From Thermoflexia bacterium (GTDB lineage Bacteria; Chloroflexota; Anaerolineae; B4-G1; DUEL01), in assembly GCA_011192125.1 (NCBI GenBank), contig DUEL01000005.1, positions 1,512 through 65,511 on the forward strand: a DNA stretch of 64,000 nt, given 5' to 3'. The notes under the pieces were generated by a model. The model worked only from the letters and a program-made list of their open reading frames with translations, made no database searches and was not told the origin of the DNA. The translations under genes and the position numbers were made by a program. Each line of letters starts with the position of its first letter. Within the stretch, counting starts at the first letter, position 1. This document shows, in pieces, positions 1-64,000 of this stretch.

Positions 1-2157
1 TACGCTCGCCAGGGCCCTTTCTGGTCCCTCACAGGCAACGCCGGGACCCGGCCAGGCACGAACCTGCTGGGCACCACCGACGGGGTGAGCCTGACCCTGG
101 GCGTGAGTAACACGGTAGGGTGGCGGATGGAGCCGACCAGCGGGACCCCCAACATCATCGGCGGGTACGCAGGCAACGGCCCGATCACCACGACGGTGGG
201 CGTGTTCATCGGCGGAGGCGGGAGGGCAGGAGCAAGCAACGTCGCCGGAGCCGATTATGTGGCCATCGGCGGCGGAGAGCACATCAGCGCGACGGGCTAC
301 GCCGCAACGGTGGCAGGCGGCTCCTGGATCACCGCCACCGGCGACTACGCTGCCATCGGCGGCGGGTTGCATAACACCACCGGTCGGGAGTACGCCACCG
401 TCGGAGGGGGATACAGGAACTCCGCCTCTGGCCCCTACAACACCGTTGCCGGGGGACGGGCCAACACCGCCGCCGACTGGTACAGCACGGTCGGCGGAGG
501 GTTCCACAACACCGCCCAGGGCTACTACGCCACCGTGGGCGGAGGAACTTACAACAGCACCGCAGCCTCGTATGCCACCGTCGGCGGAGGCTACAGCAAC
601 CTGGCCAGCGGCCAATACGCCACCACCCCCGGCGGCTACGATAACACCGCCCAGGGCGACTATTCCTTCGCAGCCGGTTACCGGGCCAGGGCCAACCACC
701 AAGGCTCCTTCGTCTGGGCCGACTCCACCGACGCCGACTTCACCTCCAACGCCACCGACGAGTTCGCCGTGCGGGCATACGGCGGCGTGCGGCTGGTGAC
801 CAACGGCGCGGGGGCAACCGTAGACGGCAACGCGATCTGGCACGAAGGGAACGACGGCTCCGGCTCCGGATTGGACGCTGACACACTGGACGGCTACCAC
901 GCCAGCCAGTTGGGCTCCAGCCACACCCACGATCACAGCTCCCTGACCGGCCTGGCCAACGACGACCATCCCCAGTACTTCCATCTGGACCAGGATGAGA
1001 CGGTGAACGGCCGCCCCGCCTTCAACGGCGGGACCTCCGGCGTCAGCCCGCCTTTTACTGTGGACAGCACCTATCTGGTGGCCAACCTCAACGCCGACCG
1101 GCTGGACGGCTATCACGCCGGCAATAGCAACGGCAACATCCCCCTCAACAACGGGACGCTCAACGCCAACCTCAACGCCGACATGCTGGACGGGCAACAC
1201 GCCAGCGCGTTCGCCAGCGCCTCCCATAGCCACTGGGGCGAGACGTGGACCGGCACTGGCACGGGACTCTCGCTGTCCGGCGGTTCGAGAGGACTCTACG
1301 GCTCCGGCAGCACCTACGGCGTCCACGGCTACTCGACCAGCAGCAACCCGACCTACGCCGGAGTGTACGGGACTGCCTCTGCAGCGCATGGGGTGCTCGG
1401 CGATACCAACGCCGGCGGTCGGGCCGGCGTCAAGGGGATCGGTAACAACGGCACATCCGATTCACCCGCCGGACCGACCGGCATCTGGGGCACCAGCGAC
1501 AGCGGGTACGGCGGGTTCTTCAGCAACTCCAGCACCACCTATCCCGCCCTGTGGGTTCGCAACCAGGGAACAGGAGGAGACCTAATCGTCGCCTACGGCA
1601 CCAGCAGCAGCGACCCCGAGTTCCGCGTGACCAACTCCGGCGACGTCTACGCCGACGGGACCTACTACTGCGGCCAGTCCATCGACGACAACGCCGGCAC
1701 GCTGGATGAGACCGAGCTCTCTCCCTGTCTTGTAGACAGCACACCGGCCGACTTCGCCGAGGTGCTTCCGGCCGAAACGGACCTGGAGCCGGGGGACGTG
1801 CTGGTGATCGGCCCGGATGGGCGGTTGGTCCGCAGTACCACCCCCTACGATCCGGCCGTGGCGGGCGTCTACTCCACGCGCCCCAGTTACGTGGGCGGCG
1901 CGGCCAACCTGGATCAGGCCGGCTTCGCCCCTCTGGCCGTCATGGGGATCGTACCGGTCAAGGCCAGCGCGGAGAACGGCCCCATCAACCCCGGCGACCT
2001 CCTCACCACCTCCTCCACTCCCGGTCACGCGATGAAGGCCAGCCCCGTCACAGTGAACGGCGTCACCTTCTACCCCAGCGGGGTCATCCTCGGCAAGGCG
2101 CTGGAGGGACTGCAGGAAGGAACCGGCACCATCCTGATGCTGGTGATGCTCCAATAG
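1..2157 (+). CDS. Phage tail-fibre-like glycine-rich repeat protein, 5' partial (frame open to window start)
   Basis: No stop in frame from nt 1. YadA-head/Hep_Hag-like repeats (YATVGGG..N.A.G). Three LDG(Y/Q)HAS..HxH repeats resembling the lambda/P2 tail-fibre repeat (LDGQHASAFAS). C-terminal beta-rich domain. Confidence 0.6.
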   Translation, partial: YARQGPFWSLTGNAGTRPGTNLLGTTDGVSLTLGVSNTVGWRMEPTSGTPNIIGGYAGNGPITTTVGVFIGGGGRAGASNVAGADYVAIGGGEHISATGYAATVAGGSWITATGDYAAIGGGLHNTTGREYATVGGGYRNSASGPYNTVAGGRANTAADWYSTVGGGFHNTAQGYYATVGGGTYNSTAASYATVGGGYSNLASGQYATTPGGYDNTAQGDYSFAAGYRARANHQGSFVWADSTDADFTSNATDEFAVRAYGGVRLVTNGAGATVDGNAIWHEGNDGSGSGLDADTLDGYHASQLGSSHTHDHSSLTGLANDDHPQYFHLDQDETVNGRPAFNGGTSGVSPPFTVDSTYLVANLNADRLDGYHAGNSNGNIPLNNGTLNANLNADMLDGQHASAFASASHSHWGETWTGTGTGLSLSGGSRGLYGSGSTYGVHGYSTSSNPTYAGVYGTASAAHGVLGDTNAGGRAGVKGIGNNGTSDSPAGPTGIWGTSDSGYGGFFSNSSTTYPALWVRNQGTGGDLIVAYGTSSSDPEFRVTNSGDVYADGTYYCGQSIDDNAGTLDETELSPCLVDSTPADFAEVLPAETDLEPGDVLVIGPDGRLVRSTTPYDPAVAGVYSTRPSYVGGAANLDQAGFAPLAVMGIVPVKASAENGPINPGDLLTTSSTPGHAMKASPVTVNGVTFYPSGVILGKALEGLQEGTGTILMLVMLQ

Positions 2158-2167
2158 GAGGTGGACG

Positions 2168-2446
2168 ATGAGAAAAACGGTCGTTCTCCTCCTTTTCCTG
2201 GTCCTCCTCACCGTCCCCGCCCTGGCCCAGTCGGGCGGGGGGTACGACCTCTCGTGGTGGACGGTGGACGGAGGCGGGTGGACCTTCAGCACCGGTGGAG
2301 GGTACGCCCTGGGTGGCACCATCGGCCAGGCGGACCCCGGAGAGGCAAGCGGCGGTACTTACACTCTCCTCGGCGGCTTCTGGCCCAGCGGTGCGACCGC
2401 CGGCTCCAAGGTTTACCTCCCCCTGATCCTCCGGAATTTCCCTTGA
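2168..2446 (+). CDS. Small secreted Gly-rich protein with three GG.Y.L..GG internal repeats
   Basis: Signal peptide MRKTVVLLLFLVLLTVPALA. RBS GGAGGTGG 11 nt after the upstream stop, so likely co-transcribed with the tail-fibre-like gene. Confidence 0.5.
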   Translation: MRKTVVLLLFLVLLTVPALAQSGGGYDLSWWTVDGGGWTFSTGGGYALGGTIGQADPGEASGGTYTLLGGFWPSGATAGSKVYLPLILRNFP

Positions 2447-2470
2447 CTCCACCCTAGACAACCCCATCCG

Positions 2471-2506
2471 GCCCTCACCCCACGAGCAGTAACGGGGTGA
2501 GGGCCG
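2471..2506 (+). terminator. Perfect 12-bp stem hairpin after the small secreted protein gene
   Basis: GGCCCTCACCCC-N12-GGGGTGAGGGCC. No clear U-tract. Confidence 0.35.
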
Positions 2507-2585
2507 GAGCAGAGACGCAGAGAGCGCAGAGAACAGATGGGGAAAATGTAGAACCCCGCGCCCTGCGCGCCTCTGCGGTTGCGGG
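2506..2585. repeat. Family-A palindromic intergenic repeat (CAGAGRCRCAGAG ... CTCTGCG)
   Basis: Left arm agcagagacgcagagagcgcagag and right arm cgcgcctctgcggtt. Same architecture as the 11 other copies. Confidence 0.6.
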
Positions 2586-2725
2586 AAACCTGATAGCCCT
2601 ATACCAGACGCCTGCCACTGGAGTTTGGACAAGAGTTCGGACATACCCAATCCGCCCCGCCGTAAACAGGCGGGGCTGGCGGGAAATCGATCCAGCACCG
2701 GCTGAAGAGCCGGTGCTGGACGAGC
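2581..2725 (-). repeat. Family-B two-hairpin repeat element (copy 1 of 3, minus orientation)
   Basis: The reverse complement aligns with 31985-32110 and 36755-36840: CCAGCACCGGCTCTTCAGCCGGTGCTGG ... GATTTCCCGCCAGCCCCGCCTGTTTACGGCGGGGCGGATTGGG. Confidence 0.65.
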
Positions 2726-2782
2726 CGGGAAAGGGTTTCATTGGCGATGTCCGAACTCCTGTCCGAAGGTCAGCTGTCGACC

Positions 2783-2811
2783 TTGACACGCTAAGGGTTC
2801 ACCTGTATACT
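2783..2811 (+). promoter_or_regulatory. Sigma70-like promoter TTGACA-N17-TATACT upstream of the large membrane protein gene
   Basis: Exact -35 consensus and a near-consensus -10 with 17-bp spacing. Confidence 0.45.
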
Positions 2812-2985
2812 GGAACCGGTGGAAGCATTTGGGGAAGTTCCTCTACGACATCTCCTCTGATCTAGAGGCGAACGTAGCCACTTCTCCGCTGTGCACCTCT
2901 CTGCGGTTCCCCGCCCTGGATGCCTCCCAGGCGCCTCTTCGTGAGGGCCATCAGACCGTTCTCGCCACGCTAGGAGGCAAAAGCG

Positions 2986-5900
2986 ATGGACCTCTTCAGT
3001 ACAAGAGCCGGCCGCCTGATCGCCGGTGCTCTGGCGTTGCTGCTGTTAGCGGGTGCCGGATACGCGACCATAGAGGGCGTATCCTTCCTCGGCAATCTGG
3101 AAGACACCCTCTCGAGGCTGGGGGCCGCTCTCGCCAGCCCAGCCAGTCCATCGGAGGGCGAGGGAGCGACTCCCGAGCCGACCGATGAGCCTGCAGAGGC
3201 CCCCACCGAGGAAGAGCCCGAGAGAGTCACTCCCGAGGCAACCGAAGGGGCAAGCGAAGAAACAACCCAGCCAGCCTCTCCCATCCCTACTCCCACCCCG
3301 ATCCCCGAGGACTTTGTGGTGCTCTACCCCGGCGAGGGAGACACCGTAGTCATCGACGCCAACCACCCCGAAATCCAGGTCCGCCTCCTCAGCCGTGAGG
3401 CCGAACTGAAGGGAGTTCGGGTCGAGTTGCTGATCTACCAGGACAAGGCTGGCACTCCATTGAGCCCGGCGCTGACGAGCGTCGCCGTGGCCGAAGGCCT
3501 GACGCTCACCACCACCCAACCTGTCAACGCACTGCTCACCTTTGCTAACCTGCCTCCCTCTGGAGAGTACGGAGGATGGCTGGTGGCGACAGCCACCAAC
3601 GGCCGGACACTCTCCCGGCGCGTCAACATTCTGGTCTCGAACCCTACGGCCGGAGAGGTGATGCTCCTCTACCCCAACCCGACCGGCAGCGACGCGCTCG
3701 TCATCAGCGCCGAGCACCCCGCGGCCCAGATCCGCCTGGTCAACACAGGAATCGTTACGACGAGCGCGAGGGTCCGGCTGACGGTACACCAGCCGAAAGA
3801 AGGCACCCCCCTGAGTCCCGGCCCCGTCGGTACAACGGAAGCCTCCATCGCCGTGCTACCCCCCAACGAACCCACAAACGTGACGATCAGTTTTCAACCT
3901 GAGACGCTGCCTCCCTCCGGGGAGTACGAGGGGTGGCTGGTGATCGAGACGGAGGATGCGGAGCCGCTGACCCAGAAGGTCACGCTGCAGATCTCGCGCC
4001 CCGCCTTTTCGATCCAGCACCGCCTAACCGGGAAAGCCGAGGGGGAACGAGCAATCCTGTTGACGGGCATACGCTGGCTGCCGCTGGCCCCCAGGAGCAT
4101 CACCTGGGAACCCTACCGCATGCGCTTCTGGGAGAAGGACCGTCAGGAGGTTTCCTTCGAGTTCCTCCCCACCGAACTGGTCGATGGGTCCACCGGACAG
4201 GTGGGCTACCTGAACGTCGCGCCTGTCTCCTCCCCCATCGAGGGGGTGACGGAAGTGGACCTGAGCATAGAGGGCGTGCGGTATCCTGGCCTCTATGAGG
4301 GCCTCCTCGTCGTCCGCACAGCTGAGGGCTGGGCCATCGAGGCAATCCACGTCACCGCGAGGGTGTGCGATTTCTATATCTGGCCGTTCCTGGCGATCGT
4401 CATCGGCGCCCTGTCCATCGGCCTTCTACTCCGCGCTGGTCTGCGCGATACCAAGAGCAGCATCCCCTTCCAGAGATACCTTCTCGCGGTCGCCCGACAA
4501 CGCCTGGACGCGGCGTGTGCTGCTTCGCCTCCCACCCGGGTGTGCAAGGACATCGGGCAGAAGTTGGATCAGGTGGAAATGGCGTTAGCCTTCGGGGACG
4601 TGGACCAGGCGCGGGTGTGGCTCGCCGAGGCGATGGAAGCGATCCACAACCTCAAGACCGCCGCCTCTCATATGGCTGCGTTCAAGGCCAAACTGGAAGA
4701 ATCGGAGGCGGAGGGCGAAGGGGATCTGGAAGACGTCCGCCGAAAATACGAGGCCGCCGAGATCTACTTCCAGGCAGGCGACTGGGCCAGCCTGGAGACA
4801 GTCCTGAAGGAAGCGGAGGTAGCGCTTGATCGATCTACCCTGATGGTAGAGTTGGACCTCGACCGCACCGCTCGACTCCTCCAACAAGAGGTGGGGATAC
4901 CCCACATCAGAGGCCGAGTAACCGACCCTTCTGGAGGGGAACGGGTCCTGGAGGACGGGGGAGTCCTGTACACCGATGAAACCGTCGAATTCACCGTATC
5001 CCCAACGGACGACGGGGTGTTTGAATGGGAGGTCTGGTGGGTCCGTCGCTTCTATCCGGACAAGGTAATGGCTCGATCGAAGGAACCGACCAGCACGTTT
5101 ACGCCAACCTTTGAGTGGGCCCCCGTGCACCGCTACCCGCGTGTATGCAAGGTGACGGCCCGCTCCGATGGCGGTCTGCCTCCTTTCATGCTTTCTTTCG
5201 AGATACGCCATCCATTCCGGATCTGGCTGCCGGACACGGTCCGGGCGGGACAGCGAGTGGCCCTGCGGCTACTCCCGGAGCGCGCTGGAGAGAGGCCGCC
5301 CAAAGGGTATCGCTGGTACGTGGATGGAGTGCCTGTCGACTCGCCCCATCTGTTCAAAAAGCCCGGTGAGTACCAGATCACGGCCCGGGCTAAAGGGCGA
5401 CTGCTTGCCGCGACCGTGGTGAGGGTACATCGGAGCCTGGTGGAGATCGCGGCGAAGCGGTACAAGCGGCAAGCCTGTATCGCTATTCTGGCGTGGGCAG
5501 CGGTGGCGGGGGTCATCGGACTGATCTACATCGCAGAGAGGGTCCCCACCTTTGGTCGCTCTTGGCAGGACTACCTCTTGGCGCTGGCGTGGGGTCTGGG
5601 GGTCAGCGCCTCGGTGACCCCCAAAGAGGGTGTAGTGGATGCGATCAAGAAGGCAGTGGGCATCCAACCTCCGGCGAAGGAGACGGTCCCGCTCCTGAAG
5701 GGGAAGACCAAAGCGGAGGCCCAAAGGCTGATCGCCGGGAAGTTCATACCGAAGTGGGAGCCCAAAGAGGCGAAGGAGGACTGGATCGTCGCCGAGCAGC
5801 GACCCTCTGCCGGGACCGCTGCCAAGAAAGGGACCGAGATCACCATCGTCCTTCAGCAGCCCAAGTCCCGCCCCGCCCTCTCCATTACGAAGGTGAATCC

Positions 5901-6150
5901 CACCACGGGGAAAAGAGACGAAAAGGAAGTCAAGGTCACCATCACCGGGTCGGGTTTCGCCCAGGGGGCTACGGCCCGGCTGGAGCGGAAGGACGTGCAA
6001 CCCATTCCGGCCAAGACGGTCCGAATCCTGGACGCAGGGAAGATGGAGTGCGTCTTCGACCTGAAGGGGAGACCCACCGGTGAGTGGGACGTCGTCGTGG
6101 CGATCGGCGATAAGAGCGCGAGGAAGGAAAAGGGCTTCCGGATAACGTGA
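2986..6150 (+). CDS. Large multi-domain membrane protein. It has a signal anchor, an acidic E/P-rich linker, two ~115-aa Ig-like repeats ending PPSGEY.GWLV, two internal TM helices, a PASTA-like domain and an IPT/TIG-like C-terminal domain.
   Basis: Hydrophobic N-terminus; repeated domain pairs; PASTA-like GKTKAEAQRLIAGKF...GTEITIVL; TIG-like TKVNPTTG...VTITGSGF. Confidence 0.55.
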   Translation: MDLFSTRAGRLIAGALALLLLAGAGYATIEGVSFLGNLEDTLSRLGAALASPASPSEGEGATPEPTDEPAEAPTEEEPERVTPEATEGASEETTQPASPIPTPTPIPEDFVVLYPGEGDTVVIDANHPEIQVRLLSREAELKGVRVELLIYQDKAGTPLSPALTSVAVAEGLTLTTTQPVNALLTFANLPPSGEYGGWLVATATNGRTLSRRVNILVSNPTAGEVMLLYPNPTGSDALVISAEHPAAQIRLVNTGIVTTSARVRLTVHQPKEGTPLSPGPVGTTEASIAVLPPNEPTNVTISFQPETLPPSGEYEGWLVIETEDAEPLTQKVTLQISRPAFSIQHRLTGKAEGERAILLTGIRWLPLAPRSITWEPYRMRFWEKDRQEVSFEFLPTELVDGSTGQVGYLNVAPVSSPIEGVTEVDLSIEGVRYPGLYEGLLVVRTAEGWAIEAIHVTARVCDFYIWPFLAIVIGALSIGLLLRAGLRDTKSSIPFQRYLLAVARQRLDAACAASPPTRVCKDIGQKLDQVEMALAFGDVDQARVWLAEAMEAIHNLKTAASHMAAFKAKLEESEAEGEGDLEDVRRKYEAAEIYFQAGDWASLETVLKEAEVALDRSTLMVELDLDRTARLLQQEVGIPHIRGRVTDPSGGERVLEDGGVLYTDETVEFTVSPTDDGVFEWEVWWVRRFYPDKVMARSKEPTSTFTPTFEWAPVHRYPRVCKVTARSDGGLPPFMLSFEIRHPFRIWLPDTVRAGQRVALRLLPERAGERPPKGYRWYVDGVPVDSPHLFKKPGEYQITARAKGRLLAATVVRVHRSLVEIAAKRYKRQACIAILAWAAVAGVIGLIYIAERVPTFGRSWQDYLLALAWGLGVSASVTPKEGVVDAIKKAVGIQPPAKETVPLLKGKTKAEAQRLIAGKFIPKWEPKEAKEDWIVAEQRPSAGTAAKKGTEITIVLQQPKSRPALSITKVNPTTGKRDEKEVKVTITGSGFAQGATARLERKDVQPIPAKTVRILDAGKMECVFDLKGRPTGEWDVVVAIGDKSARKEKGFRIT

Positions 6151-6172
6151 GGATCCCCCACAGACATTGAAG

Positions 6173-6246
6173 TTCACCACAGAGGCGCAGAGGGCGCAGA
6201 CTCCTTACATTTTCTGCGTCCGCGTTCTCCGCGCCTTTGTGGTTCG
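6173..6246. repeat. Family-A palindromic intergenic repeat
   Basis: caccacagaggcgcagagggcgcaga ... tctgcgtccgcgttctccgcgcctttgtggtt. Confidence 0.65.
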
Positions 6247-6301
6247 ACACGCCCCCGTGATCTTGCCCCGAACCCCAAATACAACTCAAGTACTGTTTTG
6301 C

Positions 6302-6330
6302 TTGCGCAAGGCTACCACCTGTGTTATAAT
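6302..6330 (+). promoter_or_regulatory. Putative nusA promoter TTGCGC-N17-TATAAT
   Basis: Consensus -10 with 17-bp spacing to a TTGCGC -35. Confidence 0.4.
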
Positions 6331-6357
6331 GTGTTTAAAGGATATGGGGGTGGTGGA

Positions 6358-6388
6358 AAGTGGGTGCGCGAAGCCCACTTTCTTTAAT
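6358..6388 (+). promoter_or_regulatory. Leader hairpin plus T-tract in the nusA 5'UTR (attenuator-like)
   Basis: AAGTGGG-tgcgcgaag-CCCACTT followed by TCTTTAATAT, 20 nt before the nusA ATG. Confidence 0.35.
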
Positions 6389-6406
6389 ATAGGCGGTGGT
6401 AGCCCG

Positions 6407-8413
6407 ATGAAAAGCGAGTTCATTTTAGCCCTAAACCAAATCTGTGCTGACCGGAACCTATCGCAGGAAGTAGTACTGGAGGCGATCAAGAGCGCCCTTG
6501 TCCGCGCCTACCAGCGGGACACCGGCGCGCCCGCCGGGCAGAACGTCCAGGTGAAGATCGACCTCCGCACGGGAGGCGTCCGCATCTACGCCGAACGACT
6601 CGTCGTCGCCGAGGTCACCGACCCGAAGACGGAGATCTCCCTGGAGGACGCCCGCAAGATCAAGCCGGACGCCGAGGTAGGCGAGCGGATCATGGTCGAA
6701 GACACGCCGGCCAACTTCGGCCGCATCGCCGCCCAGACGGCCCGGCAGGTGATCCTCCAGCGCATCCGGGAAGCGGAGCGGGAGGCCCAGTACAACCACT
6801 TCCGCGAGCAGGAGGGTGAACTGGTCTACGGCACGGTCCAGAGCGTCTCCCCCCATCAGGTGACCCTCCGCCTGGGCCGCACCGAGGCGATCATGCCCCG
6901 CAAGGAACAGGTCCCCGGCGAGCGGTACAACCTCCACGACCGCATCCGGGCCTACGTGCTGGAGGTCCGCAAGACCCCGCGCGGGCCGGAGATCATCGTC
7001 TCCCGTAGCCACAAGAAGATGCTCCGCCGCCTCCTCGAACTGGAGGTGCCGGAGATCGCCAATGGAACGGTGGAGATCAAGGCCATTGCCCGGGAGGCGG
7101 GCTCTCGGTCCAAGGTCGCCGTGGCCGCCCGACAGCCCGGCGTCGACCCCGTGGGCGCCTGCGTGGGCATGCGGGGCATCCGCATCCAGTCCATCGTGAA
7201 AGAACTGGGCGGGGAGAAGGTCGATATCATCGAATGGAGTCCCGACCCCGTCACCTTCATCGCCAAGGCCCTCAGCCCCGCCAAGGTGCTCAGCGTGATG
7301 CTGGAGGAGGATCCCGTGGAGGGGCGGACGGCCAACGTCGTCGTGCCCGACGACCAACTCTCCCTCGCCATCGGGCGAGCCGGGCAGAACGCCCGGTTGG
7401 CCGCCAAACTGACCGGCTGGCGGATCGACATCCAGAGCGTGACCGAGGCCGTCGAGTGGGCGATCCAGAAGATCAACGAGGACCCCGAACTTCTGAACTC
7501 CCTGGGGCCCACGGCCGAACGACTGCCGACGGTGGTCGCCGCGTTGCGCCATCACAAGGAGGAGGGACTCCCCTACAATCTGGAAGAGATGGCCGCAATG
7601 CGAGAGGTCATTGAGGCGGTCCGGCGCCACTACATCTCGATGCGAGACGCCGAGCGGGCTCGCCTGGCCGCCCAGGAAGCGGCCCGACGGGCCGCCCTGG
7701 AGGAGGCCCGCGCCGCCCGCGAGGCCGAGATCCAGGCCGCCAAAGCCCGCATCCCGCCCGCCGCCTACGACATCCCCATCACCGAGATCGGGCTCAGCCA
7801 ACGGGTCCTCGGCCACCTGCAGCGGGGCGGCATCGAGAACGTGGGCCAGTTGATGGAACACCTGGCAGAAGGAGACGAGGGGCTCCTGAAACTGGACGGC
7901 ATCGGTCCCAAGGCCCTCAGCGAGGTCCACAACGCGTTGGATCAACTCGACCTGCCGCCTGCGGAGCCGAAGGAGGAGGTTACCCCGGCTGAGGCGGCTC
8001 CCGTGACCGAGGCCCCGGTCGCCGAGGAGAAGGAGCCTGTCGCCGAAGCCGCTCCTCTGGCTGAACCGCCTGCGCCGCCCGCCGAGGAGGTACCGACGGA
8101 AGCGATTGCACCACCCGTCGAGGAGGCCCCGGCAGAGGCTCCTCCGTCCACTCCCGAGGAGGCCGTCGAGGAGAAACCCGAAGAGGAAGAAGAGGCCCTG
8201 GAGGAGATATGGGAGGAGGTCCTCGAAGAAGAGGAGGAAGAAGAGGAAGAGGTCATCGAAATCCTCCAGCAGAAGAAGAAGCGGCCCAAACGGCCCAAGC
8301 GCCAGTTGGTATACGACGAGGAACTGGGCCGGGTCGTCGCCATCCGGAGACACCGCCGCGGCGAACTGGATGAAGATTGGCTCTTGGAGGAGGATTGGGA
8401 GGATCTGGCGTAG
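6407..8413 (+). CDS. nusA: Transcription termination/antitermination factor NusA with a long C-terminal Pro/Ala/Glu-rich and poly-Glu/Lys tail
   Basis: N-terminal domain, S1 domain and KH domains (GACVGMRGIRIQ, GRAGQNARLAAKLTGW). True start MKSEFILAL at 6407; the tracked ORF at 6167 runs through the repeat element. Confidence 0.9.
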   Translation: MKSEFILALNQICADRNLSQEVVLEAIKSALVRAYQRDTGAPAGQNVQVKIDLRTGGVRIYAERLVVAEVTDPKTEISLEDARKIKPDAEVGERIMVEDTPANFGRIAAQTARQVILQRIREAEREAQYNHFREQEGELVYGTVQSVSPHQVTLRLGRTEAIMPRKEQVPGERYNLHDRIRAYVLEVRKTPRGPEIIVSRSHKKMLRRLLELEVPEIANGTVEIKAIAREAGSRSKVAVAARQPGVDPVGACVGMRGIRIQSIVKELGGEKVDIIEWSPDPVTFIAKALSPAKVLSVMLEEDPVEGRTANVVVPDDQLSLAIGRAGQNARLAAKLTGWRIDIQSVTEAVEWAIQKINEDPELLNSLGPTAERLPTVVAALRHHKEEGLPYNLEEMAAMREVIEAVRRHYISMRDAERARLAAQEAARRAALEEARAAREAEIQAAKARIPPAAYDIPITEIGLSQRVLGHLQRGGIENVGQLMEHLAEGDEGLLKLDGIGPKALSEVHNALDQLDLPPAEPKEEVTPAEAAPVTEAPVAEEKEPVAEAAPLAEPPAPPAEEVPTEAIAPPVEEAPAEAPPSTPEEAVEEKPEEEEEALEEIWEEVLEEEEEEEEEVIEILQQKKKRPKRPKRQLVYDEELGRVVAIRRHRRGELDEDWLLEEDWEDLA

Positions 8414-8764
8414 ATGGCGAAGAAGCAAGGGCGTCGCAGACACGTCCCACACCGGACCTGCGTCGCCTGTCGGACGGTGCGCCCGAAGCGGGAGTTGATC
8501 CGCGTCGTGCGCACCCCCGAGGGGGAGGTCGCGGTAGATGAGCGCGGCAAGCAGAGCGGCCGTGGCGCCTACCTGTGCCCCCAACGGACCTGCTGGGAGC
8601 AGGCCTTGAGACGCCGCGTCCTCGACCGGGCGCTGAAGGTCTCTTTGGACGGGGAGACGATCGCCGCGTTGCGGGCCTACGCCGAGGGCCTGCCGGAGCG
8701 CATCGAATTGGACGAAGAGGACCTGGCTGCGAAGGAGGAAGTGGATGGGAGAGAAGAGGAATAA
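8414..8764 (+). CDS. ylxR: YlxR/RnpM family RNA-binding protein (DUF448)
   Basis: HVPHRTCVACR...GRGAYLCP motif; conserved position between nusA and infB. Confidence 0.8.
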   Translation: MAKKQGRRRHVPHRTCVACRTVRPKRELIRVVRTPEGEVAVDERGKQSGRGAYLCPQRTCWEQALRRRVLDRALKVSLDGETIAALRAYAEGLPERIELDEEDLAAKEEVDGREEE

Positions 8765-10544
8765 CCGCGTTGTCATCATTCCGGCGTCCCTGACCGTGCG
8801 TGAGCTGGCCCAGTTGCTGGACGTGAGCCCCATCGACGTGATCAAAGAACTGATGAACAACGGCATCATGGCTCACATCAACCAGCAGATCGATTACGAC
8901 ACGGCGGCGATCGTCGCAGCGGAGATGGGGTTCGAACCCCAGGAAGAGACCCCGCCGGAGGTTGAAGAAGCGGAGGCGGAGGGCCCCACCACCCTCTGGG
9001 AACGGCTGTACGCAGGGGAGGACCCCTCCAAACTGCGTCCCCGTCCCCCCGTCGTCACCATCCTGGGCCATGTAGACCACGGCAAGACCTCCCTGCTGGA
9101 CGCGATCCGACAGACCAACGTGGTGGCTTCCGAGGCTGGGGGGATCACCCAGCACATCGGCGCCTACCAGGTCCAGCACCAGGGGCGGACCATCACCTTC
9201 CTCGACACGCCAGGTCACGAAGCGTTCACGGCGATGCGCGCCCGTGGCGCCCAGACCACCGACATCGCCGTCCTGGTCGTCGCCGCCGACGACGGGGTGA
9301 TGCCCCAGACCATCGAGGCCATCAACCACGCCCGGGCCGCCCGCGTCCCCATCATCGTCGCCCTGAACAAGATCGACAAGCCCAACGCCCAGCCCGACCG
9401 GGTCAAGCAGCAACTGAGCGAACTGGGCCTCACCCCGGACGATTGGGGCGGGAACACGCTCTGTGTCCCCGTCTCGGCCAAGCAGCGGATCGGGCTGGAG
9501 GATCTGCTGGAAGCGATCCTCCTGGTGGCGGACGAACAGAACATCCGCGCCAACCCCGATCGACCGGCGGTCGGCACGATCCTGGAGGGTCACCTGGACC
9601 GCACCCGAGGCCCCTCTGCCACCGTGCTGGTCCAGAATGGGACGCTCCGCATCGGGGACGCCATCGTCGCTGGCACCGTGTACGGACGGGTCCGGCAGAT
9701 GCTGGACGACAACGGTAAGCCGATCAAGGAAGCCCCGCCCTCCACACCCGTGCTGGTGTTGGGCCTCTCCGACGTCCCCGTCGCGGGAGACATTTTTGAG
9801 GTCGTGAAAGACGAGCGGACCGCCCGCGCTATCGCCGAGAAGCGGAAGGAGGAACAACAGGTCAGGGCCGCAGCCCCCGCTATGCTGACCCTGGACGACC
9901 TCTCCGCCCGCATCCGCGAGGGAGAGGTCAAGGAACTGAACCTCATCCTCAAGGCGGACGTACAAGGATCTATCGAGCCGATCCTCTCCTCGCTGGAGAA
10001 ACTGGGCGGTGAGGACCTGCGGATCAACGTCATCCACGCCGCCCCCGGTAACATCACCGAGTCGGACGTCAACCTGGCGATCGCCTCCAAAGCGATCATC
10101 ATCGGCTTCCAGGTCACGGTGGATCCCGCCGCCCGGCGGTTGGCGGAGAGCGAGGGAGTGGACATCCGTCTCTACGACGTCATCTACAAACTGATCGACG
10201 AGATGGAGATGGCCCTCAAGGGCCTCCTAGAACCTGCATACGTGGAGAAGGTCATCGGCAAGGCGGAGGTCCGCGCCACGTTCGACATCCCCAAGATCGG
10301 CCGTGTGGCCGGCTGCTACATCCTCGAGGGCGTCGCTCGCCGCAACGCCCGGGCCCGGGTCTTCCGCGGGGAGGAGCAGATCTACGACGGCTACGTCGCC
10401 TCCCTCAAGCGGTTCGCCAAGGACGCGCGGGAGGTGCGCACGGGCTTCGAGTGCGGCGTGGGGCTGGAGAACTTCCACGACATCGAGGAGGGCGACATCA
10501 TCGAGTTCTACGTGATGGAACGGGAGGAACCCGCAACAGCCTGA
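8745..10544 (+). CDS. infB: Translation initiation factor IF-2 (short form, no long N-terminal region)
   Basis: GTPase motifs [25 protein letters not shown]; C-terminal beta-barrel domains. Confidence 0.9.
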
Positions 10545-10580
10545 CAAGGGCCAAGCGAGCGACCGAGAAAGGATTGAACG

Positions 10581-10949
10581 ATGGGAAAGAAATACCGCGG
10601 ACGGGCTGCCGATCTGATCCAGACCCACCTGACCGACCTGCTGCAGACCCAGGTCAACGACCCACGCCTGTCGATGGTGACCATCACAGGGGTGGAAGTC
10701 ACCCCGGACACCCGTCGAGCGGACGTTTACATCACGGCCCTGGGAGGCCCCGACACGAAAGAAGAGGTGCTAGCCGGCCTGCAGAGCGCGGCCGGTTTCC
10801 TGCGCCGTGAACTCGGCCACCGGATCCGCCTCCGCAACACACCGGAACTGATCTTTCACTGGGACGAATCGTTCGAACGTGGAGAGCGGATCGACCTCTT
10901 GCTCGAGCAAATCAAAGATGATCTCGCCGGGGAACCTGAGGCAGAGTAG
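10581..10949 (+). CDS. rbfA: Ribosome-binding factor A
   Basis: Conserved position after infB; the N-terminal ~60 residues fit the RbfA family. Confidence 0.85.
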   Translation: MGKKYRGRAADLIQTHLTDLLQTQVNDPRLSMVTITGVEVTPDTRRADVYITALGGPDTKEEVLAGLQSAAGFLRRELGHRIRLRNTPELIFHWDESFERGERIDLLLEQIKDDLAGEPEAE

Positions 10950-10956
10950 CCACCTG

Positions 10957-11931
10957 TTGAGCGAGACACAACGTCCGCTCCTGGTGACCCACGTCGCGCC
11001 CGACGGAGACGCCATCGGCAGTCTATTGGGCCTGGGGTGGACGCTGCTTGCCCAGGGCAAATCCCCTACCCTGGCCTGCCAAGACGTCCTCCCACGCCGA
11101 TTCGCCTTCCTCCCCGGCTTCGAGAAGGTGGTCCAGGACCCTCCACCCGGCCCTTACGACCTGCTGATCGTCCTCGACTGCTCGGATCTGGACCGGATCG
11201 GGCAGATCGGCGAGGTCGTCGGCCGGGACCTGCCCCTTCTCAACATCGACCACCACGTCACCAACACCCGCTTCGGGACCGTCGATCTGGTGGCGGAGGA
11301 CGCGGTCTCCACCACCCACCTCCTCTACCACCTCCTCCAGCGGCTGAACTACTCCCTCGACGAACGGATCGCCACCTGCCTGCTGACCGGCCTGGTCACC
11401 GACACCCGGGGGTTCCGCACCGCCAACGTGACCCCTGAGATCCTCCGCATCGCGGTCGAACTGATGGAGGCTGGCGCGCCGCTCACCACGATCACCCGCA
11501 ACGGGCTGGACCGGCGGCCCCTCGCCGCGCTGCGACTCTGGGGAGCAGGCCTGGCCCGCCTCCAGTCGGCGAACGGGATCGTCTGGACCACCCTGCCCGT
11601 CTCCGTCCAGCAGACGATCGGCCACGACGGATACGGGGACGCCGGCCTGGCGAACCTCCTCATCAGCGCGGAGGAAGCGAAGGTGTCCGTCGTCTTCACC
11701 GAGCAGCCCGACGGAGAGGTCGAGGTCGGTTTCCGTGCCACCCCCGGCTTCGACGTCTCCCGCATCGCACTCCAGTTGGGCGGAGGCGGGCACGCCCTCG
11801 CCGCCGGTTGCCGGGTCCCCGGCCCCCTGGAGGAGGCCCAGCGGCGGGTCCTCGCCCTCCTGCGGGAAGACCTAGCCCGCCAGCGACAACAGGTCTCGCC
11901 CGATGATAAACGGCATCCTCAACCTGAATAA
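10957..11931 (+). CDS. nrnA: DHH-family phosphoesterase NrnA (oligoribonuclease/pAp phosphatase). Start uncertain: TTG at 10957, or ATG at 10879/10918 overlapping rbfA.
   Basis: HVAPDGDAIGS, DHH motif (IDHHVTN), DHHA1 GGGH. Confidence 0.7.
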   Translation: MSETQRPLLVTHVAPDGDAIGSLLGLGWTLLAQGKSPTLACQDVLPRRFAFLPGFEKVVQDPPPGPYDLLIVLDCSDLDRIGQIGEVVGRDLPLLNIDHHVTNTRFGTVDLVAEDAVSTTHLLYHLLQRLNYSLDERIATCLLTGLVTDTRGFRTANVTPEILRIAVELMEAGAPLTTITRNGLDRRPLAALRLWGAGLARLQSANGIVWTTLPVSVQQTIGHDGYGDAGLANLLISAEEAKVSVVFTEQPDGEVEVGFRATPGFDVSRIALQLGGGGHALAAGCRVPGPLEEAQRRVLALLREDLARQRQQVSPDDKRHPQPE

Positions 11932-12769
11932 GCCGCGAGGGATGACGTCGCACGACGTCGTGGATCGGGTGCGGGCGGTGGCCAAACAGCGGCGCGTTGG
12001 CCACGCGGGAACCCTGGACCCGATGGCGACGGGGGTTCTCCTGGTCTGCCTGGGCCGCGCCACCCGCCTCGCCGAGTACCTGATGGCTTCCCCGAAGACC
12101 TACCGTGCCCGCATCCGCCTCGGCATCGCCACCGACACCTACGACGCCGAGGGACAGGTGGTGGAGGAGCGGCCGGTGGAGGTCGCCCGCGCCGACGTGG
12201 AGGCCGCTCTCGACCGGTTTCGCGGGCGCATCCTCCAGGTCCCCCCGATGTACTCCGCCATCAAGCGGAAGGGGCAGCCCCTGTACCGGCTGGCGCGACA
12301 GGGGATCACGGTGGAACGGGAGCCGCGGCCGGTGGAGATCTACGAACTCCGGCTGACCGGATGGGAGCCGCCCGACCTGACGCTGGAGATCACCTGCTCG
12401 CCGGGAACCTACGTCCGCTCCTTAGCCCACGACCTGGGCCAGGTACTGGGATGCGGGGCCCACCTGGCTGGCCTCGTCCGCCTGGCGAGCGGCGACTTCC
12501 GTCTGGAGGACGCCGTTCCCCTGGAGGAACTGACCCCCGACCGGCTACCGGAGGTGCTGTTGCCGCCGGATGCTGCCCTCCGTCGCTACCCGGCGCTCCA
12601 TCTGGACGGGCAGACCGCGCGGGCGGTGCGCTCAGGCCGGGCCATCGCTGGCCCCCCTCCCGAGGGGGAGCCCCTGGCCCGCGCCTACGGTCCCGACGGC
12701 TCCTTCCTCGCCGTCCTGGAATACCAGCCCGATCGGGGTGTCTGGCACCCCCGCAAAGTCTTCGCCTAG
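11903..12769 (+). CDS. truB: tRNA pseudouridine(55) synthase
   Basis: GILNLNKPRGMTSHDVV...GHAGTLDPMATGVL catalytic-Asp motif. Confidence 0.9.
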   Translation: MINGILNLNKPRGMTSHDVVDRVRAVAKQRRVGHAGTLDPMATGVLLVCLGRATRLAEYLMASPKTYRARIRLGIATDTYDAEGQVVEERPVEVARADVEAALDRFRGRILQVPPMYSAIKRKGQPLYRLARQGITVEREPRPVEIYELRLTGWEPPDLTLEITCSPGTYVRSLAHDLGQVLGCGAHLAGLVRLASGDFRLEDAVPLEELTPDRLPEVLLPPDAALRRYPALHLDGQTARAVRSGRAIAGPPPEGEPLARAYGPDGSFLAVLEYQPDRGVWHPRKVFA

Positions 12770-12780
12770 GCAGGTCGACG

Positions 12781-13728
12781 ATGCAGATCGTTCGCCACCT
12801 GGAAGACGCCCAACTTTCCCGCCCCTCGTTCCTCACCATCGGGGCATTCGACGGCATCCACCGGGGCCACCAGCATCTGATCGGCTCGATGGCCCGCGCC
12901 GCCCACGATGCCGGCCGGGAGGCGGTGGTGCTGACCTTCGATCCCCATCCCGGCGTCGTGCTGGGCCGCACGCCGGTGGCCGCCCTCTCCACGCTGGAGG
13001 AACGGGCCGCTCAGATCGAGGCCCTGGAGGTCGACCTGCTGGTCGTCCTCCGCTTCACCCCCGCGATGGCGGGGCTGCCGGCGGTCCGCTTCGTGAGGAA
13101 ACTCCGCCAGCACCTGAAGATGATCGAACTCTGGGTCGGGCCGGACTTCGCGTTGGGGCACCGACGAGAGGGGAACGTCCCCTTCCTCAAGGAACTGGGG
13201 GCCCGGGAGGGGTTCACCGTCCGCGTGGTGGAGCCGCTCCGCTGGCGGGGCGAGGTGGTCAGCAGCACCCGTATCCGCGCTGCCCTCACCGCTGGCGACA
13301 TTGAGGAGGCCAACGGATGCCTCGGCCGACCCTACCACCTGGTCGGCACCGTGGTCCACGGGCGCGGCCTGGGCCGCCAACTGGGGTTCCCTACCGCCAA
13401 CCTGGAACCCCCGCCCGGTCGCTTGATCCCGGCCAACGGAGTGTACGCCGCGCTGGCACACACGGAGCGGGAAGGAACCTGGCCCGCCGTGGTCAACATC
13501 GGGGTGCGGCCCACCATCGCCGCCAACCACCTCACGGTGGAGGCGCACCTGCTGGATTTCGACGGGGACTTGTACGACCAGCAGTTGGGGCTGGACTTCA
13601 TCGCCCGCCTGCGGGACGAGATGGCCTTTCCCAGCCTGAACGCGCTGGTCGATCAGATCCGGCGGGACATCGAACAGGCCCGCCAGGTCCTGGCTTCCCA
13701 CGAGGTCGACCGTGCGCATTGGGATTGA
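12781..13728 (+). CDS. ribF: Bifunctional riboflavin kinase / FMN adenylyltransferase
   Basis: GAFDGIHRGHQ nucleotidyltransferase motif; riboflavin kinase C-terminal half (GFPTANL). Confidence 0.9.
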   Translation: MQIVRHLEDAQLSRPSFLTIGAFDGIHRGHQHLIGSMARAAHDAGREAVVLTFDPHPGVVLGRTPVAALSTLEERAAQIEALEVDLLVVLRFTPAMAGLPAVRFVRKLRQHLKMIELWVGPDFALGHRREGNVPFLKELGAREGFTVRVVEPLRWRGEVVSSTRIRAALTAGDIEEANGCLGRPYHLVGTVVHGRGLGRQLGFPTANLEPPPGRLIPANGVYAALAHTEREGTWPAVVNIGVRPTIAANHLTVEAHLLDFDGDLYDQQLGLDFIARLRDEMAFPSLNALVDQIRRDIEQARQVLASHEVDRAHWD

Positions 13729-14827
13729 CGCCCGCATCCTCGGCTACCGACAGGGTGGCATCGCTCAGTACGTCCTTCACCTCCTCGCCGCCTTGTGCAC
13801 CATCGACCGCGCGACCGACTACTACGTCCTCCACAGCCGTCGCGAACGGAACCGACGCCGATTCGGTCCCAATTTCCACCCTGTGACCCTGTGGACCCCC
13901 CCGCACCACCGGCTGGAACGATGGGCGCTGGGCGCAGAGATCGCCCGGCTACGATTGGACCTGCTCCACAGCCCCGATTTCATCCCGCCCGCCCTCGGCG
14001 CCCGACGGTTCGTCATCACCGTCCACGACCTGAACTTTGTCTATTACCCTCAGTTTCTCACCGCCGAGAGCCGCCGGTATTACGCCGGTCAGATCGAATG
14101 GGCCGTGCGCCGGGCCCACCACATCCTGACCATCTCCGAGACCACCCGCCAGGACCTCCTCCGCCTGCTGGACGTGCCGCCGGAGAAGGTCACCACTGTC
14201 TATCTGGCCGCCGATCCTGCTTTCCGCCCCCTTCCCCTATCGACGGTCCAGACGACGCTCGCCAGATACAGCCTGGAGCCCGGCTACCTCCTCTTCGTCG
14301 GCACGCTGGAGCCTCGGAAGAACCTCCCCGGCCTGTTCGCCGCCTACCGGTTGCTGCTCGACCGGAAGATAACCGAGGCCCCGCTGGTCGTCGTGGGGGG
14401 ACGTGGATGGCTATATGAAGGAATCTTCGCCGCCGTGGAGGACATGGCTTTGGGCGACCGGGTCCGCTTCCTGGAGGGGGTGCCCAGCGCCGACCTGCCA
14501 GCCCTTTACAACGGGGCCGTCCTCCTGGCACTTCCTTCGTTCTACGAGGGCTTCGGCCTGACGGCGCTGGAGGCGATGGCCTGTGGGACCCCGGTCGTCG
14601 TCTCCGACCGGGGCGCTCTACCCGAAGTCGTCGGCGAAGCGGGGGTGCGGGTGGATCCCGAGGACGTGGAAGGGATCGCCGAGGGAATGGCAACCCTGCT
14701 GAGCGACCCCAGACTTCGGGAACAGTTGGTGGCAATGGGAAGAGCCCGCGCCGCCGAGTTAACGTGGGAGAAGACCGCCCACGGGACATTGGACGTTTAC
14801 CGGCGGGTCCTCGGATGGGCCCCGTAG
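13712..14827 (+). CDS. GT4-family glycosyltransferase (GTG start)
   Basis: GT-B fold; E..E/GFGLTALEAMACGTPVV motif. Confidence 0.8.
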   Translation: MRIGIDARILGYRQGGIAQYVLHLLAALCTIDRATDYYVLHSRRERNRRRFGPNFHPVTLWTPPHHRLERWALGAEIARLRLDLLHSPDFIPPALGARRFVITVHDLNFVYYPQFLTAESRRYYAGQIEWAVRRAHHILTISETTRQDLLRLLDVPPEKVTTVYLAADPAFRPLPLSTVQTTLARYSLEPGYLLFVGTLEPRKNLPGLFAAYRLLLDRKITEAPLVVVGGRGWLYEGIFAAVEDMALGDRVRFLEGVPSADLPALYNGAVLLALPSFYEGFGLTALEAMACGTPVVVSDRGALPEVVGEAGVRVDPEDVEGIAEGMATLLSDPRLREQLVAMGRARAAELTWEKTAHGTLDVYRRVLGWAP

Positions 14828-14941
14828 TCTGGGGAAGCAGGGAAGCGAGGATGCAATCGAGGGGCAAGGGGGAACCTTTTCGGGTCCGGCTGCGTCTATA
14901 TGTTTAGGGAACGTAGATATTTCAGGTAAGGAGGGGGCAAG

Positions 14942-15721
14942 ATGGGACCTCGATGGGCGTTTGTCGGTATCCTCATAGCCGGTTTTCTGGCGGGTCTGGC
15001 GACGGGCTGTGAGGCCACCCCTACAATTGTCCAGCCACAGGCCGGTGGCGAAGAAGGCGTGTCCCCTGAGAAAGGTGTATCCCCTTTGGGAACTCCCTTC
15101 CCGTTGAGGGGGATATCCCCTCTTTCGCCTCCCCCCACCCCGCTACCAACGATCGTGGTGACGGGAGAACCGGAGGTCGATCTGATGACTCAAGAGGAAG
15201 CCATCGCGCTGGCGAAACGGACCCTGGCCGAACAGTTGAACGTCGATGAAGCAACGATCGAAGTCGTCTGGGCCGGGCGCGTCACCTGGTCCGACACCAG
15301 CCTGGGCTGTCCCGAGAAGGGGAAGATGTACGCCCAGGTCCTCACGCCGGGCTACCAGGTACTTCTCCGGGTAGAAGGGAAGGATTACGAAGTTCACACC
15401 GGCGGTGGGCGGGCAGTGGTCTGCGAAGCGGGTCAGGGTCGCGTCCCTCCTATGGACAAGGCCCAGGCCGCTGGGCGGGCCTACGAACTGGTCCGTGAGG
15501 ACCTGGCACGCCGGTTAGGCGTACCCGCGGCGGAGATCAAGCCCCGCCTCATCCAGCCGACCACCTGGCCCGACGGCAGCCTCGGCTGCCCCCAGCCCGG
15601 TGAGACCTACCCTCAGACCCCCACGGAGGGGTTCATCATCCTTTTGGAGTACCAGGGCGTGACCTACGAGTACCACTCCGACGGGGAACGGTTCGTCCTA
15701 TGCTCCTCACCCTCACCATAA
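14942..15721 (+). CDS. Secreted/lipoprotein-like hypothetical with an internally duplicated ~90-aa Cys-pair domain
   Basis: Signal peptide plus GC lipobox-like site; two copies of W..(S/G)SLGCP..G..Y.Q.....(L/I)LL.......YE.H..G.R.V.C. Confidence 0.5.
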   Translation: MGPRWAFVGILIAGFLAGLATGCEATPTIVQPQAGGEEGVSPEKGVSPLGTPFPLRGISPLSPPPTPLPTIVVTGEPEVDLMTQEEAIALAKRTLAEQLNVDEATIEVVWAGRVTWSDTSLGCPEKGKMYAQVLTPGYQVLLRVEGKDYEVHTGGGRAVVCEAGQGRVPPMDKAQAAGRAYELVREDLARRLGVPAAEIKPRLIQPTTWPDGSLGCPQPGETYPQTPTEGFIILLEYQGVTYEYHSDGERFVLCSSPSP

Positions 15722-15725
15722 CCGT

Positions 15726-15748
15726 AGTTTCACCGCAGAGGCACCGAT
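15726..15748. repeat. Family-A repeat, half copy (left arm only)
   Basis: tttcaccgcagaggcaccgatc. Confidence 0.4.
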
Positions 15749-15853
15749 CAATTCAACGGCCGTCCGGTCCGGTGTAGACGGATAGCAGGCAAATGACAAA
15801 GAGGGGAGAGTTGAACTCTCCCCTCTTCGGTTCCGTGGGCGGATTCGGTCAGG

Positions 15854-18157
15854 CTACTCGAGGGTGAGATACAGCCTGTAGAAGTCCCGTGCGTACATCT
15901 CATATCCCTCAATGTAGACCCACCAGGTGCCTGCCGCGGGGCTCTCGATCACCGCCCGCTCCGGTGCGTTGCCGCTGACCCCATCTACGGAGGCCAGGTT
16001 GAAGTCGGGATCGAGGATGAACATGTCGATGTCGCTAGTGGGGAACTTGCTCCAGTCGCGATGCCACACCAGATCGAAGGTGGCGGTGCCCACCCCCTCC
16101 GGGATCTCCACCGGGATCAGGAACGCGTCGCCCATCTCGATGTAGCCCGTGGCGATGGGGTGGCGGAGCGGCTGACGGAAGTTCTCCCGCGTGATGCGGA
16201 CCCGGAAACTGACCGGCGCCTCGTTGGAGAAGTCGCCAATGAGGGAGAGCTTCATCAGCCCCGGCTCCATCGGCTGGTAGGTCCAGGGGATCCCCCAGAA
16301 GGTCCACGGCCCGTCCTCGACGACGATGTCGAAGGAGTCGCCGTACCAGAAGGGATACCAGTAGACCCCAATCGGATGCCGGAAGGCGGTCCGCTTCGCG
16401 CTCTGCAGATGGACCTCCAGGGCGTTGGGCCAGTAGGCGTAGGCGGAGTTATCGTCGGTGGTGATGTCGAACACCTCGATCGTCACCTTGCTGGTGTACC
16501 GGTTAACCTCGAAAACGGCGTCGAACGACTCGCTGGGGTTGAGGGTGATGACATCACTCTCCCACACGTCCACCCTGCCCTTCCCGGCCCGCGGCAGCAC
16601 GACGTTGAGATCGGCATACCTGAGGAACGGCACGTACCCCCACGACTTTTCCTTGAGGATCTGAAGGGCGCGCATAGCGTCCACGGCACCCCATCCCATG
16701 TCGTTGATATCCCGCCAAGGCTCTGCCACCGCGTTCGGGTTGGCTCCCTTGAGCAGGACTGCGCGGAACACCAGCGGGTTGGTTTCCCTGCCCTCGGTGT
16801 TCTCCCAGTAGGCGTTGAGCAACGCCGCGACACCGGCTACTGTGGGCGAGGAGAAGGAGGTTCCACCAGCCCAGCGGAGTTCGTTCTCCGGTCCCGCGGC
16901 AAAGTTCCACAGGCCCAGCGCGCTGATGTCCGGCCCGGCCCGCCCGTCGCTCAACGGACCGCGGCTGGAGAAGTTCGCCACGCGGGTCTCGTCCGTAGGA
17001 CGCATCACCATTCCCATACCGGGTCCCTCGTCACCGTTGAAGGGGACACCGTCTACTCCCCGGGTAAGACCGAGGTATTCGTAGAGGACCCGAGACGAGG
17101 GGGCGTAGTCCAGCGCGCCCACGCTGACCGAGTCATATGAAGTCGCGGGCGAACCGACGGAGTTGGGGATCGGCCCCTCGTTCCCCGCAGAGGTGACCAC
17201 CAGGATGTTGGCCGCCTTCAACTCCCGGATGAAGAGGTCGAAAGTGTCCCGCCCGTCGAAGAGGGTCGGGCCGCCGAGGCTCATATTGACGATGTCGATG
17301 TCCAGCAGCCCATCCTTCTTCAAGGTCAAGACGTGATCCAGGCCGTCCAGGATGACCGAGGTGGGCACCCCGCTGCCGTCCTGGGGGAAGACCTTGACCG
17401 GGTACAGGCTTGCCCCGGGGGCCTGCCCAAGGATGGGCACGAAGTCCGGGGGCCAGGGGAGGTACGTGGAGATCGCCTGGTAGAGCGGATTGGTCGGGTC
17501 TTCAAAACCGAGCGCACAGGCAGAGGCGATCACTCCACCAACGTGCGTCCCGTGCCAGTGGTTGCTCGGATCGGTGGCCGGGACTCCGTCGCCGGTGGCG
17601 TTGTAGCCATCGGGGAAACCCGGCGCGCCGATCACAGCGTGCGAGAGGCACACGTTCGGCGTGACCCCCGTATCGACCACGGCGACAACCGTGCCCGCCC
17701 CGTAGTCCGTCGCCTCCCAGACACCGATCGCACCGGTGTATAGGAAGTTGACGTACCCCTCCGGCAAGGCCTCCACGTCGATGGAGAGCGGATCAACCGC
17801 TTGGATATCGACCCCTTCCATCGCTTCCACCGTGTACTCGAGAGGATGCACATCGTCGCCAACGTCGTCCGGCAGATAGACCATCTCATCCTTCTCGATC
17901 AGGGTCACGCCGGGGAACCCCGCCAGGGCCCTCGTCTGATCCACAGGGACGCTCGCAGCGACGACCGGCACGTTCTTATACCGGAAACTGACCGTCCCTC
18001 CGATCGAGACGATGAAATCCAGCAGGGCGTCCACCGAGCCGTCGGTCTGGATCAAGAGATCGATCGTCTCTCCCCCGCCCCCCGCCAGCGCTACAGAGGG
18101 GGTCCACAGGCCGATGAGCAACGCGAGTAGAACAACGGCATACCCCATCCTTCTCAT
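15854..18157 (-). CDS. Secreted S8-family (subtilisin-like) serine peptidase with C-terminal extension domains
   Basis: Catalytic triad motifs VVAVVDTG, HGTHVGGVIAS, GTSFSSPTVAGVAALL. Signal peptide MRRMGYAVVLLALLIGLW; start chosen at that Met. Confidence 0.85.
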   Translation of the reverse strand: MRRMGYAVVLLALLIGLWTPSVALAGGGGETIDLLIQTDGSVDALLDFIVSIGGTVSFRYKNVPVVAASVPVDQTRALAGFPGVTLIEKDEMVYLPDDVGDDVHPLEYTVEAMEGVDIQAVDPLSIDVEALPEGYVNFLYTGAIGVWEATDYGAGTVVAVVDTGVTPNVCLSHAVIGAPGFPDGYNATGDGVPATDPSNHWHGTHVGGVIASACALGFEDPTNPLYQAISTYLPWPPDFVPILGQAPGASLYPVKVFPQDGSGVPTSVILDGLDHVLTLKKDGLLDIDIVNMSLGGPTLFDGRDTFDLFIRELKAANILVVTSAGNEGPIPNSVGSPATSYDSVSVGALDYAPSSRVLYEYLGLTRGVDGVPFNGDEGPGMGMVMRPTDETRVANFSSRGPLSDGRAGPDISALGLWNFAAGPENELRWAGGTSFSSPTVAGVAALLNAYWENTEGRETNPLVFRAVLLKGANPNAVAEPWRDINDMGWGAVDAMRALQILKEKSWGYVPFLRYADLNVVLPRAGKGRVDVWESDVITLNPSESFDAVFEVNRYTSKVTIEVFDITTDDNSAYAYWPNALEVHLQSAKRTAFRHPIGVYWYPFWYGDSFDIVVEDGPWTFWGIPWTYQPMEPGLMKLSLIGDFSNEAPVSFRVRITRENFRQPLRHPIATGYIEMGDAFLIPVEIPEGVGTATFDLVWHRDWSKFPTSDIDMFILDPDFNLASVDGVSGNAPERAVIESPAAGTWWVYIEGYEMYARDFYRLYLTLE

Positions 18158-18280
18158 TGCAAAGCCTCCTCCTTTCGCTAAGGTCCGATCGCTCGACACC
18201 AACCTGCATCCCCAAACGCTAACCTACCCCCCACCGCACCTCCTTTCCACCTTTGAGGTCCGCCCCGGAACCCCTTTTGA

Positions 18281-18345
18281 GGCTTCACATTATAGCACAA
18301 TTATAGCACAACTATGTCTGCATCTTTACGGATAATGTATTAAAA
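18281..18345. promoter_or_regulatory. AT-rich island with direct repeats ATTATAGCACA(A) x2, upstream of the SHMT-GcvT fusion gene
   Basis: cacattatagcacaattatagcacaactatg. Compositionally distinct from the ~68% GC surroundings. Confidence 0.3.
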
Positions 18346-18390
18346 ATTTCCTAAATCCCGTCCAGGTGCTCGCAACAGAAGGAGCTAACG

Positions 18391-18440
18391 GTGGTTTCCA
18401 TCGCAGAGATGCGGAGAGCACAGAGGCTTGTTGCAGCGCC
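18391..18440. repeat. Family-A repeat, partial copy
   Basis: catcgcagagatgcggagagcacagagg. Confidence 0.4.
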
Positions 18441-18506
18441 CCCTGCACCCTCCCGGTGACCCTGGTGTCCGGACTCTTGTCTCAACCTCAGCGCTCCACC
18501 TTGCCC

Positions 18507-18535
18507 CCTTTCCCCGCCGATGCTACAATATCGGC
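18507..18535 (+). promoter_or_regulatory. Putative promoter TTGCCC-N17-TACAAT for the SHMT-GcvT fusion gene
   Basis: 17-bp spacing; -10 TACAAT 44 nt upstream of the ATG; RBS AAGGAG at 18566. Confidence 0.4.
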
Positions 18536-18578
18536 GTTTCACACCATCTCACAATCCACCAACCGAAGGAGTTGCACG

Positions 18579-21500
18579 ATGCCGTCCGGAGATCCTCGAT
18601 CCAAGTCGGACTTTCTTTTCCGCGCTGACCTTGAAGAGATCGCCCCGTTCGTCGCCGAACTGATCCGCTGGGAGGCGGAGCGGCAGGCCCGCAAACTGAT
18701 CCTCATCCCCTCTGAGTCGTACGCCCCAAAAGCGGTCCGTGAGGCCCTGGGCTCCGTTTTTCAGAACGTCTACGCCGAAGGGTACCCGCCGCTGCGGATG
18801 ACCCGCGATCCGGAGGTCCGATTGCGGGACGTGGCCTGGCAGTTGGCCTTCTACCGCCGTTACGCCGACCGGCGGTTCTACAAAGGGGTGGACTACGTCC
18901 ACTTCGTCGAGTGCCTGGCCCAGCGGCGGTGCGCCGAACTGTTCGCCCACGACGGCCTGCGCCCCGAGCACATCTACGTCAACGTCCAGCCCCTCTCCGG
19001 CGCGGCGGCCAACCTGGCCGTCTACCAGGCGCTGATGGAGCCGGAGGACGTCCTGATGGGGATGGACCTCTACCAGGGCGGCCACCTGACCCACGGCTCG
19101 GAGTTCAACCTCTCCGGCCAGCGATACCGGGTGGTCTCCTACGGGGTCGATCCCAAGACGGAACGGCTGGACTACGACCAGATCCGGGATCTAGCGCGGC
19201 AACACCGCCCGAAGGTGATCGTCGCCGGGTACACGTCGTACCCCTGGGCGCCGGACTGGCACGCCTTCCGGGAGATCGCCGACGAGGTGGGGGCCTACCT
19301 GATGGCGGACATCGCCCACACCGCAGGGATGGCCGCTGCCGGGGTCTACCCCAACCCCGTCGGCATCGCCGACGTGACCGTCTTCACCACCCACAAGACG
19401 ATCTGCGGGCCGCGCGGCGCGGTCATCCTCACCACCGACGAGGGACTGGCCCAGGCGATCGACATGGCGATCTTCCCCGGCGAGCAGGGCGGTCCCCACG
19501 TCAACAAGTTCGCCGCGATGGCGGTCGCCTTCCGCATCGCCCAGACGGAGGAGTTCCGCCGCCTGCAGCACCAGATCGTCGCCAACGCCCGCGCCCTGGC
19601 GGAGGGGCTCCAGAAGCGAGGGCTGAAACTGGCCTACGGCGGCACCGACACCCACCTCCTGCTCATCGACCTGAAGTCGATCCCCTCCGACACCGGCTTC
19701 CCCCTGTGGGGTGAGCCAGCGGTCCGCATCCTCGACCTGGTCGGGATCGTCGCCAACAAGAACACCATCCCCGGCGACACCGAGACCGCGCTGGCCACAG
19801 GGGTCCGGCTGGGAACCCCCTGGGTCACCCAGCGCGGGCTCGACGAGGCGGATATGGACACCCTCGCCGGGCTCATCCACAAGGTCCTGACCAACATCAA
19901 GCCCTTCGCCTACAACGGCCTCATCGGCACCCTCCCGCGCGGCAAGATCGATCTGGACGTGATGGAAGAAGTGCGGGCAGGGGTAGCGGAGTTGGCGGAG
20001 AAGGCGGGGATCGATTTTGAGTACACAAAGAGCGGATACCCGCACTTCTGGGAAGCGGGGATGCAGGGAAACGATGGAGGGACACACAGCCGTGCGCCCC
20101 GTGCCCTGCGGGTGACGGGCTGGCGGGCGCGGCAGTTCGTCCAGCAGGTGGTGACGGCGAACGTCGCCGAACTGGCCCCCGGCGAGTCGGCAGAGGCATA
20201 TATGCTCGACCGGCACGGCGGTCTCATCGCCGAGGTGACGGTGGAGCGGGAGGAGCCGGACCGGTGGGGGCGGGATCGCTACCTGATCACACCGGCCTCC
20301 AACGGCGCGCGGGTCGCCGCCTGGCTGCGGGCCCTCTCCGACGGGTACACACTGTTCGACGAGGAGGACGTGTTCCGGAAGGTGGAGGGGCCGGTGGTGG
20401 TGGAGGAGATACCTCACCCCTCCCCCGCCGCCTCCGGCGGCACCCCCTCCCCTCTCCCATCTGGGAGAGAGGAGGGGGCCGGGGAGTGGGGTGAGGTCCT
20501 GGCCACCCACCCGGAGCGGTTCGACCTGACCAAGCCGTACTTCGTGGGCCAGGCGCATCTGAGAGCGTTCGCGCCGAAGGTCGAGCGGGAGGAGTGGCAC
20601 TGGGAGGAGCCGGAGGCCCCCCTGAAGCGGACGCCGCTGTACGAGGTCCACAAGCGGATGGGCGCCAAGATGGTCCCCTTCGCCGGGTGGGAAATGCCGG
20701 TCTGGTACACCTCGGTGAGCGAGGAGCACCGGGCGGTGCGGGAGGCCGCCGGCCTGTTCGACGTAGCCCATATGGGGGTGTTCGAGATCACCGGTCCGCA
20801 CGCCACTGCCTTCCTGGACACGGTCTGTTCCAACTACGTCGCCTGGCTGGAGGACGGCCAGTCCCTCTATGGCTACCTGCTCGACCCCGACGGGCGGGTG
20901 ATCGACGACGTGATGATCTACCGGCTCCGGGCCGACCACTACCTGATGGTGGTCAACGCGGCCAACGAGGAGAAGGACTGGGACTGGCTGAACGCGGTCA
21001 ACGAGCGGCGGGTGGTCATCGACCGGGACCGGCCCTGGGTGCAGGTGGAGGCCCAGGCGGTGCTGCGCAACCTGAAGGACCCGGCCTCCGGCGAGCGGCA
21101 GAAGCGGGACCTGGCGTTGCAGGGACCTGCGTCATTGCCCACCCTCCAGGCGCTGACCAACGACCCGGACGTGAAGGCCGCACTGCGCAGACTGCGCCGG
21201 ACCGAGTTGATGGAGTGCGAACTGGCGGGGATCCCGCTGGTGGTGGCCCGCACCGGCTACACCGGCGAGGAGTGGGGGTTTGAGATCTTTGTCCACCCCG
21301 ACGACGCCCCTCGGCTGTGGGAGGCCATCCTGGAGGCGGGAGAGGCCTTCGGCGTGAAGCCGTGCGGCCTGGGCGCGCGGGACAGCCTCCGCACCGAGGC
21401 CGGACTTCCCCTCTACGGCCACGAACTGGCCGGCCCGTTCGACATCTCCCCCATTGAGGCCGGCTTCCCCGGCTACGTCAAGTACCACAAGCCGTTCTTC

Positions 21501-21872
21501 GTCGGCCGCGACCCGCTCCTGGCCCGGGAGAAGGACCGCAGGCGGGAGGTCATCCGCTTCCGGGTCAACGAGAAGGGCGTCCGCATCCCCCACCTGGGCG
21601 ACCCCGTGGTCAACCGGAAGGGGCAGCAGATCGGCCACGTGACCAGTTGCTCCATCGACGTCGAGGGGTATCTGGTAGGGATGGCGATCGTCGAGAAGCG
21701 GTACAACGTGCCGGAGACCCCCATCGCCGTCTTCCCCCTGGGCGGCAAGTCGCTGGACGAGGCGCTGCTGCGCGGCAAGCGGGTCGCCCTGCCGGTGGCG
21801 GCGACGGTGTTGACGCGGTTCCCAGAAAGGGAAGAGGGGAGACCGAGGATGAGAATGGGTGGGGAGGATTAG
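18579..21872 (+). CDS. Fusion protein. N-terminal serine hydroxymethyltransferase-like PLP domain, a middle GcvT-like partial domain, and a C-terminal complete aminomethyltransferase (glycine cleavage T protein).
   Basis: SHMT motifs LIPSESY...YAEGYP and the PLP-Lys motif [13 protein letters not shown]. GcvT motifs [26 protein letters not shown]...LFDVAHMG. Single continuous 1098-codon frame from the ATG at 18579. Confidence 0.8.
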
Positions 21873-21874
21873 TG

Positions 21875-22597
21875 ATGAGACGAGAGACCTTCGACATCCT
21901 GTTTCTTGTGGCCCGTCCGGCGGCGGGGAAGAGCGAGATCATCGATTATCTCACACGGACGGACGTGGAGGAGCGGCGGCGCCGGTTCCACATCGGCCCC
22001 TTCGAGGTACTGGACGACTTCCCGATGCTCTGGACCTGGTTTGAGGAGGACGCGATCCTGCGCAGGATGGGCTACCCCGGCCTCCACACCGACGAGGAGG
22101 GATACTTCAAGTATCCGTACCTCTGGCACCTCCTCATCGAGCGGCTGGCGCTGGAGTTCCAGAAGCGAGAGCGGGATCGACCGCCCGACCAGGAGGTCAC
22201 CACCATCGTGGAGTTCTCCCGAGGCAGCCCGTCGGGCGGCTACCGGGAGGCCTTCCGCCACTTCCCGGAGGAGATGCTGGCACGGGGTGCGATCCTGTAC
22301 GTGCGGGTCTCCTACGAGGAGTCGCTGCGGAAGAACCGGCTCCGGTTCAACCCGGACCGGCCCGACTCCATCCTGGAGCACAGCCTGCCGGACGAGAAGA
22401 TGGAGCGACTGTACAAGGAGGACGACTGGGATGATTTCACGTCGGCGGACCCGGAGTATGTGGAGGTGAAGGGGGTGCGAGTGCCCTATGCGGTGTTTGA
22501 GAACGAAGATGACGTGACGACGGAGCGAGGGGAACCGCTGGGGCAGCGGTTGGAGGTCGTTCTGGACCAGCTCTGGGCGATCTGGTCCCGCAGGTGA
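21875..22597 (+). CDS. P-loop kinase-fold hypothetical protein (Walker-A-like ARPAAGKSE)
   Basis: LFLVARPAAGKSEIIDYL near the N-terminus; ATG overlaps the upstream stop (TGATG). Confidence 0.55.
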   Translation: MRRETFDILFLVARPAAGKSEIIDYLTRTDVEERRRRFHIGPFEVLDDFPMLWTWFEEDAILRRMGYPGLHTDEEGYFKYPYLWHLLIERLALEFQKRERDRPPDQEVTTIVEFSRGSPSGGYREAFRHFPEEMLARGAILYVRVSYEESLRKNRLRFNPDRPDSILEHSLPDEKMERLYKEDDWDDFTSADPEYVEVKGVRVPYAVFENEDDVTTERGEPLGQRLEVVLDQLWAIWSRR

Positions 22598-22601
22598 GCG
22601 C

Positions 22602-22670
22602 TGTTTCACCGCAGAGATGCAAAGGGCGCAGAGGTTTCCACGGTTTTTCGCAAAGGTAAAGAGACGATGC
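22602..22670. repeat. Family-A repeat (degenerate right arm)
   Basis: tttcaccgcagagatgcaaagggcgcagagg. Confidence 0.5.
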
Positions 22671-23665
22671 GGAAAGGCGTATCTACTCGACCACCCGTCT
22701 TCGTCACTCGCCCCATCCCCGAGGCCGGCCTCCGCCGGGTGCGGGACGCCTGCGAGGTCCGGATGTGGGAAGGGGAACTACCTCCACCCAAGGAGGTGAT
22801 CCTCAAAGAAGTGGCCGAATGTGAGGGCTTGCTTTGCCTGCTGACCGACCCCATCGACGCGGAGGTGGTCGGCGCCGGAAGACACCTTCGGGTGATCAGC
22901 CAGATGGCTGTGGGGGTCGACAACATCGACCTGGAGGCCGCCACGGCGCGGGGGATCCCCGTCGGCCACACACCAGGGGTCCTCACCGAGGCCACCGCCG
23001 ACCTGACCTTCGCCCTGCTCCTCGCCGCCGCACGGCGCATCCCGGAGGGGATCGAGTACGTCCGCCAGGGACGGTGGCGCACCTGGGAGCCGATGGTCCT
23101 CCTCGGGAGGGAGGTCTGGGGGAAAACGCTGGGCATCGTCGGACTGGGGCGCATCGGGACGGCGGTGGCCCGCCGCGCGCGGGGGTTCGCGATGCGGGTC
23201 CTCTACCACAGCCGAAGCCGCAAGCCGGATCTGGAGGCGGAACTGGGCGTGGAGTACACGCCGCTGGACGACCTGCTGGCTCAGGCCGACTTCGTCAGCC
23301 TCCACTGCCCGCTGACCCCCGAGACCCACCACCTCATCGACGAGGAGGCGCTGCGCCGGATGAAGCCGACGGCGATCCTGATCAACGCCGCCCGCGGGCC
23401 GGTGGTGGATACCGACGCGCTGCTGCGGGCGCTGCGGGAAGGCTGGATCGAGGCGGCCGGTCTCGACGTCACCGACCCCGAGCCGCTGCCGGCGGACCAC
23501 CCCCTGCTCGACCTCCCCAACTGCATCGTCATCCCCCACCTGGGCAGCGCGACGGTCGCTGCAAGGGAACGGATGGCGACGATGGCGGCGGAGAACCTGC
23601 TGGCAGGGCTGCGTGGGGAGCGGCTGCCGTACTGCGCGAATCCCGAGGTCTACGAGGCCAGATGA
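22667..23665 (+). CDS. D-isomer-specific 2-hydroxyacid dehydrogenase (glyoxylate/hydroxypyruvate reductase-like)
   Basis: NAD-binding GxGxxG ([13 protein letters not shown]), catalytic [20 protein letters not shown]. Confidence 0.8.
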
Positions 23666-23681
23666 CTGGGGTGACTGGAAA

Positions 23682-24095
23682 ATGGGACGAGTGATCTCCA
23701 CGGAAGGACCAGGGAAGATACGGAATCAGCATCGGCGGACGATCGCCGAGGTGTTGCGGATTTTGAGCCAGAAGCGGGAACTGGACGAGGAGGTGAAGGA
23801 CCTGGCCGCCGTCATCGTCTTCTCGCTCCACGGCATCGCCGACACGGTGGAGCAGACGACGGCGGCATGGGATAAGAGGAACTATTACCTCAAGGCCGAC
23901 CGGTTCCGACGGGAGTGGGCCTGGGTCGAGGAGGCGATCGAGGAACTGAGCGACCTCATCTACCGGGGACGTTGGGAGCATCTCCCCGCCTTCCTGGCCC
24001 GGTTGGCCCCCCGCTTCGCCGACGTGAAGGTATCCCGCCTGACCCGCAACCCATCCCTTTGGAAAGGGGCCTACCAGCGCTTCATGCAGGAATGA
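23682..24095 (+). CDS. Hypothetical protein (137 aa)
   Basis: ORF with no recognisable motif; followed by a strong palindrome. Confidence 0.4.
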   Translation: MGRVISTEGPGKIRNQHRRTIAEVLRILSQKRELDEEVKDLAAVIVFSLHGIADTVEQTTAAWDKRNYYLKADRFRREWAWVEEAIEELSDLIYRGRWEHLPAFLARLAPRFADVKVSRLTRNPSLWKGAYQRFMQE

Positions 24096-24101
24096 GCCCT
24101 C

Positions 24102-24167
24102 CACGAATAGAGCACGAATGCACGAATGGCGGCCTCACCCATTCGTGCATTCGTGCTCTATTCGTGG
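24102..24167. terminator. Perfect 28-bp inverted repeat (family C, CACGAAT/ATTCGTG triple repeats) between convergent genes
   Basis: CACGAATAGAGCACGAATGCACGAATGG-cggcctcac-CCATTCGTGCATTCGTGCTCTATTCGTG. Confidence 0.6.
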
Positions 24168-24203
24168 ACGGCGGCGGGTGCGACCTTGTCTCCCCGCGAC
24201 CCG

Positions 24204-25529
24204 CTAGAGCCGTTCCTCCGGCCCGACGGGCAGCGCCACCAGGCCGCTGATCACCTTGGGATAGAAGTCGGTGGACTTCTGCGGCATCCGCTCGCTGGCG
24301 GCGGTGCAAGCCCGCACCTGCTCGATGCGGGTGGGGTTCATCAGCAGCAGGAACTGGGCCTCCCCCTTGTCCACCGCCGCAAAACCGGGCGTGGGATCGC
24401 GCAGGTAGTCGATGTTCTCCTTCCGCTTGACCGCCTCTTTGTCGATCCCCAGCACCCGCTCGATGAACAGTTCGTGCAGGACCACCACGTCCAGCATCCG
24501 CCAGTCGGCAGCGCGGTCGGGCAGGAGTTGGGCCATCACGCCTGGATCGCGCAACTCCAGCACCGCGTAGGCCCCGTCGTAGAAGCCGAAGCGCGGGTGG
24601 TCGGGCCTAGCCTCCGCCAGCGCCTTCTCCACCGCCGCCCGGTCCGAAGCGGGCGTCACCTCGAAGTACTCCTTCGCCTTCTCCAACGCCGCCTTCCCAT
24701 CCATCCGGGTGTAGGAGTGGATGAGCCGGTGGGTGGGGAGGATCACAAGACCCGGATCGCTCATACTGACCAGCGTGACCATCGTGTAGTTGAAGGCGGC
24801 GTCGGCGGGGGCGTCCGGGTATTTCTGGCGCATCTCGTCCCGGAAGGTGAGCGCGGTCTCGTACCGGTGGTGCCCGTCGGCGATGATCAGGTTCCGCTTG
24901 GGGGCCATCTCCTCTGCCACAGCCCGGATCACCTCCGGATCGTCCACCACCCAGAACCGCTGTTCCACCGCGCTCTCGATCACCTGCTCCCGCGCGACGA
25001 TCGGCTCGTGCGTCTCCAGATAGGACTGGAGAATGGAGTTGACACGGTTCTCGTCGTCGGGGTAGAGGATGAAGATGTGCCCCCAGGCCGTCTCGGTGGC
25101 GCGGAACAGGTTCAGCCGATCCACCTTGGGACCGGAGAGGGTCCGCTCGTGGGGGAGGATCACCCCCTCGTCGAAACGGGTCAGTTGGAGCGCGGCGCTG
25201 AACCCCCGGCGGGTGCGGGTCTCGCCGGTCGGCGTGGTGTAGGTCTGCTCCAGGACGTAGATCGCCGGCCGCTCCTCCCGCATCAACACTCCCTCCGCCA
25301 ACCAGGTACGGGCGTAGCAGCGAGCGCGGGTATAGACATTGTCCGTCTCGCTATCCCACGGCGTCGCCTTGCCCCGGATGATGCGGACGAAGTTGTAGGG
25401 GCTCAGTTCGTAGTACCGCTCCTGCTGCGGCTCGTGGATGCGGTCGTAGGGCTGGGTGATCACCTTCGAGAGGTCGCCGACCTTCTCGACGTTGTAGCGC
25501 AATCCGCGAAACGGTTTCACAATCGCCAT
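24204..25529 (-). CDS. DUF1015 family protein
   Basis: N-terminal MAIVKPFRGLRYN typical of DUF1015. True start is MAIVKPF; the ORF extension MSSVSLWW comes from the repeat element. Confidence 0.7.
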   Translation of the reverse strand: MAIVKPFRGLRYNVEKVGDLSKVITQPYDRIHEPQQERYYELSPYNFVRIIRGKATPWDSETDNVYTRARCYARTWLAEGVLMREERPAIYVLEQTYTTPTGETRTRRGFSAALQLTRFDEGVILPHERTLSGPKVDRLNLFRATETAWGHIFILYPDDENRVNSILQSYLETHEPIVAREQVIESAVEQRFWVVDDPEVIRAVAEEMAPKRNLIIADGHHRYETALTFRDEMRQKYPDAPADAAFNYTMVTLVSMSDPGLVILPTHRLIHSYTRMDGKAALEKAKEYFEVTPASDRAAVEKALAEARPDHPRFGFYDGAYAVLELRDPGVMAQLLPDRAADWRMLDVVVLHELFIERVLGIDKEAVKRKENIDYLRDPTPGFAAVDKGEAQFLLLMNPTRIEQVRACTAASERMPQKSTDFYPKVISGLVALPVGPEERL

Positions 25530-25549
25530 CGTCTACCTCCATTACGTAG

Positions 25550-25632
25550 TTCCACCACAGAGACACAGAGGACACAGAGTTTTTCTCTTGTTTTTTGCGT
25601 TTCTCAGCGCACTCTGTGCCTCTGTGGTTTTT
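25550..25632. repeat. Family-A palindromic intergenic repeat (full copy)
   Basis: ccaccacagagacacagaggacacagag ... ctctgtgcctctgtggtt. Confidence 0.7.
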
Positions 25633-25639
25633 TGTTCCA

Positions 25640-26323
25640 CTAAAACTCCGCCTTGTAGAACGACACCACGGTCACCACGTAGGCGATCATCTTCGGCAGC
25701 ATCAGCATCCCCGCGATGGGGTACCGGTCGACGAAGAGGATGGTGCCGAGGTAGCAGGTGAAGGAGACGATCACCGACCACCCGGCGACGGTCAGCCATT
25801 TACTTCCGGCGCGCAGGAACATCCCGGCGAGGACGAACCCGGCAAAAGCAAAGGGGATATTCCGGTAGATACGCCACGCGGGGGCCGGGCCACCCCAGTT
25901 GTTCTGGGGGAAGAAGAGAAGCACCACACGCACCGCCAGCGCTGCCACCACCAGCCACTCTACCCAGGTCCACGGATGGCCCGTCTTCTCCTGGCGGTAC
26001 AGGAGGGCGAAAAGATAGAAGAAAGTAAGCGTGAAGGAGGTGGCGAAGGAGCCGACGCCGAGCCAGGAGACCAGGTAGCCGCCCCAGTGGAGGGCGATCG
26101 CCTCCACACTGGAGAGGGTCCGGTGGGCGTAAGCGACGATGTGGACCGTGTCGCCGAGGATCAGCGTGACCACCGCCGCCAGCAGCCAGCGACTGCTCCT
26201 CTGCTGCTCCGGCGACTGCTGCCCGTACCGCCTGATCATCAACGCGGCGACGGTCAGGATGCTCGCCAGGTAGGCGAAGTTGAGCAGATTGACGACGATC
26301 CCCATAGGTCCGGTGGTAGGCAT
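25640..26323 (-). CDS. Integral membrane protein (about 6 TM helices), hypothetical
   Basis: Hydropathy pattern; lies in the riboswitch-controlled operon. Confidence 0.5.
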   Translation of the reverse strand: MPTTGPMGIVVNLLNFAYLASILTVAALMIRRYGQQSPEQQRSSRWLLAAVVTLILGDTVHIVAYAHRTLSSVEAIALHWGGYLVSWLGVGSFATSFTLTFFYLFALLYRQEKTGHPWTWVEWLVVAALAVRVVLLFFPQNNWGGPAPAWRIYRNIPFAFAGFVLAGMFLRAGSKWLTVAGWSVIVSFTCYLGTILFVDRYPIAGMLMLPKMIAYVVTVVSFYKAEF

Positions 26324-26391
26324 AGTCTACTCCTTATCTCATAGCTCCGGCTGGTGCGACGCACCTTGAAGTACGTCGCACCAGCCCTACC

Positions 26392-27306
26392 CTACCCCAT
26401 CCTCTGCGCGAACTCGATGGCGATGCGGGCCACCTCCTCGCCCACGCGGGCCTTCGCTTCTTTGGTCCCCGCACCGATGTGGGGCGAGCCGATGACCTGT
26501 GGCAACTCCATCAGCCGCTTGCCCCGGTCCTCCTTCTCGTCCTCGAACACGTCCAGCGCTGCCCCCGCCACCTTGCCGCTGACGATAGCGTCGTACAGCG
26601 CCCCCTCGTCCAGCGTTCCGCCCCGGCCACAATTGATGATATAGACCCCGTCCTTCATCTTGGCGAACTCCTCCGCGCCGATGAGGTAGTGGGTCTCCGG
26701 GGTGTGGGGGACGTGGAGGGAGATGAAGTCGGAGCGGGCCAGGAGTTCGTCCAGGGAGACCTGGGTAGCGCCGGGGACCTCGACCCGGGTGCGGCGGTAG
26801 TAGATGACCTCCATCCCCAGCGCGGCCGCCTTCTGGGCCACCAGGCTCCCGATCCGACCGCAGCCCACCAGCCCCAGTGTCTTCCCGGCCAGTTCGATCC
26901 CCTTACTGAAGGCCTTCTTCTCCCACTTTCCTGCCTTCATCGACGCGGTGGCCTGGGGGATCTGCCGGGCCAGGGCGAAGAGGTAGCCGATGGTCAACTC
27001 GGCCACCGAGTTCGAGGAGGCGGCCGGGGTGTTGCGCACCTCGATCCCTTTCGACTGGGCGTACTCCACGTCGATGTTATCCAGCCCCACCCCACCGCGG
27101 ATGATCAACTTCAGGTTGGTCGCTTTGTCGATGAGGGGAGCACGGACCTTGGTGCGGCTGCGGACGACGATGGCGTCGTAGTCATCGATGACCGCCTCCA
27201 GTTCCTCCGGCGAGATGTCGTCCCGCACGTCCACCTCGATCCCCGCCTCGCGCATCGCAGCGATGGCTTTTTCATCGGTTGGGTCGCAGATCAGGAGCCT
27301 CATCAT
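26392..27306 (-). CDS. Short-form D-3-phosphoglycerate dehydrogenase-like 2-hydroxyacid dehydrogenase (no ACT domain)
   Basis: GGVGLDNIDVEYAQSKGI...GLVGCGRIGSLVA; catalytic His region HIGAGT. Confidence 0.8.
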   Translation of the reverse strand: MMRLLICDPTDEKAIAAMREAGIEVDVRDDISPEELEAVIDDYDAIVVRSRTKVRAPLIDKATNLKLIIRGGVGLDNIDVEYAQSKGIEVRNTPAASSNSVAELTIGYLFALARQIPQATASMKAGKWEKKAFSKGIELAGKTLGLVGCGRIGSLVAQKAAALGMEVIYYRRTRVEVPGATQVSLDELLARSDFISLHVPHTPETHYLIGAEEFAKMKDGVYIINCGRGGTLDEGALYDAIVSGKVAGAALDVFEDEKEDRGKRLMELPQVIGSPHIGAGTKEAKARVGEEVARIAIEFAQRMG

Positions 27307-27319
27307 TACCTCCTTAGAC

Positions 27320-28387
27320 TTACAATCCCAGAATATCGTTGATCTGCTCCAACAGCCACTTGATGTCCTCCACCGTCAGGTCGCCCATGTGTGCGATACG
27401 GAAGCACTTTTCCTTCAGATCACCGTAGCCGTTGGAGATGATGGCACCCCGCTTGCGCAGTTCCTCGTTCAGCCCGGCGACGCTGATGCCGCGGGTGTTC
27501 TTGACATTGGTAACGGTGAGGGAGAGGTACCGCTCGTCGGAGTAGAGGGCGAAGTACTCGCGGGCCCAGTCCTGCACGATGGCCGCCATATCCTTGTGCC
27601 GCTGCCACCGGTTCTCCAGCCCCTCGGCCAGGATGTCGTCCATCTGCTTGTTGAGGGCCCAGATCAGGCTGATCGCAGGGGTCGCCGGGGTCTGGTGCTT
27701 CTCGTACTTCTTATCCATCTGCTCGTAGGAGAAATAGTAGCCCGGATTGGCGACCTGCCTGGCCCGTTCCCGCGCCCGGTCGCTCACCGCGCAGACCGTC
27801 AGCCCAGGCGGGAGGGCGAAGCACTTCTGCACACCAGCCAGGCAGACATCCAGCCCCCAGGCGTCGAACTCGATCTTCACCCCGGCCATACAACTGACCG
27901 CGTCCACCAGGATGAGCACGTCGGGGTACTTGTCGTGGATGAGGGCGGCGATGTCCTTGACCGGGTTCATCACGCCGGTGGAGGTCTCGTTCATCACGAT
28001 GGTCACCGCGTCGTACTCGCCGCTGGCCAGCGCCTCATCCACCATCTCCGGCGTGATCGCCTGCCCCATCGGCACCTCGATCTTGTCGCAGGGGATGCCG
28101 TTCGCCTTGGTGATCTGGTGCCACCGCTTGGAGAAGGCACCGCAGACGGTGTTGAGAACCTTCTTGGTGGAGGCCTGCCGGACCGAACCCTCCATCACGC
28201 CGGTTGACGAAGAGGTGTAGAGGTAGACCCGCTGCGTGGTGTAGAGAAGTTTCTGGAGTTTGGGGGTCACCTCAGCCTGCAGCGCCGAGTACTCCGGCGT
28301 CCGATGGCCGATCATCGGGACCGTCTGAGCCTGCAGAACCTCCTCCCGAACGTGCGTCGGACCGGGGATAAACAGTTTCGGATACAT
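27320..28387 (-). CDS. Class-V aminotransferase (serine-glyoxylate / alanine-glyoxylate / phosphoserine aminotransferase family)
   Basis: MYPKLFIPGPT N-terminus; PLP-Lys motif GVQKCFALPPGL. First gene downstream of the glycine riboswitch. Confidence 0.8.
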   Translation of the reverse strand: MYPKLFIPGPTHVREEVLQAQTVPMIGHRTPEYSALQAEVTPKLQKLLYTTQRVYLYTSSSTGVMEGSVRQASTKKVLNTVCGAFSKRWHQITKANGIPCDKIEVPMGQAITPEMVDEALASGEYDAVTIVMNETSTGVMNPVKDIAALIHDKYPDVLILVDAVSCMAGVKIEFDAWGLDVCLAGVQKCFALPPGLTVCAVSDRARERARQVANPGYYFSYEQMDKKYEKHQTPATPAISLIWALNKQMDDILAEGLENRWQRHKDMAAIVQDWAREYFALYSDERYLSLTVTNVKNTRGISVAGLNEELRKRGAIISNGYGDLKEKCFRIAHMGDLTVEDIKWLLEQINDILGL

Positions 28388-28435
28388 CGCTCACCTCCTC
28401 ACAGATGGGTTGATCGCCTCGTAACACTCCATCCC

Positions 28436-28660
28436 AAGAAAAAAGGGGAACGCACGACCGGCATGCATTCCCCCTGTCCACGACCTGAGAGATTCCCCAC
28501 CCTCCGCCGGAGGGCGGGTTGCCCCGTCGGTGCCCGGCGGGCTCTCCAGGGGTGGCTACGACACGGGGTCCTTTTACCTGAGAGTTTCACCGACGACGTC
28601 CGGTCCCCACCGTCGGCTTGCCCCTTCGGTGCCTCCGACGAGGTCTCTCCCCCGTGTCCG
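28436..28660 (-). promoter_or_regulatory. Tandem glycine riboswitch (two aptamers) with an intrinsic-terminator expression platform
   Basis: Minus-strand aptamer 1: GGGGGAGAGACC...GGCACCGAAGGGGCAAGCC...GUGAAACUCUCAGGUAAAAGGAC. Aptamer 2: CUGGAGAGCC...GCACCGACGGGGCAACC...GAAUCUCUCAGGUCGUGGACAGGGG. Then terminator GGGGAATGCA-N9-TGCGTTCCCC + TTTTTTCTT, then RBS GAGGAGG and the ATG. Confidence 0.88.
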
Positions 28661-28699
28661 CCACGGACGATCAATTTACTCTTTGGATCGACAGAGCCC

Positions 28700-28727
28700 A
28701 TTGTAGCAAATCCTTCCGAGATGTCAA
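28700..28727 (-). promoter_or_regulatory. Promoter TTGACA-N16-TACAAT driving the glycine riboswitch
   Basis: Exact -35, near-consensus -10, about 35 nt upstream of the aptamer 1 P1 stem. Confidence 0.5.
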
Positions 28728-28774
28728 AGCCCGGAGTTGCCCCTCCACGATAAGCATACTAAAATCACACCGAA

Positions 28775-29587
28775 ATGGCAAACAGGTATCCACTTGCGAC
28801 CTGGCGACTCGTCCTCTCCCCCCCGGCCGACGGGGCCACCCATATGGCGGTGGACGAGGCGATCTGGGAGGCCGTCGCTGTCGGTCGGGCTCCCCCCACC
28901 CTACGCCTCTACTCCTGGTCGCCCCCCTGTCTCTCGCTGGGGCGCAACCAGCCCGTGACGACGGTCAATCGGCAGGCCCTGCGGGAACGGGGATACGACC
29001 TGGTCCGCCGTCCCACCGGCGGGCAGGCCGTCCTCCACATCGACGAACTGACCTACAGCGTGATCCTCCCCCTCTCCGACCCCCGTGCCCAGGGAGGCAT
29101 CCTGGAAAGTTGTGAGCGCCTCAGCGCCGGGCTGGTCCGCGCTCTGGAAATCCTCGGCGTGGCGGGAGCCGTCGCCCGCCGCCGTCCCCACCCCCCTCAG
29201 GCCCGCGGCCCGGTCTGCTTCGAGACTACCGCCGACTTCGAGGTCGCCGTCGGCGGAAGGAAACTGATCGGCAGCGCGCAGCGCCGAGGGCGCGGGACCC
29301 TCCTCCAGCATGGCGCGCTCCCCCTCTGGGGGGACATCACCCGCATCTGCCCCCTCCTCGTCCCCCCGGCGGACCCCCAGCGAGTGGCCGCACGCGCCAC
29401 GACGCTGGAGGCGGTCCTTAGTCACCGTATCTCTTGGGAGAGGGCTGCGGAGGCGATGATAGAAGGATTCGCCCAGGCACTGAACCTCCGCCTGGAACCC
29501 GACGGACTGACGCCGGAGGAGCGCCAGCGTGTCGAGCAACTCCGGCAGGAGAAGTACGCCAGCGAAGGGTGGACCAGCCTGGTCTAG
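28775..29587 (+). CDS. Lipoate-protein ligase / octanoyltransferase (BPL_LplA_LipB family)
   Basis: LYSWSPPCLSLGRNQ, RRPTGGQAVLH, the conserved Lys region, and GRKLIGSAQRR. A possible leaderless start: TAAAAT -10 ends 9 nt before the ATG. Confidence 0.75.
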   Translation: MANRYPLATWRLVLSPPADGATHMAVDEAIWEAVAVGRAPPTLRLYSWSPPCLSLGRNQPVTTVNRQALRERGYDLVRRPTGGQAVLHIDELTYSVILPLSDPRAQGGILESCERLSAGLVRALEILGVAGAVARRRPHPPQARGPVCFETTADFEVAVGGRKLIGSAQRRGRGTLLQHGALPLWGDITRICPLLVPPADPQRVAARATTLEAVLSHRISWERAAEAMIEGFAQALNLRLEPDGLTPEERQRVEQLRQEKYASEGWTSLV

Positions 29588-29588
29588 T

Positions 29589-29632
29589 CGACCACAGAGG
29601 GACAGAGTTTTTCTCTGTGTCTCTGTGGTGGA
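29589..29632. repeat. Family-A repeat (short full copy) between convergent genes
   Basis: accacagagggacagag-tttttct-ctgtgtctctgtggtgg. Confidence 0.65.
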
Positions 29633-30502
29633 TTACGGTCCAAGCACGATGACGTTGATCACCGTGGGCAGAACGACGTGGTTGCCCCCCGTGGCGAGCG
29701 GGACCCGCGCCTGTGGCGCTCCGGCGAGGTAGAGGCCGACGGCGAGCCGGGCCTCTCCGGTGTACGCCGCTCCCTCCTCGTTGAACACCAGCACGTGGGG
29801 GTCGACGATCACCTCCCCGGCGACCCACCCGGTCGTCGGCCGGGCCCCACCGGCAGGAGGACCGTCGTGCTGGGCGATGAGCCGTCCGTCCGGCGTTAGC
29901 AAGTGGGTGAAAACGACGTATTCGGCCGTCGCCGCGCCCTCCAGCGCCCGCCAGTACAGGGTCAAAGCGACCCCCTCACCGCTGGTCACCTGGTCGTTCG
30001 CCAGGTCGTACCCCACCAGTTCGGCCACATCGCCGAAGCGCGCGCCCACCGGAATCGAAGGCAGGCCCTCTCCGGCCTGAGCCGCTGGCGTGCTTGTCGG
30101 CGGCTCCGTGGGGAGAGCGGTCGGCGGCGGGGGAGGGGGAACCGTCGGAGGAAGGGTCGGCAGTTCTCCCGCCACCGGTGTGGCCGTCGGTGTGGGAGAG
30201 GGGATCGGCGTCAACCCAAACGAAACCTCGGGCGTGGGAGAGGGCTCCAGGTTGGGCAGGGCGCGGGGGATGAAGTACGTCTGCAGGAGGAACACCGCCA
30301 CCCCGACCAGCACGAACCCCAAAGCGGTCCCCCACAGCCGGTTAGCCTGGGCGGTGATCATCTCCCGTTCGAAGGTGGTCAGACTGGCTCCCAACCGCTG
30401 CTGGACGGCAAGGGCCCGAAAGAGGTAGATAAGGGCCCCCAGCCCGCAGACAGCGTAGATGATCCAGGAGAAATCGATCAGCCAGGCCAGGAGGACCTTC
30501 AT
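29633..30502 (-). CDS. Membrane-anchored hypothetical with a Pro/Thr-rich linker and a C-terminal beta-rich domain
   Basis: Two N-terminal TM helices; PTPTATP/PPPPPP linker. Confidence 0.5.
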   Translation of the reverse strand: MKVLLAWLIDFSWIIYAVCGLGALIYLFRALAVQQRLGASLTTFEREMITAQANRLWGTALGFVLVGVAVFLLQTYFIPRALPNLEPSPTPEVSFGLTPIPSPTPTATPVAGELPTLPPTVPPPPPPTALPTEPPTSTPAAQAGEGLPSIPVGARFGDVAELVGYDLANDQVTSGEGVALTLYWRALEGAATAEYVVFTHLLTPDGRLIAQHDGPPAGGARPTTGWVAGEVIVDPHVLVFNEEGAAYTGEARLAVGLYLAGAPQARVPLATGGNHVVLPTVINVIVLGP

Positions 30503-31341
30503 AGTCGCCTCAACACCCCCCGGACGATGGTCTCGAGGCGCGGGGCTAGCAACCGACCAGCCTCCAATACCTCTTCGTGGGTCGTCTCCGCCGCTGGCTC
30601 ATCCTCTCCCGTCAGGACGTTGCTGATGCCGGAGATGCCCAACACCCGCATCCCTCCGTGCCGGGCGACGATCACCTCCGGCACAGTGGACATCCCCACC
30701 GCGTCCGCTCCGATCATCCGGAGGAAACGGACGTCGGCCGGGGTCTCAAAGTTGGGACCCGCCAGGCAGACGTAGACCCCTTCGTGCACGGGGATCCCGG
30801 CCTCCCGCGCTACCTGCAGCGCCAGGGCCCGCAGCGCTGGGTCGTAGGCACGGGTCATATCCGGAAAGCGCGGGCCAAACCGATCCAGGTTCGGCCCCCG
30901 CAGCGGACTCTGCCCTGCCATGCCAATCAGGTTGATGTGGTCCCGAATGATCATCACGTCCGCAGGACTGAAACCCGGATTCAGGCCACCAGCGGCGTTG
31001 GTCACGATCAGCGTCTCCACCCCCAGGACCTGCATCACCCGAATGGGGAGGGTCAACCGGGCCATCGAGTACCCCTCGTAGTAATGGGCCCGGCCCTGCA
31101 TCACCATCACCGTCTGTCCTTCAAGGCGACCGATCACCAGCCGCCCCGCGTGCCCCTCGACGGTGACCTGGGGGAAATGGGGGATCTCCGTGTAGGGGAT
31201 TACCGCCGCCGCCTCGACCGCCTCCGCCACCCCGCCAAGACCGGAGCCCAGGATGATGCCAACCTGCGGAAGGTCGGTCAGGGGCCGCCGGACCGCCGCC
31301 GCCGCCTCTTCGATCGTCTCCATCGTCACGAACTCTTTCAC
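30499..31341 (-). CDS. Purine nucleoside phosphorylase (PNP family I)
   Basis: GIILGSGLG, VTNAAGGLN, ISGISN motifs. Confidence 0.85.
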   Translation of the reverse strand: MKEFVTMETIEEAAAAVRRPLTDLPQVGIILGSGLGGVAEAVEAAAVIPYTEIPHFPQVTVEGHAGRLVIGRLEGQTVMVMQGRAHYYEGYSMARLTLPIRVMQVLGVETLIVTNAAGGLNPGFSPADVMIIRDHINLIGMAGQSPLRGPNLDRFGPRFPDMTRAYDPALRALALQVAREAGIPVHEGVYVCLAGPNFETPADVRFLRMIGADAVGMSTVPEVIVARHGGMRVLGISGISNVLTGEDEPAAETTHEEVLEAGRLLAPRLETIVRGVLRRL

Positions 31342-31358
31342 GCGCTCCCTCCCCCTCT

Positions 31359-31862
31359 CTAGTCCTCCGCTCCCCCACCGAGAGTCAGTTCTCCCTTGGC
31401 TGTCAGAATCGCCGCCTTGAGCCGGATCGGGTGGGCCACCCGCCGGAACTTATCCACCCCTGTCTCCGTACCGGAGATGATCCGCAGGTCGCCGTAGTCC
31501 AGGATCCGCCCCAGGAAACTCTGCTGGAGCACGAGGTCGTTGACCTTCTCCAGCGAGGTGTCCGAGACGTACTTGTCGAACGTGCCCCGCACGTCGATCA
31601 CCCGTCGATTGGTGACGATGTACTGCTCGCTCCGCCATCGGATGAACTGGATCACAAAGTGGATCACAGGGACCACAAGCAGCAGGAGAAGTAGGAGGGA
31701 TAACTGCACTTGAAGGAAGACCACCCCAGCCACAGCGAGGGCGACGATCACGATAGCGACCCCAAGGTCGACCAAGATGGTCGGTAGCAACGCCAGCCAG
31801 TGGCGTCGGGTCACAAAGAGGATCCTCTCCCCTGGAATCAACAGTTTCTCTACATATCCCAT
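31359..31862 (-). CDS. Bacterial PH-domain (bPH_2, YdbS/YdbT-like) membrane protein
   Basis: Two TM helices followed by YIVTNRRVI...G...DV PH-like domain. Confidence 0.7.
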   Translation of the reverse strand: MGYVEKLLIPGERILFVTRRHWLALLPTILVDLGVAIVIVALAVAGVVFLQVQLSLLLLLLLVVPVIHFVIQFIRWRSEQYIVTNRRVIDVRGTFDKYVSDTSLEKVNDLVLQQSFLGRILDYGDLRIISGTETGVDKFRRVAHPIRLKAAILTAKGELTLGGGAED

Positions 31863-31984
31863 CGGACATCTCCTTCTGAATTCTGACGGAGGTCGATCTG
31901 CGGCTTTCCCATTATATCGGGTTCGCCCTTCCCCACAAGCGGTTTACACTGACCTTTGGACAGGAGTGCGGACGCCGAGCGCGA

Positions 31985-32110
31985 CTGCCTCCTCTCGCCT
32001 GGTCCAGCACGGCTCTTCAAGCCAGTGCTGGACCGATTTCCCGCCAGCCCCGCCTGTTCACGGCGAGGCGGATTGGGCACGCCCGAACTCCTGTCCAAGC
32101 TCCAAATTTA
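31985..32110 (+). repeat. Family-B two-hairpin repeat element (copy 2)
   Basis: ctggtccagcacggctcttcaagccagtgctggaccgatttcccgccagccccgcctgttcacggcgaggcggattgggcacgcccgaactcctgtccaag. Confidence 0.65.
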
Positions 32111-33175
32111 CAGGATCAACATCGCATCCCCGAAACTGTAGAAGCGGTAACGGAGTCGGATCGCCTCCTGATACGCCCTATCCATCAGTTCCTTCCCGCA
32201 GAAGGCGGCCACCAGCATCAGAAGGGTCGATCGAGGGAGGTGGAAATTGGTGATCAACACGTCCACTACACGAAAGCGAAAGCCCGGGTAGATGAAAAGG
32301 TCGGTGTTCCCCTCGAAGGCCGCCACTGTCCGCCATCCGCAGCACTCATCATCCGGCAGCCCCTCGGCCGCCTTCAGCGCCGCCGTCTCCAGCACCCGCA
32401 CCGAGGTGGTCCCCACAGCCACGATCCGTCCCCCCTCCAACCTCGTCCGATTGATCTGCTCGGCCACCTCCGGCCGGAGGGAGCAGTACTCGGTATGCAT
32501 CCGGTGATCCTCCACCCGCTCTTCCCGCACCGGCTGGAACGTATCCAACCCCACGTGCAGGGTGACGAAGGCCAGCCGGACGCCCATCTCCCGCAGCCGG
32601 TGGAGGAGTTCCGGCGTGAAGTGGAGCCCGGCAGTGGGCGCAGCCGCCGAACCGGGGGTCCGGGCAAAGACGGTCTGATACCGCTCGGGGTCGCGCAGCG
32701 GCTCGTGGATGTAGGGGGGCAACGGTACCCGCCCCACCTCCTCCGCCAGGGAAAGGACCGGACGGTCGAAACGGAGCACTCGCAGGCCCCGCTCTCCCTC
32801 CTCGACGACCTCCGCCTCCGCCCCGACCGGCTCCCCCTCCGGTCCCTCCAGGATCGCCAGCCGTAGCCCCGCCCGCACCCGACGCCCCCGCACCAGGACC
32901 TCCCAAACCGTCTCGGACCGGGGCCGGAGGAGCAACACCTCCACCTGCCCGCCGGTCGGCTTGCGGGCGAACATCCGGGCCGGAATGACCCGGCTCTCGT
33001 TGAAGACCAGGAGGTCGCCGGGCCGCAGGTACTCCGGCAGGTCCCGAAACCGCCGGTGGGCCAGCGCCCCCGTCGACCGATCCACCACCATCAGCCGCGC
33101 GGCGTCTCGCGGCTCGACGGGGGTCTGGGCGATCAACTCCGGCGGAAGGTCGTAATCAAAATCGGCGGTCCTCAC
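32108..33175 (-). CDS. queA: S-adenosylmethionine:tRNA ribosyltransferase-isomerase
   Basis: DFDYDLPPELIAQ...LLVFNESRVIPAR; full-length family match. Confidence 0.9.
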   Translation of the reverse strand: MRTADFDYDLPPELIAQTPVEPRDAARLMVVDRSTGALAHRRFRDLPEYLRPGDLLVFNESRVIPARMFARKPTGGQVEVLLLRPRSETVWEVLVRGRRVRAGLRLAILEGPEGEPVGAEAEVVEEGERGLRVLRFDRPVLSLAEEVGRVPLPPYIHEPLRDPERYQTVFARTPGSAAAPTAGLHFTPELLHRLREMGVRLAFVTLHVGLDTFQPVREERVEDHRMHTEYCSLRPEVAEQINRTRLEGGRIVAVGTTSVRVLETAALKAAEGLPDDECCGWRTVAAFEGNTDLFIYPGFRFRVVDVLITNFHLPRSTLLMLVAAFCGKELMDRAYQEAIRLRYRFYSFGDAMLIL

Positions 33176-33182
33176 CCCAGAC

Positions 33183-33416
33183 TCACTTGTTCAACAACCG
33201 GGCGATGACGTTCAGCACGATCGTCAGCAAGATGCTCAGGAGGATCGAGCCTAACACAGGAACGACGCAGGTAAATCCCGGCCGCTCGATGCGGATGGTG
33301 CCGGGGAACTCGCTCAGGCCCGGAAAGCGGGCCAGCAACCAGATAAGCCCTCCGACGACGATCATCGTCAGACCGCCGAGGATCAGCATCTTGCCAGCCC
33401 ACTCAAAACCTTCCAT
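33183..33416 (-). CDS. Small two-TM protein, DUF2905-like
   Basis: LILGGLTMIVVGGLIWLL...FPGTIRIERPGF...LLSILLTIVLNV. Confidence 0.5.
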   Translation of the reverse strand: MEGFEWAGKMLILGGLTMIVVGGLIWLLARFPGLSEFPGTIRIERPGFTCVVPVLGSILLSILLTIVLNVIARLLNK

Positions 33417-33596
33417 ATCCCTCTCTCCTGAAAAATCCCCCATCCAGTCCTGACACTTCGGAAGGAAACCTCCCGCAGGTTCCCTACGGCGCACCCGAGC
33501 GCGCCGTAAAGGGTACCCTGGCTGGTCACTTGCGCTGTCAAGCCGTGCATTAACCTGCGGGAGGTTGGTAAACTGTCAGGTAGCCAGATCTCCCAT

Positions 33597-34616
33597 CTAA
33601 AACAGGGTGGGTTGCTCCGCCCGATCGTAGGGTATCCCCAGATGCTCGTAGGCCCGCACCGTGGCAACGCGGCCACGAGGGGTCCGTTCCAGGAAGCCGA
33701 TCTGGAGGAGATACGGCTCCACCACGTCCATCACCGTGTCCGCCTCCTCGCTCACCGCTGCCGCGATGGTATCCAGCCCCACCGGTCCCCCGCCGAACTT
33801 CTCGATGATGGTGCGCAGGACCTGTCGGTCCAGTTCGTCCAGCCCCATCTCGTCCACCTCCATCAGCGAGAGCGCCTCCTGGGCCACCTCCCGCGTGATC
33901 CGGCCGTCGGAGCGGACCTGGGCATAGTCCCGCACCCGCTTCAGGAGGCGCAGCGCGACGCGGGGCGTGCCCCGCCCCCGCCGGGCGATCTCCGCCGCGC
34001 CCCCCTCGTCCAGCGCCACCCCCAGCACCCGCGCCGCCCGTCGGACGATGGCCTCCATCGAAGCCTGGTCGTAGAAATCCACCCGGAAGATCGCCCCGAA
34101 CCGGGCACGGAGGGGGGCCGTCAGCAGGGCCAGGCGGGTCGTGGCCCCCACGACGGTAAAACGGGGCAGTTTCAGCCGGATGGACCGAGCGCTGGGTCCC
34201 TTGCCCACCACCAGGTCGAGCATGAAGTCCTCCATCGCCGGATAGAGGATCTCCTCCACCGCTCGGTTCAGCCGGTGAATCTCGTCGATGAAAAGGACCT
34301 CCTTCTCTCGCAGGTTGCTGAGGATGGCCGCGAGGTCCCCGGCCCGTTCGATGGCGGGACCGGAGGTAACGCGGATCGGGACCCCCATTTCGCGGGCGAT
34401 GATGTGGGCCAGGGTGGTCTTCCCCAGGCCCGGCGGGCCGTAGAAGAGGACGTGGTCCAGCGGTTCCCCCCGCTGCCGGGCCGCCTCGATCAGGATGGAG
34501 AGGTTCTCCCGCACCCGATCCTGCCCGATCAGGTCGGCCAGCCGCTGGGGGCGCAAGGCCTGGTCCAGTTGCACCTCCCCCGGTCGGGAGGTCGGTGAGA
34601 TCAATCGCTCATCCAT
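33597..34616 (-). CDS. ruvB: Holliday junction ATP-dependent DNA helicase RuvB
   Basis: Walker [10 protein letters not shown], Walker B FIDEIHR, and the winged-helix C-terminus. Confidence 0.92.
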
Positions 34617-34664
34617 TGCGGAGGAATTATACCGGGATTGAGGAGGAAGGGGAAGTCGACCGGT

Positions 34665-36335
34665 TCAGGGCCCGCCCGCCTGGCTGATGATCACCCGTTT
34701 CGTCGCTACGTACCACCGGTTGACCGTCGCGAACCGGTCCGAGGGGTACATCAACGGCCCAATCTGTACTCCCTTGACCTTGTTGCTCACGCCGTAAGTA
34801 TAGACCGGATGGAAGAGCAGAATGGCAGGCACCTCGTCGGCAAACACCTGCTGAAACTCCCGATAGAGGTCGATCCGCTGCTGCCGATCCGTCACGATGC
34901 GGGCCGTCTCGATGATCTCGCTGATCCGCCGGTGATCGAGCCCGGCGTAGTTCTGCCCCTGGGTGATCTCCGTCTGATGCCACAACGGGTACGGATCGGG
35001 GTCGCCCGGCAACGCCAGATCCACCAACGCCGCCTGATACGACCGCTGCTCCAGCGCATCCCGTACGTCCACAGGACCGGTGGTCACAACGGTGACCCCG
35101 ATACCCAGTTCCCCCCATTGGCGGGCGACCTCCTCGGCGATCGCCTCGCGCAGGGGATCGGTGGAGGCCAAGAGTTCGAACGAAAGGGGCCGACCATCCT
35201 TGGTTCGGACGCCACCCTGAGGTGGCAACGTCCATCCGGCCTCGTCCAGGAGCGCCTGTGCCTGCTCTGGGTCATAGTCGTACCGACGGATCTGTGGGTC
35301 GTAAGCCCACGTCCCCGCGACGATGGGGCTGTGGGCCACGATCGCCTGCCCGTCCAGCAGATCCTGAACGATCGCCTGACGATCCAGCCCGTACAGGAGA
35401 GCCTGCCGCACCTCCACCTCTTGGAAGAATGGAAGATCGTCGGCTTTCAGCAGGTTGAGGTAGATCAGTGAGTATTGGGCCAACTGAGCCGAGTAGAGGT
35501 TTAGATCATCGTCCTGCCGGGCCTCCGGGAGGTCCTGCAACTCTACCCGCCCCACCCCCTCCACATCGCCGTTCCGGTACGCCCGAAAGGCGGTGGAGTA
35601 CGAAGGGTAGAAGCGGAACCGGAAGTAATCCACCAGGGGACCGGGTCGGAAATACCGGCGGTTACGCTCCAGAAGAACGGACCGGATCTCCCCATCCGCC
35701 GTCTCCACCTCTACCACCTGGAAGGGTCCCGTCCCTACCGGCTTCAAGTTGAACTCCAGCGCGGGGAGATCCGCGCTGGAAACTCCTTCGAGCAGATGGG
35801 CCGGGAGGAGGCCGATGGTCGTGTAGTCGAGAAAAGGGGCGAAGGGTTCGGGAAGGATCATCCGCACCGTGTAGTCGTCCACCTTCGCGATCTTGACCGT
35901 CCGCCACAGCGCACCGACGTCGGGCGGCCCCGGATAGTCGGGGGCCTGGAGAAGCCGGACCGTAAACACGACGTCGTCGGCTGTGAACGGCACCCCGTCG
36001 TGCCAGTAGACGTTGTCACGAAGGTGGAAAACATAGGTCAGCCCATCCAGAGAGACCTCCCAGGACTCCGCCAGGTCTGGCACCACATCGCCCTGCCCGT
36101 TGAACCGAGTCAGGCCATTGAAGACCAGAGCACACAGGTCCCGATCCGCTTCGTTATACGCGCTGAGAAGCGGGTTGATGTAGTGGGGAACGCCGGCGAC
36201 GCCCTCCACATAGGTCCCACCGGCGGTCGGAACCTGCGTCGTGGTATAGGTCAACGCCAGATAGGTCAAGAGGATGGCCACCAGGGCCATCCCCACGCCG
36301 ATGAGCAGTACCTGCCAGCGGACGGTCCTTCGCAT
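34665..36335 (-). CDS. ABC transporter substrate-binding protein, family 5 (peptide/nickel)
   Basis: Signal anchor; SBP_bac_5 signature region ...NPL...D..L.FNGL....G.VVPDLAESWEVS.DG.TY.F.LR..V.WHDG. Confidence 0.85.
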   Translation of the reverse strand: MRRTVRWQVLLIGVGMALVAILLTYLALTYTTTQVPTAGGTYVEGVAGVPHYINPLLSAYNEADRDLCALVFNGLTRFNGQGDVVPDLAESWEVSLDGLTYVFHLRDNVYWHDGVPFTADDVVFTVRLLQAPDYPGPPDVGALWRTVKIAKVDDYTVRMILPEPFAPFLDYTTIGLLPAHLLEGVSSADLPALEFNLKPVGTGPFQVVEVETADGEIRSVLLERNRRYFRPGPLVDYFRFRFYPSYSTAFRAYRNGDVEGVGRVELQDLPEARQDDDLNLYSAQLAQYSLIYLNLLKADDLPFFQEVEVRQALLYGLDRQAIVQDLLDGQAIVAHSPIVAGTWAYDPQIRRYDYDPEQAQALLDEAGWTLPPQGGVRTKDGRPLSFELLASTDPLREAIAEEVARQWGELGIGVTVVTTGPVDVRDALEQRSYQAALVDLALPGDPDPYPLWHQTEITQGQNYAGLDHRRISEIIETARIVTDRQQRIDLYREFQQVFADEVPAILLFHPVYTYGVSNKVKGVQIGPLMYPSDRFATVNRWYVATKRVIISQAGGP

Positions 36336-36401
36336 CTGGCTCTGCCTTCAGGCAAACGAAGAGGGCCCCGGTCAACCCGGAGCCCCGATTTTCTCTGGGA
36401 T

Positions 36402-36635
36402 TTACCCCAGAGACTCGGCAACCAGCGCGTTGACGAGGGCGATGATAAAGAAGACCACGGAGAGGACGATGGAGATGATGAACAACGTCTTCTCTACGCC
36501 TCGCCGCTTGCGGCGGAACGAGGTCTGCGTACCACCAAACACGCCGCCAAGACCGCTGCTCTGCGTCTGCACGACGATGACGACGATCAGCGCAACACCG
36601 ACGATGATCTGTGCGATATTGAGATAAGTAGCCAT
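36402..36635 (-). CDS. secG: Preprotein translocase subunit SecG
   Basis: 77 aa, two TM helices, Gly-rich GLGGVFGG loop. Confidence 0.8.
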   Translation of the reverse strand: MATYLNIAQIIVGVALIVVIVVQTQSSGLGGVFGGTQTSFRRKRRGVEKTLFIISIVLSVVFFIIALVNALVAESLG

Positions 36636-36754
36636 TCCTCCACTTTACCCCCAGACGAATGCCGATGCATTATATCACGGTCCAGGTCACCGGACAAGTT
36701 AAGGAGGCTGACCTTTCGGACAGGGGTTCGGACATCGGGTGTGAGGCTCCTTCT

Positions 36755-36840
36755 CGGCGGGTCTAGCACCGGTTCTTCAGACCGGTGCTAGGCCGATTTC
36801 CCGCCGGCCCCGCCTGCTTACGGCGGGGCTGGTAAGGTGA
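36755..36840 (+). repeat. Family-B two-hairpin repeat element (copy 3)
   Basis: gggtctagcaccggttcttcagaccggtgctaggccgatttcccgccggccccgcctgcttacggcggggc. Confidence 0.6.
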
Positions 36841-36852
36841 CCGCCCCCTCAC

Positions 36853-38640
36853 CTACAAAGACCGATGCTCCCGAACCGCCTCCAGCGCCAGGTCGATGAA
36901 CGCCTCCACCGACATCGCCCCTGGCACCTCACCATCCCGGCGGCGCAGGTTGACCTGTCCGGCCTCCATCTCCCGGTCGCCGATGACCAGCATATACGGC
37001 ACCTTCTCCATCTGCGCGTCCCGGATCTTGGCCTGCATCCGGTCGCTGGAGTCGTTCACCTCCACACGGAGGCCGACCTCCCTGAGCCGCCTCGCCACAT
37101 CGTAGGCGTAGTCCACGTGCCGGTCGGCGATGGGGATGAGGACCGCCTGGACGGGGGCCAGCCAGACGGGGAAGGCCCCGCCGTAGTGCTCCACCAGGAT
37201 GCCGAAGAACCGCTCCAGACTGCCCAGCAGCGCCCGGTGGACCATGTAGGGCCGGTGCTCCTTCCCGTCCTCCCCCACGTAGGTCATATCGAACCGCTCC
37301 GGCAGGTTGAAGTCGAACTGGATCGTCGTGCACTGCCAGAGCCGGCCGAGGGCGTCCTTGATCTTGATGTCGATCTTGGGACCGTAGAACGCCCCGCCTC
37401 CCTCGTCCACCTCGTAAGGCAGTCCCTCCGCCTCGATCGCCTTGCGCAGGCTCTCCTGCGCCTGCTCCCACCGCTCCGGCTCCCCCACGTGCTTCTCCGG
37501 CATCGTCGCCAGATAGACCTCGAACTCCTCGAAGCCGAAGGCGCGGAGCAGATCCAGCGAGAACCGCAGCACCTCCAGGACCTCGTCCTCGATCTGCTCC
37601 GGCGTGCAGAAGATATGGGCGTCGTCCTGGGTGAAGCCCCGGACCCGGAGCAGGCCGTGCAGGACCCCGCTCCGCTCGTACCGGTACACCGTCCCCAGTT
37701 CCGCCCAGCGCATCGGCAGTTCCCGATAAGAACGACGACGGCTCTTGTACATCAGGATGTGGAACGGGCAGTTCATCGGCTTGATGAAGTACTCCACCCC
37801 TTCGACGTCCATCGGCGCGTACATACTCTCCCGGTAGAAGTCCAGGTGACCGGACCGCTCCCAGAGTTGTGCCCGGCCGATGTGGGGGGTGAAGACGATC
37901 TCGTAGCCGCCCTTCCGGTGCTGCTCCCGCCAGAAGTCCTCGATCACCTGGCGGATGCGGCCACCCTTGGGATGCCAGTAGGCCAGCCCGGGACCGCCCT
38001 CCTCGTGGAAACTGATCAGGTCCAACTCCTTGATCAACCGCCGGTGGTCCCGCTTCTCCACCTCCTCCCGCCAGGCCAAGTACTGCCTCAGTTGCTTAGG
38101 CGTCTCCCAAGCGGTGCCGTAGATCCGCTGCAGCATCGGCCGCCGCTCGTCCCCCCGCCAGTACGCCCCGGCGACGCTGAGCAACTTGATCGCCTTGGGG
38201 TTGATCTCTTTGGTGTTGGCAACGTGGGGGCCGCGACATAGGTCAACGAACGGACCGTGCCGATAGATAGAGAGGACCGGCTTCCCCTCCACCGGCCGCC
38301 CGTGCTCGTCCATCCCGCCGGAGAGGATCTCGTCGATCAACTCCAGTTTGTAGGGCTGGTCGGCGAAGAGGCGACGGGCCTCCTCCTCGTCGATCTCCTC
38401 GTAGACGAAATCGTACCCCTCGGCGATGATCTCCCGCATCCGGGCCTCGATCTCCTCCAGGTCCTCCGGAGTCAACGGCCGGGGGAGGTCGAAATCGTAG
38501 TAGAAGCCGTTCTCAATGGCCGGACCGATGGCCAGTTTGGCACCAGGGAACTTCTCCAGCACCGCCTGGGCCATCACGTGGGCCGCCGAGTGACGGATGC
38601 GCTCCAGCCGACCGTTCTCCTGTTCCTTCTTCTTCGACAT
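36853..38640 (-). CDS. thrS: Threonyl-tRNA synthetase
   Basis: TGS/editing and class II core motifs (HRALLGS..., GPKIDIK); start at the ATG 38640 preceded by a GGAGG RBS. Confidence 0.92.
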   Translation of the reverse strand: MSKKKEQENGRLERIRHSAAHVMAQAVLEKFPGAKLAIGPAIENGFYYDFDLPRPLTPEDLEEIEARMREIIAEGYDFVYEEIDEEEARRLFADQPYKLELIDEILSGGMDEHGRPVEGKPVLSIYRHGPFVDLCRGPHVANTKEINPKAIKLLSVAGAYWRGDERRPMLQRIYGTAWETPKQLRQYLAWREEVEKRDHRRLIKELDLISFHEEGGPGLAYWHPKGGRIRQVIEDFWREQHRKGGYEIVFTPHIGRAQLWERSGHLDFYRESMYAPMDVEGVEYFIKPMNCPFHILMYKSRRRSYRELPMRWAELGTVYRYERSGVLHGLLRVRGFTQDDAHIFCTPEQIEDEVLEVLRFSLDLLRAFGFEEFEVYLATMPEKHVGEPERWEQAQESLRKAIEAEGLPYEVDEGGGAFYGPKIDIKIKDALGRLWQCTTIQFDFNLPERFDMTYVGEDGKEHRPYMVHRALLGSLERFFGILVEHYGGAFPVWLAPVQAVLIPIADRHVDYAYDVARRLREVGLRVEVNDSSDRMQAKIRDAQMEKVPYMLVIGDREMEAGQVNLRRRDGEVPGAMSVEAFIDLALEAVREHRSL

Positions 38641-38935
38641 TTCCCCTCCTTGCAACACAGAGTCTCTTAAAGAAAACCCCCGCGCCCCTTGGGGCGCGGG
38701 GGTCTCCCACGCGGTTCCACCCAAGTTCGGCGGTGAAGCGACTCACCGCCGCACTCTGAGGCTGTAACGGGCCTTCCCGGAGCCCCATACTCTCGCCGAA
38801 GCGATTTCAAGGGCCCACTCCCGGGGGGTTTTCCCGACCGTCCGGTCAAGGGGGCTTCCAGCCACGACCCCCTCTCTCTGGGACCTTCTCAGGCCGGTAC
38901 TCGTCCCGGTCAACGCTTTCACACTCTCGATTGTG
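38641..38935 (-). promoter_or_regulatory. T-box leader (Thr-specific) upstream of thrS
   Basis: T-box sequence AACUUGGGUGGAACCGCGUGGGAGACC with a UGGA bulge (discriminator U of tRNA-Thr). Overlapping terminator CCCGCGCCCC-AAGG-GGCGCGGGGG + UUUUCUUU. Stem I region contains ACC (Thr codon). Confidence 0.75.
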
Positions 38936-38940
38936 GCCTC

Positions 38941-38969
38941 ATTATACTCCTCTTTTGCCTTCTGTCAAC
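38941..38969 (-). promoter_or_regulatory. Consensus sigma70 promoter TTGACA-N17-TATAAT for the thrS T-box leader
   Basis: Perfect -35 and -10 hexamers with 17-bp spacing on the minus strand. Confidence 0.6.
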
Positions 38970-38983
38970 CCCAATGGTATAAT
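38955..38983 (+). promoter_or_regulatory. Divergent overlapping promoter TTGCCT-N17-TATAAT on the plus strand (toward repeat A and the zinc-ribbon gene)
   Basis: Shares sequence with the minus-strand promoter; consensus -10. Confidence 0.35.
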
Positions 38984-38984
38984 C

Positions 38985-39067
38985 ACAACCGCAGAGACAC
39001 AGAGGACGCAGAGGTAAACCCTTTTTCTTTACCTTTACTCACCTCTGCACCCTCCGTGCCTCTGCGA
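38985..39067. repeat. Family-A palindromic repeat
   Basis: caaccgcagagacacagaggacgcagagg ... cctctgcaccctccgtgcctctgcg. Confidence 0.65.
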
Positions 39068-39101
39068 TAAGACAGGGCTCGGATCATCGATCCGCCCAAA
39101 C

Positions 39102-39611
39102 TTGGACAAAGGAGCGAGGACGGATATGGAGAACATCCTGGAGATCGCTCGCCAGTTAGTCGTCTGGCTCGCGTTGATCACCGGCGTCGTGTTTACCGCC
39201 CTGCACGGTGGGGCGATCATCTGGACCTTTCGGGATATGCGTGCCCGGTCGCGGGACGTGCTGGCCTGGATTGTCGCTACCCTGATGGTAGCCCTCCTAC
39301 CCCTGGTGGGCCTGGTAGTCTATCTGATGCTCCGTCCCAGGGAAACCCTCGCCGAGGCCTATGAACGCTCGCTGGAGCAGGAAGCCCTGCTCCAGGCGAT
39401 TGAGGAACCGGAGTACTGCCCCGGCTGCGGCCAGCGGGTGAGGTCGGATTACATCCTCTGCCCCACCTGCCACACCCGTCTCAAGCAGCCCTGCCCCTCC
39501 TGCGGCCGCGCCCTCGACCTCTCCTGGTCGGTCTGCCCGTACTGCGGCACCGCCGTGACCCCCCAGGTAGTGGAGCCCGTCACGCCGCCGCAGCAAGAAG
39601 CGACGGCTTAG
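39102..39611 (+). CDS. Membrane protein with a C-terminal double zinc-ribbon (start may be the internal Met MENILEIAR)
   Basis: Two TM helices; CPGCG...CPTC...CPSCG...CPYCG. Confidence 0.5.
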   Translation: MDKGARTDMENILEIARQLVVWLALITGVVFTALHGGAIIWTFRDMRARSRDVLAWIVATLMVALLPLVGLVVYLMLRPRETLAEAYERSLEQEALLQAIEEPEYCPGCGQRVRSDYILCPTCHTRLKQPCPSCGRALDLSWSVCPYCGTAVTPQVVEPVTPPQQEATA

Positions 39612-39619
39612 ACGAGGTT

Positions 39620-39702
39620 TTTTTCACCACAGAGGCACAGAGGGCACAGAGTTTCTCAAAGATAGAGAGACCTCCGTGCCCTCTGTGTCTCTGTGGTTTC
39701 CT
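39620..39702. repeat. Family-A palindromic repeat (full copy) between convergent genes
   Basis: caccacagaggcacagagggcacagag ... ccgtgccctctgtgtctctgtggtt. Confidence 0.7.
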
Positions 39703-39706
39703 TCTT

Positions 39707-41131
39707 TCACACCTCGCCGGTCTCCCCCACCACGTGCACCTTCAGCATATTGGTCCGCCCTTCCCCCCCGAAGGGAATCCCCGCCGTGAGCACCACCCGG
39801 TCGCCCTTGCGCACGAAGCCCCGCTCGTAGGCGGCGCGGACCATCAGGACGACCATCTCGTCGGTGGTGGCGAAGCGGGGGACCCGCACCGGGGTGACCC
39901 CCCAGACCATCGTCAGCCGCATCAGGGTGCGGGGGTTGGGGGTGGCGGCGACGATCGGCACCCCCGGACGGTGCCGGGCGACCATCCGGGCGGTGGTGCC
40001 GGACATCGTGGCAGTGAGGATCGCCCGTGCCCCTACCTCGGCGGCGATCTCCACCGTCGCGTGGCTGATCGCCTCGGTCACCGTGGGGGATGGGGGGCGC
40101 TCCGCGCCGTATAGGAACCGGCCCAGCGGCAGGTGGGACTCGGCGTGCTCGCAGAGGGAGGCCATCGTCTCCGCCGCCTCCACCGGATACCTCCCCACCG
40201 CCGTCTCACCGGAGAGCATCACCGCGTCGGTCCCGTCCAGCACCGCGTTGACCACGTCGGAGGCCTCGGCCCGGGTCGGCACCGGCCGCTCCATCATCGA
40301 CTGCAACATCTGCGTGGCGGTGATGACCGGTTTCCCCACCCGGTTGCAGGCCCGGATGATTCGCTTCTGGTAGAAGGGAACCTCCTCCGGCGACGTCTCA
40401 ACCCCCAGATCGCCCCGAGCCACCATAATCCCGTCGGCGGCCTCCAGAATGTCGCTAAACGTGTCCACCGCCTCCGCCTTCTCGATCTTGGCGACGATGG
40501 GCAGGTCGCTCCCCGCCGCGTCCAACAGCCGACGGAGTTCCCGCACGTCCTCCGCCGAGCGGACGAAGGAGAGGGCAACGAAATCCACCCCCTGCTCCAG
40601 GGCGAACCGGAGGTCCTCCCGATCCTTCGGGGTGATGGCGGGGATGTGGGACGTGCCGCCTGGCAGGTTGACCCCCTTGTGGGAGGTCAGCCGGCCGCCG
40701 ACGACCACCCGACAGCGCACCCCCTCCTCATCCCGGCCCTCGACCCGCAACTCCAGCCGGCCGTCGTCGAGGAGAATCCGCTGGTCGGGTTGCAGCCCCT
40801 GCAACGCCTCGGGGTGAGGGACCGGGATGCGGCCCGGGGAAAAAGAAGAGGAGGTCAAGACAACGACCTCCCCTTCCTGCAACACAATCCCCTCCTGGGG
40901 CAGATCCCCTACCCGCAATTTCGGCCCCTGCAGGTCCGCCATCACCGCGACCAAGCAGCCCTCCTCCTCGGCGACCCGGCGGACGGTCTGGATGGTGCGG
41001 GCGTGGGTGGCGTGGTCGCCGTGGGAGAAGTTGATCCGCGCGATGCTCATCCCGGCACGGACCAACGCCCGCACCACCTCGGGGTCCTCCGAGGCTGGGC
41101 CGAGGGTGCAGATGATCTTGGTCCGAGGCAT
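39707..41131 (-). CDS. pyk: Pyruvate kinase
   Basis: MPRTKIICTLGPAS, MVARGDLG, and the C-terminal regulatory domain. The ORF extension MPSVSLWW is a repeat artefact. Confidence 0.9.
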   Translation of the reverse strand: MPRTKIICTLGPASEDPEVVRALVRAGMSIARINFSHGDHATHARTIQTVRRVAEEEGCLVAVMADLQGPKLRVGDLPQEGIVLQEGEVVVLTSSSFSPGRIPVPHPEALQGLQPDQRILLDDGRLELRVEGRDEEGVRCRVVVGGRLTSHKGVNLPGGTSHIPAITPKDREDLRFALEQGVDFVALSFVRSAEDVRELRRLLDAAGSDLPIVAKIEKAEAVDTFSDILEAADGIMVARGDLGVETSPEEVPFYQKRIIRACNRVGKPVITATQMLQSMMERPVPTRAEASDVVNAVLDGTDAVMLSGETAVGRYPVEAAETMASLCEHAESHLPLGRFLYGAERPPSPTVTEAISHATVEIAAEVGARAILTATMSGTTARMVARHRPGVPIVAATPNPRTLMRLTMVWGVTPVRVPRFATTDEMVVLMVRAAYERGFVRKGDRVVLTAGIPFGGEGRTNMLKVHVVGETGEV

Positions 41132-41144
41132 ATCGCTCACTTTA

Positions 41145-41228
41145 TCCCACCACAGAGACACGGAGGGCACAGAGACTCTCCAAACCCTGAGAAAAATCTC
41201 TGTGCTCTCTGTGCCTCTGTGGTTTTCC
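41145..41228. repeat. Family-A palindromic repeat
   Basis: caccacagagacacggagggcacagag ... ctctgtgctctctgtgcctctgtggtt. Confidence 0.7.
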
Positions 41229-42539
<1,311 letters not shown>

Positions 42540-42544
42540 CTAGG

Positions 42545-42608
42545 TTTCACCACAGAGACACGGAGAGCACAGAGGTTCCCTTTCTTGTCCTCTGTGTCTC
42601 TGTGGTCC
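42545..42608. repeat. Family-A palindromic repeat
   Basis: caccacagagacacggagagcacagagg ... cctctgtgtctctgtggt. Confidence 0.7.
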
Positions 42609-42610
42609 TT

Positions 42611-43708
42611 TTATTCTAACCCCATCCCTTTATACAGCCGGTCGAAGTCGAAATGCTCGGCCATCAGCGATTCGAACTTCTCCAACTTCTCCGGCTGCCC
42701 TAGTCGGGTTTTGCCGAAGACCCGCTCGATGGCCTCCACGGTCTCCAGCGTGTTCTCCCGCACCAGGAGGACCGGCACCCCGGCCTCCTCGGCACGGCGA
42801 AGGACCTCCGGCTGGGGGCGCAGATGGCCGGTGAGGATCAGACAGGCGGTGGCCGTCTCCAGCGCCGCCAACTGGATGTCCGTCCGGTCGCCGCCGGTGA
42901 TCACCGCCTTGGGGGCAGGGATCCGCCGCATCCGGGGCAGCGCCTGGTCCACACTCATCGCCCCCACGACCAGGTTCTCGATCAACACGTCGGTCTTCTC
43001 CGGCAGCGCCAGGAACTGGGCCCGCAACACCTGCGCCAGTTCCCCCACGCTGATGGCCTGGAGTTCCTCCTGCCGGGGGAGGACGCCCAGCACCGCGATC
43101 CCCCGCTCCTCCAGGCAGGGGCGAGCGACCTCGGTCACGAACTCCTGGCTCTCCTCCGGCACCGCGTTGATGAGGAGCCCCAGCAGCCGCTTCCCCAGCC
43201 GCAGGTTCGCCACCTCACAGTCGTCCACCAGGCTCATCTCGTTGCGGAAGCGGATCACGGCCAGCACCGGCACGTCCAGCGCTTCGGACACGTCGATGGG
43301 GCCCAGGCCGATGCCGACCCCCTCCCGGAGCGAGGCCCCGCCTTCCAGGATCATCACGTCCTTCCCCGTCGACGCCTCCTCATAGGCAGCCCGGACCTCG
43401 GCGATCAGATCGCGGGCGGAGCAGCCGCAGAGGGTGTCGCGCAACAGCGCGGGGGTGAGGACGACCCCCACCAGCGTGTGGGGTGGCTCCCGCAGCCCCA
43501 GCACCCGACGCACGAACTCGGCATCCTCGTCCAGCGCCCGCCCCGGCATCGGCTCCCAGGGTTGGGTCGACAGGGGCTTGAAATAGCCGACCTGGTAGCC
43601 GTCCTGCTGCAGCCGCCGCCCAACCGCCAGGCAGACGGCTGTCTTACCGCTGAAGGTGTGTAGAGAGGTAACGTACAAGGCTTTCATTACTTCCTCCGCG
43701 TGCAACAA
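42611..43708 (-). CDS. Pta-N-terminal-like protein (P-loop AAA_26 + DRTGG domain), standalone
   Basis: N-terminus LYVTSLHTFSGKTAVCLAV; DRTGG-type motif ITGGDRTDIQLAALE...LILTG. Confidence 0.6.
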   Translation of the reverse strand: MLHAEEVMKALYVTSLHTFSGKTAVCLAVGRRLQQDGYQVGYFKPLSTQPWEPMPGRALDEDAEFVRRVLGLREPPHTLVGVVLTPALLRDTLCGCSARDLIAEVRAAYEEASTGKDVMILEGGASLREGVGIGLGPIDVSEALDVPVLAVIRFRNEMSLVDDCEVANLRLGKRLLGLLINAVPEESQEFVTEVARPCLEERGIAVLGVLPRQEELQAISVGELAQVLRAQFLALPEKTDVLIENLVVGAMSVDQALPRMRRIPAPKAVITGGDRTDIQLAALETATACLILTGHLRPQPEVLRRAEEAGVPVLLVRENTLETVEAIERVFGKTRLGQPEKLEKFESLMAEHFDFDRLYKGMGLE

Positions 43709-43739
43709 GTGCTAGCAACCAGCAGCCAGCAACTAGCAA

Positions 43740-45851
43740 CTAGCCCAACACCAACCGCATATCCAGCGCCACCGCCCCGCGCCCCTCGTCAAAGACCATC
43801 AGCGGGTTGATGTCCAACTCGACGATCTCGGGGAAGTCGGTGACCAACTGGGAGATCCGACACAGGGCATCCACCATCGCCTCGTGGTCGGCCGGCGGCT
43901 CGCCGCGCACCCCCTCCAGGAGCGGGTAGGCCCGGATCTCGCGGATCATCTCCTCCGCCTCTTGACGGCTGAAGGGAGCCACGCGGAAGACCACGTCCTT
44001 CAGCGCTTCCACGTAGATCCCGCCCAGCCCGAAGGCCACCAGCGGACCAAACTGGGGATCGCGGCTCATCCCGATCAGCACCTCCCGCCCGCCGGGGACC
44101 ATCTTCTGGACCAGACACCCCCAGATACGCGCGTCGGGCACGTACCGTGTGGCCCGGTACATGATCAGATCGAACGCGTCCCGCACGTCCTCCGCCGACC
44201 GGAGGTTCAGTTTCACGCCGCCCACGTCGGTCTTGTGCAGGATGTCCGGCGAGGCGACCTTGAGGACCACCGGGTATCCCATCTCCTCCGCCGCCTCGAT
44301 CGCCTCCTCGGGCGTTGCCGCCAGGCGGGAGGGCGGGACCGGGAAGCCATAGGCCTCCAGGATCGCCCGCGCCTCGGCATCGCCGATGCTCACGCGCCCC
44401 TCGGAGCGGGCCTTCTCCAGCACCTTCCGCACCGCATCCCGGTCCACCTCGAACCGCTCCGGCGGGTGGATCGGTCGCTCCTGCTCCCTCCGGTAGGCGA
44501 CCATCGCTGCCAGGGCCTCGGCCGCCCGCTCCGGGAAGGGGTAGTTGGGAACCCCGTACTGTCGGAGGACATCCACCCCGGCCTTGATGCGGGCCTCGCC
44601 CATAAAGCACCCCAGGATCGGCTTGTCGGTCTCCTGGGCCGTACGGCCGACGATGTGGGCCGTCTCTTCGATCTGGGTCATCGCCTGCGGCGTGACGATG
44701 ACGATGACCGCGTCCACCCCTGGGTCGGCCAACACCAGCCGAAGGGCGTGCTCGTACCGGTCGGCGAGGGCGTCTCCCAGCACGTCCACCGGGTTGGCGG
44801 CGGAGGCCGCGCTGGGCAGGTCGGCCATCAGCGCTTCAATGGTCTCCGGCTTCAGCCGGGCCAGCCGCAGCCCAGCGTGCTCCAGCGCGTCGGTCGCCAG
44901 GATCCCCGGGCCACCGGCGTTGGTCACGATAGCGACCTGATCCCCGGCCGGGAGCGGTTGGTAGGCAAAGGCGCGGGCGTAATCGAAGAGCCGCTCCATC
45001 GACCCGGCCCGGATGACCCCCGCCTGGCGGAAGGCCGCCCGGTAGGCCGCCTCCGACCCGGCCAGACTCCCTGTGTGGGAAGAGACCGCGCGGGAGCCGG
45101 CCCGGGTCACGCCGGACTTGACCGCCACCACCGGCTTCTTCCGCGTCACCCGGCGGGCGACCTCCATAAAGCGCTGCCCGTCCTTCAACCCCTCGACGTA
45201 GATGAGGATCACCCGGGAGTCCGGATCGTCCTCCCACGCCTCCAGCAGGTCGATCTCGTCCACATCCGCCTTGTTCCCCAGGCTGACGAAGCGGGAGAAG
45301 CCGATCCGCCCCGCCAGGGCCATGTCCAGCACCGCCGTCCCCAACGCGCCGGACTGGGACATGAAGGCCATCGGCCCGGCGGGGGGCATCCCCGCAGCAA
45401 AGGTAGCGTTGAGGGGAGTAGCGGTGTCGATCACCCCCAGGCAGTTGGGGCCGACCAGCCGGATGTTGTAGCGGCGGGCGATTTCGATCAGTTCCTGCTC
45501 CCGCTCCAACCCCTCCCGACCGGCCTCCCGGAACCCTGCGCTGATGACCACCACCGCCGGGACCCCCTTCTGCCCGCATTGTTCCAGGACGGCGGGGACG
45601 AAGGGGTACGGGATGACGATGACCGCCAGATCGACCGGCTCCGGGACGTCTAGAATGCTGGGGTAGGCTTTCAGACCGAGGATCTCATCCGCCTTAGGGT
45701 TGATCGGGTAGAGGGCCCCTTTGAAACCGCCCTCTTTCAGGTTGGCAAGCACCGCGTACCCCAGTTTCTCCGGGTCGCGAGACGCGCCGATGACGGCGAC
45801 GGAAGATGGACGGAAGAACGATTCTAGCATACCTGTTCCCCTGACAACCAC
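43740..45851 (-). CDS. ADP-forming acetyl-CoA synthetase (fused alpha-beta, NDP-forming acyl-CoA synthetase family). Start may be the internal Met at 45830.
   Basis: CoA-binding N-terminus SVAVIGAS...; succinyl-CoA-synthetase-like domains; C-terminal ATP-grasp. Confidence 0.8.
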   Translation of the reverse strand: MVVRGTGMLESFFRPSSVAVIGASRDPEKLGYAVLANLKEGGFKGALYPINPKADEILGLKAYPSILDVPEPVDLAVIVIPYPFVPAVLEQCGQKGVPAVVVISAGFREAGREGLEREQELIEIARRYNIRLVGPNCLGVIDTATPLNATFAAGMPPAGPMAFMSQSGALGTAVLDMALAGRIGFSRFVSLGNKADVDEIDLLEAWEDDPDSRVILIYVEGLKDGQRFMEVARRVTRKKPVVAVKSGVTRAGSRAVSSHTGSLAGSEAAYRAAFRQAGVIRAGSMERLFDYARAFAYQPLPAGDQVAIVTNAGGPGILATDALEHAGLRLARLKPETIEALMADLPSAASAANPVDVLGDALADRYEHALRLVLADPGVDAVIVIVTPQAMTQIEETAHIVGRTAQETDKPILGCFMGEARIKAGVDVLRQYGVPNYPFPERAAEALAAMVAYRREQERPIHPPERFEVDRDAVRKVLEKARSEGRVSIGDAEARAILEAYGFPVPPSRLAATPEEAIEAAEEMGYPVVLKVASPDILHKTDVGGVKLNLRSAEDVRDAFDLIMYRATRYVPDARIWGCLVQKMVPGGREVLIGMSRDPQFGPLVAFGLGGIYVEALKDVVFRVAPFSRQEAEEMIREIRAYPLLEGVRGEPPADHEAMVDALCRISQLVTDFPEIVELDINPLMVFDEGRGAVALDMRLVLG

Positions 45852-46015
45852 GAAGTCATCTCACTAGTTCACCCCAAACAACAACCCATCCTGCTCCGGA
45901 TGTCCTTCTAATCATATCCCAAGAGGCCGAATAGACAAGTGACATTCGACACCCCGATGGCCGTGCATCCTGGCACCTGGTCGACTCGCCCCTGTGGCCC
46001 CGTCTCCGGAGGGAC

Positions 46016-46579
46016 CTATTCACAGACAGAGGGGGCACAACAGATCAACCGGGTCGGTGTGACGACCCAGTCCATCCGCTGGTCCCGCTCGGTGCAGGGA
46101 AGAGCATCGGTCAGACAGGCGTCGAAGGTCACCCCCACGCGGAGGGCGGGGGTGCTCGGCAGGAACCGGTCGTAATACCCCCCGCCGAACCCCAGCCGTC
46201 CTCCCTGCGGATCGAAGGCCACGCCCGGCACGAGTACCACGTCGAGCGTGGCGGGATCCACCGCCGGCAGGGCAGGGTCCGGCTCCAGCATCCCGAAGGG
46301 GTGGCGGACCAGTCGGTCTGGATCGTAGGGGTGCAGCACCAGCCGACGGCCATCGATGCGGGGAAGGACCCACAGGATGGAGGGAAGCAGCGTGAAGAGG
46401 CCACTCAGATCCGGCTCGTTCCGAAAGGCCAGGTAGGTCATCACCGTGCGCGCCTCGCGCAGACGGTCCCATCCAGCCAGCCGCTCGCAGATCGCGGCAG
46501 ACGCAGCGGCGACCTGCTCAGGGGCGAGGCTTTCCCGAATTTGAAGATACCGCCGTCGAAGCGCAGCCTTTTCCATCAT
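46016..46579 (-). CDS. 5-formyltetrahydrofolate cyclo-ligase
   Basis: MEKAALRRRYLQIR...VLVPGVAFDPQGGRLGFGGGYYDRFL signature. Confidence 0.8.
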   Translation of the reverse strand: MMEKAALRRRYLQIRESLAPEQVAAASAAICERLAGWDRLREARTVMTYLAFRNEPDLSGLFTLLPSILWVLPRIDGRRLVLHPYDPDRLVRHPFGMLEPDPALPAVDPATLDVVLVPGVAFDPQGGRLGFGGGYYDRFLPSTPALRVGVTFDACLTDALPCTERDQRMDWVVTPTRLICCAPSVCE

Positions 46580-46614
46580 TGCTCCAGGCGAGTGTACCAC
46601 AGGTTCATAGAAGC

Positions 46615-46645
46615 GCAATTCGTGCATTCGTGCCCATTCGTGGAC
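46615..46645. promoter_or_regulatory. Triple direct repeat ATTCGTG (family-C half site) in the divergent intergenic region between the 5-FCL and GNAT genes
   Basis: gcaATTCGTGcATTCGTGcccATTCGTGgac matches the right arm of the 24102-24167 palindrome. Confidence 0.45.
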
Positions 46646-46678
46646 ACCGACTTGCCCCATCCCGATCGTGGTGGTAGA

Positions 46679-47239
46679 ATGCCAAAACCAGCGAGGGAAG
46701 CCGCCGTGGTATCGATCCGTAAAGCCCGTCCTGACGACTGGGAAACATGCGCTGCCCTGGACCACTCGACGGTCACCGACCGGGCCTGGCGGGTGGAGGT
46801 CCGGGAGCAGGAGGGGCGGATCCATGTCACCTTCGAGCCGATCCGCCTACCCCGCTCTGCTCGCCTCCCGTATCCCCGGCAGGGCAAGCCCCTGATCGCC
46901 GGATGGGAGGGGTGCGACCTGTTCCTCGTCGCCGACACTGGGCGACAGATATGCGGCTACATCACCGTCCGCGCCCTCCGGGGCCATGGGCTGGCCTGGG
47001 TACAGGACCTGGTGGTAGATCGGGCGTGGCGGCGGCGGGGAATAGGAAGTGATCTCTTGGTCAAAGCGGTGGACTGGGCCCAGCGCAACGGCCTGGAGCG
47101 TCTGGTCGCCGAGGTGACGACGAAGAACGATCCCGGCATCTGCTTTCTCCGCTCCCACGGGCTGGTCTTCTGCGGGTATCACGAGCAACACTGGCGGACG
47201 CAGGACATCGCGGTCCTCTTCGCCCGGTCGCTCCGTTGA
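46679..47239 (+). CDS. GNAT family N-acetyltransferase
   Basis: Acetyl-CoA-binding motif VVDRAWRRRGIGSDLL. Confidence 0.75.
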   Translation: MPKPAREAAVVSIRKARPDDWETCAALDHSTVTDRAWRVEVREQEGRIHVTFEPIRLPRSARLPYPRQGKPLIAGWEGCDLFLVADTGRQICGYITVRALRGHGLAWVQDLVVDRAWRRRGIGSDLLVKAVDWAQRNGLERLVAEVTTKNDPGICFLRSHGLVFCGYHEQHWRTQDIAVLFARSLR

Positions 47240-47293
47240 CGCCCCTGGGATAATCGAGAGGCTGTCTGTGGCGGTTGATGGCTTTCACAAAGG

Positions 47294-49249
47294 ATGAATG
47301 GGTTGTCGTCGGTTGATTGGATAGAAACTTTGTCGCTGCTCAACGCCATCTTCACATCCGGCATCGTCATCCTGTCCTTTGCCCTTCTCGTCTACATCCT
47401 CCTCTACAACCTCCGCAGCAACGTTGCCCGAGCCTTCTGCGCCATCCTGGCCTGCGTCCTGGTGGCCTACTTCGTGGACCTGGCCGTGGCTGGCGCACCC
47501 CTCGACATTGCCGTGCGCTGGCTCCGCTTCCAGTGGCTGGGGATCGCCTTCACCCCGGCCGCGTATCTCCACTTTACCGACGCCCTGTTGGGAACCACCA
47601 ACGATCGCAGCCGGGTCCGCACCTGGGCCGTGCGCGGCGCATACGGCCTGAGCGGGCTGACATTGCTGGTCGCCCTGCTGACCGACCTCCTGGTGCATGA
47701 CGGCTACCAAGAGGCCGGCGTGACCCACCTGAGAGCCGGTCCCCTCTTCTGGGTCTTCTTCGCCTACTTCCTCCTCGCCCTCGGCTGGGGAGTGGTCAAC
47801 GTGGTCCGCGCCTGGAGCCGCTGCCTGACCTCCACCTCTCGCCGACGGATGACCTACCTGGGCCTCTCCTTCCTCGCCCCCGCGGCAGGGGCCTTCCCCT
47901 ACCTCCTGATCGCCGGATGGCCCCAGCGGCTGCCCGGCGCGCTGCTCTGGATCCTGCTGGTCGTAGGCAACCTGGCCGTAGGGGCGATGCTGGTGGTGAT
48001 GTCCTACACCGTCGCCTTCTTCGGCGCGCTGACCCCCGACCGCGTGGTCAAGCACCGGTTCGTCCGCTTCCTCCTCCGCGGTCCGGTCCAAGCGACCGTC
48101 GTCGTGGTGGTCATCGTCCTCGCCTCCCGCGCCGACGGCTTCCTGGGCCTCCCTGCCTTCCGTCTGACCCTCTTCGGCGTGGTCGCCGCCATCCTGCTGG
48201 TCCAACTGGCCGTGGAACTGGCCAAGCCGGTGATCGACCGGATGCTGTATCGACAGGACAAAGCGGAGATCGCCTGGATCCAGGAACTAGGGAATCGACT
48301 GCTGACCTCCACCGACCTCCGGCAGTTCCTAGAGAACGTCCTCACCGCGCTATGCGACCTCCTGCGCACCTCCACCGCCTTCATAGCTGTGGTGGAGAAC
48401 GACCGGGCGCACCTGGCCGCGGTCTGCGGGTCCCTGGAACGGGCTCCGGTCTTTCTGAGGGAGGAGACGCTGGAGGCGATGCAGCGGGGGAGCCTGCCCT
48501 GGTACTTGGAGAAACACGGTCGATTCTTCATCTGGGACGGGTACTGGCTGCTCCCCTTGCGGGCGCGAAGCGGCGACGCGGTGATCGGCGTGTTAGGGAT
48601 CACAGCCCGCGAGGAGATCCCCAACCTATCGCCGGAGGAAGAGGCCGCGCTGGACAGCCTGGTGGCGCAGGCCGAGGCCGCACTGGAGGACCGGCGGATC
48701 CAGCAAACCCTCTTCGCAGCCCTGGCGCGGCTCCTCCCCCAGATCGAGGACATCCAGCGGCGGCGGGGGATGGTGCGCTACGGAGGGGATCGTGCCCTGA
48801 GCGACCTGCCCAGCCTGGTGGACGATCCCGAGTTCCCCCGCTGGGTGCGGGACGCTCTCTCCCACTACTGGGGCGGTCCGAAACTGACCCACAGCCCTCT
48901 TTTAAGCCTCCAGGTGGTGGAACGAGCGGCGGAGGAGCACGGGGGCCGGGTGAACGCCCTCCGCGCCGTCCTGCAACGGGCGATCGAGGGGCTGCGCCCC
49001 GAGGGTGACCGGAGCATGACCGCGGCCGAATGGCTGCTGTACAACATCCTGGAACTGAAATTCATCCGCGGCTACAAAGTGCGCGACGTGGCGATGCGGT
49101 TGGCGATGAGCGAGTCCGATCTGTACCGGAAGCAACGGGTGGCCATCGAGGAGGTCGCCCGCGTGTTGGCGGAGATGGAGCGTAAGGAGCAGAAGGAACG
49201 TCTGGAGGAGGAAGATGGTGGAGTTCTCACCGCCGGAAGCACCGCTTGA
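47294..49249 (+). CDS. Membrane-embedded putative transcriptional regulator: N-terminal 7-TM domain, GAF-like domain, C-terminal sigma70-region-4/LuxR-like HTH
   Basis: 7 hydrophobic helices in the first 330 aa; C-terminus EWLLYNILELKFIRGYKVRDVAMRLAMSESDLYRKQRVAIEEVARVL. Confidence 0.55.
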   Translation: MNGLSSVDWIETLSLLNAIFTSGIVILSFALLVYILLYNLRSNVARAFCAILACVLVAYFVDLAVAGAPLDIAVRWLRFQWLGIAFTPAAYLHFTDALLGTTNDRSRVRTWAVRGAYGLSGLTLLVALLTDLLVHDGYQEAGVTHLRAGPLFWVFFAYFLLALGWGVVNVVRAWSRCLTSTSRRRMTYLGLSFLAPAAGAFPYLLIAGWPQRLPGALLWILLVVGNLAVGAMLVVMSYTVAFFGALTPDRVVKHRFVRFLLRGPVQATVVVVVIVLASRADGFLGLPAFRLTLFGVVAAILLVQLAVELAKPVIDRMLYRQDKAEIAWIQELGNRLLTSTDLRQFLENVLTALCDLLRTSTAFIAVVENDRAHLAAVCGSLERAPVFLREETLEAMQRGSLPWYLEKHGRFFIWDGYWLLPLRARSGDAVIGVLGITAREEIPNLSPEEEAALDSLVAQAEAALEDRRIQQTLFAALARLLPQIEDIQRRRGMVRYGGDRALSDLPSLVDDPEFPRWVRDALSHYWGGPKLTHSPLLSLQVVERAAEEHGGRVNALRAVLQRAIEGLRPEGDRSMTAAEWLLYNILELKFIRGYKVRDVAMRLAMSESDLYRKQRVAIEEVARVLAEMERKEQKERLEEEDGGVLTAGSTA

Positions 49250-50204
49250 GGAAGGGTACTGGAGAGCGCTCGTCGAAGGGGGCGAGCACGGAGGAAAGGC
49301 CGCACCGCCAACCCCGCCGGAGGAGGTCTGGCGGTCGCTGGGGCTGGAGGAAGGGAATGGACCGACGGATTCTTCTATCTTTGGTTCGGATGGGAGATGG
49401 GAGGAAGCCATCCAGGCGATGGAGACGGAAGCCGTACTCGAACTGCCCGTCGTCGGTTACAACCGGGGTGGGCTCCTGGTCGAATGGAACGGGCACCAGG
49501 GATTCGTCCCCGCCTCCCATCTGGAAGGCCTCTCTACCTACACCGACGAGCGGGAGCGGGAGCGGGAACTGAAGGCCCGGCTGGGAAAGACCCTCCGGCT
49601 TCGCGTCATCGAGGTCGACCCCGAGCGAAGCCGCCTCGTCCTTTCGGAACGGGCCACCCGCGCCGACGAGGCCAAGAGGCAGTCCCTGATCAACCAACTG
49701 CGTCCCGGAAGCGTCCGAAAAGGCCGGGTGACCAACCTCTGCTCTTTCGGCGCGTTTGTGGACCTGGGCGGCGTCGAGGGGCTGGTCCACGTCTCGGAGA
49801 TCTCCTGGGGGCGGGTCGATCATCCGGCCGACCTGCTGCAACCCGGTCAGGAGGTGGAGGTCTTCGTCCTCAACGTCGACCAGGAGCGGGGGCGGATCGG
49901 CCTGAGCATCAAGCGCACCCGCCCCGATCCGTGGCAGACCGTCGACGATCGGTACCACGTCGGGCAGATCGTGGAGGGGACGATCACCAACGTGGTGGAC
50001 TTCGGAGCCTTCGTCCAGGTAGAAGAGGGGGTCGAGGGACTGATCCACGTCTCCGAGATGAGGGAAGAGGAATTCCTGGACCCCCACGTTGTGGTTCGGG
50101 AGGGGCAACAGGTGCGGGCACGGGTGATCGAGGTGAACGGCGCACAGCACCGGTTGCGGTTGAGCCTGCGGGACCTCCCTCCCTCTGAAGAAGGTACGGT
50201 GTAG
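49215..50204 (+). CDS. S1 RNA-binding domain protein (three S1 repeats)
   Basis: Three G.V.G.V....FGAFV......GL.H.SE motifs. Confidence 0.7.
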   Translation: MVEFSPPEAPLEEGYWRALVEGGEHGGKAAPPTPPEEVWRSLGLEEGNGPTDSSIFGSDGRWEEAIQAMETEAVLELPVVGYNRGGLLVEWNGHQGFVPASHLEGLSTYTDERERERELKARLGKTLRLRVIEVDPERSRLVLSERATRADEAKRQSLINQLRPGSVRKGRVTNLCSFGAFVDLGGVEGLVHVSEISWGRVDHPADLLQPGQEVEVFVLNVDQERGRIGLSIKRTRPDPWQTVDDRYHVGQIVEGTITNVVDFGAFVQVEEGVEGLIHVSEMREEEFLDPHVVVREGQQVRARVIEVNGAQHRLRLSLRDLPPSEEGTV

Positions 50205-50206
50205 CG

Positions 50207-52426
50207 ATGACCCGACGGGGAAGACGGTTCACCGGTTACCCCCTCCGACGAGGAGCGCAGGAGGCCCCCTCCTGGCGAACCTGGCTGACCAACCCCCTGG
50301 TGCTGCAGGCGATAGCGGTCCTTCTACTGGTACTGGCCCTGCTCACCGGCTTGAACCTGGTACACCTCACCTCGGGCCGCTGGATCGACGCCTGGGTCGG
50401 TTTCCTCCGCTACCTCTTCGGCTGGGGCATCGTGCCGGTGACCTTCGCCTTTGGTGCCGGGGGCATTCTGATCCTCCGGCACCAACTGGACCGGCCCGTG
50501 GTCTGGCGGTGGCGACCGGTGGTGGGGCTGGAACTGCTCTTCTTCGGCCTCCTGGCCCTCACCCATCTGGTCCTCGGCCGGTCCGACCCCTGGGGGCTCG
50601 TCGAGCAGGGTTGGGGCGGAGGGCTGGTCGGCTGGGCCTTTGCCTTCCTGCTGAGCGAGTACCTGGGGCCGCTGGTGGCGGGCATCCTGCTGGCGGCGGT
50701 CGTGCTGCTGGGAGCCGGCCTCGCCTTCGACCTGACCGTGGCGGAGGTTCGCGAGGCACTGAGCCGCCTTCGTCCCCAGGCACCACCCCGTCCTGCCGTC
50801 CGCCGCCGCCCGTCGCCGACCCCGCGGCAGGCCACCCCACCTCCTCCCCCACCCAGCCGCCAGCCCCGAAGGAAACCGCCCGCAGAGCCGCCGCCTCCCA
50901 CCCCTCAGCCAACGGCGGTGAAAGAGCCGCCGCCTCAGCCGAAGACGCTCCCGCTGACAGCGGCCGTGCTATCGGAGGAACTGGAACTACCGCCGCTGGA
51001 TCTCCTGGAGGAAGGGAAGGAGGCCGGACTGAGCGACGAGGAGATCCGGGAGAAGAGCCGCATCATCGTCGAGACGCTGGCCTCCTTCGGGCTGCCGGTG
51101 GAGGTGGTGGAGGTCCGCCGTGGGCCGACCATCACCCAGTTCGGCATCGCGCCTGGCTACACCGAACGGACGGACCGCCACGGCCGCCGCCGGGCCCAGA
51201 AGGTGCGGGTCAGCCAGATCGCCGCCCTCGCCGACGACCTGGCGCTGGCCCTGGCCGCGCCGTCGCTACGCGTCGAGGCCCCCGTGCCCGGCCGATCGGT
51301 GGTCGGCATCGAGGTCCCCAACGACGAGGTCGGGCTGGTGACCCTCCGATCGGTGATGGAGAGCGACGCGTTCCAGACCGCCACCAGCCCGTTGACCGTG
51401 GCTCTGGGGGAGGACGTCTCCGGCGAACCGGTGGTGGCCGACCTCGCGATGATGCCTCACCTCCTCATCGCGGGCACGACCGGCTCGGGCAAGTCGGTCT
51501 GTATCAAGGCGATGGCCACCTGCCTGGCGATGACCAACCGGCCCGACGAACTCCGGTTCGTGATGATCGACCCCAAGATGGTGGAATTGGTCCGCTTCAA
51601 CGGCCTGCCCCACCTCCTGGGCCACACCGAGCACGACCTGGACCGCATCGGGCGGGTGCTCCGATGGGTGGCCCAGGAGATGGACCGGCGGTACAAACTG
51701 TTCGCCACCTCGGGAGCGCGCAACATCGATGACTATAACCAGCGGATCGGAGCGAAACAGGCAGGAGAACGCCTCCCCCACATCGTGGTCTTCATCGACG
51801 AGTTGGCCGACCTGATGATGCTGGCGCCAGATCAGACGGAGCGGACGATCTGCCGGATCGCCCAGATGGCCCGGGCCACCGGCATCCACCTGGTCGTCGC
51901 CACGCAGCGGCCCAGCGTCGACGTGGTGACCGGGTTGATCAAGGCCAACTTCCCCGCCCGCATCTCCTTCGCCACCGCCAGCCAGGTCGACTCACGGGTG
52001 ATTCTCGATATGCCGGGCGCGGAGACCCTGCTGGGCCGGGGGGACATGCTGTATCTGGCCTCCGACGCCGGACATCCGATCCGCGTGCAGGGGTGCTTCG
52101 TCAGCGACGCGGAGATCGAGCGGGTAGTCGACTTCTGGCGGGAGCAGACGGGCGGCTGGACCAGCGAGCCGCCCTGGGAGGGTATAATGCCCACCGGCAA
52201 GGAAGAGGCTGCAGCCAGATTGGACGAGGAGGACGCGCTGCTCCAGCAGGCCATCGAACTGGTGAAGCGACGGAGCACCATCACCGCCTCCTACCTCCAG
52301 CGACGGCTGCGGATCGGCTACCCCCGTGCCGCCCGCCTGATCGAACAACTGGAGGAAATGGGCCTCATCGGTCCTCAAGAGGCCGCCGGTCGTCCACGTC
52401 GGGTCATCGGCGGAGAGGGGGAATAG
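50207..52426 (+). CDS. ftsK: DNA translocase FtsK/SpoIIIE
   Basis: N-terminal TM helices, a Pro-rich linker, the motor domain HLLIAGTTGSGKS, and a gamma winged helix. Confidence 0.9.
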   Translation: MTRRGRRFTGYPLRRGAQEAPSWRTWLTNPLVLQAIAVLLLVLALLTGLNLVHLTSGRWIDAWVGFLRYLFGWGIVPVTFAFGAGGILILRHQLDRPVVWRWRPVVGLELLFFGLLALTHLVLGRSDPWGLVEQGWGGGLVGWAFAFLLSEYLGPLVAGILLAAVVLLGAGLAFDLTVAEVREALSRLRPQAPPRPAVRRRPSPTPRQATPPPPPPSRQPRRKPPAEPPPPTPQPTAVKEPPPQPKTLPLTAAVLSEELELPPLDLLEEGKEAGLSDEEIREKSRIIVETLASFGLPVEVVEVRRGPTITQFGIAPGYTERTDRHGRRRAQKVRVSQIAALADDLALALAAPSLRVEAPVPGRSVVGIEVPNDEVGLVTLRSVMESDAFQTATSPLTVALGEDVSGEPVVADLAMMPHLLIAGTTGSGKSVCIKAMATCLAMTNRPDELRFVMIDPKMVELVRFNGLPHLLGHTEHDLDRIGRVLRWVAQEMDRRYKLFATSGARNIDDYNQRIGAKQAGERLPHIVVFIDELADLMMLAPDQTERTICRIAQMARATGIHLVVATQRPSVDVVTGLIKANFPARISFATASQVDSRVILDMPGAETLLGRGDMLYLASDAGHPIRVQGCFVSDAEIERVVDFWREQTGGWTSEPPWEGIMPTGKEEAAARLDEEDALLQQAIELVKRRSTITASYLQRRLRIGYPRAARLIEQLEEMGLIGPQEAAGRPRRVIGGEGE

Positions 52427-52431
52427 GTCGG

Positions 52432-53253
52432 GTGACGGAAGAGAACACCGTCTATCACGTGTTCGCGGTCTCCGACGGCACTGGCGCTACGGCGGAACGG
52501 GTCATCCGGGCCGCCCTCACCCAGTTCACGAAGCCAGTCGAGGTAGAGCGGTTCGGCGAGGTACGCACCGTCCAACAGGTCAAGGACCTGGTCCAGCAAG
52601 CGGCTGAGCAAGGGGCTTTCATCGTCCATACTCTGGTGACGCCTGACCTGCGCCGGGCGATGTTCGAGGAGGGGCGGAGGCGGAACGTCTCCACGCTGGA
52701 CCTGATGGGCCCTCTGCTGGACCGGCTGTCGGACCTGCTGGGCACGTCCCCGTTGGCCCGGCCCGGCGTATACGGCCCGATGACCGAGGCCTACTACCGT
52801 CGCATCGAGGCGATCGAGTTCGCGCTGGGGCACGACGACGGCCGTCATCCCGAAGAGCTGGAGCACGCAGAGATCGTCCTGGTGGGCGTATCCCGCACCG
52901 GGAAGACGCCCCTCAGCATGTATCTCTCCTATCGAGGGTGGCTGGTCGGCAACGTGCCTATCGTCCCAGGCATCGATCCTCCTGAGATCCTATTCCGGCT
53001 CCCGCCCAACCGGGTGATCGGCCTGACGGTCGAAGCGAGGCGGCTGGCGACCCTTCGCCGGGCCCGCGCCCAGCGGCTGGGTGGTCAACTCCGGGAGTAC
53101 ACGGACCTGGCGCGCGTGCGGGAGGAGGTTCGACACGCCCTGAGGATCTTCCACCAGCACAACTGGCCCATCGTGGATATGACCTCCAAGCCGATCGAGG
53201 AGGCCGCTGCCGAGATCGTCGCCATCGTGGAGCAGAAGGACATCGCTGAATGA
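52432..53253 (+). CDS. Pyruvate,phosphate dikinase / PEP synthetase regulatory protein (bifunctional kinase-pyrophosphorylase, DUF299). GTG start.
   Basis: VFAVSDGTGATAE N-terminus; P-loop GVSRTGKTPLS. Confidence 0.8.
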   Translation: MTEENTVYHVFAVSDGTGATAERVIRAALTQFTKPVEVERFGEVRTVQQVKDLVQQAAEQGAFIVHTLVTPDLRRAMFEEGRRRNVSTLDLMGPLLDRLSDLLGTSPLARPGVYGPMTEAYYRRIEAIEFALGHDDGRHPEELEHAEIVLVGVSRTGKTPLSMYLSYRGWLVGNVPIVPGIDPPEILFRLPPNRVIGLTVEARRLATLRRARAQRLGGQLREYTDLARVREEVRHALRIFHQHNWPIVDMTSKPIEEAAAEIVAIVEQKDIAE

Positions 53254-55892
53254 GCACAACGAAAGTCACCCCGATCCGCAAGCAGTACCTCCAGTTGAAG
53301 GCCCAGCATCCAGACGCGATCCTCTTTTTTCGACTGGGCGACTTCTACGAGACGTTCGACCAGGACGCCGAGATCGCGGCCAGGGAACTGGACCTGGTGC
53401 TGACCTCTCGCCCGGTCGCCAAGGGGGTGCGGGTGCCGATGGCGGGGGTGCCTCACCACGCCATCGAGGGGTACATTGCCCGCCTGATCGAGAAAGGCTA
53501 CCGGGTCGCCATCGCCGAGCAGGTGGGGGAGGTCACCGGCAAGGGATTGGTCCATCGGGAGGTGGTCCGCGTCGTCACGCCGGGCACCGTAGTCGAACCG
53601 GCGCTGCTGGAGGCGAAGCGACCCAACTACCTGGTCGCTCTGGTGATCGAAGGGGACCGGGCCGGGCTGGCTTACACCGACATCACCACCGGCGAGTTCG
53701 CCGCCGCCCAACTGGCCCGCGAGGAGGTCCCCCGCGAACTGGCCCGTCTCCAGCCCAGGGAATGCCTCGTGCCCACGCTGGAGGAGGGTGCTGGAGGTAC
53801 AGACACAAGAGGCCAGAGCGCAATCGAATTGCACCCTGACCCCATCCCCGTCCCTATCCCCTCCGACACTCACCTCACCCCCCTCCCCCCCTACCGCTTC
53901 GAGTTGGGCGCAGCCCGCCAGGCCCTCCTCGACCACTTCCGGGTGAGCACCCTGGAGGGGTTCGGCTGCGAAGGGAAGCCCCTGGCGGTCCGCGCCGCTG
54001 GTGCGATCATCCAATACCTCCGGGAGACCCAGAAGGGCTCACTGACCCAACTGACCACCCTGCGGACCTACTCCACCGACCGGTTTATGGTGCTGGACCC
54101 CGCCACGCGGCGCAACCTGGAACTGACGGAGACGCTGCGGGAGCGGAAGATACAGGGGTCGCTGCTGGGGGTGCTGGACCGGACCCTGACGCCGATGGGC
54201 GGGCGGCTCCTGCGGGCGCGGCTGGCCCAGCCACTGGTGGACCGGGAAGCGATCGAGGCGCGGCTGGACGAGGTGGAGGCCTTCGTTGAAGACGGGGTCC
54301 TCCGGACACGGGTGCGGGAGGCCCTGAAGGACTTCCCCGACCTGGAGCGGCTGACCAACCGGGTCCTCGGCTCCATCGCCACGCCGCGCGACCTGGTGGG
54401 GATACGGCGGGCATTGGAGGCGGTGAAAGAGGCAAGGAGCAGGATGCAGGAAGCGGGGAAGCAGGGAGGTGAGGAAAGGGCTGCATCCTGCGTCCTACGT
54501 CTTGCATCCTCGCTGGATCCGTGCGAGGACGTCGTCTCGCTGATCCGCGCCGCCATCGTGGACGACCCGCCCGCCTCTCTTTCTGCTGGGGGAGTGATCC
54601 GGCCTGGGTTCTCCGAGGAGTTGGACGGGCTGCTCCGGTCGGTGCGGGAGGCGCGGGAGTGGCTGGCAAGCCTGGAGCGGCGGGAGCAGGAGCGGACCGG
54701 CATCAAGAACCTCAAGGTCGGCTACAACAAGGTCTTCGGCTACTACATCGAGGTCACCAAGTCCAACCTCCACGCCGTCCCGGACGACTACATCCGCAAG
54801 CAGACCCTGGTCAACGCCGAGCGGTTCATCACGCCGGAACTGAAGGAGGTGGAGGCCCGCATCCTCAACGCCGAGGAGCGACAGGCGGAGGTAGAGGCCC
54901 GGATCTTCCGCGAGGTCTGCCAGCGGGTCGCCGCCCGCGCCCACGCGCTGCTGGAGACCGCCCGCACCGTCGCCCGCATCGACGTGGCGGCCTCGCTGGC
55001 CGAGGTCGCCGTCCGCAACCGGTACGTCCGCCCCGAACTGACGGAGGAGAACGTCTTAGAGATCGTCGGCGGGCGGCACCCGGTGGTGGAGCAGACCCTG
55101 CGGGAGGAGCCCTTCGTCCCCAACGACCTTCACCTCGACGAGGAGATCCGCATCCTGATCATCACCGGCCCCAACATGGCCGGGAAGTCCGTCTATCTAC
55201 GGCAGAACGCCCTCATCGTCCTGATGGCGCAGATGGGGAGTTTCGTCCCCGCCGAGCGCGCGCGGATTGGACTGGTGGACCGTATCTTCACGCGGATCGG
55301 TGCGCAGGACGAGGTGGCGGCGGGGCAGTCCACCTTTATGGTCGAGATGGTGGAAACGGCCAACATCCTCCACAACGCCACCCCCCGCAGCCTCCTGATC
55401 CTCGACGAGATCGGTCGCGGCACCTCCACCTACGACGGCATCTCCATCGCCTGGGCGGTGGTGGAGTACCTGCACAACCATCCGGAGCGGCGGGCGCGGA
55501 CCCTATTCGCCACCCACTACCACGAACTGACCGAGTTGGCAAACCGCCTGCCAGGGGTGCGCAACGTCAACCTGGCGGTGCGGGAGGAGGAAGGGCGGGT
55601 GATCTTCCTGCACAAGGTGGTCCCTGGCGGAGCGGACCGTTCTTACGGCATCCACGTGGCCCAGTTGGCGGGCGTCCCCCGACCGGTGATCAACCGGGCG
55701 CAGGAACTGCTGGAGGGGCTGGAGAGCGGCAAGTTCCGCCCCGGCACCCCCGCCCCGGAGCCGTACCAGCCGGTCCTCTTCGCCGACGAGCACCCGGTGG
55801 TGGAGGAACTGCGGCGGCTGGACGTCTCCCAGATGACGCCGCTGGAGGCCATTAACAAATTGTACGAGTTACAGCGGAAGGTGGAGGAGTAA
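53250..55892 (+). CDS. mutS: DNA mismatch repair protein MutS
   Basis: Mismatch-binding N-terminus (FYE motif), ABC ATPase GPNMAGKS, and STF..E. Confidence 0.92.
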   Translation: MSTTKVTPIRKQYLQLKAQHPDAILFFRLGDFYETFDQDAEIAARELDLVLTSRPVAKGVRVPMAGVPHHAIEGYIARLIEKGYRVAIAEQVGEVTGKGLVHREVVRVVTPGTVVEPALLEAKRPNYLVALVIEGDRAGLAYTDITTGEFAAAQLAREEVPRELARLQPRECLVPTLEEGAGGTDTRGQSAIELHPDPIPVPIPSDTHLTPLPPYRFELGAARQALLDHFRVSTLEGFGCEGKPLAVRAAGAIIQYLRETQKGSLTQLTTLRTYSTDRFMVLDPATRRNLELTETLRERKIQGSLLGVLDRTLTPMGGRLLRARLAQPLVDREAIEARLDEVEAFVEDGVLRTRVREALKDFPDLERLTNRVLGSIATPRDLVGIRRALEAVKEARSRMQEAGKQGGEERAASCVLRLASSLDPCEDVVSLIRAAIVDDPPASLSAGGVIRPGFSEELDGLLRSVREAREWLASLERREQERTGIKNLKVGYNKVFGYYIEVTKSNLHAVPDDYIRKQTLVNAERFITPELKEVEARILNAEERQAEVEARIFREVCQRVAARAHALLETARTVARIDVAASLAEVAVRNRYVRPELTEENVLEIVGGRHPVVEQTLREEPFVPNDLHLDEEIRILIITGPNMAGKSVYLRQNALIVLMAQMGSFVPAERARIGLVDRIFTRIGAQDEVAAGQSTFMVEMVETANILHNATPRSLLILDEIGRGTSTYDGISIAWAVVEYLHNHPERRARTLFATHYHELTELANRLPGVRNVNLAVREEEGRVIFLHKVVPGGADRSYGIHVAQLAGVPRPVINRAQELLEGLESGKFRPGTPAPEPYQPVLFADEHPVVEELRRLDVSQMTPLEAINKLYELQRKVEE

Positions 55893-55925
55893 CAGTAACC
55901 CCACGCAGAACACGGAACACCTAGA

Positions 55926-56933
55926 ATGAAAGAGATCCTACCCGACCTGACCCGCTGGCTCGCCTCCGGCGAGCGCGTCGCCCTGGCGACGGTGATCCGC
56001 GCTCAGGGTCCCTCCCCGCGACCGGTGGGGGCCTGCCTGGCGGTCACGGCCTCCGGTAAGATGGCCGGCTCCGTCAGCGGGGGGTGTGTGGAGGGAGCCG
56101 TCTTCCGGGAGGCCCAGGCGGTGCTGGAGGGCGCACCCCCCAAGCGGCTCCGGTACGGCGTGGCGGACGAAGGGGGCTGGGAGGTGGGGCTGGCCTGCGG
56201 GGGGACCATCGAGATCTACCTGGAGCCGCTGGCCCCCATTCACGAGCGGCTCCTGGAGGCCCTGCGGGCCGATGAGACGGTGGCCCTGGTCACTCGGCTC
56301 GACGGCGGCGGTCACCTCCTGGCCTGGCCGGACGGACAGATGGAGGGGGATCGCTCTCTGGCCGATGAACTGGAGACCGCTTTCCCAGGCCCCCTGGCCG
56401 AACTCCGGCCGTCCCCCCAGGGCGACCGCTTCGTCCAGGTCTTCGCCCCGCCCCCCACCCTCACCATCGTCGGCGCGGTCCACCTGGCCCAGCCGCTGGT
56501 CCGCCTGGCCCAGGTGCTGGGCTTCCGCGTGAGGGTGGTGGACGCGCGGCGGGTCTTCGCCACGCGGGACCGGTTCCCCACGGCGGACGAACTGGTGGTC
56601 GCTTGGCCGAAGGAGGCGCTGGGACCGGACCACCTGCGCCCGTCCGACGCCCTGGTCGTCCTCACCCACGACCCCAAGTTCGACGTGCCCGCGCTGGAGA
56701 TCGCGCTGAGAAGCCCCGTGGGCTACATCGGCCTCCTCGGATCGCAAAGCACCCAGGCCCGCCGGAAGAAGGCGTTGAAAGAGCGGGGATTTACAGAAAA
56801 GGACCTGGCCCGCATCCACGGGCCGGTGGGGCTGGACGTGGGGAACTCGCCGGAGGAAATCGCCCTGGGCATCCTGGCCGAGATCGTTGCCCATCGGAAC
56901 CGCACGATCCGCACTCCACGCCCCCCACCCTGA
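55926..56933 (+). CDS. XdhC/CoxI family molybdoenzyme maturation factor
   Basis: XdhC_CoxI N-terminal domain (GSVSGGCVEGAV) and C-terminal Rossmann-like domain. Confidence 0.75.
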   Translation: MKEILPDLTRWLASGERVALATVIRAQGPSPRPVGACLAVTASGKMAGSVSGGCVEGAVFREAQAVLEGAPPKRLRYGVADEGGWEVGLACGGTIEIYLEPLAPIHERLLEALRADETVALVTRLDGGGHLLAWPDGQMEGDRSLADELETAFPGPLAELRPSPQGDRFVQVFAPPPTLTIVGAVHLAQPLVRLAQVLGFRVRVVDARRVFATRDRFPTADELVVAWPKEALGPDHLRPSDALVVLTHDPKFDVPALEIALRSPVGYIGLLGSQSTQARRKKALKERGFTEKDLARIHGPVGLDVGNSPEEIALGILAEIVAHRNRTIRTPRPPP

Positions 56934-56981
56934 ACCCCATCCTTTGCATCCTGCGCCCTTACAACCCACAGAGGTGTTCCT

Positions 56982-57758
56982 ATGCTAACCCCAGAACAGC
57001 GAGAGCGTTTCGCCCGCCAATTGGTGCTGGAAGGGATCGGCGAGGAAGGGCAGGAACGGTTAGCGGCTGCCCGCGTGCTCGTCGTCGGCGCAGGAGGGCT
57101 GGGCTCTGCCGCCTGCTTCTATCTGGCCGCGGCGGGGGTGGGCTCCCTCGGCATCGTGGACGCCGACGTGGTGGCCCTTTCCAACCTCAACCGGCAGATC
57201 CTCCACGCCACCGCCGACCTGGGGCGGCCGAAGACCGAATCCGCCGCCGAGACCCTCCGGGCGCTGAACCCCGACCTGGAGGTGGTCCAATATCCGGAGC
57301 GGCTGACCCCCGCGCGGGCCGAAGCGCTGGCGACGGAGTACGACCTGGTGATGGAGTGCTCCGACAACTTCGAGACCAAGTTCCTCGTCAACGCGGCCTG
57401 CGTGCAGGCGGGGAGGCCGTTGGTGTGGGCCTCCGTGCTGGCGTGGGAGGGGCAGATGTCGGTGGTGGTGCCCGGTGAGGGACCGTGCTATCGGTGCCTC
57501 TTCCCACCCCACCTCGACCTGAGCGGCGCGCCGACGGCGAAGGAGGTGGGTATCCTGGGAGCCGTCGCCGGGACATTCGGCGCGCTGGAGGCGGTGGAGG
57601 CGGTGAAGGTGCTGCTGGGGATCGGGAAGCCGTTGGTGGGCCGGCTGCTGGCCTGGGACGGTCTCACCGCAACCTTCGACCTGATCGCCTTCGAGCGCCA
57701 ACCAGGATGTCCAGTATGCCATCACAGGGACAGAGGGAGCACGGAGAGATCACCCTGA
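56982..57758 (+). CDS. moeB: ThiF/MoeB-family adenylyltransferase (molybdopterin-synthase adenylyltransferase-like)
   Basis: VLVVGAGGLGS; CxxC...CxxC zinc motif at the C-terminus. Confidence 0.8.
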   Translation: MLTPEQRERFARQLVLEGIGEEGQERLAAARVLVVGAGGLGSAACFYLAAAGVGSLGIVDADVVALSNLNRQILHATADLGRPKTESAAETLRALNPDLEVVQYPERLTPARAEALATEYDLVMECSDNFETKFLVNAACVQAGRPLVWASVLAWEGQMSVVVPGEGPCYRCLFPPHLDLSGAPTAKEVGILGAVAGTFGALEAVEAVKVLLGIGKPLVGRLLAWDGLTATFDLIAFERQPGCPVCHHRDRGSTERSP

Positions 57759-57800
57759 ACAAAACGGCTTCTGTGCCTTCTGCACCGCTGCGGTGGAATT
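57721..57800. repeat. Family-A repeat (degenerate copy) overlapping the end of moeB
   Basis: cacagggacagagggagcacggagag ... cttctgtgccttctgcacc. Confidence 0.45.
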
Positions 57801-57855
57801 GCGCCATACTCAGGTGCTATTCCCCAGATTTTAAGAAAAAAAGGGGCCTCCCCGC

Positions 57856-57884
57856 TTGCCCCGCGCCCTCGGGTATGGTATAAT
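57856..57884 (+). promoter_or_regulatory. Promoter TTGCCC-N17-TATAAT for nrdR(-nrdD)
   Basis: Consensus -10 with 17-bp spacing. Confidence 0.5.
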
Positions 57885-57893
57885 AACCATGAA

Positions 57894-57939
57894 CCCCTAG
57901 ATATGGGGGTTTTTGGCTCTAAAGCCCCCATATCTGGCG
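57894..57939 (+). promoter_or_regulatory. Two NrdR-box-like imperfect palindromes immediately downstream of the -10
   Basis: CCCCTAGATATGGGGG and GCCCCCATATCTGGCG, 14-bp gap. Each resembles the NrdR box acaCwAtATaTwGtgt. Confidence 0.55.
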
Positions 57940-57969
57940 ATCTCCCACCCAAGGACAAGGAGTAGCGGG

Positions 57970-58422
57970 ATGAAGTGTCCCCACTGTGGGGCTGAACGCA
58001 GCCGGGTCATCGCCACCGACCATGATGCCCGAGGGATCCGCCGTCGGCGGGAGTGCCGCACGTGCGGGCAGCGGTTCACCACGCTGGAGCGGCCGATCCT
58101 CACCACCCCCCTGGTCGTGAAGCGGGACGGCCGGCGAGAGGAGTTCGACCGGCAGAAGGTGCTCTCCGGGCTGCGCACCGCCTGCGCCCGCCGGCCCATC
58201 TCCGCCGATGAACTGGAGCGGCTGGTGGACCGAGTAGAGGACCGCATCCGGCAGATGGGCAAGACCGAGGTCCCCAGCCGCGCCATCGGTGACATGGTGA
58301 TCGCCGAACTGCGAGAACTGGACCCCGTTTCCTACATCCGCTACGCCATTGTCTACCTGGGCCTGGAGGACCTGGAAGCGGTCCGCGCCGAGATCAATCG
58401 GTTGCTGGAAGCCGACCAATAG
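57970..58422 (+). CDS. nrdR: Transcriptional repressor NrdR
   Basis: Zn-ribbon MKCPHCG...CRTCGQRF and ATP-cone. Confidence 0.9.
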   Translation: MKCPHCGAERSRVIATDHDARGIRRRRECRTCGQRFTTLERPILTTPLVVKRDGRREEFDRQKVLSGLRTACARRPISADELERLVDRVEDRIRQMGKTEVPSRAIGDMVIAELRELDPVSYIRYAIVYLGLEDLEAVRAEINRLLEADQ

Positions 58423-58426
58423 CCGA

Positions 58427-58486
58427 ACGGCCAATGGCCCAACGGCCATCCTACGGTTGGTCATTGGGCCATTGTCGGTCATCACA
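58427..58486. other. Imperfect long inverted repeat between nrdR and nrdD
   Basis: CGGCCAATGGCCCAACGGCCAT ... ATTGGGCCATTGTCGGTCAT. Confidence 0.35.
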
Positions 58487-58596
58487 CCGGGATCAAACGC
58501 GCCAACACCGTCGCAGGGATGTGGAGAACGCGAGGGAACCATCTCAACGCTACGTTCTCCGTGTCCCTGTGGTGAAAGACCTCAGCGAGGCACAAA

Positions 58597-61500
58597 ATGA
58601 GCATAGAAAAGGTCATCAAACGGGACGGGACCACTGTCCCTTTCGACCGAAAACGGATCGAAAACGCCATCTACGCCGCCGCCCGGGCGGTGGGCAGCGG
58701 AGAGGGCCGCCAGTGGGCGGAAACCCTCTCCTGGGCGGTGACGGGCCTCTTGGAGGAGCGGTTCGGCCGCAACGGCTACACTCCCCACGTCGAAGAGATC
58801 CAGGACATCGTGGAGGAGGTACTGATCAAGTCGGGTAACCCCCGCGTCGCCAAGGCCTACATCATCTATCGGCAGAAGCGGGCCGAGGCGCGGGAGGCCC
58901 AACGGATCATGCTGGATGCGGAGAAGTTGGTGGACGACTACCTCCGCCGGGCCGACTGGCGGGTCAACGAGAACAGCAACATGAACTACTCCCTCCAGGG
59001 GCTCAACTTCTACCTGGCCTCCTCCATCGCCGCCCGGTACTGGCTGCAGAAGATCTACCCACCGGAGGTTCAGTCCGCCCACGTCGAAGGGGATCTGCAC
59101 ATTCACGACCTGGGGATGCTCTCGGTCTACTGCTGCGGGTGGGATCTGCTGGACCTCCTGATCCAGGGGTTCGGCGGGGTGCCGGCCAAGATCGAGAGCA
59201 AGCCACCCCGCCACCTCCGCACCGCGCTGGGCCAACTGGTCAACTTCTTCTACACTCTCCAGGGCGAGGCGGCCGGCGCGGTCGCCGTCTCCAACTTCGA
59301 CACCCTCCTCGCCCCCTTCATCCGGTACGACGGGCTGGACTATCCCCAGATCAAGCAGGCGATGCAGGAGTTCGTCTTCAATATTAACGTGCCCACGCGG
59401 GTGGGATTCCAAAGTCTGGTATGGGACGAACTGGTGGTGATCCGACGCAATGGGCGGATCGAGGTCACCGAGATCGGCCGGTTGGTGGACGAACAGTTCG
59501 AACGCAACAAACACCGGGTGCTCAGTCAGGGGAACGGCAGCTTCGCCGTCCCCAACGTTGACGACATTCAAGCGCTGGCGTTCGACGAGACAGGACACGT
59601 GGTATGGGCACCGGTCAAAGCGTTTGTGCGTCACAAGGTACCCAAAGACGCTCCCTTCGTGCGCGTGCGGACCAGCCGGGGAACGGCAAGCGTCTCGTGG
59701 GCCCATTCGCTCTTCGCCTTCCAGAGCCTCAACGGCCGGTTCGATCCACGCCCCATCGCCGCCAGCGAGGTGGAAACCGCTCACGGCAACGCCAAGATAA
59801 CCCCTGAGAACCATTTTATCGCCGTGCGCCGCGTGCCCAACACGGGGAGCCGGGATAGCCTCGACCTGGCCGAACTGATCGATGCCGTGCCTCAGATCGC
59901 CGCACGAGCCCGTGTCCGCGTACCCAACCCTGCCCAGGCCGTCGAGCGCTTGCGGCAACGGGTACGGGAGACCTTCGGCGGTTTCACCCCCTTCTATCTG
60001 GAATACGGTATCAAGGACAAAGGATGCTGGAGGCGGTGGTCAGAAGGCGGTTCCCTTCCCTACCTTGTCTGGCGAGCGTTGGGAGAAGACGAACCGGAGG
60101 CCGAGTTCGCGCTGCGTAACAGTGTATTATGGTACCCCCGCTCCCTGCAAGGAGAATCCCTGGAAGCGTTCGTCCGCCTGCTGGCCTGGTACATCACCGA
60201 AGGCCACAATGACATCACCAACGGTCTCTACATCTCTCAAGCACGAGGTGGAGACCAGGAAGAGATGACCCAGGTGATGGGTACGCTGAAAGCACTGGGA
60301 CGTGTGGAGGAGGCCAAAGGATGGTCCGCCAAAGGAAATCCTACCCAGACCGTCCTCCGGATGGCGGGCAAAGGGCTTCTAGCGGCGCTGATCGGGTATC
60401 TGGGTGGGACCTACAGCACCAACAAGCAGATCCCCTGGTTCGTGTACGAACTGACCCCCACCTTGCAGGAAACGTTTATCGCAACGCTGATGCAGGGTGA
60501 TGGAAGCGAGTACGCGGATCATTTCGACTACCATACCACCTCTAAGAAACTCAGCCTGGGCCTCAGCCTGCTCCTGGCGATGAACGGCTACAAGTTCAGC
60601 GTGTACGAGGTCGCCTACGAGCGGGAAAACTGGAACGACCAATACATCGTCCGGGTCTACAAGGACAAAGAAGCACCTGAGCGCTACGCCATTGGGGATC
60701 TGACAGCACGGATCTGTATCGACCGGGATCCCTTCACTTATGATCGGGAGTACGAATACGACCTGAGCGTGGATGTCAGCCTGGAGAACTTTGTCGGCGG
60801 GAGCGGACTTCTTTGCTTCCACAACACCCCGTTCACCAACATCACGATGGATCTCACTCCCCCCTCTACCCTCAAAGACCTCCCGGTCATCATCGGCGGG
60901 GAGCCGCAGGAGGCGACCTACGGGGAGTTCCAGCGGGAGATGGACCTCCTGAACCGTGCCTTCGCGGAGGTGATGCTGGAGGGGGACGCGAAGGGGCGCG
61001 TCTTCACGTTCCCGATCCCAACCTACAACGTCACCGCCGACTTCGACTGGGACAACCCCAACCTGGAGCCGGTCTGGGCGATGACCGCCCGGTACGGCAT
61101 CCCCTACTGGGCCAACTTCATCAACAGCGATATGCGGCCGGAGGACGCCCGCTCGATGTGCTGCCGCCTCCGGCTGGACACCCGCGAACTCCACAAGCGG
61201 GTCGGCGGGCTCTTCGCCGCTGCCCCCCTCACCGGCTCCGTCGGCGTGGTCACCATCAACCTCCCCCGCCTGGGCTACCTCTCCCGCGACGAGCGGGAGT
61301 TCCGCCACCGGCTGGAACGGCTGATGGAGATCGGCCGCACCAGCCTGGAGATCAAGCGTAAGATGCTGGAGCAACTGACCGAACAGGGCCTCTACCCCTA
61401 CAGCCGTCACTACCTGCGGGGGGTCAAGCAACGGACCGGTCATTACTGGACCCACCACTTCTCCACCATCGGCCTGATCGGCATGCACGAGGCCTGCCGG

Positions 61501-62034
61501 AACCTGCTGGGGGTGGGAATCGACCATCCGGATGGAAAAGCGTTCGCCATTCGGACCCTGAAGTTTATGCGAGAGGTGCTGGCCCGGTTTCAGAAAGAGA
61601 CCGGCCACCTCTACAACCTGGAGGCCACCCCAGCGGAGGGGGCCTCCTTCCGGCTGGCGAAGGCGGACAAGGAGCGGTTCCCGGACATCATCACCTCCGG
61701 CACCGAGACCGCCCCTTACTATACAAACTCCACCCACCTCCCCGTCTCCTTTACCGACGACCTGTTCGAGGTACTGGAGCACCAGGACGACCTGCAGACG
61801 CTCTACACCGGCGGGACGGTGGTTCACATCTTCCTGGGCGAGCAGTTGGACGACTGGCGACAGGCGCGACGGCTGGTGCGGGTGGTGGCGGAGAACTTCC
61901 GCCTCCCCTACTTCACCCTCACCCCCACCTTCAGCATCTGCCCGGTCCACGGCTACATCCCCGGCGAGCACCCCTTCTGCCCCTACGACCACACGCCGGA
62001 GGAACTGGAGCGATTCGGGCTGCGGGTGGGGTGA
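58597..62034 (+). CDS. nrdD: Anaerobic ribonucleoside-triphosphate reductase NrdD (class III) with ATP-cone, interrupted by an intein. The C-terminus ends at ...LRVG, immediately at the expected glycyl-radical motif.
   Basis: ATP-cone N-terminus. NrdD blocks FNINVPTRVGFQ | intein | TPFTNITMD, and CCRLRLDTREL. C-terminal Zn-site region FSICPVHGY...CPYDH. 1145 aa versus about 700 aa for a typical NrdD. Confidence 0.85.
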   Translation: MSIEKVIKRDGTTVPFDRKRIENAIYAAARAVGSGEGRQWAETLSWAVTGLLEERFGRNGYTPHVEEIQDIVEEVLIKSGNPRVAKAYIIYRQKRAEAREAQRIMLDAEKLVDDYLRRADWRVNENSNMNYSLQGLNFYLASSIAARYWLQKIYPPEVQSAHVEGDLHIHDLGMLSVYCCGWDLLDLLIQGFGGVPAKIESKPPRHLRTALGQLVNFFYTLQGEAAGAVAVSNFDTLLAPFIRYDGLDYPQIKQAMQEFVFNINVPTRVGFQSLVWDELVVIRRNGRIEVTEIGRLVDEQFERNKHRVLSQGNGSFAVPNVDDIQALAFDETGHVVWAPVKAFVRHKVPKDAPFVRVRTSRGTASVSWAHSLFAFQSLNGRFDPRPIAASEVETAHGNAKITPENHFIAVRRVPNTGSRDSLDLAELIDAVPQIAARARVRVPNPAQAVERLRQRVRETFGGFTPFYLEYGIKDKGCWRRWSEGGSLPYLVWRALGEDEPEAEFALRNSVLWYPRSLQGESLEAFVRLLAWYITEGHNDITNGLYISQARGGDQEEMTQVMGTLKALGRVEEAKGWSAKGNPTQTVLRMAGKGLLAALIGYLGGTYSTNKQIPWFVYELTPTLQETFIATLMQGDGSEYADHFDYHTTSKKLSLGLSLLLAMNGYKFSVYEVAYERENWNDQYIVRVYKDKEAPERYAIGDLTARICIDRDPFTYDREYEYDLSVDVSLENFVGGSGLLCFHNTPFTNITMDLTPPSTLKDLPVIIGGEPQEATYGEFQREMDLLNRAFAEVMLEGDAKGRVFTFPIPTYNVTADFDWDNPNLEPVWAMTARYGIPYWANFINSDMRPEDARSMCCRLRLDTRELHKRVGGLFAAAPLTGSVGVVTINLPRLGYLSRDEREFRHRLERLMEIGRTSLEIKRKMLEQLTEQGLYPYSRHYLRGVKQRTGHYWTHHFSTIGLIGMHEACRNLLGVGIDHPDGKAFAIRTLKFMREVLARFQKETGHLYNLEATPAEGASFRLAKADKERFPDIITSGTETAPYYTNSTHLPVSFTDDLFEVLEHQDDLQTLYTGGTVVHIFLGEQLDDWRQARRLVRVVAENFRLPYFTLTPTFSICPVHGYIPGEHPFCPYDHTPEELERFGLRVG
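59413..60825 (+). mobile_element. Intein (about 471 aa) inserted in NrdD, with LAGLIDADG-like homing-endonuclease blocks
   Basis: Begins with Ser right after the conserved GFQ and ends ...CFHN followed by +1 Thr resuming the conserved PFTNIT. Internal LAGLIDADG-like blocks LLAWYITEGHNDITNG and FIATLMQGDGS. Confidence 0.65.
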
Positions 62035-62076
62035 GCCCCACGCGATCTAGCCCGAAGAGAACGAGGAGAAAGACAG

Positions 62077-62361
62077 ATGGCCGAAGAGGTCAAGGGATTT
62101 CCTATCGTCGCACGGGTGATCAGGCAGGAGGGCCACTGCGCCGCAGGCCATAAGGTAGGGGACGAGGTGGTCTTCGACGGGCTGACCGTGCGGGGGAAGA
62201 TCTGCATCAGCGCGCTCTACAGCATGCTCCCCAAGGTCTTCGCGATGCACTACGGAGCCCAGTTCCCGTGGCTGGAGGACCCCGACGTCGCCACCCACGC
62301 CTGCCCGGACGCCTGGAACCCCGTGGTGTTCGAGATCCGCCGCATCCGAGAGGAGGAGTGA
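62077..62361 (+). CDS. Small conserved Cys/His-containing protein (94 aa; possibly a TIGR04076-like family)
   Basis: RBS AGGAG 8 nt upstream. Conserved-looking C/H: EGHCAAGHKVGDEV...ICISALYSMLP...HACPDAWNP. In the same frame as nrdD, 14 codons after its TGA. Confidence 0.55.
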   Translation: MAEEVKGFPIVARVIRQEGHCAAGHKVGDEVVFDGLTVRGKICISALYSMLPKVFAMHYGAQFPWLEDPDVATHACPDAWNPVVFEIRRIREEE

Positions 62362-62362
62362 G

Positions 62363-62920
62363 TTGCCGCTGATCGAGTCCTACCGGCTGCAATTCGACCT
62401 CTCCCCCCACAGCGGCGAGGAACTGGAATACGAGGCGATCGCCCACCTGCCGGTGGACATTTCGGAGGTACTTCCCTATCTCAACACGGTGCTCGGTCGG
62501 GGGGTCTACCTCCCCGACGAACCCGCTCTCTCTTGGCGGCATGAGGGTCGCAACATCGGCTTCTGGCCCGATCGGATCGCAGTAGACCACCTGAAGGACC
62601 GGGACGAGGCCCGACAGGTGATCGAGGAACTGATCGCGCTGGTCAATCGGGTGTGGGATCAGCGAGACGAGATCAAGCCGGATACGACCACCCACCAGTA
62701 CCTGCAACCGCTGGAGGTGTACAAACTGCTCCCGCAGACGAACTGCGGTACGTGCGGCGAGAAGGGGTGCTTCCCCTTCGCCGTCAAACTGGCAGCCGGC
62801 GAGGTCGCGGCGGAGTCGTGCCGTCCTTTGTTCGAGGAGCCGACCTACACGGAGCGATTGGAGCAACTACAGACCCTCCTCGCCGCCAAGTGGCCGTCGT
62901 TGCAGAAAGACGTGCTATGA
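62363..62920 (+). CDS. Fe-S domain protein (C-terminal PF04060-like putative 4Fe-4S domain as in RnfB/CFeSP N-termini). TTG start translationally coupled to the upstream ORF.
   Basis: LLPQTNCGTCGEKGCFPFAVKLAAGEVAAESCRP; RBS AGGAGGAG; TTG 2 nt after the upstream TGA. Confidence 0.55.
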   Translation: MPLIESYRLQFDLSPHSGEELEYEAIAHLPVDISEVLPYLNTVLGRGVYLPDEPALSWRHEGRNIGFWPDRIAVDHLKDRDEARQVIEELIALVNRVWDQRDEIKPDTTTHQYLQPLEVYKLLPQTNCGTCGEKGCFPFAVKLAAGEVAAESCRPLFEEPTYTERLEQLQTLLAAKWPSLQKDVL

Positions 62921-63609
62921 TAGAGAAGACCGTCCACGTGCATCCCATCCCTTTGAGGGTGGCCTGTGCCTATCTGATCACGTCGGACGACGGCACCGTG
63001 CTGGTCGACGCCGGGGCACCCCGCCAGGAGCGGACCATCCTCCAATACCTGGCACAGTTCGGGGGAGGCGACCTGCGGCTGATCTTCATCACCCATGCCC
63101 ACTTCGACCACTACGGGAGCGCGGCGGCGATCCGCCGAGCGACCGGCGCGCCAATCGCTGTCCACGAGGCCGACCGAGACCCGATGGCCCGGGGGGAGAC
63201 GCCCATCGGGACCGCCCGCGGCTACGGCCGCCTGACCTTCCTGCTGGCACCGCTCATCGACAGGTGGTTCCAGCCCGAACCCACCGAAGCCGACGTGGTC
63301 CTGGAGGACGGGGAAGACCTGACCCGCTTCGGCATCCCCGGCCGGGTGGTCCACACGCCTGGACACACCTTCGGCTCCTCCACCCTCCTCCTTGACGACG
63401 GCACCGCCTTCGTCGGCGACCTGGTGGCGACGGTGGTGAGGCCCCGCCTGCAACACCTCTACGCGCAGGATTGGGACCTTCTCCAGCGGAGTTTAGAGCG
63501 GCTGGCGGAACTGGCCCCGAAGCGGGTGTACCCCGGCCACGGCCGTCGCCCCCTTGACGGTTCGACGTTCCAACGACTGGTAGCCAACCGAAATGGAGCC
63601 CGGAGGTAG
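62917..63609 (+). CDS. MBL-fold metallo-hydrolase
   Basis: HxHxDH motif ITHAHFDHYG, plus the downstream His/Asp ligands (HTPGH). Confidence 0.75.
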   Translation: MIEKTVHVHPIPLRVACAYLITSDDGTVLVDAGAPRQERTILQYLAQFGGGDLRLIFITHAHFDHYGSAAAIRRATGAPIAVHEADRDPMARGETPIGTARGYGRLTFLLAPLIDRWFQPEPTEADVVLEDGEDLTRFGIPGRVVHTPGHTFGSSTLLLDDGTAFVGDLVATVVRPRLQHLYAQDWDLLQRSLERLAELAPKRVYPGHGRRPLDGSTFQRLVANRNGARR

Positions 63610-63612
63610 GGT

Positions 63613-64000
63613 ATGGCGAAGTACTTCGTGTTGGTGGCCGGCAACATCGGCGTGGGGAAGACCTCCCTCACCGAGCGGATCGGTGCACGGCTGGGCTGGC
63701 GCACCGCCTTCGAATCGGTCAGCGACAACCCCTACTTGGCCGACTTCTACGCCGACATGCGGAAGTGGTCCTTCCACCTCCAGATCTTCTTCCTCGGCCA
63801 CCGCGCCCGCCAGCACTGGGAACTGGCAACCGCACCGGAGTCGGCCATCGCCGACCGCAGCATCTACGAGGACGCCCACATCTTCGCCCGCGCGCTCCAC
63901 CATATGGGCAACCTCAGCGAGCGGGACTACCTGGCCTACCGCACCGTCTTCGACCTGGTGGTGGAGGGGTTGCCCCGGCCCGACCTCCTCATCTACCTCA
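63613..64000 (+). CDS. Deoxynucleoside kinase (3' partial at window end)
   Basis: P-loop VAGNIGVGKTSL and the E.S/DRS motif (IADRSIYED) of the dNK/dCK/dGK family. Confidence 0.75.
   Translation, partial: MAKYFVLVAGNIGVGKTSLTERIGARLGWRTAFESVSDNPYLADFYADMRKWSFHLQIFFLGHRARQHWELATAPESAIADRSIYEDAHIFARALHHMGNLSERDYLAYRTVFDLVVEGLPRPDLLIYL

Follow-up and report, generated by a model that had tools for sequence, protein, structure and literature searches.

A tandem glycine riboswitch before a serC-like, serA-like and DUF1015 operon in Anaerolineae, and the direction in which its serine pathway may run

Why should an RNA that senses glycine stand before genes of the phosphorylated serine pathway, and which way does that pathway run when glycine is plentiful? 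The question is raised by a locus of Thermoflexia bacterium (Chloroflexota; Anaerolineae; B4-G1; DUEL01), which we analysed within a stretch of 64,000 nt, hereafter the window (assembly GCA_011192125.1, contig DUEL01000005.1, forward-strand positions 1,512-65,511). A sequence-only reading of this DNA had proposed a tandem glycine riboswitch on the minus strand that controls something other than gcvT, and had considered the regulon unusual. As to the target it was right, since the operon holds no gcvT and consists instead of serC-like, serA-like, seven-transmembrane (7-TM) and DUF1015 genes (Table 1). The wiring of a glycine riboswitch to a serine-pathway operon is indeed rare, but it is not new: such riboswitches were noted upstream of serC in marine metagenomes in 2007 (PMC2211319) and upstream of serCA in Clostridium cellulolyticum H10 and Mesorhizobium (Meso_4248-serCA) in 2013 (PMC3766115). 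In the Chloroflexota that it covered, an earlier comparative study had placed the glycine riboswitch on lplA-gcvTHP.

The serC and serCA reports share with the window a glycine aptamer tied to genes of the phosphorylated serine pathway. They cover one or two genomes and metagenomic serC of the COG1932 type, and mention neither DUF1015 nor the sign of the switch, whereas the arrangement in the window differs from their descriptions in its class-V aminotransferase, in the DUF1015 and 7-TM genes that would be co-transcribed with it, and in its presence at dozens of Anaerolineae loci. Through these loci the serCA branch of glycine-riboswitch regulons, so far sparsely documented, reaches into a large group whose members are mostly uncultured.

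Table 1. Features of the riboswitch locus and its neighbours, in window coordinates
Feature	Position	Strand	Basis
Sigma-70-type promoter, TTGACA-16 nt-TACAAT with TG extension (extended -10)	28727-28700	minus	11/12 consensus positions
Glycine riboswitch aptamer 1	28662-28556	minus	RF00504 66.9 bits, E 9.9e-12, model 1-94 in full
Glycine riboswitch aptamer 2	28555-28464	minus	RF00504 42.2 bits, E 3.3e-05, model 1-94 in full
Aptamer 2 P1 strands	5' 28552-28547; 3' 28476-28471 (CAGGGG)	minus	read from sequence and Rfam alignment
Expression platform: intrinsic terminator hairpin (28475-28443) and U-tract	28475-28436	minus	stem, fold, P1 overlap
Gene 1 ribosome-binding site, GAGGAGG	28400-28394	minus
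Gene 1, class-V aminotransferase, serC-like, archaeal/clostridial type, 355 aa	28387-27320	minus	PF00266 73.2 bits
Gene 2, short SerA-like D-3-phosphoglycerate dehydrogenase, 304 aa	27306-26392	minus	PF02826 and PF00389
Gene 3, 7-TM membrane protein, 'orphan'	26323-25640	minus	structure model pLDDT 91.9, 7 helices
Gene 4, DUF1015 protein, candidate SerBK serine kinase, 441 aa	25529-24204	minus	PF06245 299.5 bits
SHMT-GcvT fusion (serine hydroxymethyltransferase-aminomethyltransferase), about 1098 aa, outside the operon	18576-21872	plus
Glyoxylate/hydroxypyruvate-reductase-like 2-hydroxyacid dehydrogenase, convergent with the operon	22667-23665	plus	PRK13243 430 bits
LplA-like lipoate-protein ligase, divergent from the riboswitch promoter	28775-29587	plus	PF21948 120 bits

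The leader and the sign of the switch

The tandem glycine riboswitch that had been read by eye was recovered by an Rfam scan, with both aptamers scoring above the RF00504 gathering score of 32. The two aptamers abut at 28556/28555 and a single terminator follows the second, an arrangement in which a tandem shares one expression platform. Covariation among homologues backs the P1/P2/P3/P3a-b architecture: cells pair in 92.7% of cases across 48 homologous aptamers, whereas shuffling gives 80.4% and sliding the partners 26-44%, and double compensatory changes occur in 14 of the 25 pairs. In a smaller set of 14 aptamers, 13 of 25 pairs are compensatory. The two-domain glycine riboswitch of the window is genuine, and an RNA of this family would be expected to bind glycine.

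The promoter claimed upstream of the leader (TTGACA-N16-TACAAT) also holds, both in its match to the consensus and in its conservation, as a TTGAC...TGnTAnAAT promoter occupies the same relative position in five related loci (L001, L002, L003, L013 and L028). Promoter-like sites number 3 in the surrounding 8-kb region, with 0.5 expected from shuffles. At the other end of the leader, the terminator with its U-tract is borne out in kind but not in dimensions. Its stem is 13-14 bp long (14 counted pairs, then TTTTTTCTT) and not 10 bp, with a folding energy of about -21 to -29 kcal/mol, and it does not lie directly before the ribosome-binding site, since some 36 nt separate the U-tract from it.

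The sign of the switch depends on how this hairpin relates to aptamer 2. The 5-nt segment AGGGG (28475-28471) is common to the 3' strand of the aptamer 2 P1 helix and to the 5' arm of the terminator, so that P1 and the terminator are mutually exclusive. In the unconstrained minimum-free-energy fold the terminator is formed and the aptamer 2 P1 is absent, and sequestering the P1 3' strand in constraint folding abolishes the terminator. The lack of such exclusivity had been named beforehand as grounds for abandoning the earlier reading; overlap and constraint folding both find the two structures exclusive. Because the terminator reuses the P1 3' strand, the window leader is predicted to be an ON switch, as had been supposed, of the type known from the Bacillus subtilis gcvT riboswitch, for which experiments have established ON switching by way of a terminator (PMC5666159). 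Like that RF00504 member, the leader has two homologous aptamers and one platform, in which the terminator formed without glycine competes with the P1 of aptamer 2; unlike it, which precedes gcvT-gcvPA-gcvPB, the leader in the Anaerolineae window precedes serC-like, serA-like, 7-TM and DUF1015 genes. The leader would be transcribed from the sigma-70 promoter. Without glycine, the P1 3' strand would enter the hairpin and, together with the U-tract, stop transcription before gene 1; with glycine, P1 would form, the base of the hairpin would be lost and RNA polymerase would proceed into the four-gene operon.

One could speculate that the leader is a decaying or non-functional relic, with the operon constitutive in effect or otherwise controlled. 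Loss and decay are common in the clade, where about half of the relatives have no riboswitch and where two leaders are visibly degraded, L052 lacking a terminator and having its aptamer 2 truncated, and L076 being reduced to a single aptamer. The window leader, however, has two aptamers that exceed the gathering score over the full model with all core nucleotides intact, a strong terminator and a near-consensus promoter, and it is conserved with compensatory changes in three metagenome-assembled genomes, CAZOLN01, DROW01 and JBDOIF01 (L001, L002 and L003, respectively). We therefore regard decay as very improbable here.

The genes of the operon and their likely functions

The make-up described from the letters alone, an aminotransferase, a SerA-like dehydrogenase, a membrane protein and a DUF1015 protein, stands, except that the membrane protein has seven predicted transmembrane helices instead of six. 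For gene 1, the PF00266 match confirms the Aminotran_5 fold. No NCBIfam equivalog cut-off is reached (serC_3 gives 73.5 bits against a cut-off of 401), and the best NCBIfam match, the aspartate-glyoxylate aminotransferase BhcA, is well under its own. The best solved relative is 2dr1, an uncharacterised 'serine aminotransferase' of Pyrococcus horikoshii (232 bits). Since no equivalog matches and the substrate may be phosphoserine or serine, we call the gene serC-like and not SerC.

Gene 2 has the catalytic and NAD-binding domains of the 2-hydroxyacid dehydrogenases and lacks the ACT and ASB regulatory domains. It is closest to the phosphoglycerate dehydrogenases, and this is probably its specificity: TIGR01327 gives 356.8 bits (model positions 1-299 of 525), where the glyoxylate reductase model reaches 223, and phosphoglycerate dehydrogenases alone make up the best PDB matches (257-220 bits, with human PHGDH at 257), glyoxylate reductases scoring 184. 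The score falls below the TIGR01327 equivalog cut-off of 454 bits, a shortfall which is to be expected and says nothing of the substrate, because the 525-position model includes the regulatory domains absent here.

The DUF1015 protein encoded by gene 4 is a clear member of its family (gathering score 25.8; profile positions 1-324 of 325), at about 27-29% identity to members from Bacteroidales. A sequence search of the PDB with it gave no match. We compared its AlphaFold2 model (pLDDT 80.8) with the PDB using Foldseek, and the only confident matches were the free serine kinase SerK of Thermococcus kodakarensis (5x0j, 5x0k, 5x0e and 5x0b) and its Pyrococcus furiosus homologue 1vk1, all five with a probability of 1.00, E values of 1e-4 to 8e-4 and a target-normalised TM of 0.47-0.56; all further matches had probabilities under 0.25. 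The likeness is remote and extends over only part of the 441-aa model, with 12-13% identity and a query-normalised TM of about 0.3. The fold is kinase-like and related to the free serine kinases (SbnI/SerK), and the protein may accordingly be taken as a putative kinase.

This family already has a physiological context, and the suggestion that the window supplies one does not stand. A serC-serA-DUF1015 operon is known in Clostridioides difficile, and the name SerBK has been put forward for DUF1015, as a serine kinase able to replace SerB; the family is needed by Bacteroides thetaiotaomicron for the use of serine, and its member CBO1128 complements an Escherichia coli serB mutant (bioRxiv 10.1101/2024.10.14.618325). 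The window, where DUF1015 is likewise encoded beside a serA-like and a likely serC gene, shares with the C. difficile cluster and the SerBK proposal (GapMind 2026 preprint; Hofmann et al. 2018) the trio, its order and the kinase-like DUF1015 fold. It differs in that no riboswitch is reported there, that the stress there is on replacing SerB in biosynthesis, and that the window protein is a distant member.

Gene 3 has no family match in Pfam or NCBIfam, and the 20 homologues found so far are all from Chloroflexota. Its model has a generic 7-TM fold when compared with the PDB. We considered a microbial rhodopsin and rejected it, for lack of a sequence-family match and of any fold similarity in the PDB past the generic 7-TM bundle.

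The direction of the pathway

The gene families, the conservation of their arrangement and the kinase-like fold are shown by the analysis, as are the aptamers, the promoter and the terminator overlap; the binding of glycine, the ON response in vivo, the direction of flux and the specificities of the enzymes are what we infer. We consider it probable, if not strongly so, that a glycine-ON riboswitch operon here runs the phosphorylated serine pathway in reverse, from serine through phosphoserine and 3-phosphohydroxypyruvate to 3-phosphoglycerate. The SHMT-GcvT fusion next to the operon, together with the glycine-cleavage system, would make serine from surplus glycine. DUF1015 would then phosphorylate the serine, the aminotransferase would turn phosphoserine into 3-phosphohydroxypyruvate, and the dehydrogenase would reduce this to 3-phosphoglycerate. 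Run in this way the pathway would be driven by ATP and would carry surplus glycine and serine into glycolysis. Both parts of the fusion pass their family cut-offs (432 bits against 335 for SHMT, and 293 against 236 for the GcvT part with TIGR00528), and an orthologue or paralogue of it adjoins the operon in many related loci.

The operon could be a bacterial counterpart of the serine assimilation route of T. kodakarensis, which combines SerK, an aminotransferase and a phosphoglycerate dehydrogenase (PMC5120207, PMC11032457). The chemistry proposed for SerK (TK0378), the aminotransferase TK1548 and the dehydrogenase TK1966 is the same, with glycine entering through the glycine-cleavage system and SHMT; in structure the DUF1015 model matches SerK best, and Pyrococcus enzymes are among the best solved relatives of genes 1 and 2. 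The systems differ in the kinase, since SerK, which is ParB-like and 240 aa long, has no detectable similarity in sequence to DUF1015, and also in arrangement and control, since most of the archaeal genes are unlinked and they lack a riboswitch. The operon would also be a functional analogue of sdaA in the actinobacterial gcvT-gcvH-glyA-sdaA operons, which are under tandem glycine riboswitches; there serine dehydratase takes serine to pyruvate, whereas the exit in the window would be 3-phosphoglycerate, reached via phosphoserine.

The same enzymes could instead serve ordinary serine biosynthesis, from 3-phosphoglycerate to serine, with DUF1015 in place of SerB and the riboswitch tuning the flow. 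The C. difficile cluster has been read as biosynthetic, serB is missing from most genomes that carry the serC-serA-DUF1015 cluster according to the literature, and the rescue of the serB mutant by CBO1128 means that the DUF1015 family can also serve biosynthesis. For this to hold in the window, either the ON prediction must be wrong or activation by glycine must balance the serine, glycine and one-carbon pools. A terminator that reuses the P1 3' strand is, however, a proven ON design, and it recurs in about 36 relatives of the window; the reverse kinase reaction is thermodynamically unfavourable according to the literature; and glycine would be inducing the pathway of its own precursor, a positive feedback with no obvious benefit. 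Since an ON switch on the sole serine-biosynthesis operon would form a destabilising positive loop, induction by glycine appears to fit disposal or assimilation better, and we hold a biosynthetic role of the window operon to be unlikely.

The earlier reading had itself favoured a route without phosphorylated intermediates, induced by glycine and leading either from glycine to glyoxylate or from serine through hydroxypyruvate to glycerate. In such a route glyoxylate would go on to glycolate, and DUF1015 would have some accessory role, for example the phosphorylation of glycerate. The class-V family does include serine-glyoxylate, serine-pyruvate and alanine-glyoxylate aminotransferases (gene 1 gives 130 bits with 6pk1), BhcA is the nearest NCBIfam model even if far from its cut-off, promiscuity is common among 2-hydroxyacid dehydrogenases, and a glyoxylate/hydroxypyruvate-reductase-like gene is a conserved neighbour, kept beside DUF1015 in L001, L004, L011, L012 and L016. 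That gene, however, lies on the strand opposite to the operon and outside the control of the riboswitch, and for the dehydrogenase within the operon, matches to phosphoglycerate dehydrogenases clearly outscore those to glyoxylate or hydroxypyruvate reductases. The fold of DUF1015 matches the free serine kinase and not glycerate kinases, and 2dr1, by far the best solved relative of gene 1, is from Thermococcales, the group for whose SerK route a class-V enzyme has been proposed as phosphoserine aminotransferase. The non-phosphorylated route fits less well than the phosphorylated one on these counts, and we judge it quite unlikely.

The reverse, serine-consuming direction bears on a matter that the SerBK preprint leaves unsettled, namely how a kinase replaces a phosphatase and which way the pathway runs in cells. 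A conserved, predicted glycine-ON riboswitch before serC-serA-DUF1015 is independent evidence on this direction, drawn from regulation: if abundant glycine turns the trio on, in this Anaerolineae clade at least, this points to a catabolic or assimilatory direction. If true, it would supply, for the first time in bacteria, evidence from regulation on which way the proposed SerBK kinase works physiologically, in a compact and testable system of an RNA of about 230 nt and three enzymes. Should our inference be wrong, the leader would still be a well-formed glycine riboswitch of the ordinary kind, whose type of target is uncommon, though already on record.

On the far side of the promoter, the LplA-like gene is conserved beside the operon in L001 and L002. 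Three other open reading frames near the operon, a P-loop-like one at 21875-22597, orf160 (23682-24095) and one at 29633-30502, have no match in Pfam or NCBIfam.

Spread and variation among relatives

Within one Anaerolineae clade, about half of the close relatives have the riboswitch before the operon. Of the 17 genome loci with at least 300 nt of upstream sequence, 6 have it immediately before the aminotransferase gene, and two further, truncated loci still show it; among metagenome loci it is present in 39 of 80, and in about 36 of the 68 whose upstream sequence reaches that length. About 22 genome loci keep the order serC-like, serA-like, DUF1015, as do most of the metagenome loci that are long enough. 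Some 36 related leaders have a hairpin and U-tract anchored on GACAGRGG, as in the window. These platform classes come from an automatic terminator scan, after which about 11 leaders with T-runs inside hairpin loops were reassigned by inspection; tandem status was assigned from motif searches and by eye, our own covariance model R1 having listed one aptamer per locus.

Five leaders forming one subclade (L025, from the metagenome-assembled genome CAZKDJ01, and L098, L108, L111 and L059) have no U-tract. In these, the 3' arm of the hairpin, GCGCCTCCT, is complementary to the Shine-Dalgarno sequence, AGGAGGCG, and from constraint folding glycine is predicted to mask the ribosome-binding site, which would make the switch OFF. 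Such logic would suit a biosynthetic role of the same operon, and the sister subclade counts in favour of the biosynthetic reading in so far as the sign is the sensible one for it. It is also tempting to speculate on the clade as a whole, where the trio may be a glycine-inducible, ATP-driven means of bringing serine made from glycine, via phosphoserine, to 3-phosphoglycerate, perhaps the exit branch of a glycine-centred, reductive-glycine-like carbon route around SHMT-GcvT fusions, with the sister subclade rewired to an anti-Shine-Dalgarno platform of opposite sign that reflects a two-way use of the pathway. We advance this wider proposal tentatively, as something a little short of an even chance.

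A neighbour-joining tree suggests that the riboswitch was gained once and lost multiple times. In 10 riboswitch-less loci, an Rfam scan found no alternative leader RNA. An operator-like palindrome, ATAGTATTATCAGCACTA, lies upstream of riboswitch-less operons at four loci only.

The riboswitch leader and its operon

An Rfam scan of the window places two glycine aptamers back to back on the minus strand, each matching the full RF00504 model above the gathering score of 32 (see table), which confirms the tandem riboswitch proposed by the sequence-only reading. The promoter that it read upstream, TTGACA-N16-TACAAT, also stands and carries a TG extension. A terminator before the first gene is present as described, the only terminator-like site on this strand, followed by TTTTTTCTT, but its stem has 13-14 bp instead of 10 and, rather than lying directly before the ribosome-binding site, its U-tract is separated from it by about 36 nt. 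Since the 5' arm of the terminator begins at 28475, it competes with P1, the basal helix, of aptamer 2 for AGGGG. The whole leader folded without constraints contains aptamer 1 and the terminator and lacks P1 of aptamer 2, while in constraint folding the terminator is lost once the P1 3' strand is unavailable, in agreement with the mutual exclusion expected earlier. This is the arrangement of the Bacillus subtilis gcvT riboswitch, experimentally an ON switch (glycine raises expression) acting through a terminator (PMC5666159). Judged by its sequence, the window RNA is an ordinary RF00504 member with a classical ON platform, in which bound glycine would stabilise P1 of aptamer 2, prevent the terminator and allow transcription of the operon. 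Elsewhere in the window, Rfam matches nothing but a T-box (105.6 bits) that precedes the threonyl-tRNA synthetase gene; because the longest ORF of this gene runs into the T-box 3' end, its true start codon is probably further downstream.

Coordinates of the features discussed (window positions, unless a related locus, L number, is named)
Feature	Location	Strand	Basis or remark
Promoter with TG extension	28727-28700	-	promoter scan, 11/12 positions
Glycine aptamer 1	28662-28556	-	RF00504, 66.9 bits, E 9.9e-12
Glycine aptamer 2	28555-28464	-	RF00504, 42.2 bits, E 3.3e-05
Aptamer 2 P1 5' strand, CCCCUG	28552-28547	-	read against Rfam alignment
Aptamer 2 P1 3' strand, CAGGGG	28476-28471	-	read against Rfam alignment
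Terminator-like site	28475-28443	-	promoter/terminator scan
Gene 1, class-V aminotransferase	28387-27320	-	PF00266
Gene 2, SerA-like, 304 aa	27306-26392	-	both 2-hydroxyacid-dehydrogenase domains
Gene 3, 7-TM protein	26323-25640	-	no family match
Gene 4, DUF1015, full-length	25529-24204	-	PF06245, 299.5 bits
SHMT-GcvT fusion, 1098 aa	18576-21872	+	both halves pass curated cut-offs
P-loop-like ORF, ARPAAGKSE motif	21875-22597	+	conserved, no family match
Glyoxylate-reductase-like dehydrogenase	22667-23665	+	430 bits
Small ORF, 137-160 aa across loci	23682-24095	+	no family match
T-box	38922-38687	-	Rfam
Threonyl-tRNA synthetase	36853-38724	-	longest ORF
Leaders lacking the U-tract	L025 1-194; L098, L108, L059 each ~5700-6000; L111 1-126
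Palindrome of riboswitch-less operons	L015 1532; L019 7774; L021 7770; L026 3630
Phd/YefM-PIN toxin-antitoxin pair	L001 8513-9190		between SerA and 7-TM genes
Type ISP restriction-modification-like gene, 1094 aa	L002 5162-8446		between SerA and 7-TM genes
PemK toxin + small ORF	L115 6386-6971		between aminotransferase and SerA genes

Four minus-strand genes 3' of the leader stand out by their codon-position GC content, with intergenic gaps of 13, 68 and 110 nt and, in the terminator scan, no terminator-like sites between them. The observation made from sequence thus holds, and the interpretation given with it finds partial support; the non-phosphorylated or glyoxylate route then proposed is kept here as a rival. 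The aminotransferase misses all NCBIfam equivalog cut-offs, and in a PDB sequence search the Pyrococcus horikoshii "serine aminotransferase" 2dr1 is far ahead of its other solved relatives (232 bits, against 130 for serine-glyoxylate aminotransferase). Gene 2 scores 356.8 bits on the catalytic half of the phosphoglycerate dehydrogenase (PGDH) model TIGR01327 and 223 bits on glyoxylate reductase; its best PDB matches are all PGDHs (257-220 bits), glyoxylate reductases following at 184 bits.

For the 7-TM protein, Pfam and NCBIfam searches gave no family. Its own family is very small, with 20 homologues in 5.8 billion proteins, from Chloroflexota in every source name stating an organism. Lys211, in the middle of TM7 and inside the motif MLPKxxAY, is invariant, GDxxH (TM2) and PQNNW are further conserved motifs, and the model predicts a generic GPCR/rhodopsin-like fold with a beta-hairpin linking TM2 and TM3. 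The gene lies between the SerA and DUF1015 genes in the window and in the related loci L001, L002, L004 and L115, and follows the SerA gene in several others; one homologue, 38% identical, is located elsewhere.

Proposed direction of the pathway

A 2026 preprint that names the DUF1015 family SerBK, a proposed serine kinase, describes a serC, serA and DUF1015 operon in C. difficile, the rescue of an E. coli serB mutant by the C. botulinum homologue, the absence of serB from most genomes with such clusters, and a predicted fold resembling the serine kinase SbnI (10.1101/2024.10.14.618325). Its authors also report that Bacteroides thetaiotaomicron requires its homologue to use L-serine as nitrogen source, and regard the kinase run backwards as thermodynamically unfavourable (10.1101/2024.10.14.618325). 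A sequence search of the PDB with the window protein gave no match. Its AlphaFold2 model (pLDDT 80.8, pTM 0.79) has only five confident PDB fold matches (probability 1.00, E 1e-4 to 8e-4), namely four structures of Thermococcus kodakarensis SerK, a free serine kinase, and the P. furiosus homologue 1vk1, the remainder having probability <0.25. In T. kodakarensis, SerK, aminotransferase TK1548 and PGDH TK1966 are proposed to assimilate serine into 3-phosphoglycerate, with glycine entering via the cleavage system and SHMT (PMC5120207; PMC11032457).

The genes around the operon point to a neighbourhood given over to the metabolism of glycine, serine and one-carbon units. A fusion of SHMT with the glycine-cleavage T protein is convergent with the operon, as are a glyoxylate-reductase-like gene and the two ORFs on either side of it, the smaller of which adjoins DUF1015, convergently, in many related loci. 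An LplA-like lipoate ligase gene is divergent from the riboswitch promoter. In many relatives two SHMT-GcvT fusions flank the operon (convergent copy 75-81% identical, divergent copy 51-53%), and paralogues and orthologues occur in L004, L012, L016, L041, L050, L064 and others; a full-text literature search found no published description of this fusion.

Most plausibly, the operon encodes a phosphorylated serine pathway that works backwards: DUF1015 would convert serine to phosphoserine, the aminotransferase would turn this into 3-phosphohydroxypyruvate and the dehydrogenase would yield 3-phosphoglycerate, the serine being made from glycine by the neighbouring SHMT-GcvT enzymes. The kinase step and the reverse PGDH step are both favourable, so ATP would make the route downhill. 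The operon could instead be biosynthetic, making serine; induction by glycine would fit disposal or assimilation, whereas switching on the supply of a precursor while the end product is plentiful would make little sense. Induced disposal or assimilation would resemble gcvT and the actinobacterial gcvT-gcvH-glyA-sdaA operons, which are of this type and under glycine riboswitches (PMC12452182). The riboswitch is evidence, at the level of regulation, on which way the SerBK pathway runs, and leader and operon form a small, tractable experimental system.

Earlier reports place a glycine riboswitch on serC in metagenomes (2007; PMC2211319) and, from a 2013 study, on serCA of Clostridium cellulolyticum H10 and of Mesorhizobium (PMC3766115); a serC/serA-type target is uncommon and already known. 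The five Chloroflexota of the 2013 study had lplA-gcvTHP-type targets only (PMC3766115), and a large study of glycine-riboswitch contexts takes only those of the cleavage system and of transporters into account (PMC6944388). Our literature search found no link between the glycine riboswitch and DUF1015. This tie to DUF1015/SerBK appears new, as do the predicted ON sign on a serC-like/serA-like/DUF1015 operon and the spread of the arrangement through an Anaerolineae clade.

Distribution and fate of the leader in relatives

The nearest DUF1015 proteins and loci come from Anaerolineae/Anaerolineales MAGs (Chloroflexota; 98% identity in L001). Among 34 genome loci mapped by tblastn, about 22, all from Anaerolineae, have the aminotransferase gene followed by the SerA-like gene and then DUF1015. 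In L005-L010 (Anaerolineae/Thermoflexales MAGs) the DUF1015 gene, 77% identical to that of the window, stands alone, with neither an aminotransferase nor a SerA-like gene beside it, so the trio is not always linked. In L001, L002, L003 and L012, Rfam places tandem aptamers immediately before the aminotransferase gene; aptamers also precede it in L013 and L028, where the second was seen by eye, and in L016 and L025, two loci cut by the contig end. The Rfam scan found none in 11 genome loci with enough upstream sequence. Searching metagenomes with the aminotransferase gave 80 loci at an identity of at least 80%, and a covariance model trained on 14 aptamers matches 39 of them, always on the same strand and just 5' of the aminotransferase; where at least 300 nt lie upstream, the riboswitch is found in about 36 of 68.

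The window leader might, with low probability, be a decaying relic. Decayed leaders occur among the relatives, for instance in L052, with aptamer 2 truncated and the terminator gone, and in L076, with one aptamer left. In an alignment of 48 aptamers, pairing is kept in 92.7% of cells (80.4% when shuffled, 26-44% with slid partners), and both-sided changes occur at 14 of 25 pairs. Neighbour joining of 101 aminotransferase sequences puts all riboswitch-bearing loci in one derived clade, with members lacking the riboswitch scattered inside. Together with the decayed leaders, this is consistent with a single gain and repeated loss, tentatively, as the tree is without branch support.

The window design, a hairpin starting in the P1 3' strand GACAGRGG and ending in a U-tract, recurs in about 36 leaders, while in five leaders of one subclade the U-tract is absent. 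There the 3' arm of the hairpin, GCGCCTCCT (GCGCCTTCT in L108), is complementary to the Shine-Dalgarno region AGGAGGCG, and a CG extending the Shine-Dalgarno sequence is found only in this subclade. Constraint folding predicts that, with P1 formed, the anti-Shine-Dalgarno strand is freed and pairs with the Shine-Dalgarno sequence (about -22 kcal/mol), and that, with P1 absent, the P1 strand holds it and the Shine-Dalgarno sequence is free. The logic predicted for this orthologous operon is thus OFF, at the level of translation, and opposite in sign to the window; as it comes from folding a few sequences, it counts as a caveat rather than a finding. Such a change of sign in a sister subclade, if real, would also be new.

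At 10 loci without the riboswitch, an Rfam scan found no other known RNA family in its place. Four riboswitch-less outgroup operons share an imperfect palindrome, ATAGTATTATCAGCACTA, just 5' of a promoter-like TTGACAT...TATACT, which may be the operator of a protein regulator standing in for the riboswitch. Finally, in the close relatives L001, L002 and L115 the operon is broken by inserted defence or addiction genes (see table).

Follow-up and report, generated by a model that had tools for sequence, protein, structure and literature searches.

The nrdD gene of this Thermoflexia bacterium is interrupted in frame by a long segment, and the question raised by the locus is what this segment is, how the host protein could be restored from around it, and how the segment came to be there. 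The window examined is the whole stretch of 64,000 nucleotides, and the features of the locus are collected in Table 1. An earlier note had placed the insert at 59413-60825, between NINVPTRVGFQ and TPFTNITMD, and had read it as an intein; the placement is borne out by the translation and by the continuous open reading frame.

Table 1. Features of the interrupted nrdD locus, in positions of the window
Feature	Position	Strand	Description and evidence
nrdD precursor ORF	58597..62034	+	1145 aa and TGA stop, no interruption; class III ribonucleoside-triphosphate reductase catalytic chain, split by the intein
N-extein, aa 1-272	58597..59412	+	ATP-cone (aa 5-96) and first half of barrel; ends ...NINVPTRVGFQ, the N-side of loop 2
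Intein, 471 aa, precursor residues 273-743	59413..60825	+	Ser1 ... His470-Asn471; junctions, orthologues, profile, fold
N-terminal Hint (splicing) part, intein aa 1 to ~140, with block A (SLVWDELVV)	59413..59832	+	Alignments to PI-PkoII residues 10-153 and TFIIB mini-inteins; predicted beta-strands; mini-intein fold matches, rmsd 1.8-3 A
Block B, GTASVSWAHSLF	59680..59715	+	S95-x-x-H98 in place of the usual TxxH; S95 and H98 invariant in alignment A2 and in 26/26 genomes
Helical middle domain, intein aa ~145-245, between Hint part and endonuclease	59845..60147	+	pLDDT ~90-95, helices 152-223; covered by the whole-chain 2cw7 match; dN/dS 0.03-0.18
LAGLIDADG homing-endonuclease domain, intein aa 246-420	60148..60672	+	PI-PkoII residues 345-415 aligned to motif 2; I-DmoI and I-Tsp061I fold matches; dN/dS 0.09-0.20
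LAGLIDADG motif 1, LLAWYITEG, putative catalytic E263	60178..60204	+	End of predicted helix 247-263; E263 in 25/26, G264 in 26/26 genomes
LAGLIDADG motif 2, FIATLMQGDG, putative catalytic D363	60475..60504	+	End of predicted helix 349-361; D363 in 24/26 genomes, Glu in the other 2
C-terminal Hint part: block F (EYEYDLSVD, D450) and block G (GLLCFHN, H470-N471)	60748..60825	+	Aligned to C-termini of PI-PkoII, TFIIB and TvoVMA inteins
C-extein, aa 744-1145	60826..62034	+	Begins with Thr+1 (60826-60828) in TPFTNITMD, the C-side of loop 2; ends ...ERFGLRVG*
Finger-loop Cys pair C855/C856	61159-61164	+	In C-extein; 384/385 in mature numbering

The nrdD host gene and the precise insertion in loop 2

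The precursor matched Pfam PF13597 at 1e-171 and the ATP-cone model at 6e-25. Against NF006126, the NCBIfam equivalog model for NrdD, it scored 1008 bits (cut-off 548) in two stretches, of which the C-terminal one begins at residue 743 of the protein (profile position 265), and against TIGR02487 it scored 478 (cut-off 326), so that the NrdD barrel is recognised by both models. The host is a class III enzyme of the PRK08270 / T. maritima type, and its SMCCRL finger loop aligns to C329/C330 of the T. maritima protein. A glycyl-radical motif (RVxGY) is absent from the nrdD chain, which stops at NF006126 profile position 649 of 684, and none was found downstream of nrdD in any frame within the window. 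In close relatives the glycyl-radical domain has an ORF of its own, about 60 aa long and next to nrdG, which is a trait of this NrdD clade, and the corresponding ORF of the present genome would be positioned just beyond the end of the window. We found no paper on such a split between NrdD and its glycyl-radical domain in the literature searched, subscription journals being outside its scope.

The protein annotated for nrdD in GenBank (P0001, 589 aa) is truncated, beginning at a methionine within the intein and lacking the ATP-cone and half of the barrel, and the same truncated call is found in at least three sister genomes. Recognition of the intein restores a complete, functional nrdD in the annotation. 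Long antisense ORFs also lie over the region on the minus strand (58582..59958 and 60379..61992); these were taken to stem from the high GC content (66%) and were set aside because the plus-strand frame is fully explained.

The insert consists of 471 codons, reading from SLVWDELVV to GLLCFHN. Removal of exactly these 471 residues gives a NrdD of 674 aa, the length that had been predicted for the mature protein, with RVGFQ joined to TPFTN. Four intein-free orthologues (P0010-P0013) are exactly 674 aa long and are 97% identical to this spliced product at a coverage of 100%, and at the DNA level the spliced gene and an intein-free allele, locus L001, can be aligned over 2025 nt with no gap (92.6% identity). 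The insertion point is therefore exact, and the segment was not found as a native part of orthologues lacking the junction residues.

GC3 is 0.73 in the intein versus 0.89-0.90 in the exteins. This lower value, together with the origin of the sequence in a metagenome-assembled genome, is what might be seen if a chimeric contig had joined nrdD fragments to foreign DNA during assembly or binning. However, one unbroken reading frame runs through both junctions, and the same in-frame architecture recurs in 28 or more independent assemblies at the species level and in several metagenome contigs of different projects, which makes an artefact hardly credible.

The earlier note had also put the insertion next to the catalytic finger loop, and this we could not uphold, given that the Cys pair 855/856 lies about 112 residues downstream. 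The junction instead aligns between Q224 and S225 of T. maritima NrdD, inside specificity loop 2. In that enzyme loop 2 comprises residues 217-228, with R221 and Q224 making contacts to the base of the substrate and Y227 a stacking interaction (PMC4493059). As judged from the sequence alignment, the base-contacting residues come to lie on either side of the intein.

A lineage-specific accessory domain, permanently housed in loop 2 and never spliced, would also be expected to show the purifying selection seen in the insert and to reside in a clearly functional host gene, as this one is (extein dN/dS 0.05-0.1). Such a domain is nevertheless very improbable, since the 97%-identical orthologues lack exactly the insert, the insert splits the base contacts of loop 2, it has a Hint fold with conserved splice-junction residues, and other, unrelated inteins are found at the same and at other sites in the same protein family.

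An endonuclease-bearing intein fold with conserved splicing residues

Curated domain models largely miss this intein. The only Pfam match on the insert was to Hint (PF01079), with E 0.005 and 17 bits against a cut-off of 29.7; the other intein models gave no match at E<=1, and neither did the LAGLIDADG models (PF14528 and relatives), although PF14528 does match other inteins of the same NrdD family. The NCBIfam models for intein N- and C-termini did not match the insert, and the NCBIfam matches obtained were to whole intein-containing proteins only. The check with a Hint model and PF14528 that had been proposed for this insert thus returns a sub-threshold hit for the one and nothing for the other. 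These misses are a failure of sensitivity of the models and not a structural difference. The Pfam and NCBIfam scans being unusable, we therefore relied on sequence and profile searches of the PDB and on fold comparison.

With the single intein sequence, phmmer matched PI-PkoII at E 8e-7 and TFIIB mini-inteins at about 1e-6. The family profile matched PI-PkoII in the PDB at E 4.8e-23, in three stretches corresponding to the N-terminal Hint part, the LAGLIDADG domain and the C-terminal Hint part, and it also matched the TFIIB inteins (1e-16 to 1e-18) and the TvoVMA and PhoCDC21 inteins. The AF2 model of the intein had a pLDDT of 88.7 and a pTM of 0.90; this pLDDT was reached after adding relatives of 33-47% identity, a model made with a shallow alignment (A1) having been discarded at 56.4. 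The best Foldseek match of the model was PI-PkoII (2cw7, E 6e-30, TMq 0.73), with further matches to the Tli/PhoVMA endonuclease-bearing inteins, PI-PfuI, PI-SceI, mini-inteins and I-DmoI. The matches that recover the Hint fold include full-size inteins as well as mini-inteins (E 1e-30 to 1e-6), and most of the mini-inteins superpose with an rmsd of 1.8-3 A. The Hint and LAGLIDADG architecture of this confident model confirms the earlier reading of the insert as a full-size intein with endonuclease blocks.

Residue conservation was counted over 26 genomes carrying this intein family. S1, S95, H98, G264, D450, H470 and N471 are kept in all 26, and the +1 residue, which is Thr here, is Thr or Ser in all relatives; the hallmarks of the junctions that had been pointed out (a Ser nucleophile, a terminal His-Asn and a +1 Thr) are accordingly real, Ser1 and H470-N471 being invariant in the family. 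Block B is recognisable as S95-W-A-H98, aligned to T-S-G-H of PI-PkoII. Its first position is Ser in every genome counted (26/26), a conservative variant of the Thr found in most inteins.

The two LAGLIDADG-like motifs reported earlier, LLAWYITEGHN (E263-G264) and FIATLMQGDGSE (G362-D363-G364), are both present with their acidic residues retained. The duplicated alpha-beta-beta-alpha-beta-beta-alpha core was found both in the order of the predicted secondary structure and by Foldseek, which matched the endonuclease to I-DmoI and I-Tsp061I (E ~1e-5, TMt ~0.6) and to the endonuclease domains of PI-PkoII, PI-PfuI and PI-SceI. The helical domain in the middle of the intein presumably serves as an additional domain for DNA binding or as a linker, by analogy with PI-PkoII. 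Values of dN/dS were 0.07-0.15 for the intein, 0.09-0.20 for the LAGLIDADG domain and 0.05-0.11 for the exteins; because dS was saturated (>1) in most pairs, the reliable dN/dS is that from the comparison of the window with L004 only. The endonuclease domain could be under purifying selection because splicing requires it structurally, and not for its nuclease activity.

Distribution and the proposed splicing and homing

The same intein occupies the identical site in all 28 species genomes found by the genome scan, and the carriers belong to the Chloroflexota, Actinomycetes, CPR bacteria, Thermodesulfobacteria and several archaeal phyla including Thermoproteota. These full-length carriers came from an exhaustive search of representatives and from the genome scan; a word-indexed homologue search with the intein, whether as a single sequence or as a profile, returned 9-10 fragments only and missed them. 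About 8 of the 120 top orthologues have an insert at the loop 2 site, which amounts to a presence/absence polymorphism. Between archaeal and CPR or unclassified-bacterial genomes the intein identity (0.67-0.72) is higher than that of the flanking exteins (0.54-0.57); between Chloroflexi and Thermodesulfobacteria it is far lower (0.34 versus 0.72). Because the similarities of intein and extein are discordant between genomes, these results suggest horizontal spread of the intein, although the discordance could be due partly to differences in rate rather than to transfer.

Perhaps the intein still splices while its LAGLIDADG nuclease is inactive, kept for the folding of the splicing domain and now inherited only vertically. 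This would be consistent with the failure of the standard LAGLIDADG models to detect the domain, with the identities within Chloroflexota, where the intein follows the extein at a lower level as vertical descent predicts, and with a tblastn search of the phage collection, in which no copy pointing to a possible phage vector was found. Against it, relatives as distant as about 35% identity still have both acidic residues (E263 in 25/26 genomes; D363 in 24/26, the remaining 2 having Glu), the endonuclease domain has the low dN/dS given above, intein-free alleles exist at 97% protein identity, and in some cross-domain pairs the inteins are more alike than the exteins. We regard a dead nuclease as unlikely, but as deserving some weight.

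The insert in nrdD is very probably a full-size class-1 intein, composed of a Hint domain, a helical insert and a LAGLIDADG domain and lying in frame in loop 2, for which we infer both splicing and homing. The 1145-aa precursor would splice itself by the standard pathway, beginning with an N-O acyl shift at Ser1. In the second step the hydroxyl of Thr+1 would attack in a trans-esterification, in the third Asn471 would cyclise with the assistance of His470, and a final O-N shift would join Q272 to T273, restoring the loop as RVGFQ-TPFTN in the 674-aa NrdD. The unspliced precursor should be inactive because the intein splits the substrate-base contacts. Once free, the intein would act as a homing endonuclease, cutting intein-less nrdD alleles around the junction of ...GGATTCCAG and ACGCCGTTCACC..., and repair of the double-strand break would copy it into the cut allele. 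Homing would explain its presence or absence among near-identical genes as well as its spread across bacterial and archaeal phyla.

The intein might in addition serve as a post-translational gate on anaerobic dNTP synthesis, conditional splicing timing the activation or maturation of the enzyme in response to triggers such as temperature, the binding of a nucleotide effector, or assembly with the radical peptide. Conditional splicing would fit with the allosteric loop 2 site, the recruitment of the glycyl-radical domain in trans, the strong purifying selection and the single invariant site in Bacteria and Archaea. As analogues for such a gate, the Aquifex R2 intein reportedly benefits iron loading and the RadA intein is said to be environmentally controlled. 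By these analogies a gate is conceivable, and we consider it quite improbable.

Significance and comparison with known inteins

As a probable splicing and homing intein, the nrdD insert is a well-known kind of selfish element, and it represents a previously undescribed family that is common to bacteria and archaea; in the searchable literature, with InBase and subscription journals outside its scope, we found no description of this family or of an intein in loop 2 of a cellular NrdD. Because the family escapes the intein models of Pfam and NCBIfam, it is missed by domain-based intein surveys, and an alignment and profile of it would allow it to be counted. The intein can also be used to trace gene flow between the two domains in anoxic, often thermal habitats, because the histories of intein and extein are discordant. 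With Ser1 and Thr+1 it is a cysteine-independent splicing element, probably thermostable and with a predicted long-site endonuclease, and is thus the type of part used in protein engineering. Knowledge of how inteins work is unchanged by it.

The closest known intein in both sequence and fold is PI-PkoII, the Tko Pol-2 intein of the Thermococcus kodakarensis DNA polymerase (PDB 2cw7/2cw8). Both have a Ser-type N-terminus and combine Hint, an extra domain and a LAGLIDADG endonuclease, and they share an N-terminal hairpin of the form "...G.i.v..IGeLvD...", a block B ending in HSLF and a C-terminus of the form ...YDLSV..ENF..G.G....HN. However, identity in the structural alignment is about 17%, PI-PkoII has 537 aa compared with 471 aa here, its host is a family B DNA polymerase with another insertion site and not NrdD, and it is archaeal only, whereas the nrdD intein family occurs in both domains. 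The TFIIB mini-inteins of Methanocaldococcus (Mja, Mvu; 5o9j, 5o9i) are clearly homologous in the N- and C-terminal Hint halves (rmsd 1.8-1.9 A for 5o9i, 6.7-6.8 A for 5o9j). The NCBIfam model NF011491 includes an rpoA'' intein, and this matches aa 1-99 of the nrdD intein at E 4e-14. Unlike the nrdD intein, the TFIIB and rpoA'' inteins are in other host genes, and the endonuclease domain is missing from the TFIIB structures, which were solved for mini-intein constructs.

As many as four inteins are carried by relatives. Sister lineages (P0045, P0105) have an intein of 324-329 aa at the identical insertion point, between RVGFQ and TPFTN, with a LAGLIDADG domain distantly like that of the nrdD intein (22% identity, pairwise E 2e-6). 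It differs in having Cys1 and not Ser1 and a C-terminal Gly-Asn and not His-Asn, in being about 145 aa shorter, and in Hint parts whose similarity to those of the nrdD intein is not detectable. It is a separate intein lineage on the same homing site.

Ribonucleotide reductases are the second most frequent bacterial intein hosts (PMC4760082). The Aquifex aeolicus R2 intein lies between the metal ligands E228 and H231 (PMC8772380), and a putative intein has been reported in nrdD of Clostridium phage c-st (PMC3653736). Like the nrdD intein, the RIR1 and RIR2 inteins of class I/II genes and that of phage c-st are of the LAGLIDADG type and interrupt a ribonucleotide reductase at catalytically essential residues; unlike the RIR1 and RIR2 inteins, the nrdD intein has a class III enzyme as its host.

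Insertion in nrdD and its identity as an intein

One unbroken ORF encodes 1145 aa, and within it 471 residues (SLVWDELVV...GLLCFHN) are flanked by ...EFVFNINVPTRVGFQ on the N-terminal side and TPFTNITMDL... on the C-terminal side. Pfam recognizes an ATP-cone and NRDD (1e-171) in this ORF, with the match in two stretches, and the NCBIfam model NF006126 (ribonucleoside triphosphate reductase) reaches 1008 bits, its cut-off being 548. The C-terminal part of this match begins at protein residue 743, profile position 265, and therefore the profile runs on across the insert. Flanks, ORF and split matches thus agree with the earlier note, which had read an insert of this length inside nrdD. Excision of exactly 471 residues leaves a protein of 674 aa, the mature size that had been estimated, and searches with this spliced sequence returned four proteins (P0010-P0013) of exactly 674 aa, 96-97% identical over 100% of its length, together with more than 100 further orthologues (673-688 aa, 79-85% identity). 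The spliced gene aligned with the intein-free allele of locus L001 with 0 gaps over 2025 nt (92.6% DNA identity), the empty site there reading GGATTCCAG^ACGCCGTTCACC (^ marks a junction), so that the alignment with intein-free orthologues that had been proposed reveals the exact insertion point in both protein and DNA. Among the top matches to the spliced sequence, six proteins (1143-1150 aa) have this insert at this position, and in another two its place is taken by a different one, 324-329 aa long. The intein-free orthologues and this mixture of carriers and non-carriers indicate that the segment is polymorphic, present or absent at one exact site, and on these grounds we rejected the possibility that it is a native NrdD domain.

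The segment is almost certainly a bona fide intein. A phmmer search of PDB sequences brought up PI-PkoII, an intein endonuclease (8e-7), along with two TFIIB mini-inteins, and an exhaustive representative search for relatives gave 272 matches at E<=1e-3, 8 of them at E<=1e-30; in the seven best-scoring NrdD matches retrieved (P0131-P0137), every junction present reads RVGFQ^S...HN^(T/S)PF. The profile of an alignment of 12 family members, whose identities go as low as 33%, reached PI-PkoII at 4.8e-23, with three matching segments (N-terminal Hint, the region of the second LAGLIDADG motif, C-terminal Hint), and the TFIIB inteins at 1e-16 to 1e-18, and also matched the TvoVMA, PhoCDC21 and V-ATPase inteins. 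From the same alignment AlphaFold2 produced a model with pLDDT 88.7 and pTM 0.90, which was used in place of a poor run on an earlier shallow alignment. Compared with PDB by Foldseek, this model has a Hint and LAGLIDADG fold: PI-PkoII was the top match (E 6.4e-30, TMq 0.73), next came the endonuclease-bearing inteins TliVMA and PhoVMA, PI-PfuI and PI-SceI, and there were also many mini-inteins (most with rmsd 1.8-3 A) and the free-standing LAGLIDADG enzymes I-DmoI and I-Tsp061I.

The two LAGLIDADG-like motifs that the earlier note had picked out lie where predicted helices 247-263 and 349-361 (intein numbering) terminate, and their last residues are E263-G264 and D363-G364; E263 and D363 fall where enzymes of this class have their catalytic acidic residues. 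In 26 full-length members from different species, S1, S95, H98, G264, D450, H470 and N471 are invariant, which covers all the splicing residues, including block B (S95/H98, an SxxH variant of TxxH) and the block F residue D450. E263 is kept in 25 of the 26 and D363 in 24, the remaining two having Glu at the latter position. Pfam Hint gave 17 bits on the intein, below its cut-off of 29.7, and no LAGLIDADG model or NCBIfam intein-terminus model matched in the Pfam and NCBIfam scans; the suggested check with domain models would therefore have been negative, although the intein reading itself was right.

Position within NrdD and proposed splicing

Loop 2 relays allosteric specificity information to the NrdD active site. 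Alignment of the window extein with T. maritima NrdD (4COI/4U3E) puts Q224 on the N-terminal side of the junction and S225 on its C-terminal side, and since loop 2 of that enzyme comprises residues 217-228 (Aurelius et al., PMC4493059), the intein is inside it. R221 and Q224 form hydrogen bonds with the substrate base, on which Y227 stacks (PMC4493059); the intein splits the Gln (window Q272) from the aromatic residue (window F275). The site had been described as next to the catalytic finger loop, and this must be corrected to a position within specificity loop 2, where the substrate-base pocket is, with the finger-loop Cys pair (precursor 855/856, mature 384/385, aligned to T. maritima C329/C330) about 112 residues downstream. 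We infer that unspliced precursor would be unable to form the substrate-base pocket, and consequently that splicing would be needed for NrdD activity.

The intein very likely splices. By analogy with the established class-1 pathway, an acyl shift at Ser1 would be followed by trans-esterification by Thr+1 and by cyclisation of Asn471 with His470 assisting, and a final O-N shift would join Q272 to T273.

The NrdD family of the window is an intein hotspot. P0045 and P0105, from sister Chloroflexi, have at exactly RVGFQ^TPFTN, as in the window, an intein of another lineage that is shorter (324-329 aa, Cys1 ... Gly-Asn^Thr); similarity to the window intein can be detected only in its LAGLIDADG region (22% identity, E 2e-6). 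At least four further sites are used, all in conserved active-site motifs: PY^C(C/V)GWDL (P0131, P0134, P0136), SM^C...N^CCRLRL in the finger loop (P0119, P0132), YYTN^...GN^STHLP (P0094, P0131), and one between TPF and RSM. Single ORFs contain up to four inserts (2502 aa in L011, 2405 aa in L018; L025 also belongs to the hotspot loci), and several hotspot inteins end in Gly-Asn, not His-Asn. In P0131 (residues about 178-602) and P0134 an insert follows ...LGMLSGY and ...GILGPY respectively; with its boundary drawn only from comparison with intein-free sequences, this PY^CCGWDL-site intein appears to have Thr at position 1 (TYYGKEV... / TYFGKEV...), to our knowledge very unusual, and to end NHN^C. 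PF14528, a LAGLIDADG domain, was matched in the P0131 insert at this site.

Selection, distribution and proposed mobility

The intein is under purifying selection. Nei-Gojobori dN/dS between the window and four other carriers was 0.07-0.15 for the whole intein, 0.09-0.20 for the LAGLIDADG domain, 0.03-0.18 for the helical middle domain and 0.05-0.11 for the exteins, with dS saturated in most pairs; the reliable pair, with the closest sequenced carrier (L004), gave 0.073 (intein) and 0.097 (endonuclease domain). In this pair dS is about twofold higher in the intein (0.70 versus 0.26-0.34 in the exteins), and GC3 is 0.73 in the intein versus 0.89-0.90 in the exteins. The high dS and low GC3 could reflect either weaker codon-usage constraint or a history different from that of the host gene.

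With one genome scanned per species, the intein turned up in 28, always at PTRVGFQ^SL...(F/Y)HN^(T/S)PF. These carriers are bacterial (Chloroflexota, Actinomycetes, Humimicrobiia, Thermodesulfobacteria and, in the Candidate Phyla Radiation (CPR), Saccharibacteria, Paceibacterales and Nealsonbacteria) and archaeal (Thermoproteota, Brockarchaeota, Nitrososphaerota). Intein identity was compared with that of 180 flanking extein residues: pairs of archaeal genomes with one CPR genome or one unclassified bacterial genome have inteins 67-72% identical and exteins only 54-57% identical, whereas Chloroflexi and Thermodesulfobacteria have exteins 71-73% identical and inteins only 34-37% identical. An intein that moves independently would be expected to produce such discordance. 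Homing would involve cleavage of an empty nrdD allele and copying of the intein during repair, and the nuclease is probably still active. No copy of the intein was found in the phage collection searched.

Gene neighbourhood, apparent split of NrdD and known systems

The public protein of the locus (P0001) excludes the ATP-cone, the N-extein and 60% of the intein, and P0002-P0004 from sister genomes have the same truncated call from a Met inside the intein. Directly upstream of nrdD is nrdR, probably initiated at the ATG of position 57970, and two inverted repeats of 14-16 bp before it look like a pair of candidate NrdR boxes, in which case the operon would be autoregulated. The order of the four genes downstream of nrdD is conserved in L001 and L008; their position in relatives, between nrdD and the radical-domain/nrdG pair, suggests a dNTP-supply gene cluster.

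Coordinates of features in the window and in loci of relatives
Feature	Locus	Position	Remark
nrdD precursor ORF	window	58597-62034	plus strand
Intein	window	59413-60825	
P0001, public NCBI call	window	60265-62034	589 aa, 'ribonucleoside triphosphate reductase'; starts at intein Met285 (MTQVMGTLK...)
NrdD chain end	window	61990-62034	...CPYDHTPEELERFGLRVG, stop; ERFGLRVG, stop
TATAAT hexamer	window	57879-57884	upstream of nrdR
Inverted repeat	window	57894-57909	CCCCTAGATATGGGGG
Inverted repeat	window	57924-57937	GCCCCCATATCTGG
nrdR	window	57970-58422	Zn-ribbon and ATP-cone
Four downstream genes	window	62077-63999	94-aa ORF without Pfam family; PF04060 putative Fe-S protein; metallo-beta-lactamase-fold protein; deoxynucleoside kinase, cut by window end
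Glycyl-radical ORF	L001	9134-9319	
Glycyl-radical ORF	L005	6487-6678	
Glycyl-radical ORF	L007	9823-10017	
Glycyl-radical ORF	L008	8852-9088	

The window NrdD end has no RVxGY glycyl-radical motif and also lacks the last Zn-site Cys. Relatives have a peptide of 53-64 aa (...VPCEVYSRIVGYLRPVQNWHQGKQQEF...; Pfam NRDD) encoded in a separate ORF, which adjoins the radical-SAM activase gene nrdG and follows nrdD at a distance that varies among loci from 40 bp to about 2.3 kb. L008, with an intein 95% identical to that of the window and the same gene order, has this ORF, and that of the window would start near 64.3 kb, just past the window end. An NrdD without the motif and a separate ORF of about 60 aa beside nrdG point to a split class III RNR with the radical domain in trans. 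Of the more than 100 Anaerolineae orthologues returned (673-688 aa), all whose sequence was read end likewise, and a whole Anaerolineae clade seems to have the split enzyme. The literature search found no paper on a split of NrdD from its glycyl-radical domain.

No description of this intein family or of a loop-2 NrdD intein was found in the literature, in a search with InBase and subscription journals outside its scope. Among bacterial intein hosts RNR ranks second in frequency (PMC4760082). Of the solved relatives PI-PkoII, an archaeal DNA polymerase intein, is the nearest; in host biology the window intein comes closest to the LAGLIDADG inteins of class I/II RNRs, such as that of Aquifex R2, between two metal ligands (PMC8772380), and to the putative intein in nrdD of Clostridium phage c-st (PMC3653736). 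The modest interest of the window intein lies in standard models being blind to the family, in one invariant site in two domains of life, and in the extent of intein invasion in this NrdD lineage. Set beside these systems, the window intein is in effect a new allele family within a thoroughly known kind, which would not surprise a specialist.
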